Of a stretch of 64,000 bases of DNA, positions 1-64,000 are shown one piece after another (positions within the stretch are counted from its first letter, which is position 1; every line of letters begins with the position of its first letter). The DNA lies in the NCBI GenBank assembly GCA_963834025.1, contig CAWIAI010000008.1, positions 20,080 to 84,079 on the forward strand. Direction: 5' to 3'. Origin of the DNA: an uncultured Acidobacteriota bacterium. GTDB lineage: Bacteria > Acidobacteriota > Terriglobia > Acidiferrales > UBA7541. Under the pieces are notes generated by a model. It saw only the letters and a list, made by a program, of their open reading frames with translations. It was not told the origin of the DNA and searched no databases. The position numbers and the translations under genes are program-made.

Positions 1-10087: not shown

Positions 10088-11155
10088 ATGGTGATGCTCA
10101 AGAGGACAGGGCGACGTCGTAGCAGCACAGCCGTAACGATTCGGACGGTTGCTGAGCATGCGGGTGTATCCATGATGACAGTCTCGAACGTCATCAATGG
10201 CACCGGCAAGGTCAGTGACCAGACTCGCGCTAGGGTGCGTCAGGCGATTCGCAATACCGGATATGTTCCAAACTATGAGGCACGCAGGCTGGCGAGCGGC
10301 GGCTGCAGCCGAATCGCTCTGCTCTATTCAGATCAGCAGACTCCTTTCCTGGCGCAAGTCCTTCTGGCTGCGATCAATGCCAGCACAGCCTACGGGGCTC
10401 AGTTGCTCGTCCGTTCGAGCAATAGTCCAACCAAGAGATCGACCGAGAAGCTGGTGCTGAACGCTGCTCGCAGTGGTGTTCAAGGTCTGCTGCTCGTTCC
10501 GCCTTACGCCGAGCTACTCGTCGGAAGTGCGGTGCTTTCCGAAATGAAAGCAACAGCAATTACGGCCGCAGGTCCATTGCCGAGTATGAACACTGTGCGA
10601 ATTGATAATCGGTCTGCGGCTCGAAAGCTGACCACATTCCTGATTCGCCTTGGGCATCGGCGAATCGGGTTCATCAGCGGTCCGCCCACTCACGCCGACA
10701 GCCTGGAGCGGCGCGCCGGCTATCAGGACGCGTTGAGAAAAGCCGGGATTCCAGTGCAGATCGAACTCACCAGAGAGGGGGACTTCACCTTTGAGTCCGG
10801 GCGCGTTGCTGCCAAACAAATTCTCGATCTCCAGAATAGACCGACGGCGATCGTGGCCAGCAACGACGATATGGCGTCAGGCGTAGTGTGGGTGGCGCAA
10901 CAGCGGAGGCTGGAGCTTCCCGGCGATCTCTCCGTGGCCGGATTTGATGACACGCCAACGGCGCTGAAGTCCTGGCCACCACTGACAGTGATCCGACAAC
11001 CCATCGACAGGATGGTCGAGCACGGTGTCTCTTTGCTGTTGGACTCAGTGCGAACGCCTACGATGTCGGTGCCACAAGATGTCGTTTTTGACTATACGCT
11101 CGTTGAGCGCGCGTCCACGTCGGCGGTTGGTGCATCGCCAGAATCCCAAGCCTAG
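10088..11155 (+). CDS. LacI-family transcriptional regulator
   Basis: TIRTVAEHAGVSMMTVSNVIN HTH; PTAIVASNDDMA and SVAGFDD sugar-binding motifs. Confidence 0.95.
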   Translation: MVMLKRTGRRRSSTAVTIRTVAEHAGVSMMTVSNVINGTGKVSDQTRARVRQAIRNTGYVPNYEARRLASGGCSRIALLYSDQQTPFLAQVLLAAINASTAYGAQLLVRSSNSPTKRSTEKLVLNAARSGVQGLLLVPPYAELLVGSAVLSEMKATAITAAGPLPSMNTVRIDNRSAARKLTTFLIRLGHRRIGFISGPPTHADSLERRAGYQDALRKAGIPVQIELTREGDFTFESGRVAAKQILDLQNRPTAIVASNDDMASGVVWVAQQRRLELPGDLSVAGFDDTPTALKSWPPLTVIRQPIDRMVEHGVSLLLDSVRTPTMSVPQDVVFDYTLVERASTSAVGASPESQA

Positions 11156-11302
11156 TGCTATCACAGAAGTTGCGTGTAATTTGGCGAAGGATTTAGTTAG
11201 GCCTGAGAACTCCATAATTTCAAAGACATTTTGGACTCCTCGCGGTCACTAATCCGAGAACGGACCCTGCTATCAAGGGCTCGTGCGCTCATTACGCACC
11301 CA

Positions 11303-11330
11303 ACTCCCGATAAACGCGGTTACCGTCCAT
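11303..11330 (+). repeat. dif-like 28-bp site, ACGCGG spacer, hybrid inner arm
   Basis: ACTCCCGATAA-ACGCGG-TTACCGTCCAT followed by GTGG. Confidence 0.85.
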
Positions 11331-11394
11331 GTGGATTTCAAGGTTCCTCCCAGTACGCCACCTTACCCGCTCGGCGGGTTTACCGTAAAAAGCC

Positions 11395-11916
11395 TTATTC
11401 AAACGGGGCGTGAGATGCTCCGAAGCGCTTCGTCATCTTCTCGCGGAAGGTCGAATCCTCACAGAGTTTTTGAATTGAACGATCGTAGCGTTCTTTGGCC
11501 TTCGCTGCGCCTCTTTTTGAGGGACGACTCGTTTCCCACATTAGTTCTCCGACAAGAGCAGCAAGAACGTGCTCAGCGTGATGAGCTGGAGTGCCCGTCG
11601 CCACCATCTTTTCAAAGGCTGTTCTCACTTCAGGCACCTCTTCAATCTGCCCCTTAACAGCTGCATGCATGGCTACATGGGCCAGGGGACTCACGACATT
11701 GCCCTCAAACTCGACTTCATAGGGAGCCCCCTCTCGCACGTCCGCAAATTCGAGGGCGTTGTGAATGTGCTTCAGGTGCATGTGTTCTTGCATTGCCCGC
11801 GCAAACAGCTGCTCTTCCTCCGAAAGGTCAGCCATCGTGCCGGACTTTACTGCTTCATAGGTGAGCTTCTGCAGTCGCCCGGTCAATTTGCGGAGCTTCG
11901 CCAGTTGGTCGCCCAT
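11395..11916 (-). CDS. DUF1841-like protein
   Basis: RBS GAGGGA before ATG 11916. PLAHVAMHAAVKGQI...HHAEHVLAALVGELMW resembles DUF1841. Flanked by dif-like sites 11303 and 12054. Confidence 0.6.
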   Translation of the reverse strand: MGDQLAKLRKLTGRLQKLTYEAVKSGTMADLSEEEQLFARAMQEHMHLKHIHNALEFADVREGAPYEVEFEGNVVSPLAHVAMHAAVKGQIEEVPEVRTAFEKMVATGTPAHHAEHVLAALVGELMWETSRPSKRGAAKAKERYDRSIQKLCEDSTFREKMTKRFGASHAPFE

Positions 11917-12053
11917 TCCCTCTACTCCTAATGCTGTATCAACAAACGAACAGTGCGTGCGCCGATACCCCGGAGACCGCCTTTTTTTGCAGAGTGGAGT
12001 CTCTCGCGCCAACGCACTGCCTATTTCTACCATGTATCGGTACTATGAGGAAC

Positions 12054-12081
12054 CGTTTCGATTTTGCGACTTATCGGGATT
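12054..12081 (-). repeat. dif-like site, partial (outer arm and spacer conserved)
   Basis: Minus strand AATCCCGATAA-GTCGCA-AAATCGAAACG. Confidence 0.6.
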
Positions 12082-12130
12082 TAGGAGATAAGGCTATGAT
12101 GGCGACCGTCGAACGTACTGCGCTGCGACC

Positions 12131-12892
12131 ATGCCCATTCAACACAGTAAGACGACCATTGTCAGCATGGCTGTGATCGCCTCCGGAATTGCCACGTTGC
12201 TGCACGAAGGTGTCGGCCATGGCGTTGTCGCTTGGTTGCGGGGCGATATTCCTACTGAGTTGACGAGCAATCACCTGTCTGCTCTGCGGTCCGATCGATG
12301 GGTAGACGCAGGGGGAACAATCGTAAATCTGGTGGCTGGAGCCGCATCTCTGCGCATTTCGCGTTCGTTGGCAGATCGCGCGAACATTCGATACTTCTTC
12401 TGGATTCTGGGTGCGCTCAACTTGCTTCCGGGAGCCGGCTACTTCTTGTTCTCGGGAATTCTTGGATTCGGCGACTGGAATGAAGTGATTTCCGGTCTGC
12501 CCCATCCAATCGCACTTCGCATTGGCATGAGTATGTTCGGCGCCGGGTTATATGTGATGGTGGTACATCAGCTTGCCATTTTGGTGCGGCCCTTTGCACC
12601 AGATGGGCCGACGTACAACATCGTAGGCCGCTTCCCGTATTACGCGGCATGCCTGTTCAGTTGTGCTGCCGGTGCGTTCGATCCACTCGGAATAAAGTTG
12701 TTTTTCGTGTCCACGGTACCGGCCGCATTTGGAGGTTCATCGGGCTTACTGTGGGCTGATGGGCTGATGCCGAGCGCGGTGCCAGTCCAGAAACTCGTGG
12801 TGCATCGTGCGCCCGCATGGTGGATTGCTGCCGTAGTCCTGGGAACGTGTTATGCGATCTTTCTAGGCCGAGGCATACAGTTCTCCTACTAG
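12131..12892 (+). CDS. Multi-pass membrane protein with HExxH-like motif (M50-like)
   Basis: LLHEGVGH followed by several hydrophobic helices. Confidence 0.6.
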   Translation: MPIQHSKTTIVSMAVIASGIATLLHEGVGHGVVAWLRGDIPTELTSNHLSALRSDRWVDAGGTIVNLVAGAASLRISRSLADRANIRYFFWILGALNLLPGAGYFLFSGILGFGDWNEVISGLPHPIALRIGMSMFGAGLYVMVVHQLAILVRPFAPDGPTYNIVGRFPYYAACLFSCAAGAFDPLGIKLFFVSTVPAAFGGSSGLLWADGLMPSAVPVQKLVVHRAPAWWIAAVVLGTCYAIFLGRGIQFSY

Positions 12893-13254
12893 CAGGACTT
12901 TTCGCCTGAAATGCGGATAAGCACCACGCTTAGCAGACAAAGTCGATTCCGGCCAAAAACCACTTGTACGATTATCCGACGGGAGTTAACTGCTGCCCTT
13001 TCCTGTCTGGGTCTAGGGCCGGGACGAAGACGAGCCAAGGGCTTGTCGCTCAACACGTCTGGCGGGTCCATATACGATTTCCATGAGGTCGCCTTTCTTC
13101 CCCACAGCGGAATCCTCCGCATACAGCCAGTACTGCAAACCGAAGCTATCGCTGTAAACATCGCAGATAACGTTGACCTCAGATATTCCGCCCGAGCTGC
13201 GCGTGAACACCGCTGGAAACGTCACACCCAGCATAGAAACTCGCTGCTTCGGCC

Positions 13255-13578
13255 TCATGTTGATGCTCGCCAACCCGTGATGTCTTTTGCCTGTGGATGG
13301 TCGTTGAATTTACTACCCTCGCCAATGAAGAGTGGCGTTATCTTCCAGCGACTTAATTCGATATCTCGGTCTGAGCCCAAGACTTTGGCGACTAGCGTGC
13401 GATCGGAAGCATAAGGACGCAGCGGGTGAAAAACGTAGAATTTGAAGCCGGGCAATTCATTGGGATAAGGGTTTTGAGACGGCGCGGTTTTCGCAGCCGC
13501 AGGAGTTTTTACGTTTTGACCCAAACAGACGCACGCTAAACCAATCGTGAGAAGCAACACCGCAACTCTTGGCTTCAT
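13255..13578 (-). CDS. Secreted hypothetical protein (possibly truncated)
   Basis: Signal peptide MKPRVAVLLLTIGLACVCLG; short, no recognised domain. Confidence 0.45.
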   Translation of the reverse strand: MKPRVAVLLLTIGLACVCLGQNVKTPAAAKTAPSQNPYPNELPGFKFYVFHPLRPYASDRTLVAKVLGSDRDIELSRWKITPLFIGEGSKFNDHPQAKDITGWRAST

Positions 13579-13670
13579 GAACGCTTAGACACCGCGGGCG
13601 AAAGGATAGCTCTCGGGAATTCGGTTTGTTAACAGCCTCTAGGCCAACCGTCATTTCACTTTCGAATAAT

Positions 13671-13904
13671 TCAATTTCGCAGGGGTAGCTCATCGCCAAC
13701 CGTCCGGTCCGAGGTACCGGCGACAAGCTGCGCCAATTCGGATGCCGGGATTGTCGCTTGCGCAAAGCCGCACTCCAAGCAGACTAATAATCTCGGGTTC
13801 ACCCTGACGCTGGGTTTGTCCAGATTCTTGAGCCCTCCGAAATGCACAAGCATCTTAGTAGGAAATTCGGCTTGATTGCTGGAACTGCATGACGGACACA
13901 ACAT
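13671..13904 (-). CDS. Small zinc-ribbon-like protein
   Basis: RBS GGAGG, MLCPSC...LLVCLECG. Paralog of 19973-20179. Confidence 0.65.
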   Translation of the reverse strand: MLCPSCSSSNQAEFPTKMLVHFGGLKNLDKPSVRVNPRLLVCLECGFAQATIPASELAQLVAGTSDRTVGDELPLRN

Positions 13905-14077
13905 AGAACCTCCTTGGGGACAGGAGTGCGAAGAGGCAAAGCTCTGAAGGTGCAACGTACGCTAGCTTAACTGGGTTTCCGTGTGCCGTTCACGCCTTGG
14001 TTGCTCCGCCGACCAGCGCAGCCGAATCCGTGAGACTACTTGCCACCTTGGTCGCAGCCGTCGTCACAATGCGAACA

Positions 14078-14103
14078 AGTCCTGGTAAACGCGGTAACCC
14101 GAC
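14078..14103 (+). repeat. Compact double dif-like site, left part (interrupted by IS110 element B)
   Basis: AGTCCTGGTAA-ACGCGG-TAA-CCCGAC. Continues at 15679 as TTATCGGGAAT. Same layout as the uninterrupted copy at 32338-32374. Confidence 0.85.
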
Positions 14104-14176
14104 GCAATATAAAGGGCGCCCCTTGTGGAGTAAGGTTTGAGTGCTCGCTCAACCGCTCCAGAGGAGGAACGCCCTT

Positions 14177-15244
14177 ATGACCAGCACTAAATATATCGGC
14201 ATGGATGTGCACAAAGAAAGTATTTCGATTGCCGTCAGGAATGCCGCCGGCAAGGTGGTGATGGAATGCGTCATCGAAACCAAAGCCAGCATGATTCTGC
14301 AGTTCATCGACGGGCTGCGCGGAGATGTACAGGTCACCTTTGAAGAAGGCACCTCAGCCGCCTGGTTGTACGACTTGTTGAAACCGCACGTCACAAAACT
14401 GGTGGTGTGCGATCCACGAAAAAACAAGTCCATGCGAGAAGGCAACCAGAACGACAAGATTGATGCCCGCCGATTGGCGGAGCTGCTACGCCTCAATCAT
14501 CTCACTCCCGTTTATCACGGTGAGCATGGCCTACGAACCCTGAAGGAGCTGGTACGGAGTTATCTGACCATCACGAAAGATCTCGGACGGGTGATGAGCC
14601 GCGTGAAAGCCATTTATCGCAGTTGGGCCATTCCTTGTACCGGCAAACAGGTCTATGCCCCTCGGCATCGGGCCGAATGGCTCGCGAAGATCGACGAACC
14701 GGGAGTACGCCGGCGGGCCGAGTTTTATTACCAACAACTCGATGCGCTGCGAGTGGTGCGCCAGCAAGTGCGGCGGGATCTGCTGGCGGAGAGCAAGAAG
14801 CACAAAGCCTGGAAACACCTCTGTGAGATTCCCTCGATCGGGCCGATCCGCGCGGCGGTGTTGCTGGGCATTCTGCAGACCCCGCATCGTTTCCGCACGA
14901 AACGCCCGCTGTGGAATTACGGCGGTTTAGCCATCGAGATGCACAGCAGCGCCGATCACCGTAGTGTCGACGGACAACTGCAACGATCCCGGAAGAACGT
15001 CTTGGTGCGGGGCCTCAACCGCAACTGCAATCACGATCTGAAGAACCTATTTAAGGGCGCGGCCGCCGTGGCTTCCAGCAAGCCGGGCCCCTTTCAGGAG
15101 TTCTACACGGGTTTAGTGGCCAAGGGTATGAGGCCAGAGATGGCGCGACTGACCTTGGCCAGAAAGATTGCCACCATTGTTTTGCTGGTGTGGAAGAAAG
15201 GGGTGTGCTTCGACGCCCAATATCTGAAACCACAAACAGCTTGA
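14177..15244 (+). CDS. IS110-family transposase/recombinase (distinct from element A)
   Basis: RBS GAGGAGG. YIGMDVH, FEEG, NDKIDA (DEDD), EIPSIGPIRA HhH-like motif. Confidence 0.95.
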   Translation: MTSTKYIGMDVHKESISIAVRNAAGKVVMECVIETKASMILQFIDGLRGDVQVTFEEGTSAAWLYDLLKPHVTKLVVCDPRKNKSMREGNQNDKIDARRLAELLRLNHLTPVYHGEHGLRTLKELVRSYLTITKDLGRVMSRVKAIYRSWAIPCTGKQVYAPRHRAEWLAKIDEPGVRRRAEFYYQQLDALRVVRQQVRRDLLAESKKHKAWKHLCEIPSIGPIRAAVLLGILQTPHRFRTKRPLWNYGGLAIEMHSSADHRSVDGQLQRSRKNVLVRGLNRNCNHDLKNLFKGAAAVASSKPGPFQEFYTGLVAKGMRPEMARLTLARKIATIVLLVWKKGVCFDAQYLKPQTA

Positions 15245-15450
15245 GTGTCTTGATCGAATCCGCTCCATCCCGGGGATTCTCTCTGGCGGTGGCCGTGGGT
15301 TCTCGAGACACTCTGGTTCGAGAGCGAGTCTCAGCCGATTAGTTAGGCGCTGCGTGCTTCGGGCACCCAGTCTCACACCCGACTCTAGGCCCTCTCGGAT
15401 AACCAGAAAAAGCTATGGGCCACGAGTCCCGGATAGAACTATGGTCGCCA
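15245..15450 (+). ncRNA. Predicted bridge/seek RNA of element B (limits approximate)
   Basis: Stem CTGGTT-CGAGAG/CTCTCG-AACCAG encloses CCGATTAGT (15335-15343), a TTCG-capped hairpin and ACCCGAC (15377-15383), matching both sides of its target. ATAGAAC (15433-15439) matches its right end. Confidence 0.7.
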
Positions 15451-15678
15451 CTTGACCGCCGTTCTGCTTTGCTGGTTTCGGAACTGACAGGCTTCGTTGC
15501 GGACAGGCAATGAAAACCGCTGGTAGAGGAAACCCAAACCGTTGGGTCACAGTGCCCAACAACCGAGCACATGGCGCGGAAGGTCAGAACAGATCCTGCT
15601 CCATCACGTGGGCTGAGAAACAAGAAAAGTTCCAGCCAACGCAGGAGTGTTTTTTCTTGACTTCTACCTTTATAGAAC

Positions 15679-15689
15679 TTATCGGGAAT
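15679..15689 (-). repeat. Outer arm of the interrupted compact site
   Basis: TTATCGGGAAT, reverse complement ATTCCCGATAA. Confidence 0.8.
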
Positions 15690-15811
15690 TAGCCAAGCGT
15701 GGAGCAGTGGTCAGCTACCGATGAGGCTTTTGTAAGCAGCGATTCCCAGCCGCCAGCAGCTTGCGACTTTAGTGGCTGCTCGCCCAGGAGAAGCACTGTA
15801 AGAAATGACAG

Positions 15812-17029
15812 TTGGGTCCTCGCGAACCATCCACTATCCTAGCGTTCCAACGAAAACAGGTGAGTTCCAGGAATTCTATGTCCTTCATGGACAATTCGAG
15901 CCGTATTGCCGGCTCATTTTTTATCTCGGCCCCGGTGCGTTTGGCTTGGCTCGGCCTGATCGTCCTGATTTGCAGTTCTCCCAGTCGAGCACAAACGGAA
16001 CAATCACCTGCCCGTCTGGCTGTGGAGAACAACCCACCCAATTCCCCCACACCTAAGATGGCCATCGACGCGCCAGAAGATCAGCAGAAAGTCCCCGGAA
16101 CCATCACCGGAAGCGTGGTTGGCCAGGATGGAATAGCCGTGGTCGGCGCCAAGGTGAAGCTCACTCAAGAAAATCAGTCGGTCAGCCAGGAAGTTACGTC
16201 CAGTGAAGACGGTCAATTCACGTTTACGAACGTAGCGCCCGGATCGTTTCAGCTGCTGATCACCTCGGAGGGCTTCGCAGCCCATACTTCCACAGGGGAA
16301 CTGCACTCTGGGGAAAACTTCACGGTACCCCAGGTCTCGATGGTTCTTGCGACAAACGCTACTGAAATTCGTGTCGAAGTCTCGACCATCGAAATCGCGC
16401 AAGAACAGTTGAAGGATGAAGAGAAGCAGCGCGTGATGGGCGTCATTCCGAATTTTTATGTCACCTACGTCCCTAACGCAGCACCACTCACGCCCAAACA
16501 AAAATATAATCTGGCCTGGAGACTGAACATCGATCCCGTCTCATTCCTCATGGCTGGACAGACAGCGGGAATTCAGCAAGCGCAAAATGAATTCAGTGGA
16601 TATGGACAAGGCGCAGAAGGTTATGCAAAACGCTATGCGGCAACCTATGCGAACTTCACCATCAGCAACTTCCTGGGCAGCGCGGTGTTCCCCTCCATTT
16701 TCAAACAAGACCCCCGTTATTTCTACAAGGGCACAGGTACTACGAAATCTCGAGTCCTATACGCGCTAGCGAATGCGGTGATTTGCAAAAGCGACGGCGG
16801 TCACTGGCAGGTGAATTATTCGGGCATCATCGGGAGCCTGGCCTCCGGCGGCATCTCCAATCTGTTCTACCCGGCAAGCGATCGCAATGGGCCCGCATTA
16901 ACATTCGAAAATACCGCGATGAGCATCGGGAGTACCGCAATTTTCAATCTGATGCAGGAATTTGTGCTACGGAAGCTAACGCCCAAAGTTCCGAACACTC
17001 CCGACCCCACGAATCCGAACCTACCGTAA
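15812..17029 (+). CDS. Carboxypeptidase regulatory-like domain membrane protein (start may be further downstream)
   Basis: GTITGSVVGQDGIAVVGAKVKL...GQFTFTNVAPGSFQLLIT; C-terminal FKQDPRYFYKGTG segment. Confidence 0.8.
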   Translation: MGPREPSTILAFQRKQVSSRNSMSFMDNSSRIAGSFFISAPVRLAWLGLIVLICSSPSRAQTEQSPARLAVENNPPNSPTPKMAIDAPEDQQKVPGTITGSVVGQDGIAVVGAKVKLTQENQSVSQEVTSSEDGQFTFTNVAPGSFQLLITSEGFAAHTSTGELHSGENFTVPQVSMVLATNATEIRVEVSTIEIAQEQLKDEEKQRVMGVIPNFYVTYVPNAAPLTPKQKYNLAWRLNIDPVSFLMAGQTAGIQQAQNEFSGYGQGAEGYAKRYAATYANFTISNFLGSAVFPSIFKQDPRYFYKGTGTTKSRVLYALANAVICKSDGGHWQVNYSGIIGSLASGGISNLFYPASDRNGPALTFENTAMSIGSTAIFNLMQEFVLRKLTPKVPNTPDPTNPNLP

Positions 17030-17136
17030 ATTTGTGATTATTTTGGCGGATGATGATGAAACAGGTGAGGCGACCCTAGTTTGTTTGCGGGAGGCAAGCT
17101 AAATAACCGAAATGCTGTTGAGCTTTCGAATCGAGG

Positions 17137-18607
17137 GAGGATGGCCCACATTTAGTTGAAAGTTAAGAACAAGAAGCAGCGGCTCTCGCCCGAACTCGGA
17201 TAGAGTTCGGGTTGCGAATCCCTTTGAAAGGAGAGAGCCGCCGTGAGCAAGAAATACCAGAGGAAAGAGCGCAAGTCCAATCACAAGTTCGAGGTTGTCG
17301 GTGGGCGGGAGTTGCTGGTGCGGGTACCTTTGCCATTGGCTGAGGTGTGGGCGGAGATGCAAGCACAGGTAGAAGAGTTGACCGGGCACGCCGGACTGCA
17401 GATCCTAAGAGCCATCCTGGAAAATGAAGTCACTGGCCGGGTAGGACCTCCGCATCGCCCAAATCCTACAGCGGGTTGTGTGCGTTGGGGAAAGCAGCCG
17501 GGTTATGTGGTTTTTGCTGGACAGAAAATCCCACTGGAACGACCTCGGGTACGAACGCGCGAGGGCCAGGAAGTGGAGCTGGAGAGCTATGGTCAGTTGC
17601 AGCAAGACGGAAAACTGCAACGAGCGGTGCGGGAGCGCCTGGTGGCCGGGTTGTCCACACGGAACTATCGACGAGCAGTGGAGAGTGTTGTGGAAGGGTA
17701 CGGGATCGCGAAAAGCAGCGTGAGCCGGCAGTTCGTAGAGGCCAGTAGCCATCAGTTGCGAGTGCTATGCGAGCGACGATTGGAGGATCTGAACCTGGTG
17801 GTGCTGATGATCGATGGCATTCACTTGGGTGGCCAGGTACTGGTGGTAGCGCTGGGGATCGCGGAAAGCGGAGAAAAGCACGTTTTGGGAGTGTGGCAAG
17901 GAGCCACGGAGAACACCACGGTGGTCAAAGGGCTGTTGGAAGATCTGGTGGACCGCGGACTGGATCTGCAGCGGCGGTATCTGGTGGTGATGGATGGATC
18001 GAAAGCGCTGCGAGCCGGTGTAGAACGTGTTTTCGGTGAACAAGTGGAAGTGCAGCGCTGCCAGATTCACAAGCGGCGGAATGTGAAGGAGTACCTGCCA
18101 GAGAACTGCCAGAAAGACTACGATCGGCGAATGCGCAATGCCTACGCGATGAACAACTACGCGGAGGCCCAAGAGACGCTACAGAAAATCTTCCGGCAAC
18201 TGGAAAGAATCAATCCGAGCGCTGCCCGGAGCTTGGAGGAAGGGCTGGAAGAAACGCTGACGGTACATCGCTTGGGAGTAGGAGCGGTGTTGCGGCGGAA
18301 ACTGGCCACTACCAATCCGATCGAATCGTGCTTGTCGACCGTTCAGCGGGTGGCGCGGAACGTAAAACGTTGGCGCGAAGGAAATCAGCCGCTGCGCTGG
18401 ACCGCCACCGGACTCTTGGAAGCAGAAAAGAAGTTCCGACGCATCAAAGGCTATCAAGAAATCTTGTTGCTGAAGGAACGTTTGAATCCGTCGCGCATTC
18501 AGCAGAAGGAGGTCCGGGCAGTAGAAGTCGCTTGAACTTGGTTGTAGGTAGACTTACAGTGCCGAACAGCGAGAGTCGCTGCAATCAACTAAAACTCGGA
18601 CATCCTC
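17137..18607 (+). mobile_element. IS256-family element
   Basis: Terminal IR GAGGATGGCCCACATTTAGTTGA / TCAACTAAAACTCGGACATCCTC around the transposase. No target duplication recognised. Confidence 0.85.
17243..18535 (+). CDS. IS256-family (mutator-like) DDE transposase
   Basis: VLMIDGIH, VVMDGSKAL, QRCQIHKRRN, TTNPIES motifs. Confidence 0.95.
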   Translation: MSKKYQRKERKSNHKFEVVGGRELLVRVPLPLAEVWAEMQAQVEELTGHAGLQILRAILENEVTGRVGPPHRPNPTAGCVRWGKQPGYVVFAGQKIPLERPRVRTREGQEVELESYGQLQQDGKLQRAVRERLVAGLSTRNYRRAVESVVEGYGIAKSSVSRQFVEASSHQLRVLCERRLEDLNLVVLMIDGIHLGGQVLVVALGIAESGEKHVLGVWQGATENTTVVKGLLEDLVDRGLDLQRRYLVVMDGSKALRAGVERVFGEQVEVQRCQIHKRRNVKEYLPENCQKDYDRRMRNAYAMNNYAEAQETLQKIFRQLERINPSAARSLEEGLEETLTVHRLGVGAVLRRKLATTNPIESCLSTVQRVARNVKRWREGNQPLRWTATGLLEAEKKFRRIKGYQEILLLKERLNPSRIQQKEVRAVEVA

Positions 18608-18699
18608 GCGCGGCAGCGCTCTCAATTGACAACTGCTGACTCCGTCGCAGATACTGCCATCTGCGCATGTAGGAAGCAACGGCAGGTCGCCGAAGGGCA

Positions 18700-19392
18700 A
18701 TGCCCACCTACGATCCCATCGTGGAGGCCTACATGCCCAATCTAGCGAACCTTAAAAAACAAGCTAAGCTCATATTGCGCTGGCATCGTGAACGGCACTA
18801 TCCCGTCGCCGCACAAATCCGAGCGCTTTTGCCTCGTTTCTTGAAGATGCCCGATTCGGAGGTTCTTGCGGCGAGCTTTAAGCTCAGCGATGCGCAAGAA
18901 ATGGTCGCAAGACAGCACGGCTTCGATAGTTGGCAAGCCCTGAAAGCTGGCCTTCCCACCAAGTCGCGTGAGGTCAAATCGTCGCCAGGTAAAGCCACAT
19001 CGAGGGCGACGATTGTCTGTGCAGAGCCGCAGCTGCTCGTAACTGATATCAAGAGATCATGCGAATTTTTCGCTAAGAAGTTAGGCTTTTCGCTCACATT
19101 CAGTTACGGCGATCCGCCCTACTACGCACAGATGGGTCGCGACGCCGCGCGTCTCAATCTTAGGTGTGTCGAGGGGCACATAATCGAGTCGGCGATCCGT
19201 GATCGTGAGGAACTGCTGTCAGTATCTATGACCGTCGCTACAGCGGACGAGATCAAGCTATTGTTTCTTGAATTTCAGTCCGCTGGTGTTGCCTTCCAGC
19301 AGACGCTGAAGAAGCAGCCTTGGGGCGCGAAGAATTTCATCGTCAAAGATCCAGATGGGAATCTGCTGCTGTTTGCCGGTCCGACGAACTAG
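18700..19392 (+). CDS. VOC/glyoxalase (bleomycin-resistance-like) protein with N-terminal helical domain
   Basis: NLKKQAK...AQEMVARQHGFDSW N-terminus; QPWGAKNFIVKDPDGNLLLF C-terminus. Confidence 0.85.
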   Translation: MPTYDPIVEAYMPNLANLKKQAKLILRWHRERHYPVAAQIRALLPRFLKMPDSEVLAASFKLSDAQEMVARQHGFDSWQALKAGLPTKSREVKSSPGKATSRATIVCAEPQLLVTDIKRSCEFFAKKLGFSLTFSYGDPPYYAQMGRDAARLNLRCVEGHIIESAIRDREELLSVSMTVATADEIKLLFLEFQSAGVAFQQTLKKQPWGAKNFIVKDPDGNLLLFAGPTN

Positions 19393-19407
19393 CAGCCACT
19401 AAGCCTA

Positions 19408-19435
19408 AGTCCCGATAAACGCGGTTACCGGAGAA
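19408..19435 (+). repeat. dif-like 28-bp site, ACGCGG spacer type
   Basis: AGTCCCGATAA-ACGCGG-TTACCGGAGAA, 16 bp after the VOC stop codon. Confidence 0.9.
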
Positions 19436-19460
19436 GTGAAAATCCGGCCAAAACCACATG

Positions 19461-28451: not shown

Positions 28452-28477
28452 CGGAAAATCACACTTTCGCTGGCACT

Positions 28478-29530
28478 CTACTTCCCCTTCAGGCGCGTGA
28501 TAAAGAGCTCGACAAAGCGATCCGCATCGGACGCGAGGCAGACCCGAGCATTCGGTTTGAGCTCGACCACGCCCTCGATTTCGTAGTGATCGCCGTGCAG
28601 AATGTTGTTCTCGTTCGAGCCCATGCGATTGGCCACTGTCTCGCCGCGGGTGAATTCACCTCTGGTTTCCACGTCAACGCGCATGGTTTTGAGTGTAACC
28701 AGCGTTGGATCGATGACGGTGCCCACAGCGAGCGGATCGTACATAGCCGCGCCTGAATAGCCGCTTTTCTCCGACCGGGTTAGATAAAAGTCCGCCAGCT
28801 GCACGACGAAATCGCTCTGCGGTCCGTGGCTCGCCTGCAACTCCGAGAGACGTTTGCGCGTGATCAGGGTGCGCTCGCCTACGTCCGAACCGACCATGGT
28901 GACGGTCCATCCGGCGTTGAACACCATTTGCGCCGCTTCGGGGTCGTTGTAGATGTTGGCTTCAGCGGCACCGTTGACATTGCCTCCGCTCACCGAGCCG
29001 CCCATGATCACGATGTCGTGAATCAACGGCACCATGGACGGATCCTTGGAAACCGCCAGCGCAACATTCGTGAGGGGACCCACCGGAATCAAAGTGATCT
29101 CGTGCGGATGGGCATGGACCATTTCGATGATCACGTCAGGTCCGAATCGATTGTCCGCCTTGCACTTCGAAGGCGGCAGCTCGACTCCGGCCAAGCCGTT
29201 CTTGCCGTGCCAGAATTGCGCGGTGATCAGCTTTTGATTCAGCGGATGCTTGGCGCCGCCTGCAACAACGACATCGCAACGCCCCGCTAACGAAACAATC
29301 TTCAGTGCGTTTTCCAGCCCCTGCGGTTGCTCGACGTTGCCGGCTACCACGGTTAGAGCGTCGACCTCGAGTTCCGGCGAATTAAGCGCCAGCAGAATGG
29401 CCATCGCGTCGTCGACGCCAGGATCAGTATCAATAATTACGCGCCGAGGCGCGGCCTGTGCTGTCGCGCTCAGCAAAACGGCCAGGACTAACGAAAAGAA
29501 CGAAACGTGCTGTCGCAGTGAATTGGTCAC
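28478..29530 (-). CDS. Secreted nucleoside hydrolase (IU-NH family)
   Basis: IIDTDPGVDD, GPLTN, EANIYNDPEAA, YDP motifs. GTG 29530 with RBS is the likely start. Confidence 0.92.
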   Translation of the reverse strand: MTNSLRQHVSFFSLVLAVLLSATAQAAPRRVIIDTDPGVDDAMAILLALNSPELEVDALTVVAGNVEQPQGLENALKIVSLAGRCDVVVAGGAKHPLNQKLITAQFWHGKNGLAGVELPPSKCKADNRFGPDVIIEMVHAHPHEITLIPVGPLTNVALAVSKDPSMVPLIHDIVIMGGSVSGGNVNGAAEANIYNDPEAAQMVFNAGWTVTMVGSDVGERTLITRKRLSELQASHGPQSDFVVQLADFYLTRSEKSGYSGAAMYDPLAVGTVIDPTLVTLKTMRVDVETRGEFTRGETVANRMGSNENNILHGDHYEIEGVVELKPNARVCLASDADRFVELFITRLKGK

Positions 29531-29897
29531 AGTGGATTCCTTCCTCGGAAGAAGCGAGGTATTGTAATCCGGCTTGGATTCACACGCCACACCTCGGCCT
29601 TGGTTTATTGCGGGTAAGAAACTGCAGGAAGAAAACGAGGCCAAGGAGAAAGCGGCCAAACCAGATACAGGGTCGCCCGCGAAATGTCACCCAGAGAACG
29701 AACCCCCTCGACTCCTGATTGTCACGCGTTATCGGACAAGTCCTGACCCAAATGGGGATCGATCTCAAGTCGAACGATTTCAAGGGAATGATTCCGAGTG
29801 TTCTGAAACCGTCCTCTAGCGAGCCTAGTCCCAGTAAATTGCGCTGAAAATTGCCGCAGGCCGCTCAGTAGCTCTCGCGCTTCGAGTGTGGCGCTTG

Positions 29898-31961
29898 CTA
29901 CCGTTCTCCGCCGTACGCCTTCCATGCCTGGTCGATCACATAGGCATGAATGGCGTCGGCATCCGCAACCGTCATGCGTAAAGTCGGAAACGCAAACTTG
30001 GGAGGGTCGGCCAGGCCGGGCATTCCTTTATCCCAATGCGAGCCGCCCATCACGATGGTGTACCAATCCTTGTGCACCTGCGATGGGGCGTAACGCAAGT
30101 CTGGAATAGCGCCGTCTTCCACCCAAGCAGCGCTGCCATCGATTCCCGGCGAATGGCATCCTTCGCAGTAGAAGCTGACGTACAGCTTGGCGCCTTTTTC
30201 AATCACGTCTTTGCTGGCTTTTTGTTCCGGCGGTTTGGGAACTGGCGGAACGACGATATGGGGATATGGAAACGGGACTTTTCCGCCAAGCTTGAAAGCA
30301 TATAGACGCACCGGGCCACGTTTCGATTCTGGCGTTGCCATGGTACGTCCTGGAGCGAATAGTCGTGAACCTGATCCCCAGCCCACTGGAGTCAAAACGT
30401 ATTGCTCACCCTTCACGGTGTATGTGACAGGGATTGATTCAATGGCCGAAAGCGTTTTGACCGACCACAATTTTTCGCCGGAGTCTGCGGAGTAGGCCGC
30501 AAACTCGCCGGTACCCTGTCCTTGAAAGACCAGATTCCCCGCGGTGGATAGGACACCTCCATTCACGGAAATTTCTTCGCGCACAGACCAACGCTCTTTC
30601 TGCGCAATTGGATCCCATGCAATCAGTCGACCGAAAAGTCCTTCGCCGCTTTCGCCCGCTTCCACCGGAGCTTTGGTGCCGGCGTGCCGGTCGGTCGAAG
30701 GGATGTACATTAGTCCGGTTTGCGGGTTGTAACTCATCGGCCACCAGTTGTGCACGGTCCATTGTTTTCCACCACCTTCAGATACGGGGACGAGCACCGG
30801 CTTGCCGCTCTGCAGGTTGTAAGAAGTTGCCCAGGTGGTTTTGACCAAGGGATTAGCCGCAAGCAGTTTTCCGGTATTCGCGTCCAGGACGTAGAAAAAG
30901 CCATTCTTCGGAGCGGTCATGGCCACGCGACGCTTTTCGCCCTTCCAGTCGAGATCAGCCATCACGATGTGATTGTTCTCGGAATGCACTCCCTCGGTAC
31001 CGGTTTGATAGTGCCAGACGTACTCGCCAGTATCAGCGTTCACAGCAACAATGCATTGCGAGAAAAGTTTTTCGCCGCCAGCTTTCACTGCTGCGAGCTC
31101 ACCGTAGTCAGCGCCGGCGCCAGCGGTCCCAAAAATCACCCGATTGTCCGCTTCGTCGTAGGTAATCGCGCTCCATACGTCGCCGCCGCCAGTGCGCCAC
31201 CCGCCTTCGCCAGTCCAGCTCTTGGCAGCCATTTCCAGAGCTTTCGATTCGAATGGCTTGGATGGATCGCCGGGTACGGTCCAAAAGCGCCATAGTTCCT
31301 TTCCTGTATCGCCATCGTAGGCGGCGATCGCGCCGCGCACCGCGTCGTCCGAGCCGTTGAAGCCCATCACGATTTTTCCGTGCGCGACATGCGGCGCGCC
31401 GGTGATGCCGGTTTGGAGAGGGTCGCACACCGTTGATTCCCAGATTTGCTTTGCACTCGCCGCGTCGATCGCCACCAACCGGCAATCGCCAGTTCCGACG
31501 TACACCTTTCCTTCCCACGCCGCCACACCGCCGTTGGTGCGTGCAGAATACGATCCATTCAGCGCAAGATTCAGGCGAACATGCGGATCAAATTTCCAAA
31601 GCAGTTTTCCCGTGGCTGCGTCCACCGCATAGACCTTGGAAAGCGGTGCGCTCACGTAGGCGATGCCGTCGACCACGATCGGCTCGGAAACCACGCCCAT
31701 CTGTCCCTCGATGTCCAGGTACCAAGCGAGACCCAACTGATTCACGTTCTTGGCATCGATTTGCTTCAACGGGCTGAAATGTGTGGAATCGTGATTGCGG
31801 CCGTTGATCATCCAGTTGGCCCCGATCGACGCGTCGGCGCTAACGCGCGCGTCGGTCACTTCCGCCGGTTTTTTGTCAATGTCGGCAAAGGAACTGGACT
31901 TCATCACTGCGGCGAAAGAAAAGAGTGTCAGAGCGAGCAGGATCATGTTCTTGGTTTGCAT
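29898..31961 (-). CDS. Quinohemoprotein PQQ alcohol dehydrogenase family
   Basis: HFSPLKQID, RFWTVPGDP, APKNGFFYVLD, GGVLSTAGNLVFQG, C-terminal CEGCH heme motif. Confidence 0.92.
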   Translation of the reverse strand: MQTKNMILLALTLFSFAAVMKSSSFADIDKKPAEVTDARVSADASIGANWMINGRNHDSTHFSPLKQIDAKNVNQLGLAWYLDIEGQMGVVSEPIVVDGIAYVSAPLSKVYAVDAATGKLLWKFDPHVRLNLALNGSYSARTNGGVAAWEGKVYVGTGDCRLVAIDAASAKQIWESTVCDPLQTGITGAPHVAHGKIVMGFNGSDDAVRGAIAAYDGDTGKELWRFWTVPGDPSKPFESKALEMAAKSWTGEGGWRTGGGDVWSAITYDEADNRVIFGTAGAGADYGELAAVKAGGEKLFSQCIVAVNADTGEYVWHYQTGTEGVHSENNHIVMADLDWKGEKRRVAMTAPKNGFFYVLDANTGKLLAANPLVKTTWATSYNLQSGKPVLVPVSEGGGKQWTVHNWWPMSYNPQTGLMYIPSTDRHAGTKAPVEAGESGEGLFGRLIAWDPIAQKERWSVREEISVNGGVLSTAGNLVFQGQGTGEFAAYSADSGEKLWSVKTLSAIESIPVTYTVKGEQYVLTPVGWGSGSRLFAPGRTMATPESKRGPVRLYAFKLGGKVPFPYPHIVVPPVPKPPEQKASKDVIEKGAKLYVSFYCEGCHSPGIDGSAAWVEDGAIPDLRYAPSQVHKDWYTIVMGGSHWDKGMPGLADPPKFAFPTLRMTVADADAIHAYVIDQAWKAYGGER

Positions 31962-32337
31962 CGTAAGATCGCCTTCCTTGCAAAAAGTGTCTCAAGTTTG
32001 TAAGCGGCGCGATAATTTTGTCGCCGATAGTAGTGGTGATATTCGGACAAGTCAACGAAACGCGCAGTGGGCCACAGCCAGACAACATCGGTTCGGATAG
32101 CCAACCATTGACGCCAGGCCCCCTGAGATTTCCGTATTGGTCGAGCCTTCCGAAACCACATGATTCGGATAGGGTTGGGAGTCTGGGCCGCGATCGATAC
32201 CTTTCAGATTTTGGAAGCGAACTCACTACCCGGACGATTTGTTTAAGACCAAAACGCTTCGCCGACACGAACGAGAGCGTCTAAGCCAAGTGATCCAGAA
32301 ACGGGGTTGTGAGAAGTTTGGGCGGACCGCCTTCCAC

Positions 32338-32374
32338 TTGGACGATTAACGCGGTAATCCGACGAATCAGGAGT
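32338..32374. repeat. Compact double dif-like site, uninterrupted
   Basis: TTGGACGATTA-ACGCGG-TAA-TCCGAC-GAATCAGGAGT. Confidence 0.75.
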
Positions 32375-32582
32375 TAGCAGCAAAACTGCGATAAATTTGT
32401 GCTTCTGTGACGGAACTCACCGCCCATCAGTATGGTGTCGGGACAGCGGATACAGCCGCGAAAAAGGGACCACCCTTAGTGGGTAGGGCGATCTCGAGCT
32501 GCGAGCTGCAGTGAGCCACAACCACATTTCGGCAGCGGTCAACCCTTTCCAGCTTTGCTCGGGCTTGTAGGGGGGCCGATAT

Positions 32583-35507
32583 CTATCCGACTGCTCCTGC
32601 AGACTTCATTCTGGGACTGAGAGGGACACTAGCGCGAATCGTTGTTCCTTGCTGTATCTTCGAGTCAATAAACAGCTGCCCATCAACTAGCTTCAACCGT
32701 TCTTTCATGCTGACTAGACCAATCCCTCGCCCATTCACAGCTTCATCGACATCAAAGCCACGCCCCGAATCGCGTACACTCAGTTGAATCTCATTCAATC
32801 CTTTGCCGAGCGATACGTCGAAGCACGAAGAACCACTATGCTTCATCGCATTTTGGAGGGCTTCTTGCAAGACTCGAAACAGGCAGAGTGAGATCTCTGG
32901 CGGTAGAACTTTGGGAAGGTCGTCGGAGTGAAAATGAACCTCGACTTTTTGCCGCTCGGAGAACTCACTGCAGAATCCCTTGGCTGCGGCTGCCAGTCCC
33001 AAATATTCAAGCTTCGAGGAGTGCAGGTGGTGCGACAAAGCTTGGATATCGCTCCCAAGTTCGGTGAGTTGTTGTTCTGTTTGTTCGATGCCCTGCCTGG
33101 CTGCGTTCGCCGCGTCCGGAAGATCGCGCTTCAAAGCACCTAAGTTCACGGCCAGCAACGCTACACGCTGATTGATATCGTCGTGAAGCTCCCTGGCAAT
33201 CCGGGTACGTTCCCGCTCTTGGGCTTCGATCAGTCTCCGACTCACCGCGGAAAGGGCTTCTTCAGCGAGTTTACGCTCAGTCACGTCAATGCAAGAACCG
33301 ATGTATCCAGCAAACGATCCGTCCGGATTGGACCGGGGCACGCCCAGATCGAAGACCCAGCGGAATTCTCCATCATGCCGCCGAAGGCGATACTCCATCT
33401 CGAAAGTCTCGCGCCGATCGAAGGCGTTTGTATAGGTTTCCAAGCAGGTCTTTAAATCCTCGGGATGGACACCCGCCGCCCAGCCATTTCTAAGTTCTTC
33501 GTGAATGGAGCGACCGGTGAACTTCAGCCAAGACTGATTGAAATAGGTACGGAGCTTGTCGGAACCAGACATCCAGATCATCACCGGAGCCGTGTTCGCC
33601 ACAAGGCGAAAACGCTCTTCGCTCTCGCGCAGAGCTGCTTCGGCCAGATTTCTTACAGTAATGTCACGGGCAATCTTGGAGGCACCCATGATGTTGCCGG
33701 TCCAGTCGCGCAATGGCGAAATCGTCACAGAAACGTCGACGCGCTTCCCTTCTTTGGTTAAGCGGACTGTTTCGTGGTGCTCAATTCCCCGACCAGTTCT
33801 CACCTGCTGCAAAAGGCCCTGCTCTTCCTCTTGTAGCTCAGCGGGGATGATCATAAAGACCGGTCGTCCAAGCACCTCTGTTTCCGAATATCCATACATC
33901 CGCTGTGCGCCGATGTTCCAACTCAAGATTGTGCCATCCAGCTTCAGCGAGATGATCGCATCGTCGGAAGATTCCACGATGGCAGCGTGCAGGAACCGAG
34001 TTTCCTCCGCTTCTTTGCTCTCGGTAATGTCACGGATGATGAGAGTAAACAGTTTTTTGTTGTTCGTTCCCATCTGAGAAATAGAAGCTTCTATGGGGAA
34101 TTCCCGCCCGTTGGCTTTGAGTGCCCACAAATTGCCCAGAGTACCCACCTGGCGATTCGTAACGTGGGTCTCACCGAAATCGGTAATGTGTCCCAAATCT
34201 GTCCTCCGAAAAGCATGCGGGATGAATCGGTCAATAGGTGCTCCAACAGCATCCACTGAGGCGGATCCAAACATACTCTCGGCGGCAGGGTTGAAAACAA
34301 CGATCCGCTGTTCCGCATCCACAACGATGATTGCATCCATCGCCGATATGATAATACCGTCCAAACGATCCAATGCTGCACGAAGGCGTTCGTTCAAACT
34401 AACCAGTTCGACTTCCGTTTTCCTCCTCATTGACCGTTGCCACAGGAGCCCGACGATGATCAGGGTCTGCAGCAGGAGCAATAACATGCCTGAGATGATG
34501 TAGCGTTTGTACGCTTCCCAAAGGGTTAACCGTCTGTTAAGAACTACGCTTCCATACGGCAGGTCGCTTTCCTTGAGCCCCCACCGCTGCAGAGCCCGCC
34601 AATCGAACATGTAGGCGTTGTTGCTCCTAACGATGGGGATATTCTGCGGCTTCTCGCCGTTGAGAACTCGCACAGCCATTTCCGCGGCCACGCGAGCATC
34701 ATCGGCCCAGTTCACCAAGTCGCCGCCTACCGCTCCCGCCCTAAAATCCACATCGTCCATCACAAATACTGGCGCATTCGCAGCGCTGGCAACCAACGGT
34801 ACGGACTGACTTGAATCAATAAACCGCCTTCCCGCCGCGTCGCGTGTGAACGCAGTGTGATAGACAATCGTGTTGCTCGGTAGGTGCTTGAGACGCTCCA
34901 GCAGCGCGGGCATGGTCAAATCGGTAAGATACGTAAATTCAAGCTTCGATTCGTATTTTTGGAAACTCTGCCTAGCGATAGCCTCCCATTTGACGTCAAA
35001 CGGACCCATACCACCGACGACCGCCACATGCTTGGTGCCAGGTAGCAAGCGCAGCGCCGCATTCAGAGTCTCCTCCGGGCGTAACGTACCCAACACTCCG
35101 GTGAAGTGCATGTCGGGACCCGTACGGTCTGGAATTTCCTCTAGAACTGTGCAGAAGATAATTGGGGTATCCCTGACGAACGGTTCATGCAACTCGACAA
35201 TGAAATTGAGAGATGCCGACCCGGCGGTGATGATGACGTCGGGCTTGCGGTCTGAGTACTTTTGAATAAATTCTTCCCGAAACCGGTGCCGGTGAAGTTC
35301 GTCTGGAAACAAAGTGACTTCGAGACTCTCATAATAAAGCTCAATCTGGTGTGGTGATTCTTGCAGAGCTTCGGAGATTGCTCGATTGATTTCTGCAAAG
35401 CCGGGAGACGAGAGAACGCCAAGGTCACTAAGAATGAGCACCCGCCGGATTTCTTTGACCTGAGCATTGACAGTAATCTGAAACAGGAAACAGGCCCAAA
35501 AGAGCAC
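32583..35507 (-). CDS. Sensor histidine kinase: ABC-type substrate-binding domain, three PAS domains, HisKA_3/HATPase
   Basis: ERTRIARELHDD, LFRVLQEALQNAMKH, DSGRGFD, GIGLVSMKER. Confidence 0.92.
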   Translation of the reverse strand: MLFWACFLFQITVNAQVKEIRRVLILSDLGVLSSPGFAEINRAISEALQESPHQIELYYESLEVTLFPDELHRHRFREEFIQKYSDRKPDVIITAGSASLNFIVELHEPFVRDTPIIFCTVLEEIPDRTGPDMHFTGVLGTLRPEETLNAALRLLPGTKHVAVVGGMGPFDVKWEAIARQSFQKYESKLEFTYLTDLTMPALLERLKHLPSNTIVYHTAFTRDAAGRRFIDSSQSVPLVASAANAPVFVMDDVDFRAGAVGGDLVNWADDARVAAEMAVRVLNGEKPQNIPIVRSNNAYMFDWRALQRWGLKESDLPYGSVVLNRRLTLWEAYKRYIISGMLLLLLQTLIIVGLLWQRSMRRKTEVELVSLNERLRAALDRLDGIIISAMDAIIVVDAEQRIVVFNPAAESMFGSASVDAVGAPIDRFIPHAFRRTDLGHITDFGETHVTNRQVGTLGNLWALKANGREFPIEASISQMGTNNKKLFTLIIRDITESKEAEETRFLHAAIVESSDDAIISLKLDGTILSWNIGAQRMYGYSETEVLGRPVFMIIPAELQEEEQGLLQQVRTGRGIEHHETVRLTKEGKRVDVSVTISPLRDWTGNIMGASKIARDITVRNLAEAALRESEERFRLVANTAPVMIWMSGSDKLRTYFNQSWLKFTGRSIHEELRNGWAAGVHPEDLKTCLETYTNAFDRRETFEMEYRLRRHDGEFRWVFDLGVPRSNPDGSFAGYIGSCIDVTERKLAEEALSAVSRRLIEAQERERTRIARELHDDINQRVALLAVNLGALKRDLPDAANAARQGIEQTEQQLTELGSDIQALSHHLHSSKLEYLGLAAAAKGFCSEFSERQKVEVHFHSDDLPKVLPPEISLCLFRVLQEALQNAMKHSGSSCFDVSLGKGLNEIQLSVRDSGRGFDVDEAVNGRGIGLVSMKERLKLVDGQLFIDSKIQQGTTIRASVPLSPRMKSAGAVG

Positions 35508-35624
35508 AACTACAACCCTGGTTGGCCCCCGAGCCCAAACCCGCGACCGTGAACCGGATCTGATGGGGTCCTCCTCACCTTGTACCGACCGTTGGTGCGA
35601 GCTTTACATACGTAGCGCTTCTTT

Positions 35625-35876
35625 TCAACGTCGCTGGGAACGTAACCAATGAAGCCACGTCGCGCCTACCTCGCTACTCCTGTATTCCAAGGTTCCCCTT
35701 CCTGAGGAGCACCTCTCCAGTAAGCCAAACTTCCACAACCTCTTGAAATACGTCCACGCCGAGCGCGGGGGCAAGAAGTCGAGCCGTTCCGCAGCTTCGC
35801 TCGGCCCGAGCCACGCGCCACGTTCAGACGCGAACAAAGACAGGACTTGCAGCTTAAGCTCGTTGTAACGATTCAT
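35625..35876 (-). CDS. Small winged-helix-like protein
   Basis: 83 aa, EAAERLD...WTYFKRLWKFGLLER pattern. Confidence 0.5.
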   Translation of the reverse strand: MNRYNELKLQVLSLFASERGAWLGPSEAAERLDFLPPRSAWTYFKRLWKFGLLERCSSGRGTLEYRSSEVGATWLHWLRSQRR

Positions 35877-35974
35877 TTTCTTCCCCGAGTGAGTCTTAAG
35901 GTGTTATCAAAAGCTAGTTGATGAGAACGAGAAATGCGCCTGGGTCGTTCCATTTGCGCTCGACCCATATTTTT

Positions 35975-38630
35975 CTATTTGCTTTCTATTCTGATTTGCT
36001 CGACCCCAACTCTGGCTCCGTTTGATTTTCCCAATAGAAAAATAAAGCTACGGCCAAAATGACCCCTCCCACTCAGAATCTCGGTCGTGTCCTTGGAGTC
36101 GTCGAAAGCGGAATCTTCGAGCAGGTAAATCGGCTCCTTGCCGATGGGCAGCGCCCCTTTGGCCATCACCGCGTTGAATTGGGTCTCGACCCCGTACCAC
36201 TTTGCACTGAGTTCCAGGGTCAACCGCTTGCCCACCCTGTCGAATTTAACGATGCGGGCCTTGATGACCTGGTGCATCGGGGTAAAAGAGTCCTCTGGGG
36301 CGAGGCCCAGGTCGAGCGTGTTGCCGTTGGCCAGGGGAAGTCCCGGCCAGCTCACGATCCCCGCAGTGCAGCTGTCGCCTTCCTCGATTTTCGCCTCGGA
36401 GGAATCCTCGCTGACCGTGAACTCGAACACGTTATTGCCGTAATCCTTGATGAGGCTCACCAGCAGAATCGCCTTGTAGGAGGCTTCGAGCGACTCCGCC
36501 CGCGCGATGAAGGAACCCAGCGACTCGGTTCGCGCAACAGCGGCCGACACCTGCGACCAGCGGTCCCAGACCTTCGCGTCGTAAGCGACGCCTGACAGGC
36601 CGACCGGAATCGTCATGGAGAGCGCGGGCGCGTCGCCGCTGATGGCGGCTTTGAGATCGACGCGCAGACGCGCGGTCACGCTGGCAAGCGCCCAGGTGTG
36701 GGTTTTGAGCACATCGCCGTACCGCGTGATGGCTTCCGTGATGGGCCGAGTCTTGCCGAAGATGCGAACCGTCCCTGTTGTGGACTTCCAGATTTCGAAA
36801 ATCCGCTCCCGCGGAATCGCATTGCCGAGCGGCTCCAGATAGTAGTTATCGACCTTGCGCGGATGCAGGCGTTCGTGGTGGTAATGTTCGGCGGTCCCAA
36901 GGAGCGTCGTTGCGAAAAACTGCGGCAGGCGCACGGACCCCGTAACAATGTCCCGTATGAAAACGATGTTCGGGCACACATGGTCGGATTTTTCCAGCAG
37001 CTCATCCGGCGGGAAAATCCACGCCAGTGCCCGCTGTGAGCGCTCCGGAAGATCGAGAATGCTGAGCAGGTGCCGGCCGAAGGCATTGCAGAGCTCTTCG
37101 TACTGGCGCAGTTCCCAGAAGCAGATCTGCGTGTGCAGTGTTCCGAAGCTGTTGGCGGTGAAAAGCTTTTGTGCTTCCTCAATCCACCCCGCAAAGCTCT
37201 CGATGAACGACAGCACCGCCGCCCATTCGGCAACGGCCGTGTCCTTATTGACGACGAAAGCTTCTTCGCCCAGTGCTCTGACCGAGGAAGGTTCCTTGCC
37301 GTCCACGGCGGGAAATTTCGAACCGAACGGTGAAATCAGTGTCCCGCGAATGGCGATGCCGGTGAGTAAACCCGAGCCAGAATCGAAGTTCACGATGATG
37401 TCGAACTCGGCGCCGAGGCGCTTTGCCAGGCCTCCGACCTTGGAGACGTCATCAACCGTCACCTTGCCCGTGCTGATCGATTCCGCGCGGTACGAGATTT
37501 GCCCGCGGTCCTGCTTAAGGAGCGAGTGCTTGCGCAGCACCGGCGCTTCGGCCTTGATGCCGACCAGGCTCGCCACTTTCGGGTGGCCGCCGGTGAATAG
37601 GACGCTGCTCGCGCACTTGGTCAGGCTCGCCATCTAGGAGAGATGATCGGAACTCTCGGCCGCTGGCGTGCAGTAGTTTTCCTTATGTGCATCGAAATGC
37701 TTGCGATCCTCGTCGGACAGCCAGACGCGGTTCCCCAGCCAGTCGCAGGAGCTGCACCTTGGATTCATGTGATAGGGGACGGCGTTCCGCCCTTGGGAAT
37801 CTCCCAGCTGCACCACGCGCGGCAGGTCTTCGCAGAAGGATTTGCGCACGCTGGGCATGTAAATCAGGAAAAGCACGCGGCCTTCTTCCAGGTCCTCGCG
37901 AAGAGCCTTCAGGCGGTTGGCATGGTCGCCACCTTCCTTCGTGCCTAGGATCTTGGTGAAGGTCGGCATTTCGATGTGCCGCCACAGGTAAATGCGATCG
38001 CTCACGAAAAACCGGTCCAGAAACGCCTTGCCTTCGTTGTACAGCCAGTTGGCGAGGAAAATCGCGTACAGGCACACTTCCGCGGAATAGCTGGCATTCG
38101 CCTCGGTGATGTTTTTCAGGTCGATGACGGACAGCCCCAGGCGCTTGTCATCCTCCGCGAGCTGGCGGCGGGTTCCGTCCGGCAGGATTTCGTATTCAAT
38201 CGGGAGGCGGACATCCGCGAAGACGACATCCGGGCGCAGGCCGGACATCTTCGAGATGAATTACCGGTCGTCCTTCGCAACGCCGATATTTGCAAGCGCG
38301 ATGTCGCGGAAGGACTCCGGCTCAATCTGGGGCTGAAGGATCAGCGTCGGGATCGTGATCTTGGATAGCGCTTCCGAGAGGTCTACCGGTACTGTCCCGC
38401 TACTTTTGGCAACAACGTTGTTCGGGAGCGAGCTGCACAGCACATTGTACTGCTCGTATTCGAATTCACGTCCGGAGGTCGTAATCAGCTGCACGCCCGG
38501 GCGCGACTTGAGCGGGACCGGGATGCCTGCCTTCTCTAATTCACCGGGGTTATTCGAGAAGAGCGATAAATAGAGCTCTCGTTCACAGAGCGTACGGAGA
38601 TACATCGACAGCTTGCTCTTGAAAACTCAC
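35975..38630 (-). pseudogene. Cas4/RecB-like PD-(D/E)xK Fe-S nuclease multidomain protein with two nonsense mutations, 3' truncated
   Basis: ORFs 38261-38605, 37634-38248 and 35975-37633 share one frame separated only by TAA and TAG. RPD...VIDLK nuclease motif; Cys pattern TLCER...CSSC...YC. Confidence 0.75.
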
Positions 38631-39114
38631 GCTTTGGTAACGTGACAGGCGCGACGCCTGAATTGTACTAGGGTTGACGAGGAAAAACACAACGAGAGAA
38701 CTGGGGAGCTATTAGCATAATAGCTTTCAAACTCCCCGTACGGAGGGGGGGTCCCTTTTTCCCGGCTGTATCCGCTATCCCATCAGTATGGTGTCGAGGT
38801 CCTTCCAGTAGTCCGCCGTTACCTGCTGCACATGCCACCACGAGGGAGCGCGAGATGGCGATCCGGCTGGCAATTGGCGCTGGCCGCCGCCGCATTATTC
38901 TCTCGGCATCGACTCTGTGCGGATTACAGGCAACCGGAAGCTATTCCGGCCAGAAGTCCCGTTGGAAGAACCACGATGGCGGGTCGCGACTTCACAAGAT
39001 ATGACCGCGGGCGAACGCGGGTCCAATTAGGATCGGGTTTTTATAGGCATAGCGCTCGATTTGGAGGTAGCTTGGGCCCAATGCGACCACACCATCTAAA
39101 GATTATCGCTCGCA

Positions 39115-39351
39115 CTACTCAACGGCGATCTTGGTGCCGCGCTGGCCGGTGTTGGACAGGTGCTCGATGCGGCTGTCGATGACGGCGCGAATCCCCTTCA
39201 GGAACTCGATCCGGGAATTAGTGAAGTGTTCCCGCACCTTGGGAGACACATCGAATGCTTCCCGCAATTGGTTGACAAGTTCGCGGCACAGGCAGCGCTC
39301 CTGAATAAGAGGTTGGGTCGCATTCTGCTGAGTTGCTTCTTGTTCGCTCAT
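39115..39351 (-). CDS. Small helical protein coupled to the ArsA-type ATPase
   Basis: ATG overlaps the ATPase stop. VREHFTNSRIEFLKGIRAVIDSRIEHL amphipathic helix. Confidence 0.65.
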   Translation of the reverse strand: MSEQEATQQNATQPLIQERCLCRELVNQLREAFDVSPKVREHFTNSRIEFLKGIRAVIDSRIEHLSNTGQRGTKIAVE

Positions 39352-40538
39352 TGTGCCTCCTTCATTTCGACAGTGAGAATCCGATTTTCGAGCCGCGCTC
39401 GGCCGGGTACCAGCGTGGCCATCGAGCGGGGCAGGCCGACATGGCGTCGCAGCGTGCCGACCTCCACGACCAGTTCGTCGCCCTTCTTGAACAGCCCGAT
39501 ATCGCCCTTGGTCGCGAACGGTAAACGGAGCCGAACCTCGTACTTGCCGTCCCGTTTCCCGAACACGTAAGGTTTCTCGGTCTGAGTCACGGCGGACGGG
39601 TCTTCCCCCTCAGGATACAGCACTTTAGCGAGATCCTGCAGCCGCTGTTTGCCCAACACCTCGTGCGCGAACAGGGGCACACGCCTCACCGGCACGGGCG
39701 CAAAATACTCCTCAATCTCGCGCGATACATTGTTCTGGGAGCTGTGCCACTCGTTGAACCATGCATCCCGAATCTCTGGCGGCAGCACGCGGTTGACAAT
39801 GACCGTGTCCACCGTTAATCCATGTAGCGAAAAATATACAAACGCACGCTGCGTCTCGCGAAGGACCATCTTCTCTGGATTGGTGACCAGCCGTACGGAG
39901 GTGGTGTACGGATCTTCCATGATTTCGTCAACGCCTTCTAGTTTCTCGAACAGATCACGGATATTCGCGAAATAACTGTCGGTAGGCAGTTCAAACGGGG
40001 CGACACGATTGGCAATCGGACGCACGGCTTTAAGCAAGGTACGCTGAAACGGAAAGATATGCTTCATGTACCAGTCCAGTGTCGTGGGCATGCTGATGAA
40101 ACGCATGGATTCAGCAGTGGGCGCTGCGTCCAGTACGATGACGTCGTAGCGATTCTCGCGGCGATATTGGTTGATGTACATCATGGCGCTGAGCTCTTCC
40201 ATGCCCGGCAGAATGGCCAATTCTTCCGCTTCGACGTCGCTGATTCCCGTCGTACGCAATACCGAAATGACATAGGAGGAAATCTGCTGCCAGTGGCGCT
40301 TGACCTCTTTCTGAATGTTCAGCTCGAAAATGGATAGGTGGTCCTGGATCGGAAACGGATCCGAGGTCTGGACCTGAAATAGCTCGACATCCAGATCGAA
40401 CGAATCTGCCAGGCTGTGAGCGGCATCAATGCTCATGACCATTGTGCGGTAGCCCAGGTCGGCAAGTCTCATGCCGGTTGCTGCCGCAAGGCTCGTTTTC
40501 CCTACGCCGCCTTTGCCACTGAACAACAAAATCCTCAT
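39348..40538 (-). CDS. ArsA/Get3-family ATPase with C-terminal HSP20-like domain
   Basis: GKGGVGKT, SIDAAHSL, LPGMEEL, DAAPT; C-terminal YEVRLRLP...GDELVVEVG. Confidence 0.9.
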   Translation of the reverse strand: MRILLFSGKGGVGKTSLAAATGMRLADLGYRTMVMSIDAAHSLADSFDLDVELFQVQTSDPFPIQDHLSIFELNIQKEVKRHWQQISSYVISVLRTTGISDVEAEELAILPGMEELSAMMYINQYRRENRYDVIVLDAAPTAESMRFISMPTTLDWYMKHIFPFQRTLLKAVRPIANRVAPFELPTDSYFANIRDLFEKLEGVDEIMEDPYTTSVRLVTNPEKMVLRETQRAFVYFSLHGLTVDTVIVNRVLPPEIRDAWFNEWHSSQNNVSREIEEYFAPVPVRRVPLFAHEVLGKQRLQDLAKVLYPEGEDPSAVTQTEKPYVFGKRDGKYEVRLRLPFATKGDIGLFKKGDELVVEVGTLRRHVGLPRSMATLVPGRARLENRILTVEMKEAQ

Positions 40539-40588
40539 ACACTCATTGTACGCGAACGGCATGCTTAGGTTTACTTGGTTGAGGACCT

Positions 40589-40795
40589 ATCATTCCTGAG
40601 GATTTTCTGGCGGCACTGGGCAAAGACAAGAAGGCGAACGCTTTCTTCCAATCCCTGAACAAAGCGAACTTCGATGCAATTGCCTACCGGCTACAAACGG
40701 CGAAGAAACCCGAAACGAGGCAGAGGCGCATGGAATTGATCCTCGCGATGTTGGCCAGAGGTGAAGCGCTTCATAAGAAGCGATTGCGAAGGTAA
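40589..40795 (+). pseudogene. YdeI/OmpD-associated family C-terminal fragment
   Basis: Translates IPEDFLAALGKDKKANAFFQSLNKANFDAIAYRLQTAKKPETRQRR; no start or N-terminal part. Confidence 0.7.
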
Positions 40796-40885
40796 CCGGA
40801 AGCTATCCAGGTTCCACGGAACGGATTACTCCTGAGAAGTCGGCTTGTAGGAAGTGATCTCCGTACTTGGCATCGACTCAAAAAC

Positions 40886-42233
40886 GGCTCTGCACAAGAA
40901 TTCGTGGAGGCCCGCATTTTAGGCTGCTTTCTGAAGAACGATGAATTCGGTCTTGGTGACCGCCATGCGTTGGGCCTTGAGCAGCAGATAGCCGAGATTC
41001 TTGTAGCCGCGGCCCCTTCGAAGAAGGGTTTTGATGTTGCCGTTGATGGCTTCCACCACTCCGAAGCGGACCTTGGTGCGGCAGTAGTTGAGGATGCCGT
41101 CGAGGTGATCCAACAGCATGTAAGCGAGCTTTTGAAAGGGTTCCAGGCGTTGCCAACGCAGTTGATCGATCCAACTTTGCAAGTACCGCAGCATGGCTCC
41201 TTCATAGCAGTAGGTCCACAACCGCTCCAAGCTTTCCTTTAGAAGGTAGGCTTTCATCACCCGCCGGTTGAGGGCGAACAGATCGTTTAACTGCTGCCGT
41301 TTCTGGCTGTCCAGATTCATCCAGCGCGTCAACAGCAGCCAACGTTTGCCTTTCACTACCCCGCGCATGCGCCCGCCTTTGCGGAAAAACTCCGCCCGGC
41401 GCACTTCATCGATGGCTTTGTTGGCGTGCTGCAAAACGTGAAACTTGTCGAACACGATGCGGCCGTTCTGCGCCCATTGCGCAATGCTGTTGGTGAATGG
41501 CCGCCACATATCCACGCACGCCGCCTCGATGCGCTTCCGCTGGCTTTCCTTCAGTTGCGTTCGAAAAAACTCATCGAGCGTTTCCTGCTTACGATCCTGC
41601 CCGAACCACAGGGGCTCTCCGGTCTCCAAATTACTGACCACGGTGATGAACTTCATCTGCTTGCCGAAGTAAATCTCATCCACGCCCATTTGTATCAGGG
41701 GATCCTTGCGACGCGTCGCACTCCAACGCTGCAGATACCGCAGGTCGATCGCGCGCACCGTGCTGGCCGCCAGTCCAAACTGCCTGGCCACCTGTCGAAC
41801 CGACGCGCTTTCACACGCCAACCCCACGGCATCCTCAAAGTCCTTGCTAAACGGCGCTTTGCTCGGCAATTGCGGTACTTTCTCGACGCGCACCCCACAC
41901 TGCGGACAGCACACCCGGTACAGCTCGAGGATCACCGTGGTCTGATACTTCCTCCAGGGTAAGTCGCGCACCTCGCGCTGGTAATAGTCATGGGCGTCAG
42001 TAAACTTCCTTCCGCATCCTGAACAGATCAGTTTGCGGTTCCCACGCTTCCGTCGCACCCACAAACGCAACGTCTTGGCGGTTTCATCGATTTCGTGCCG
42101 AAACACTCGGTAACCTGGCCAATCCAAGATTCTCGTGAACTCGTTGTCGCGCATTCCGCCGAGTCTAGCCGAACCTGCCTCATTGCGGAAACCCGCTCTC
42201 CTATTGGCCCGCTACGAATTCCTGCTCAGAGCC
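40886..42233 (-). mobile_element. ISL3-family element
   Basis: IRs GGCTCTGCACAAGAATTC / GAATTCCTGCTCAGAGCC. 8-bp target duplication TCAAAAAC at 40878-40885 and 42234-42241. Confidence 0.95.
40919..42154 (-). CDS. ISL3-family transposase
   Basis: CSGC...CPQC zinc finger, GVDE, CVDMW, FDKFH, EAINGNIK...RGRGY. Confidence 0.95.
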   Translation of the reverse strand: MRDNEFTRILDWPGYRVFRHEIDETAKTLRLWVRRKRGNRKLICSGCGRKFTDAHDYYQREVRDLPWRKYQTTVILELYRVCCPQCGVRVEKVPQLPSKAPFSKDFEDAVGLACESASVRQVARQFGLAASTVRAIDLRYLQRWSATRRKDPLIQMGVDEIYFGKQMKFITVVSNLETGEPLWFGQDRKQETLDEFFRTQLKESQRKRIEAACVDMWRPFTNSIAQWAQNGRIVFDKFHVLQHANKAIDEVRRAEFFRKGGRMRGVVKGKRWLLLTRWMNLDSQKRQQLNDLFALNRRVMKAYLLKESLERLWTYCYEGAMLRYLQSWIDQLRWQRLEPFQKLAYMLLDHLDGILNYCRTKVRFGVVEAINGNIKTLLRRGRGYKNLGYLLLKAQRMAVTKTEFIVLQKAA

Positions 42234-42823
42234 TCAAAAACCAACGGTTCCCTAGAGTGTTGTGGATACAGTCTGTTTGGGAGGCAGCAGTTTTCCCCTG
42301 CAACACAACGCTTCCTTAGACCGTTGTGCGTAAATTCGCAGCGGCTCTGAAAAGGTTTTCCAAACCGCCGCCGAGCAGTATTCAGGACAACGGTTTCAGA
42401 CCGCCGTTTTGAGAAATTCCCACCTGTGCAACCACGCGTAACTCCCCGAATTTCTGCCGGCGCGATCGTAAAATTCGGAAATCACCCGGTTGCGCCTGTA
42501 TCCTTAATATATGTACCGCATCGACGAACCGCCCTCCGCATCGCTAGCTTATTCCTAAGCGCTGAAGAATCCACCTGTTAGCACTCTTTCGGACCTCTCA
42601 GCTTGGTCTAATCCGACTCTGGTCGGCGATTCACTCCCTCGCATCGTTATCCGCTGTAATTTGCGCCTCCGCAGGCACACCGTCACGCCACTCGCGGACT
42701 CGTGTCACGCCCGTTGCCATCCGCTCCGGCTTCCACTGACTGCCTCCCGTTCTCCTGAAAACGCGGCCCTTTGGTTCCCCTGCTCGTGTGAGGGAACCAA
42801 ATCCCCGCACAGGGGAACGGAAA

Positions 42824-43076
42824 ATGAAATCAGAACAGATCAAAGAAATTACAGCTCGGGCCACCGAACAGCTCGTCGCTGCGCTCAACGCTGGCCGCAG
42901 CGAGGCGCTTACCGGCTATCTCAAGGCCATCGGACGGTTTCACCGATACAGTTTGTACAACGTGATGCTCAGCGCTTCTCAGAAGCCCGATGCGAGCTAC
43001 GTTGCTGGCTTCCGTACATGGAACCAGCTGGGCCGCTACGTCAAGAAGGGCGAGAAAGGCATCCTGATTCTCGCTG
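42824..43076 (+). pseudogene. ArdC-like ssDNA-binding protein, N-terminal fragment
   Basis: Highly similar to the first ~84 aa of 62760-63557, then diverges into unrelated sequence. Confidence 0.85.
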
Positions 43077-43507
43077 GTCCGGCACCGTGGTCACCAGCAC
43101 TTGAATGGGGCTGTGCCAACGCACCCATTCCTCGGTGTTCCTCCGGCACAGAATCATCTCTCCAGGTGCGTAGCTGTATCTCGACAGACTGTGCGATCCA
43201 AGACCAAACTCAAACTCGCCCGGGGTCAGCACCTTCGCTAAGACCTGTTTTTCGAAAATCTGACGTATCGGCTCCGGCGATTCTCTGAACAAGGAGTTTG
43301 GCATCTATCACAGGCTTTAGATGTCTTTGCATCCTGCAAAGTAACATTGCTACACTCGCACACGCCCCGCAAGATGTGGTTCGTTCACCGCTCACCTGCA
43401 AAGAACCGAACGATTGGATACAGAAGCGAAGGATTTGAGCCTTTGCTCATTCATTTTTGCGTTTTCATCGACTTGCATGTGCTTGGACCACATAGGGAGA
43501 TTTCTCA

Positions 43508-44029
43508 ATGAACGCGAGATCTGAAACAAAGACGGGCACGAGCAAAGGCGCCGAGCAGCAAACATTCATTGTTCTCGGGGTTTTGCTTCAGTTTCTCTCC
43601 ACCCCCGAGCAAATCAACGACCAGATCAGCGTGATGCGCGGAACGGTCCCCTCAGGAGTCGTGATTCCGCTCCATAGCCACGCCGATCCAGAGATATTTT
43701 ATGTGCTGAATGGTTCGCTTGAGGTATTCCGGGCCGAAGGTCCGTCCGAGGGCTGGCAAACAGTAACTGCCGAGGAGGTCGTTTCTATCCCCGGAAATGT
43801 CAGACATGCACTCCGAAATACTTCTCCTGGCCCGGTAACCTTAATCACCGTGAGCAAGCAGGAACTCTACAGCTTCTTCCGCGAGCTCGCACGGCCATTC
43901 GATCCGAACAGTCCTCCCGCATCGCCAACTTCGGAGGAGATGCAGCATCTCTTCAGCGTCGCAGAGAAGGACGAATACTGGCTTGCCTCCCTTGACGAAA
44001 ATTCAGCGATCGGCATCTCGCTCCGGTAG
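43508..44029 (+). CDS. Cupin domain protein
   Basis: PLHSHADPEIFYVLNG...IPGNVRHA. Confidence 0.88.
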   Translation: MNARSETKTGTSKGAEQQTFIVLGVLLQFLSTPEQINDQISVMRGTVPSGVVIPLHSHADPEIFYVLNGSLEVFRAEGPSEGWQTVTAEEVVSIPGNVRHALRNTSPGPVTLITVSKQELYSFFRELARPFDPNSPPASPTSEEMQHLFSVAEKDEYWLASLDENSAIGISLR

Positions 44030-44100
44030 TTCGACTGCTAGTGGCTCTCTCTGTCTGTTGCGATGTCGACTGCGTCGCTGACCTGGAACTCGCGGGAGTA

Positions 44101-44186
44101 GAGGATGCCCCGGGTTAGTTGAAAGTTGAGAACAAGAAGCAGCGGCTCTCGCCCGAACTCGGATAGAGTTCGGGTCGCGAATCCTT
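44101..44186 (+). mobile_element. Isolated left end of the IS256-family element
   Basis: GAGGATG...TTAGTTGAAAGTT.AGAACAAGAAGCAGCGGCTCTCGCCCGAACTCGGATAGAGTTCGGG nearly identical to 17137-17222; no transposase follows. Confidence 0.85.
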
Positions 44187-44355
44187 TTTACACACCGTAG
44201 AGCAGTCCGGCCATGAGGTGAGAGACGATGAGCGCACCGGCCACACCCAGCCCAGCGCCAGACAGAGCTGACCTGGTTACGCCAGAAAGCGTTCAAATCG
44301 AACGCCACAAACCGATTCAAGCAACAAATGTCTATCACACTTTTTTCGGAAGGCT

Positions 44356-45117
44356 CTAGAGCCCGGGTAGGCGCTGGCGCAGCGGCCGGGCCTGCCGTTC
44401 GCTCACGGCGATCTCTGTGGACGCAGCGTCGGACATAACAAGCAGAAAGCTGCTCTTGAAGTAAGGCTTGATCTCTTTGATCTGCGACATATTGACCAGC
44501 ACCTCGCGGCGCGCACGGAAGAACTCATGCGGCAAGGCGGCTTCAAGTTCGGCAAGCTGGTAGTTCACCCAGAACGAGTCTTTCGCTGTCGTCGCACGCA
44601 CAATGCCATCCTGCACCTGGAACCAGAGGATTTGTTCCGAAGGCACAAGCAGGGCGCGTCCGTTTTTCCGGCAGACGATTTTGCGGAGCGTCTTCGGTGC
44701 CTCGCCTGTCGCGCGCAGAATGTTCTCGCGCTCCCTTTCTTTTTCCGCGGAAAGAGAGCAAAGTTTGCTCGAGCGTTCTATCGCAAACGACAGCCGCTCC
44801 GGTTCGATGGGCTTGAGGAGATAGGCAAGCGCGTTGGCCTCAAAGGCCGCGAGGGCGTGCTGGTCGTACCCCGTGGTGAAGATGACGAGCGGGATCTCGA
44901 TGGCGGACGGAATCGACCGCAGTACCTCGAAGCCCTTGAGCCCGGGCATTTCTATGTCGAGAAACAAAAGGTCAGGTCGGAGCTCTTCGATTTTCTCAAT
45001 CGCCTCGAGGCCATCCTCAGCCTCGCCGATCACCGCAACTTCGGGATGAGCGCCGAGCAATCGGATCAGCCGCGCGCGAGCATCCGCCTCATCGTCAATG
45101 ACCAGACTCCGCATCAC
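44356..45117 (-). CDS. LytTR-family response regulator
   Basis: LVIDDE, FLDIEMP, YLLKP; FFRARREVLVN LytTR motif. Confidence 0.93.
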   Translation of the reverse strand: MMRSLVIDDEADARARLIRLLGAHPEVAVIGEAEDGLEAIEKIEELRPDLLFLDIEMPGLKGFEVLRSIPSAIEIPLVIFTTGYDQHALAAFEANALAYLLKPIEPERLSFAIERSSKLCSLSAEKERERENILRATGEAPKTLRKIVCRKNGRALLVPSEQILWFQVQDGIVRATTAKDSFWVNYQLAELEAALPHEFFRARREVLVNMSQIKEIKPYFKSSFLLVMSDAASTEIAVSERQARPLRQRLPGL

Positions 45118-47150
45118 GCCGCGGCTCCGCTCTCGCGTGGCAACAGAATTGTGACGCGCGTTCCACCCGCCTGCCGCACTTCTATTGTCATCCGGCCCTG
45201 GTCCTGATAGAGCGCATTGAGGCGCTGCGCAACATTCTCGAGCCCGACTCCGTTCGATCGTCCATCGCTGCCGTTGAGTTTTAAGACACCGATTGCGGGT
45301 CCGACGCCGTCATCTTCCACTCGCAGACGCACCTGATTTCCGTCGGCCTCGGCAGTGATCCACAAGTGGCCTGGACCGGGCTTCGGTCCCAGGCCGTGCT
45401 TCAGCGCATTTTCCACAATGGGCTGAAGCATCAGCGAGGGAATCTGCTCCATGGCGACCGCCGGGTCGACGGCGATCTTGACTTGAAGCCGGCTGCCGAA
45501 CCGAGCTTCTTCAATCTGCAGATACGTCTCAAGGAAGTCGATCTCTTCGTGCAGCGAAATGAGGGGGCGCGCAGAGTTGGCCAGTACATGGCGGAAGACT
45601 CTGGCGAGCCGCAGCGTCATGGTCTCGGCTCGCTCCGGATTGGTCACCACGAGGTTTGCGATGCTGTTCAGCGAATTGAAGAGGAAATGCGGGTTGACCT
45701 GAGCACGCAGGGCGCGCAGCTCCGCCTCGGTCACCTGCTGCAGCAGCACCGCTTCACGGTTCTGCACCACGATCAGCCGTTCTTCCTTGTGCAGTGCGTC
45801 GAGCCGCTGACCGCACTGCGCTGCCACGCTGCGCAAATAATTCACTTCGTGCGTCACCAGGCCGCGCCGCGCTGGACCGGGAGATATGGCGAGCATGTGG
45901 GTGACCCGGCCCTCCGATCGAACTGGAACGAGCAGTTCGACTTCGTCCAGGGTGCGTCCCGCGTGGTACGGGTGCTGGCAATCGAGTTCTACGAGTTCGC
46001 CGTCGTTCACCGCGTTCAACCAATCCGGCTCGGGCCCATGCGAGTGCGGCCAATTCGATGTGGGCAGGCTCGTCTTGGACAAGTTCTCGAGCGTAACCAG
46101 CTGGGCAGCTTTCAGCTCCAGCGATTGACGGGCAGTTGTCTCCACGGCGTCGGCGATCTCTGTCTCGGACCGAAGGCGCCCCAGCCTTTCCGACAACTCC
46201 CGCAGCAGGGTGCGGTAGTCCGGCGCACGGAAGATCCAACGGTTCACGAATTCGCCGATACGACGGTCAACGAACGTGAACAGGACCAGCATGGGAACCG
46301 CAGTCAGGGTCTCGACGCAGACCCGGGCAGCCCCGGGGTATGCGACGCGGCCCTCGAATCGAACGAGCGAGAGGGCGTAGTAGGACAGCGTGAAGGCCAC
46401 AGCCGTGAGCGCCGCTAACACCACCCTGAGGCTGTGACGGATAAACAAATCGGAAAAACGGAAACGGGCGAACAAGAAGAACGCCCCTAGAACGATGAGC
46501 AGTGTGATCTGTTCGCTGACGACGCGGAGCAGGTCGGAAACCACACGGTCGAACGGCAACACTTGCTGGATGAGGGCTGCCGTCAAGGCGCCGAAGGCGC
46601 CCACCAGCATGGCCAGAGAAGGGAGCCTCATCGCCCGCGATATGAGACGGTCCCGGAACAGGGTGACTCCCAGCGTGAGCAGAATGGCTCCGTTGTATGG
46701 GGTCGATTCCTTAAGGAAAAGCAGTGACGAGTTCACACCGGTTAAGACGCCGCGCCAGAGCGGTATGACGATCAGCGTACAGGTGATCACCGCCAGGGCC
46801 TGCAGCAACCGGCAGCCGATCTTTTGCCAGCGCAGGTTAGCGAGCGGGCTCCACAGGCTTAACACGGTGATTGGCCATGCCGCGGCTGCAGTGTACTGAC
46901 AGGCCAGGATGATGAGCGCCCCTCGTCCCTGTTCGGGCGCGCCGCATGTGAGAGCGACGGAATGCCCGAGACCGCCCAGATTCCATACTAGGCAGCAAGT
47001 CACGAACGGGAAACTGGCTGCGCTGGCGCCCTGCAGTTTGGCCGCGCGCACGGTGAGAACAAGAAGAAGAATGCTGATCGCCGTCCCAGTCGCGAAGCCG
47101 ATGAGGCTGGCGGCGAGATAGAGGCTAATCGTAATCGATCCAGAGAACAT
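45114..47150 (-). CDS. LytS/YesM-type membrane histidine kinase
   Basis: ELRALRAQVNPHFLFNSLN, LQPIVENALKHG, DDGVG, GVGLENV. Confidence 0.93.
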   Translation of the reverse strand: MFSGSITISLYLAASLIGFATGTAISILLLVLTVRAAKLQGASAASFPFVTCCLVWNLGGLGHSVALTCGAPEQGRGALIILACQYTAAAAWPITVLSLWSPLANLRWQKIGCRLLQALAVITCTLIVIPLWRGVLTGVNSSLLFLKESTPYNGAILLTLGVTLFRDRLISRAMRLPSLAMLVGAFGALTAALIQQVLPFDRVVSDLLRVVSEQITLLIVLGAFFLFARFRFSDLFIRHSLRVVLAALTAVAFTLSYYALSLVRFEGRVAYPGAARVCVETLTAVPMLVLFTFVDRRIGEFVNRWIFRAPDYRTLLRELSERLGRLRSETEIADAVETTARQSLELKAAQLVTLENLSKTSLPTSNWPHSHGPEPDWLNAVNDGELVELDCQHPYHAGRTLDEVELLVPVRSEGRVTHMLAISPGPARRGLVTHEVNYLRSVAAQCGQRLDALHKEERLIVVQNREAVLLQQVTEAELRALRAQVNPHFLFNSLNSIANLVVTNPERAETMTLRLARVFRHVLANSARPLISLHEEIDFLETYLQIEEARFGSRLQVKIAVDPAVAMEQIPSLMLQPIVENALKHGLGPKPGPGHLWITAEADGNQVRLRVEDDGVGPAIGVLKLNGSDGRSNGVGLENVAQRLNALYQDQGRMTIEVRQAGGTRVTILLPRESGAAA

Positions 47151-47655
47151 GGGCGGCGACCTGAACTAAAGAAAAACGGGACCGTGAAAATCGGAACCGT
47201 GGTGCAAAGCGGTACTCGCCTGTGTCAAGAATACCGCCAACTATTGGCTTTGACCGGAAAATCTCGCAGGCGCGAAGATTCGGCACCGAACGCGGATCCT
47301 GCGCTGCGGTTGCTGCCTAAACTACAAACAGCCAGTCGAGCCGTCCTCCGCGAAAGTCCGGCGTTAGCGGGGAGGTTTTTTCCATGAACCTCGCTCACCC
47401 CTCCGCGCTCCGCGTTCAATGCCGCTACTGCGCACTGGCACGATTTCGGTGGCCCTTCTTCGGTGATCAGCAGGACACTCAGTCTCGGAATCGTTCAGAC
47501 GAAAAGGAAGATGCATTAGACACGGACTCGTACTCCGAATGCTGGCTTTTTTTGATGCGGCTGGGTCGTTACAGCCAGGACGTTCCGTTCGCGCAAGAAT
47601 GACTTTCACGAGCCACACGAAGTCATCACCTCGGGAAGAACAGTAAAGAGAGCCA

Positions 47656-49089
47656 ATGGCCAATGACAAGAATGGCTTGACCCGCCGACGATTCGTCCTC
47701 TCCCTGGGAGCGGCTGCGATCGCTGCCGGATGCGAATCCAAAAGGCTTGCATCTGAGGCACGGCGGTTTCCAAGTTCGTTTCGCTGGGGATGCGGATCGT
47801 CCGCATTTCAAGTTGAAGGAGCCTTGGATGTCGACGGAAGAGGTGAGAGCATCTGGGACATTTTTGCCAAGCAGAATGGGCGCATTAAGGATGGCTCAAC
47901 CCCCAGCATAACTTGTAACTCGTACTACCGATACGAGGAAGATGCGGCGTTGATGAGCGCTGCCAACCTAAATTCGTACAAGTTTTCGATCTCATGGCCG
48001 CGAGTGTTTCCCACGGGTTCAGGGTCCCTGAATGAACGCGGCATGGACTATTACGATCGGCTAACCGACACGCTCCTCCAGCGACACATCAATCCCTACG
48101 TAACGCTGTTTCACTGGGACCTTCCTCAGCGCTTGTATGAGTTGGGAGGCTGGATGTCGCGAGATACGGGAGAGCGATTCGCTGAATACGCCAGGACGGT
48201 CACTCGCCGCTTGGGCGATCGCGTTAAGAATTTTATCACCATCAATGAGGCGAACGTTCACTTGATCCTAGGCCATCTCATTGGCAATCATGCACCGGGA
48301 TTGCACGATGCTAAGCTTCTCGGCCCCGTGACCCATCATCTGAACCTGGCCCAAGGCCAAGCCATTCAAGCGATGCGTGCGCAGCGGAATGATCTGACGA
48401 TTGGAGTCGGACTGGCACTTTCGCCAGCCCGGCCAGAGGGAGGGCGAATCCATCTACTTAACGATATCGCGGCCCTGGCGTTTGATGAACTATGGTCGGG
48501 CGCGTTTCTCGACCCGTTACTGAAGGGCAAGTACCCTTTGGCGGCGGAGCAGATGCTGGCCGATGCGGTCAAGACCGGGGACATGAGCACGATTCATCAG
48601 GGTTGCGATTTCATTGGCGTCAACTATTACTCACCGTCCTATCTCAAAGCGGATTTTAGTGCCCCAAGTTTCTTGGGCCTGGGCAGAACGCCCGCCGGCG
48701 TCACTCTAGATGCGGCTGGCCGCGAAATAGACCCTTCCGGCCTACAAGAAGTTCTCAATCGACTGACCAAAGATTACGGTAACCCGCGTCTTATTGTGAC
48801 AGAGAACGGTTGTTCCGACCCCTTGGGTGACCACGCCGCAATCATCGATGATGAGTTCCGAATTCACTACCTGAGCGCTCACTTACGTGCTGTCATCCAG
48901 GCCATGGACAACGGCAGCCGGGTGGAAGGCTTCTTTGTGTGGTCGTTGCTCGATAACTGGGAGTGGGATCTGGGCTTTACCTCGAAATTTGGTCTGGTTG
49001 CTCAGAATGTCAGCACGGGCGAACGAACCCCGAAGAAATCCTATGCTTGGTTTGCCGACATCGCAGAGACCGGACTGCTACCCGCCTAA
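47656..49089 (+). CDS. GH1 beta-glucosidase with Tat signal
   Basis: TRRRFV Tat motif; FQVEG, TLFHWD, TINE and TENG catalytic motifs, DNWEW. Confidence 0.93.
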   Translation: MANDKNGLTRRRFVLSLGAAAIAAGCESKRLASEARRFPSSFRWGCGSSAFQVEGALDVDGRGESIWDIFAKQNGRIKDGSTPSITCNSYYRYEEDAALMSAANLNSYKFSISWPRVFPTGSGSLNERGMDYYDRLTDTLLQRHINPYVTLFHWDLPQRLYELGGWMSRDTGERFAEYARTVTRRLGDRVKNFITINEANVHLILGHLIGNHAPGLHDAKLLGPVTHHLNLAQGQAIQAMRAQRNDLTIGVGLALSPARPEGGRIHLLNDIAALAFDELWSGAFLDPLLKGKYPLAAEQMLADAVKTGDMSTIHQGCDFIGVNYYSPSYLKADFSAPSFLGLGRTPAGVTLDAAGREIDPSGLQEVLNRLTKDYGNPRLIVTENGCSDPLGDHAAIIDDEFRIHYLSAHLRAVIQAMDNGSRVEGFFVWSLLDNWEWDLGFTSKFGLVAQNVSTGERTPKKSYAWFADIAETGLLPA

Positions 49090-49127
49090 CGGTCGCGCCT
49101 CGGAAGGGAGGCCTCAAAGAGGTCATC

Positions 49128-50096
49128 GTGCCAACAGCTCTCATCACAGGCGGTCACGCCGGGATCGGCTTTGAATGCGCCAAACAGCTTGCGTCTCGCT
49201 CGCGTTACAACTTGGTTCTCGCCGGACGGAGCATGGAACAGATCAATGCCGCAGCGCAACAGCTCCGGACGGAGTACGGCATAAGGGTCAGCACACTTAA
49301 GCTCGACACCTCCTCGCTGAGTTCTGTCAGAGATGCAGCAACAAAATTTCGTGCGATGCTCGACAGTGGCGAAGTCGACTCATTCGAGGCACTCCTGTGT
49401 AACGCAGGCGGATATTTCGGTGGGCCGCTTTCCTATAGCAAGGACGGCTATGAGACAACGTTCGCGACCAATTGCCTTGGACATTTCCTACTGATCGAAC
49501 TGCTCGCTGAGCGAATGGGAGACAACGGACGCATTGTGTTCACCGCGAGCGGAACGCATGATCCCGACACGGCGGATGGAAAGATGGTCGGCATTGTGGC
49601 TGAACCCGACGCGATTGCTCTTGCCAACGATGGAAAAGACGGCAAGAAGCCCCTCTCCGCGGGCAAGCGCTACTCGACGTCAAAGCTCTGCACGATCCTT
49701 TATGCCTATGAACTGCACCGTCGGTTACGGCGGGCTGGGAGCTCAGTCGCATCGATTGCCTTCGACCCCGGGGCCGTGCCCGAGACCGGGCTGCTCCGGA
49801 TGATGCCAAAGCCTGTGCAGTGGCTCGCGAAAACTCGCTACATGAAGTGGATCATGAAACGAGTTGGCGTAACGCAGGGCTCCATCAGCTTCTCTGGTGC
49901 ATCCCTTGCTCAGGTTGCTACTGATCCCACATACAGAAACGGGTCTGGCAAGTATTTTCAATCGAATAACGGCGCACTCAGTGATACACGGTCTTCTAGA
50001 CTGTCATATGACGAACAGCGAGCACTGAAATTATGGAACGACTCAAAGACGCTCGTACGATTGCAGCCAAACGAGGAGTCCGTTCAACTGCGGTGA
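49128..50096 (+). CDS. Short-chain dehydrogenase/reductase
   Basis: ALITGGHAGIG, CNAG, YSTSK. GTG 49128 after RBS GAGG. Confidence 0.9.
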   Translation: MPTALITGGHAGIGFECAKQLASRSRYNLVLAGRSMEQINAAAQQLRTEYGIRVSTLKLDTSSLSSVRDAATKFRAMLDSGEVDSFEALLCNAGGYFGGPLSYSKDGYETTFATNCLGHFLLIELLAERMGDNGRIVFTASGTHDPDTADGKMVGIVAEPDAIALANDGKDGKKPLSAGKRYSTSKLCTILYAYELHRRLRRAGSSVASIAFDPGAVPETGLLRMMPKPVQWLAKTRYMKWIMKRVGVTQGSISFSGASLAQVATDPTYRNGSGKYFQSNNGALSDTRSSRLSYDEQRALKLWNDSKTLVRLQPNEESVQLR

Positions 50097-50098
50097 CA

Positions 50099-50215
50099 AC
50101 GGACAGAAGATTGATTATTGCCGCGATAGCGTCGCTCGACTCCGGTGGCGAGGGCGCCGTCACCCTCCGAACGGTCGGCCATGCTTCCCGAGTCTCTCAC
50201 AACGCTCCTGCAAGC
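50099..50215 (+). pseudogene. TetR-family HTH remnant
   Basis: RRLIIAAIASLDSGGEGAVTLRTVGHASRVSHNAP; no start or C-terminal domain. Confidence 0.55.
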
Positions 50216-50276
50216 ATTTTAAGAGCCCGATGCGTGACCGACAGTCACAACACGAAATTCACTTTGAGGTTCCACA

Positions 50277-51020
50277 ATGAAGAGGAAATCCAAGATCCTA
50301 ATCGGCTCGGCAATTGTCTTTGTCGCTTTACTCGTCGCACTGTACCTCGCAGGAAAACGGTTTGGCGGTGGTCCCGGCAGCCCCACCGTAGAAGGCTCCC
50401 GGGCGGTAACGGAGGGTGGTATCAAGATTCCCGGTTGGAACGGGAGAGTCGATGCTGCCGAAGAGAGGGCGGGCATGACCCTCGATGCTGCTCGGCTTGT
50501 TGGAGAGGGACAAGCCCTCCATGTCACAACCGGCCCCGCCACCAGTTACTGGAAGACCGATGCGATGGCGTCTGGCGACTTCACAGTCAAAGCGACATTC
50601 ATCGAGCCAAAATACATGAATCTCAACTCTCACCCGCATCCCTACGGAGTGTTTATCGGAGGGAACGACATGGGTACTCCTAACCAGACCGAGCTCTACT
50701 GCGCTGCATCTGGAAACGGAAAGTTTATCGTGCGCGGATTTGGACCAGAACCGTTCAGAATGACGGGACTGCTGGGTGGGAGCAACGCCGCGATTCATAA
50801 AGCAGCCGGGCGCGGCCAACCGGTGACTCAGGACATCTCGCTCTCGGTAAGAGGGGATAAGGTGGTGTGCTCCATCAACGGCTCGATTGTTGCAAGCTAC
50901 GACAAAACTGCCCTCGTAGGCTCCGGCAAGCTGACATCGACAAATGGCTATTATGGCCTCCGCTTCGCGCATAACACCGACGTGTTCGTCAGTAATCTTT
51001 TGGCCACGTCAACGAAGTGA
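50277..51020 (+). CDS. Secreted protein with concanavalin/DUF1080-like fold
   Basis: N-terminal membrane anchor; GDFTVKATF...GDKVVCSING...GYYGLRF. Confidence 0.6.
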   Translation: MKRKSKILIGSAIVFVALLVALYLAGKRFGGGPGSPTVEGSRAVTEGGIKIPGWNGRVDAAEERAGMTLDAARLVGEGQALHVTTGPATSYWKTDAMASGDFTVKATFIEPKYMNLNSHPHPYGVFIGGNDMGTPNQTELYCAASGNGKFIVRGFGPEPFRMTGLLGGSNAAIHKAAGRGQPVTQDISLSVRGDKVVCSINGSIVASYDKTALVGSGKLTSTNGYYGLRFAHNTDVFVSNLLATSTK

Positions 51021-51084
51021 AGGCCGCAGGGAAGCAGGCGACGGTGCAGTGCGACCGCTAGGCGCAAAAAATAGGGAGAGCATC

Positions 51085-51519
51085 TTGGCCGCAAGAATTC
51101 TCATGGTTTTTAGTGCGAGCATTGTCCTTACGCTTGGAGTCCTCCACCTTGTCTATACGTTCTGGGGCCCAAGCCTCACCCCCCGTGACCCCGCGCTGCA
51201 AATCAGCATGAGCCAGAGTTCACCTATTATAACGAAAGAAACAACCATGTGGCGGTGTTGGGTGGGCTTTAATGCCAGCCACAGCATGGGACTTATTTTG
51301 TTCGGCTTGGTTTTCGGTTATCTCGCATTGGCTCACGGCCAACTCCTGTTTCGGTCACCGTTCCTGCTTGTTGTTGGGCTGGCAATGCTGGGTGGTTTTG
51401 TTGTGCTCTGCAAGGTTTATTTTTTCAGTTGGCCTCTCACGGGCGTCAGCATTTCTTTGGCCTGCTATGTTGCTAGCGTTGCGCTATCGCGTTTTATACC
51501 GCCACTCGGGACAACATGA
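51085..51519 (+). CDS. Small membrane protein
   Basis: RBS AGGGAG, TTG start, four hydrophobic segments, WVGFNASHS motif. Confidence 0.65.
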   Translation: MAARILMVFSASIVLTLGVLHLVYTFWGPSLTPRDPALQISMSQSSPIITKETTMWRCWVGFNASHSMGLILFGLVFGYLALAHGQLLFRSPFLLVVGLAMLGGFVVLCKVYFFSWPLTGVSISLACYVASVALSRFIPPLGTT

Positions 51520-52146
51520 TGCCGCCAGAGTCGCAAAAAAGGACTCAGTCTCCGCGCCGGAGGCGCATGGCGCTGTTTACCGAAAACCCTTTGAGGAGAG
51601 AGTTATGGCGCAAGGCTGCGATTCACCTGCTCGGCTTGACCTTCGAGAGTTTTTGCGAGGTTCTTCCGACGCGAGCCCAGATTTGCCGAAAATTCAACAA
51701 ACGCTGACATTCGGCATCCGTCATCCACGCCAAGTTCCCCTGCTTCAGTTACTTAAGAGTGGTCAACATTTTGCAACTTCCTCCTGCGAATACAGAGCAT
51801 CTTGGGAGGTGCAACGATGAAACCGCTATCCATTCGTCAGTGGTACCACATTCTGCGAGCTCACCATCAGTGGACTATGTTCCAAGCGATTCGATATGCG
51901 CTGTGGCTGACGCGCTAGGCATTCTTCGACTCACGTACCGATTCGGGGTGAGAGCCAGCCGTTGGGTTGAGCGTGAGCTCTGCACTCTCAACCCCTCTAA
52001 AGCAACTCCGCAGAACTTCGAAGTTCTTGATACTTACTTGGACCGGGCGACAGATTTATTGTCCGTGTTTTTTGTCCGTGCGATGTTCCCTAAACGCCTC
52101 AAACATCTCGCATCTGCCCCCCCGCGAGAACCGCAAAAGAAATGGG

Positions 52147-53307
52147 TCACGGGAATGGGAAGGTCCAGATTGACAGGGCGTTGACGTTGTCATCCACGAA
52201 AGCGAACCGGCCGGTATCGTCATCGGAGCCCGACACATTGAGCCCAAACGAGCCGCCGGTATTCTGGTCGACCGATATTTCCCTGACAAACTTGCCTTCC
52301 GTGGTGAACTCGACAATTTCGCTGGGCTGGTTCGGATCGACGTTAATCGCGTCGTTATTGCTGACAAGAAGGTGACCGTTGGAGGTCATCGTCATGGCTA
52401 GAGCGCCGTGCAGGTGGGTGGCGTCTTCGTAGATTATTTTGCCTGTGCCGTTGTCGTGCGATCGATCGCCGGCGTCAGAAACCTCGAAGATGGCGTTATC
52501 GAGCGTTGAGGCGACAAAGAGAACATCTCTTTTTTGGTCGTAGACCAGACCCGTAGGAGCGTCCACGAAGGTGACCGGATCACACTGATGCCCGTAACCC
52601 GAGGCGATCGTCGTCGCTTTCTTTAAGGTCACACCGCTGGAGCTTACGGTTAGATCGAGGCGCACGATGGTGCCGCTCAGTCCATTTGCGACGAAAAGCC
52701 TGGCTGAGCCGCCCTGGTCGAAGAGCGCTGAATCCCAAGGACCATCGATGGAAGGATCGGTGATACTGCCCACTTGCTTGCCGTTCTTGTCGATGACCAG
52801 GATCGATCCGGCTTGGGCAGTGGTGCAGGAACCGGACAAATCGGGAGACGGAAAGTTGCCCACCAGTGTGAATCCAGTCCGCAGAATGTTTAGCGCCGTG
52901 GAAAGCCCGAGTGGTGGCGCACCCTGGAAGAAAACGGTTGCCGGTCCAGTCCCCTGGATTCTGACGATGGTAGTGCCGGTCCCCTGGGCATTGGATTTGT
53001 TGTTGAAGTTCGAAACGAGAATGTCGCCGGGATTGACGGCCCCGCCAGATGGAAACTTGTTGGGCACGAAGGCGACCCCGTAGGGGTTCAGGTCACCATT
53101 CCCTGGAATGGTGGAAACAACGCGAACATGCGCGGGAAGAAATGGCCGCGCATCATTGTCGCTGTCCTGAGCGGTGAGTGCAGTTGCGGGAAGTGCGAAC
53201 AACACAGCGGCACCGATGAGCGACTTCACACGAATGCTGGTGCTGCCCATGATGACCTGTGACGCCGACTTTCTAGTCTTTGGAATGATGCCGAGGCTGG
53301 TTTTCAT
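52147..53307 (-). CDS. Secreted beta-propeller protein (NHL/TIGR03118-like)
   Basis: NGDLNPYGVAF, ILVSNFNN, DGPWD, APTGL motifs. Confidence 0.7.
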   Translation of the reverse strand: MKTSLGIIPKTRKSASQVIMGSTSIRVKSLIGAAVLFALPATALTAQDSDNDARPFLPAHVRVVSTIPGNGDLNPYGVAFVPNKFPSGGAVNPGDILVSNFNNKSNAQGTGTTIVRIQGTGPATVFFQGAPPLGLSTALNILRTGFTLVGNFPSPDLSGSCTTAQAGSILVIDKNGKQVGSITDPSIDGPWDSALFDQGGSARLFVANGLSGTIVRLDLTVSSSGVTLKKATTIASGYGHQCDPVTFVDAPTGLVYDQKRDVLFVASTLDNAIFEVSDAGDRSHDNGTGKIIYEDATHLHGALAMTMTSNGHLLVSNNDAINVDPNQPSEIVEFTTEGKFVREISVDQNTGGSFGLNVSGSDDDTGRFAFVDDNVNALSIWTFPFP

Positions 53308-53933
53308 GCATTTTCTCCTTTCGTTTGAGGCTTACCGGTTACCGGTTACCGGTGTTCCGGTCGCGCCGGATAATTTCCAGAGATCTTCCGCGAGGAATTG
53401 CATGGCTGGACAGAGGTGCACTGCCTAGGATTCCCTCAAGTTCCACCGGCTCAAATGTGGGACCGGAAACGGTAGAAGAGATAACGCAGCGACGAAATCT
53501 AATTGCCACAGAAATGTACTTTTTTTGTCCGTTCCATGTTGGGGCGGGCCACACCGGGAAGTGTGAAGCGCACAAGTTGGTCGATATCGTGAATTCGTTC
53601 GCCGCAAGTCATTTTTTCCACAGACTACAAAATCCACCCGATTGACACCCGAGGTTTTTCAGCGTCATCCTCTCGTCAACAGAAGAGGGGTCCCCGATGA
53701 GTTCCGTGAATAGAAATTGGTACCTAGGAGGTTCTTCCGAGGCGGTTCGACCCGTGCCGTTCGCCGCTTTCGATTATGTGCTTTGTGCGGTTGCGTTTTT
53801 CCTCATGGGCATTGCCTTTAACTCAGACATCGCCGCGCTCGTTGCTTCTGTGGGCAAATAACTAGAATTATTCGGCCAGCCAGCGAGATTGCCACAGTGC
53901 TTGGGATGAGTGCCAAGATAAGCCTAGATTGCC

Positions 53934-54149
53934 TTAGCTGAAAAACCGCTGCCCTCTACACGACGCGAATCGACTGAGTCGCTGGTTTCTGCATGCGGAG
54001 CGGCTAGTCTGGAACAGCGGAAAGAAACGATGGTCGCAGTCTCTGCAACGATACGGGAACACGACAATCGATAGAGCTTTCTCGATCACGCCTCTTCTTT
54101 TCGATCTGCGAATAGAATTGCTTCCGCAATGCGAACACCTGATCGACAT
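53934..54149 (-). CDS. Small zinc-ribbon-like protein
   Basis: CSHCGS...PYRCRDCDHRF. Confidence 0.55.
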   Translation of the reverse strand: MSIRCSHCGSNSIRRSKRRGVIEKALSIVVFPYRCRDCDHRFFPLFQTSRSACRNQRLSRFASCRGQRFFS

Positions 54150-54168
54150 TATCCCCTCGGATCAGAAA

Positions 54169-54423
54169 TTAACGGCTGATTGTGCGACGCTCGGACTCAG
54201 CGCCGCTGGTGAGAGCACCGAAGTGATTTGCTTGGCGCACCCTCCTCAAAGGTACGAGGGTTCGGCAGTCGTTCTTGTCTGCCCACGTCCCTTCACAACG
54301 GTTGTGAAGAGCCACGATTATTTCTCCACGAGATGTGCTTACTAACAGCGATTTGCCATTGAACGGCGTAACCGCATCGGCGGCATCGTTGCAGTGGCTG
54401 CAAATCAATCCGAAGGTTGGCAT
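54169..54423 (-). CDS. Small Cys/His hypothetical protein
   Basis: CSHC...LHNRC. Confidence 0.4.
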   Translation of the reverse strand: MPTFGLICSHCNDAADAVTPFNGKSLLVSTSRGEIIVALHNRCEGTWADKNDCRTLVPLRRVRQANHFGALTSGAESERRTISR

Positions 54424-54727
54424 GGTGACACCTACGTCTACGAGGCTGGATTTGTAGGTGTAGCAGCAGGCAGACTGAGCTCGAAATACAGCGTCTCATG
54501 TAGATTTCCTGAGTACGCGGGCGTACCAAATGTCGGTCTTCATAACGTCGCGCCCCTCGTCAAACAGACTCGAACGATATTGAAGATGCACGAACTCTAA
54601 AAAGCCTCGTAGGTTCTCGCATGAATTCTAAAAAGCGAAGGGGGCCGCTCCTAGACGGGGCCTCGCCAGTACCCGCCAAGATACCAACGAGGCTCCTGAC
54701 AGTCGTTCAGAGGCGAACCCGCTGTTC

Positions 54728-55790
54728 CTACCCTGCCGCCGCCCTCGCAGAGTCGCTGCTTGAATCGAAAGGAACACGGGCGTGGATGGTGGTACCCCGC
54801 TTCGGTTGCGAGTCGATTGAAAGGGCACCGTTCAGCACTTTCAGGCGCTCCTCCATGCTGATTAGACCAAGACCCCGACTCTCCTTTGCTGCTTCGCGGT
54901 CAAAGCCCGCGCCGGAATCCTTGACCGTGAGGTGAATCTCATCCGACGCTCCCCATAATCGCACTTCGAAGTGCCGTACTCCACTGTGTTTCGCCGCATT
55001 GTGGAGGGCTTCTTGCAGAACTCTGAAGAGGCACAGAGAAATGTCCGGCGACAACGGGCGGGGCAGATCGTGGACGTTGAAGTCAATCTCAACTTTCTGC
55101 TGTTCGGAGAACTCTTGGCAGAAGCTTCTGATGGCTCCAGCAATACCCAGATATCGCAGTTTTGCCGAGTGCAATTCGTGCGACAAGAATTGAATGTCGT
55201 CGGCTATGTCCGTAATCTGCTTCTGGAATTCGCCCATACGGCTGCGGACTTCAGGCAAAATGAGAGTGTCTTCGTGGAGTTGTTGTAACTCGACAGCCAC
55301 AAGGGCGAGACGTTGACCGATGTCGTCGTGAAGCTCTCTGCCAATTCGGGCACGTTCCTGCTCCTGTGCCTCAATCAACTTGCGGCTGACGTTTGCGAAC
55401 GCGGCTTCCGCGAGTTTCCGCTCGGTGATGTCGATAAACGCGACCACCGCCCCAACAACCTTCTCCCCTCTACGCTGGGGATACGACCAATACTCAGCAG
55501 GGAAACTCGTTCCGTTCGCTCTCCAAAACACCTCGTCCTCCGCGTGGACTCCTTCCCCAGTTCGTGTTACCCGGTGAACTCGACACTCCTCTACGGGGAA
55601 CAGTGTCCCGTCCGAACGAGTGTGATGTATCAAATCATGCGTATTCTTGCCGAGGACTTGGTCAACGTGCTCGTATCCCAAAGTGCGGAGGCAGGCAGGG
55701 TTGCAGAACGTGCATCGGTGCTCGAGATCAATTCCATAAATGGCTTCGGCAGTGGAGTCGAGAAGAAGTCGAAGTTTATCCTCACTCTCG
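54728..55790 (-). pseudogene. PAS-HisKA_3 histidine kinase, N-terminally truncated
   Basis: Frame is open upstream of the listed start (ESEDKLRLLLDSTAEAIYGID) but has no start codon. ERARIGRELHDD kinase core similar to 32583-35507. Confidence 0.75.
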
Positions 55791-55840
55791 CAACGGCAAA
55801 CGCCGTTACTGAGGGGCCTATTCTTTTTTCAAAACGCCGT

Positions 55841-56671
55841 TTACGGCTTTGCCCTACGACGCGCAGTTGATGAATGGCTGTCCTGGCTATTAGCCTGTGG
55901 ATCGCCGCCGCAATCGTTGCGTAGCTCGTTGGGGGCTCCTGCCGGCGGCGGGCTCGTTGAGTTGTCGATGCAGGGGATCGCACTTAGATACTCGTACATG
56001 GCATCGATCTGATGGTCGGTCATGTTCGCAAACGTTGGCCACGGCATGACTTGGAGAAGATTACCGTCGGCCGTATTGCCGGGCGAAGTGGGAATGCAAA
56101 CTGGGAATGGGGGAGTACCTGTTTCGATTTGTGTCAGTTGCGCTGCCGTGCAGGTTGGATGGATGTGATCGAAATCGGTGCCGTCTCTGAGGATCTGCCT
56201 AAACCGTGCAAGCGTGTTGCCCCCTTCCGCGCGCCCAGTCTTGTCGGGTGTCAAGTTGCGGGTAATGATGTCTGGACCTGGATACATCGCAGGTCCGGTG
56301 GGAGTCCCGACGGGACCGAAGTCCATCCCCCCGCTCAGGTACACAGTCGGATCGACCTTGGTCTTCTGGTTAAAGTAGGGGTTTCCGCCTGCGGCGTAAT
56401 TGAAGTTTGGAGGCCCGCCGCTGGTGTGGCAACCGTTGCAGTCGCCAACAGCGTTGACCAGGAAGCTGCCCAGTCCCACCAAGTCCCGGTCTTTTCCTGC
56501 CAGATTCAGCGGGACGGGCGCGATCTCGAAACCTATACGGATGAGTTGCGCCTCGCCGTCATTGTCCCACGCTTGTACGCGCGGAGAAGTTCTCAACATT
56601 CCTACGAGAAAAATCACACCGAGTGTGACGACAACCCCCGTAGCGATTTTGACAAGTTGTTGTGACTTCAT
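55841..56671 (-). CDS. Cytochrome c family protein
   Basis: Signal/anchor, CNGCH heme motif, RNLTPD and MPW motifs. Confidence 0.8.
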   Translation of the reverse strand: MKSQQLVKIATGVVVTLGVIFLVGMLRTSPRVQAWDNDGEAQLIRIGFEIAPVPLNLAGKDRDLVGLGSFLVNAVGDCNGCHTSGGPPNFNYAAGGNPYFNQKTKVDPTVYLSGGMDFGPVGTPTGPAMYPGPDIITRNLTPDKTGRAEGGNTLARFRQILRDGTDFDHIHPTCTAAQLTQIETGTPPFPVCIPTSPGNTADGNLLQVMPWPTFANMTDHQIDAMYEYLSAIPCIDNSTSPPPAGAPNELRNDCGGDPQANSQDSHSSTARRRAKP

Positions 56672-57150
56672 TTGTGGATTCTCCTTTGTGGATTTGTCCT
56701 GGACCAGTCAAGTTCAAGCGGCCCAAAGCGAACGGACGTTCTCCTTCGACTGGCCGGTACACGCAAAAACACTGTGACCCTGCGAGTCATGGCCGGAGAC
56801 CCAGAAAACCCGTTGAAAAAACATGGGAACAACCGTTGAGAAAACAGGAAAAAAGGGGAACTGCGCGAAGTCTGCGCTCGTCGGTCCGAATTTGTCAAGC
56901 CGGAACAGCCGGAACAGGCTCCAATCAACACAAAGGTCGCGAACGAGCCGATCCGACGAGTTCATTAGCCAGTTCTTGCTGCGGTTTTCCATTTCACTCT
57001 TGAATGCCCCGTAGTGTCGACCGTTGGTTCGGCCCGCCGTCGAGGATTCCGCCCGAGTCAAACAGCGTTTCGAAGAAATCCGTTTGAGTAACGTGTCGCC
57101 TGTAGAAGGCCGCTCCTGTGAGCCCGTTTGGTTTGATCATCCAGTTTCAC

Positions 57151-57225
57151 TTGCCTGGTAAGTCGGGTTACCGTACATGTGGTTTTTGGCTTTGATTTCC
57201 TCCGGTAACCGCGTTATACGTCCAG
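57151..57225. repeat. Intact head-to-head pair of dif-like sites (75 bp), unoccupied IS target
   Basis: TTGCCTGGTAA-GTCGGG-TTACCGTACAT, 19-bp linker, TCCTCCGGTAA-CCGCGT-TATACGTCCAG. Confidence 0.9.
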
Positions 57226-57328
57226 GTGGATCGCTCCGCGTACATCGAGACCCCGGCACATTCCCAGGCGGCAAGGTTCACTGCGTTCGTACCTGGCCAA
57301 AGCACATGCTAGTCTGATGTGATAAGCG

Positions 57329-58879
57329 ATGAAAAACCGCGACACTCAGGCGACTTGGAAGTATCACGATGGCACAAAGCACTCCTATCGGAGCATTCGC
57401 AGCGATCCCCACTTCCTGGACTGGGCGAATCGACCGCTGCCTTTCAAAATATATCCAACGATAGAGCCGTTTCCGTTGCCGCGGGACGTGCCGCAAACAC
57501 GTGTTGCCGCGCTCTCCGCCATCGCACAGTCCTTACTACCGTGGAGCGGCGAGGTGGTCCCTGACCTGCAAGACCTGGCGCGTATCCTTTATTTCTCGGC
57601 GGGAATTACCAAGCAGCGCAAAGATCCAGGCGGAGAAATCTACTTTCGAGCCGCGGCCTGCACGGGAGCTCTCTACGAGATCGAACTGTACGTTTTGACC
57701 GGCGACCTGAAGGGCCTGGATGCTGGCGTGTACCACTTCAATCCGGCGGAAGTATCGCTACGGCTGCTGCGAAAGGGTGATTTTCGCGGAAACCTGGCTC
57801 GGGCGACGGCATTGCGACCCACGGTGGCTCGGGCGCCCGCGACTATAATCTGCACGGGAACGTACTGGCGAAACGCCTGGAAGTATCAGGCGCGCACCTA
57901 TCGCCATTTCGGTTGGGACCACGGTACGCTGCTGGCGAACATGCTGGCCATTTCTGCCGCTTCCGGGCTGCCTTCCGAGATCGTGCTGGGGTTCGTGGAT
58001 GTCGAAGTAAACAGCCTACTGGATCTTGACACCCGCCGTGAGGTTTCTTGGTGCCTTGTACCGATTGGGCGCACGTCGGAGCGTTTGTCACCTGCCCCGA
58101 GCGAGGCTGCGGCGCTGGGGCTCGAAACAATCGCGCTTTCGAAACGTGAGGTGGAGTATCCCGCGATGCTCGAGATGCACGACGCGTCTTCTCTTGGTTC
58201 CGAACAGGAAGTGGCGCAATGGTGCCGAAAGCGCCCGGTCTCTGCATCTCACGCTACGGCTAGCGAGGCGGTTTGGCTTCAACCACTACCGAAAGAAGAA
58301 GAACCAAAGGACACCATCGAGGAGGTCATCCAGCGCCGCGGCTCTTCTCGAAAATTCGATCCAACTAAATCGATTACGCTAGCCGAACTCTCAACCATCC
58401 TCGACTCCGCCACGCGAGGCACTCCTGCTGACTTCCTTGAGCCCTTTGGCACACAGCTCAATGACCTTTACCTGATCGTCCATGCGGTGCAAGGACTCAG
58501 GCCGGGCGCGTACTTCTTCCGCCGTCAGCAAAACGCGCTGGAGCTCTTGAAGGAAGGAGAATTCCGCGCCGAGGCATACCATCTTGGACTGGAGCAGCAA
58601 CTGCCCGCAAACGCCTGCGTGGACGTTTTCTTTCTCGCCGATTTAAACCGCATCCTGGAGCGATGTGGGAATCGTGGCTACCGCGCCGTCCAGTTGGAGG
58701 CAGGTGTGATAGGCGGCAAAATGTATCTAGCAGCGTATGCCCAGCGTCTGGGTGCAACCGGGCTGACCTTTTTCGACGACGACGTGATTCACTTCTTTTC
58801 GCCTCACGCGAAAGACAAGAGTGCCATCTTCCTGCTCGCGATTGGCAAGCCAATGAAAAAATCACGTGAGGCTTTCTAG
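57329..58879 (+). CDS. SagB/ThcOx-like tandem nitroreductase-domain protein
   Basis: FRAAACTGALYEIELY, WKYQARTYRH, RRGSSR, RGYRAVQLEAG, LGATGLTFFDD. Confidence 0.9.
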   Translation: MKNRDTQATWKYHDGTKHSYRSIRSDPHFLDWANRPLPFKIYPTIEPFPLPRDVPQTRVAALSAIAQSLLPWSGEVVPDLQDLARILYFSAGITKQRKDPGGEIYFRAAACTGALYEIELYVLTGDLKGLDAGVYHFNPAEVSLRLLRKGDFRGNLARATALRPTVARAPATIICTGTYWRNAWKYQARTYRHFGWDHGTLLANMLAISAASGLPSEIVLGFVDVEVNSLLDLDTRREVSWCLVPIGRTSERLSPAPSEAAALGLETIALSKREVEYPAMLEMHDASSLGSEQEVAQWCRKRPVSASHATASEAVWLQPLPKEEEPKDTIEEVIQRRGSSRKFDPTKSITLAELSTILDSATRGTPADFLEPFGTQLNDLYLIVHAVQGLRPGAYFFRRQQNALELLKEGEFRAEAYHLGLEQQLPANACVDVFFLADLNRILERCGNRGYRAVQLEAGVIGGKMYLAAYAQRLGATGLTFFDDDVIHFFSPHAKDKSAIFLLAIGKPMKKSREAF

Positions 58880-59077
58880 GCTTCGCGTCCGCTTTCAACC
58901 CGCTCGAATTTGGAACCTTGTCCAAGGCAGCCTGCTAGGAATTCGCCACCTGAGCACGGCGCGAGCTATATGTATATAGTACGCCAACATACACAAAAGA
59001 TATATCGGCATATACGAACCGGGCTTTAGTGCGACAATCAACCGTCAGCGGCCAACGGATTCGGACGGTCTGTTCTT

Positions 59078-59305
59078 ATGAACGCACGAAACAAGCGACG
59101 ATGGAACGACTTGTGCGGCGAGGCCGAAGTTGAGGAAGACCCTAAAAAACTGCAAAAACTCGCCGAACAAATCACTCGCATTCTTGACGAGGAACAGGCC
59201 CGGCTGAGAAGCCTTCAGGTCAACGCTGGAAAAAAAATCCCTGAGAGTTTGAATACCAGGCCCTTAGGTTCAAAAAACCTTTTCCCAAGTTTTGGATCCG
59301 TCTAA
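59078..59305 (+). CDS. Small helical hypothetical protein
   Basis: RWNDLCGEAEVEEDPKKLQKLAEQITRIL, a pattern recalled from acidobacterial small proteins. Confidence 0.5.
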   Translation: MNARNKRRWNDLCGEAEVEEDPKKLQKLAEQITRILDEEQARLRSLQVNAGKKIPESLNTRPLGSKNLFPSFGSV

Positions 59306-59426
59306 GGCGCGCGATAGATAGTTCCGACTCCAACCCCCATTTCGGCGGCGTATCCTTCGGTCGGTCGTCTTTTCAGCCCGAAGTGTCCCGTGCTAGTGAG
59401 ACGCCAAAATGAAGTGAAGGTTTCTC

Positions 59427-60269
59427 CTAGTCAGCGTTCTCATAGAGGTGAAGAATTTGCGAGGCACGCTTGAGCAAATCCGAGGGAGTGTCGCCGGGCT
59501 GGTAGTCCACCCATCCGGTCGTGTACGTGAGATTGATCCTCCGACCGAGGCAGGTCAGTTCAACAGGACCGAGGCGCCTTAAGACCAGCTCGACTTCGCC
59601 CAAGTTGCATTCCGGCAGCACCAACAGGAAATCGTCAGTGGCCCAGCGCACGGCAAAGTCGGAACCGCGGCACGCCTTCTTCAGGCGCCGCGCAAGTTCT
59701 TTTAACGCGGCATCCGTTGCCGAGAGACCACTACGCTCGCTGACCTCGTCGAACTCGTCGATGTGAATTGTGGCTAGGCTTAGCGAAGCGTTTTGCCGCT
59801 TGGCCCGGGCAATCTCTTTTCCAAGTCGCTGTTCAATGAAACCACGGGTGTACAAGCCGGTGGCCGGATCCAAACTGGTAGGGTCCGAGATTTGGCCGGC
59901 GAGCGATGCCGAACTGGCACTCTGCTCGGTCAGTTGTCTCCGTAGGCGCCGGAGCGACCAGTGCCGATAGAGGAGCCAGCCGTTGAATAGAAGAAGCAAG
60001 CACATCACGCCCCAGCGAACCTGATCCGAACGCAGGTCGTAAAAATGACCGGTGCGCCGGAAGAGAGAGGCGAACGAGGAAAGCAAGAAGGCCACTGCGG
60101 AAAGCGTGGTCACTAGGAACGCCGACAGCCACAGCCACCACTCGCGCCGTTGGAGTTGGCACAAGGCGGATTCCGCTTGCAGAGCGCGGATAACGGGAAC
60201 TCCCTCAAGTCGCGAGGAGCGTGGCCTGGCATCGCTACGGCCTAATATCGATTCCATGTTCCTTACCAA
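59427..60269 (-). CDS. Membrane GGDEF-domain protein with degenerate active site
   Basis: DPATGLYTR, HIDEFDEV, RGSD, ATDDF replacing GGDEF. Confidence 0.85.
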   Translation of the reverse strand: MVRNMESILGRSDARPRSSRLEGVPVIRALQAESALCQLQRREWWLWLSAFLVTTLSAVAFLLSSFASLFRRTGHFYDLRSDQVRWGVMCLLLLFNGWLLYRHWSLRRLRRQLTEQSASSASLAGQISDPTSLDPATGLYTRGFIEQRLGKEIARAKRQNASLSLATIHIDEFDEVSERSGLSATDAALKELARRLKKACRGSDFAVRWATDDFLLVLPECNLGEVELVLRRLGPVELTCLGRRINLTYTTGWVDYQPGDTPSDLLKRASQILHLYENAD

Positions 60270-60274
60270 CGGTT

Positions 60275-60619
60275 TCAGTCCGAACCAACCATTTCTGTGA
60301 CCCGCGACTCTGCATACTCATGTGGCTGAGAATCTGAACGCCCAGGAGCTATAGCCTCGGCCATGCGGAACACCGCCGCGAGCACTTCCAGCGCGACGCG
60401 ACAGTACAGAATCCACAAAGCGTATCCAACTAGTGCGCCGAGCAAGGCGAGCAAACCTTGAACCGGAGCCTGTTGAAAGGCCAGTGCGACCCAGGCAACT
60501 GCGGCGATAAGTCCTGCCAGTAGGTGTATCGCGTAAAGAAACTTCAGCATCCTCGGGGTGGCATATCTACGGAAAGAAAAATCCATCAAGCCTTCCCACA
60601 TCCCCGTCGCTTCAGACAT
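60275..60619 (-). CDS. DUF4282-like membrane protein
   Basis: RBS AGGAGG; DFSFRRYATPRMLKFLY...RVALE. Confidence 0.7.
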   Translation of the reverse strand: MSEATGMWEGLMDFSFRRYATPRMLKFLYAIHLLAGLIAAVAWVALAFQQAPVQGLLALLGALVGYALWILYCRVALEVLAAVFRMAEAIAPGRSDSQPHEYAESRVTEMVGSD

Positions 60620-60660
60620 TTTTACCTCCTCACATCGCGTTAAATAGAACGCCAATCGAA

Positions 60661-64000: not shown

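What the first reader, a model, noticed from the sequence alone, without database searches (positions are those of the whole stretch)
14078..15689. A second, unrelated IS110 recombinase with different guides converges on the same repeat
Seen: element B has a clearly different transposase, different IRs and an AC core, yet removing it restores AGTCCTGGTAA-ACGCGG-TAA-CCCGAC-TTATCGGGAAT. Its 3' region carries CCGATTAGT (8/9 match to the bottom-strand target CCGATAAGT) and ACCCGAC (7/7 match to the top strand) in a stem-loop-stem. It cuts at the spacer/outer-arm boundary, about 14 bp from where element A inserts. Geometry from core to IR (6 and 4 bp) can be drawn identically for both elements. Inference: independent RNA-guided targeting of one repeat implies the repeat is abundant and conserved, as with IS1111 elements that target integron attC sites. 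Only the right-donor guide (ATAGAAC) was found; the left-donor guide was not resolved.
Basis: partly seen in the sequence, partly recalled or inferred. Interest (0 to 1): 0.82.

Follow-up and report, generated by a model that had tools for sequence, protein, structure and literature searches.

The report
RNA-guided IS targeting a palindromic repeat
Element B is an active IS110/IS1111-type insertion sequence whose own 3' non-coding RNA carries short guides that match its landing site in an extragenic palindromic repeat. It is a clear new example of a mechanism described in 2024, not a new kind of system.

Summary
Element B spans window 14104-15678 and is a 1575-bp IS110-family element. It has a DEDD/Ser transposase (14177-15244), 8-bp sub-terminal inverted repeats, a duplicated AC core and a 434-nt 3' non-coding region. 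The genome holds 16 copies with both ends, 14 of them intact, at about 99.8% identity. All sit at ACCCGAC|TAATCGGGA with otherwise unrelated flanks.

Across 58 unique relatives, in two sister lineages of this genome and in Acidobacteriota MAGs, they covary with the left flank, the right flank and the right end. Permutation tests put both target guides about 12 SD above chance. The right-donor guide shows four guide/end states that each match.

Element A (23% identical transposase) carries its own guides, which match a crossover 14 nt upstream in the same repeat.

The repeat is an extragenic doublet of two inverted sites, each built as 11-nt arm, 6-nt spacer, 11-nt arm. It looks like a REP/BIME element, but no RAYT gene lies next to any copy. 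Sister lineages B2 and B3 and a tyrosine-recombinase element also land in it.

"Unrelated" overstates the A/B difference, and the left-donor guide remains unresolved. This is a new member of a known kind. Precedents are ISPpu9/ISPpu10 on REP and ISKpn4/ISPa25 on attC.

The parts
14078..14103 (+). Left half of the target: a collapsed repeat doublet, outer arm-ACGCGG-TAA-CCCGAC. The last 7 nt, ACCCGAC, are the left target including the AC core (14102-14103).
   Evidence: ACCCGAC is invariant in 15 of 16 copies; one copy has ATCCGAC.
14104..15678 (+). Element B: 1575 bp, counting the right-hand AC core copy at 15677-15678.
   Evidence: There are 14 intact and 2 IS-interrupted copies at about 99.8-100% identity, all with the same junctions.
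14108..14115 (+). Left sub-terminal inverted repeat, TATAAAGG.
   Evidence: Conserved in 60+ homologous loci.
14177..15244 (+). IS110-family DEDD/Ser transposase, 355 aa.
   Evidence: Pfam PF01548 and PF02371. NCBIfam NF033542 scores 119.9 bits, below its cut-off of 140. D, E, DxxD and the catalytic Ser align with IS621.
15312..15324 (+). 5' strand of the stem that closes the target-binding loop (TCTGGTT + CGAGAG).
   Evidence: Pairs with 15392-15407. 96-100% paired in 64 sequences, with 3 compensatory columns.
15335..15343 (+). Guide 1, CCGATTAGT. It is the reverse complement of AC + TAATCGG and would pair with the top strand of core plus right target (RTG equivalent).
   Evidence: Match to own flank is 5.72 of 7, against a permuted mean of 4.05 and a maximum of 4.66 in 10,000 permutations.
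15350..15370 (+). Inner hairpin capping the target-binding loop (CTGCGTGC-TTCGG-GCACCCAG).
   Evidence: 76% paired in the alignment; the alignment is imperfect here.
15377..15383 (+). Guide 2, ACCCGAC. It equals left target plus core and would pair with the bottom strand (LTG equivalent).
   Evidence: Match to own flank is 4.09 of 5, against a permuted mean of 2.82 and a maximum of 3.29.
15392..15407 (+). 3' strand of the closing stem (CTCTCG, GAT bulge, AACCAGA).
15417..15429 (+). Small hairpin of the donor-side module (GGGC-CACGA-GTCC).
   Evidence: 98% paired, with a GC to AU compensatory change in 16 sequences.
15433..15439 (+). Guide 3, ATAGAAC. It equals the last 5 nt of the right end plus the core (donor guide).
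   Evidence: Covaries with the right end in four states: ATAGAAC, ATAGGAC, ATGGAAC and AGAGAAC.
15598..15655 (+). Terminator-like hairpin followed by a T-run, just before the right end.
   Evidence: -18.4 kcal/mol with z = -1.3, so weak on its own. The same hairpin and T-run appear in the homologues printed.
15657..15662 (+). Outward-facing TTGACT. In a circle junction it would lie 17 nt from CAATAT of the left end, giving a possible junction promoter.
   Evidence: Read from the sequence. This is inference by analogy with IS621 and ISPpu10 (PMC12288879) and was not tested.
15667..15674 (+). Right sub-terminal inverted repeat, CCTTTATA.
15679..15689 (+). Right half of the target, TTATCGGGAAT (outer arm of the right-hand site).
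24241..25612 (-). Element A: 1372 bp, TG core, transposase at 25570-24479. Its guides are TACCGGACA (24497-24489) and GCACTTG (24467-24461). Its right flank TACGGTTATCCGAC|TAACCAGG is an unoccupied B site.

Best explanation
Element B is an active IS1111-type member of the IS110 family.

Proposed mechanism:
- The DEDD/Ser recombinase is expressed together with a structured RNA from the 3' non-coding region. This RNA is a bridge RNA, also called a seekRNA.
- In that RNA, a 13-bp stem closes a large internal loop that holds both target guides.
- The 5' strand of the loop (CCGAUUAGU) pairs with the top strand of AC+TAATCGG.
- The 3' strand of the loop (ACCCGAC) pairs with the bottom strand of the left target.
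- A second module presents AUAGAAC, which matches the right end of the element plus the core.
- Recombination between the circular donor junction (..TATAGA-AC-GCAATA..) and the target takes place at the shared AC dinucleotide. This leaves AC at both junctions.

The target of about 16 nt lies at the spacer/outer-arm boundary of the right-hand site of an extragenic palindromic doublet. Element A, with another scaffold and a TG core, is guided to a point 14 nt upstream in the same doublet.

Shown here: the anatomy, the site specificity, the conserved scaffold, and guide/flank and guide/end covariation.

Inferred from the family: that the guides act as RNA, the circular intermediate, and the chemistry.
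For: - Transposase domains and catalytic residues are present.
- The 16 copies with both ends (14 intact) have identical junctions and unrelated outer flanks. Their site consensus is the exact complement of guide 1.
- 22 unoccupied sites match the target pattern.
- The conserved RNA core is found in 80 of 80 fetched homologous loci and in lineages B2 and B3.
- Guides change with targets. B2 has TAAGCGCGT/GATAAAC for GATAAAC|GCG[GC]TTA. B3 has CCGGACAAGT for AC|TTGTCCGG. L050 has CGCAGAAGT/TGCTGAC for TGCTGAC|TTCTGCG.
- Permutation tests put both guides about 12 SD above chance.
- The donor guide tracks four variants of the right end.
- The closing stem is 96-100% paired with compensatory changes.
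- The guide complementary to the top strand lies 5' of the guide complementary to the bottom strand. This order and the 3' location of the non-coding region match IS1111-type seekRNAs (PMC11187229).
Against: - There is no transcript evidence.
- No sigma-70-like promoter was found for the RNA, and no Rfam family matches.
- The left-donor guide could not be found.
- The loci used in the covariation tests are related to each other, so the permutation figures overstate independence.
- B scores below NCBIfam's curated cut-off for the IS110 model, 119.9 against 140 bits.
Confidence: 0.9

Rival explanations
1. Site choice is made by the protein alone, by sequence-specific DNA binding. The guide-like matches in the 3' region are incidental, or are pieces of captured target.
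For: No expression data could be obtained. The repeat is a palindrome that a dimeric protein could read. The left end shows no RNA match.
Against: The guide positions lie 240-340 bp inside the element within a conserved scaffold. They change in step with the flanks in lineages whose transposases are 66-93% identical. Some relatives with other guides insert in sequence unlike the repeat, for example L050 and L038.
Confidence: 0.03
2. The 'repeat' is not an independent target. It is instead part of the ends of these elements, or a footprint they leave, so the apparent convergence would be an artefact of where the boundaries were drawn.
For: Most unoccupied B sites lie directly next to the end of some other IS. 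The sites cluster in IS-rich islands.
Against: - Uninterrupted doublets with no element exist, for example C8:455759-455834 and C10:36570-36647.
- The segment varies between near-identical copies of A and of B.
- The same motif flanks B relatives in many other genomes.
- The strict site also occurs in congeners searched.
Confidence: 0.04
3. This rival concerns what the target is, not how B works. The doublet may be a pair of tyrosine-recombinase core sites, with an 11-6-11 layout like dif or the two simple sites of attC. It would then be tied to the multi-copy 299-aa recombinase element and would not be a REP/BIME.
For: - Each site is an 11-nt arm, a 6-nt spacer and an 11-nt arm, and sites occur as inverted pairs with a variable linker.
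- A 2.5-kb element encoding a 299-aa tyrosine recombinase integrates at CCGACTT|ATCGGG, with GACTT at both junctions.
- No RAYT gene lies next to the repeat.
- The repeat is patchy among congeners.
Against: No recombinase gene lies next to most doublets. No cassette-array organisation with one orientation was established beyond one short stretch, C8:452-456.5 kb. The sites are extragenic and dispersed, like REPs.
Confidence: 0.25

Closest known systems
IS1111-group elements with a 3' seekRNA or bridge RNA (ISEc11, ISKpn4, ISPst6, ISPa25, ISPa11; Siddiquee et al. 2024, PMC11187229; Durrant et al. 2024, PMC11208160)
   Same: It has a DEDD/Ser transposase, sub-terminal inverted repeats and a long non-coding region downstream of tnp. 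The two short target matches overlap at a dinucleotide core, with the top-strand complement lying 5' of the bottom-strand complement. The target is a conserved repeated sequence. ISKpn4 and ISPa25 (46% identical) share one attC target.
   Different: The host phylum is Acidobacteriota. The RNA scaffold matches no Rfam family. The core is AC. A and B are only 23% identical and cut the same repeat at different points. No left-donor match was found.
ISPpu9 / ISPpu10 of Pseudomonas putida KT2440 (PMC12288879), and IS621 of E. coli, which target REP/BIME
   Same: Two diverged IS110-family elements in one genome insert into the same extragenic palindromic repeat and prefer inverted REP pairs. A possible junction promoter is built from a -35 in the right end and a -10 in the left end.
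   Different: Those elements belong to the IS110 group: the RNA lies upstream, the core is CT, and both use the same target position. Here the layout is IS1111-type, and different positions are used by different lineages. The repeat has no associated RAYT and only about 120-150 sites.
IS4321 / IS5075, which target the 38-bp terminal repeats of Tn21-family transposons (cited in PMC11208160)
   Same: An IS1111-type element inserts at one fixed position and orientation in a repeat that belongs to, or travels with, other mobile DNA.
   Different: The target here is a free-standing doublet that is mostly extragenic. It has not been shown to be the end of a transposon.

Membership tests
IS110 family (RNA-guided DEDD recombinases) | N-terminal RuvC-like DEDD domain plus C-terminal Transposase_20 domain with a catalytic Ser | tested here: met
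   PF01548 at 5e-15 and PF02371 at 4e-10. D, E, DxxD and Ser align with IS621 D11, E60, D102, D105 and S241. The NCBIfam IS110 model covers positions 1-341 of 343 but scores 119.9 bits, below its cut-off of 140.
IS110 family (RNA-guided DEDD recombinases) | Site-specific insertion with a dinucleotide core present at both junctions and no other target duplication | tested here: met
   AC lies at both junctions in 16 copies, and unoccupied sites hold a single AC.
IS110 family (RNA-guided DEDD recombinases) | Non-coding RNA with loops complementary to target and donor | tested here: inconclusive
   Both target guides and one donor guide are supported by covariation. The second donor guide was not found.
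IS1111 group | Sub-terminal inverted repeats of 7-17 bp | tested here: met
   TATAAAGG at 14108-14115 and CCTTTATA at 15667-15674, conserved across the homologues.
IS1111 group | Long non-coding region and guides downstream of tnp, with the top-strand complement 5' of the bottom-strand complement | tested here: met
   The 3' non-coding region is 434 nt against 73 nt at the 5' side. Guide 1 lies before guide 2. The criterion is taken from PMC11187229.
IS1111 group | Transposase falls inside the IS1111 clade in a phylogeny with ISfinder references | not tested
REP / BIME (REPIN) elements, as a label for the target | Short imperfect palindrome, many copies, extragenic | tested here: met
   177 sites against 25 in the reversed-sequence control. 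12% of sites lie inside ORFs of at least 150 aa, against 83% of genome bases.
REP / BIME (REPIN) elements, as a label for the target | Occurs as inverted pairs separated by a short linker | tested here: met
   12 of 14 convergent pairs combine one ACGCGG-type site with one GTCGGG-type site; the other two are ACGCGG/ACGCGG. Uninterrupted pairs span 62-78 bp.
REP / BIME (REPIN) elements, as a label for the target | Cognate RAYT (Y1 transposase) gene flanked by the repeat | tested here: not met
   The genome has one PF01797 hit, at C15:1923705-1923959, and no repeat site lies next to it.

The most novel reading that the evidence does not exclude
The doublet of about 80 bp may be a shared 'safe harbour' that co-resident mobile elements divide between them. 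The B lineage would have split into B, B2 and B3 by retuning 7-9-nt guides to different AC dinucleotides of the same doublet. Element A, its transposase-less mini-derivatives and a tyrosine-recombinase element take further positions. If so, guide evolution would be driven by competition for, or avoidance of, occupied positions, not by drift. The doublet itself might be a recombinase site pair that spreads together with the islands.
Probability: 0.25. Interest if true: 0.55.

Novelty: new member of a known kind. Interest (0 to 1): 0.36.

Why it matters
This locus gives a clean natural data set for the bridge/seekRNA rule in a phylum where it has not been described. There is one scaffold, dozens of guide variants, and targets readable from the flanks. 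Three sister lineages have been re-aimed within one repeat.

That makes it useful for building a covariance model of this RNA class. It also helps annotate acidobacterial MAGs, where this element is common: 526 relatives were confirmed in one scan. It can also be used to ask how far IS1111-type donor recognition depends on RNA.

It does not change the understanding of the mechanism.

Tried and rejected
- **Rfam:** a search of 13900-15900 at E <= 1 gave only chance hits.
- **Global and consensus folds:** the global fold of the 3' region and the RNAalifold consensus were too sparse to define the loops. Helices were counted by hand instead.
- **Left-donor guide:** all words of 6-9 nt shared between the non-coding region and the RE-core-LE junction, on either strand, were listed for 16 diverse loci. 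Only the right-donor guide recurred.
- **Upstream CGTTCCAT / CGTTCTCT:** these words looked like a complement of guide 3. The alignment showed them to be part of a conserved 5' hairpin, so they were dropped.
- **Downstream CGTTCT:** this word can pair with guide 3 in B but does not covary with it.
- **AAAAAGC (15407-15413):** this is a weak candidate for the left-donor guide. Its last two bases fit GC/GU against left ends GC/AC in B, B2 and B3, but not in L071. It does not follow the GCAA to GCGA change (my reading).
- **RAYT link:** the single Y1 transposase gene is not flanked by the repeat.
- **Promoter scan:** no sigma-70-like promoter was found inside the element.
Full report
**1. What is there**

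The window lies at G000:C8:20080-84079 of an 8.06-Mb, 15-contig genome. The closest homologous loci come from Acidobacteriota (Terriglobia/Acidoferrales) MAGs.

Between 14104 and 15678 lies a 1575-bp element. Its parts are:
- a 73-nt left end;
- an ORF at 14177-15244;
- a 434-nt 3' non-coding region.

The ORF matches Pfam DEDD_Tnp_IS110 and Transposase_20. Its alignment with IS621 places the D, E, DxxD and catalytic Ser residues correctly. NCBIfam's IS110 model aligns over its full length but scores 119.9 bits, below its cut-off of 140, so this is a divergent branch. Sub-terminal inverted repeats TATAAAGG and CCTTTATA lie at 14108-14115 and 15667-15674.

**2. Ends, core and site specificity**

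BLAST against the whole genome finds 14 intact copies and 2 copies interrupted by another IS, at 99.8-100% identity. Extracting both junctions of all 16 gives the same boundaries in every case..ACCCGAC|GCAATATAAAGG.. and ..CCTTTATAGAAC|T[AT]A[TC]C[AG]GGA...

Outside about 17 bp the flanks are unrelated, so these are independent insertions. AC lies at both junctions. Twenty-two unoccupied sites matching A[CT]CCGACT[AT][AG][TC]C[AG]GG carry a single AC.

The site logo of the 16 copies is ACCCGAC|TAATCGGGA. Positions -7 to -1 are invariant except for one C>T, and position +2 is A in 12 copies and T in 4.

**3. The guides**

CCGATTAGT (15335-15343) is the exact reverse complement of AC+TAATCGG, the consensus site; this copy has TTATCGG, which explains the 8 of 9. 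ACCCGAC (15377-15383) equals the left target plus the core. ATAGAAC (15433-15439) equals the last bases of the right end plus the core.

The decisive evidence is comparative. The genome holds two sister lineages:
- **B2** (66% aa identity, 9 copies) inserts at GATAAAC|GCG[GC]TTAYCG.
- **B3** (about 70% aa identity) inserts at ..CAC|TTGTCCGG.

Both were defined. Their 3' regions align with B over about 165 nt. At the aligned guide positions B2 carries TAAGCGCGT and GATAAAC, and B3 carries CCGGACAAGT and ATTCCAC.

One scan of genome contigs confirmed 526 relatives and returned 80 loci with 70-93% aa identity. All 80 contain the RNA core.

For 58 unique locus/guide combinations I compared each guide with its own flank and with permuted flanks:

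| Guide | Match to own flank | Permuted mean | Maximum of 10,000 permutations |
|---|---|---|---|
| Guide 1 vs right flank | 5.72 of 7 | 4.05 | 4.66 |
| Guide 2 vs left flank | 4.09 of 5 | 2.82 | 3.29 |

Some cases are striking. L050 has CGCAGAAGT/TGCTGAC with the site TGCTGAC|TTCTGCG. L038 has TTAGAAC with the left flank TTAGAAC. L011 has ACGCCAC with the left flank ACGCCAC.

Guide 3 tracks the right end in four states:
- ATAGAAC with TATAGAAC;
- ATAGGAC with TATAGGAC (B3, L071);
- ATGGAAC with TATGGAAC (L066, L070, L073, L076, L077, L079);
- AGAGAAC with TAGAGAAC (L003, L005).

The loci are related to each other, so the permutation figures overstate independence. The pattern nevertheless recurs across separate clades.

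**4. Structure**

A 13-bp stem pairs 15312-15324 with 15392-15407, with a GAT bulge. It is 96-100% paired in 64 sequences and has three columns with compensatory change. It is also recovered in the single-sequence fold.

This stem encloses guide 1, an inner hairpin (15350-15370) and guide 2.

A small hairpin (15417-15429) is 98% paired, with a GC to AU exchange in 16 sequences, and it precedes guide 3.

All three guides have similar flanks, GAGUCYC.. before them and ..UAKG after them. This is my reading.

The guide complementary to the top strand lies 5' of the guide complementary to the bottom strand. This is the reverse of IS621 and matches what was reported for IS1111-type seekRNAs.

No Rfam family matches.

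A terminator-like hairpin and T-run (15598-15655) precede an outward TTGACT (15657-15662). In a circle junction this would lie 17 nt from CAATAT in the left end. That suggests a junction promoter by analogy only (PMC12288879).

**5. Element A and the shared repeat**

Element A spans 25612-24241 on the minus strand, and its transposase is 23% identical to B's (E = 9e-13). It ends ..GTTAGAGATG|TACGGTTATCCGAC|TAACCAGG.., so its right flank is an unoccupied B site.

Five of the 16 B copies lie directly downstream of A-type ends.

A carries TACCGGACA (24497-24489) and GCACTTG (24467-24461). These are the reverse complement of TG+TCCGGTA and the left flank plus TG.

The two crossovers are 14 nt apart.

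**6. The repeat**

The repeat is a doublet of about 70-90 nt. It has two inverted sites built as arm-spacer-arm, joined by a variable linker. The left site has the form GTCCYGRTWA-ACGCGG-TTAYCGG. The right site, read on the other strand, has GTCGGG as its spacer.

- A loose pattern finds 177 sites, against 25 in the reversed-sequence control.
- 12 of 14 convergent pairs combine one site of each spacer type; the other two pair ACGCGG-type sites.
- Only 12% of sites lie inside ORFs of at least 150 aa, against 83% of genome bases.
- The single Y1-transposase gene of the genome is not flanked by these sites.
- A strict form of the left site occurs 30 times here. It occurs 1-5 times in 8 of 24 genomes of the same genus, and in none of 16 genomes from other families that were searched.
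- The same motif flanks B relatives in many other MAGs.

I therefore call it REP/BIME-like. It meets the palindrome, extragenic and doublet criteria but not the RAYT criterion.

The copy under B is a collapsed form, outer arm-ACGCGG-TAA-CCCGAC-outer arm. An intact analogue of this form is at 32338-32374.

**7. Other users of the doublet**

| Element | Insertion point | Position in the doublet |
|---|---|---|
| B2 | GATAA-AC\|GCGG | left site |
| B3 | C-AC\|TTGTCCGG | linker/inner-arm boundary, 3 nt from A's crossover |
| A | CACWTG\|TCCGG | inner arm of the right site |
| B | CCCG-AC\|TWATCGGG | spacer/outer-arm boundary of the right site |
| Tyrosine-recombinase element | CCGACTT\|ATCGGG | 2 nt from B's site |

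The tyrosine-recombinase element is 2.5 kb and encodes a 299-aa recombinase. It has about 12 copies above 99% identity and GACTT at both junctions.

About 40 A-like mini-elements of roughly 400 bp, which lack a transposase, also occupy A's position (notes e1-5281791 and e1-5281792).

**8. Comparison with what is known**

RNA-guided target and donor recognition in IS110/IS1111 is established (PMC11208160, PMC11208158, PMC11187229). Insertion of this family into REPs is long known. Two diverged relatives sharing one repeat have been described: ISPpu9/ISPpu10 on REP, with a preference for inverted pairs (PMC12288879), and ISKpn4/ISPa25 on attC (PMC11187229).

This case adds several things:
- a different phylum;
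- an RNA scaffold that matches no Rfam family;
- a more distant pair (23% identity) cutting at different positions;
- sister lineages re-aimed within one doublet.

**9. Verdict**

- A and B are not 'unrelated'.
- The repeat is only moderately abundant.
- The phenomenon has precedents.

The left-donor guide remains unresolved, and expression is untested.

Novelty: new member of a known kind. Interest: 0.36.

Noticed in passing
Own genome, e.g. G000:C8:549839-552340; not in the window: A 2.5-kb element encodes a 299-aa tyrosine recombinase. About 12 copies exceed 99% identity and further copies are 75-80% identical. It integrates in the same repeat at CCGACTT|ATCGGG, 2 nt from B's crossover, with GACTT at both junctions.
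   Followed up: partly
window 19461-19832 and 27112-27474; about 40 more in the genome: A-like mini-elements of about 370-400 bp keep both ends and the guide-bearing 3' region but have no transposase. They are 80-99% identical to one another and sit at A's position in the doublet. They might be mobilised in trans.
   Followed up: partly
G000:C15:972495/974055 and C15:473193/470277; also L018, L028, L064: Several B-type copies are split inside the RNA gene just after guide 2. In the two own-genome copies the insert is flanked by a duplicated CTAG, which suggests another IS that targets CTAG. Both carry the same insert end.
   Followed up: no
G000:C3:601026-602380, C8:533813-535169 and others (B2); C3:275132-276880, C9:968900-970630 (B3): These are sister lineages of B with the same RNA scaffold but different guides. 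They insert at other AC dinucleotides of the same doublet.
   Followed up: yes
window 7007 (-) region; G000:C9:11974, C9:597333, C3:1058887: Another repeated element end, ..GTGTTGCGTCGACCCATTGAGACC, abuts ACCCGAC or the ACGCGG spacer. This points to a further mobile element that uses both sites of the doublet. Its coding content was not examined.
   Followed up: no
G000:C8:452367-456514: A short array of doublets lies here, all in one orientation and separated by segments of 0.6-1.2 kb. It resembles a cassette array. No integron integrase was sought nearby.
   Followed up: no
L013:about 3020-3060: In one MAG the right end of a B relative is followed directly by AC and the left end (GCGATATAAAAGGG) of a second B-type element. 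This is a head-to-tail junction like a circle junction or a tandem dimer.
   Followed up: no
window 40922-42154 (-): An ISL3-family transposase gene (DDE_Tnp_ISL3, HTH and zinc ribbon) lies here. It is unrelated to the finding.
   Followed up: no
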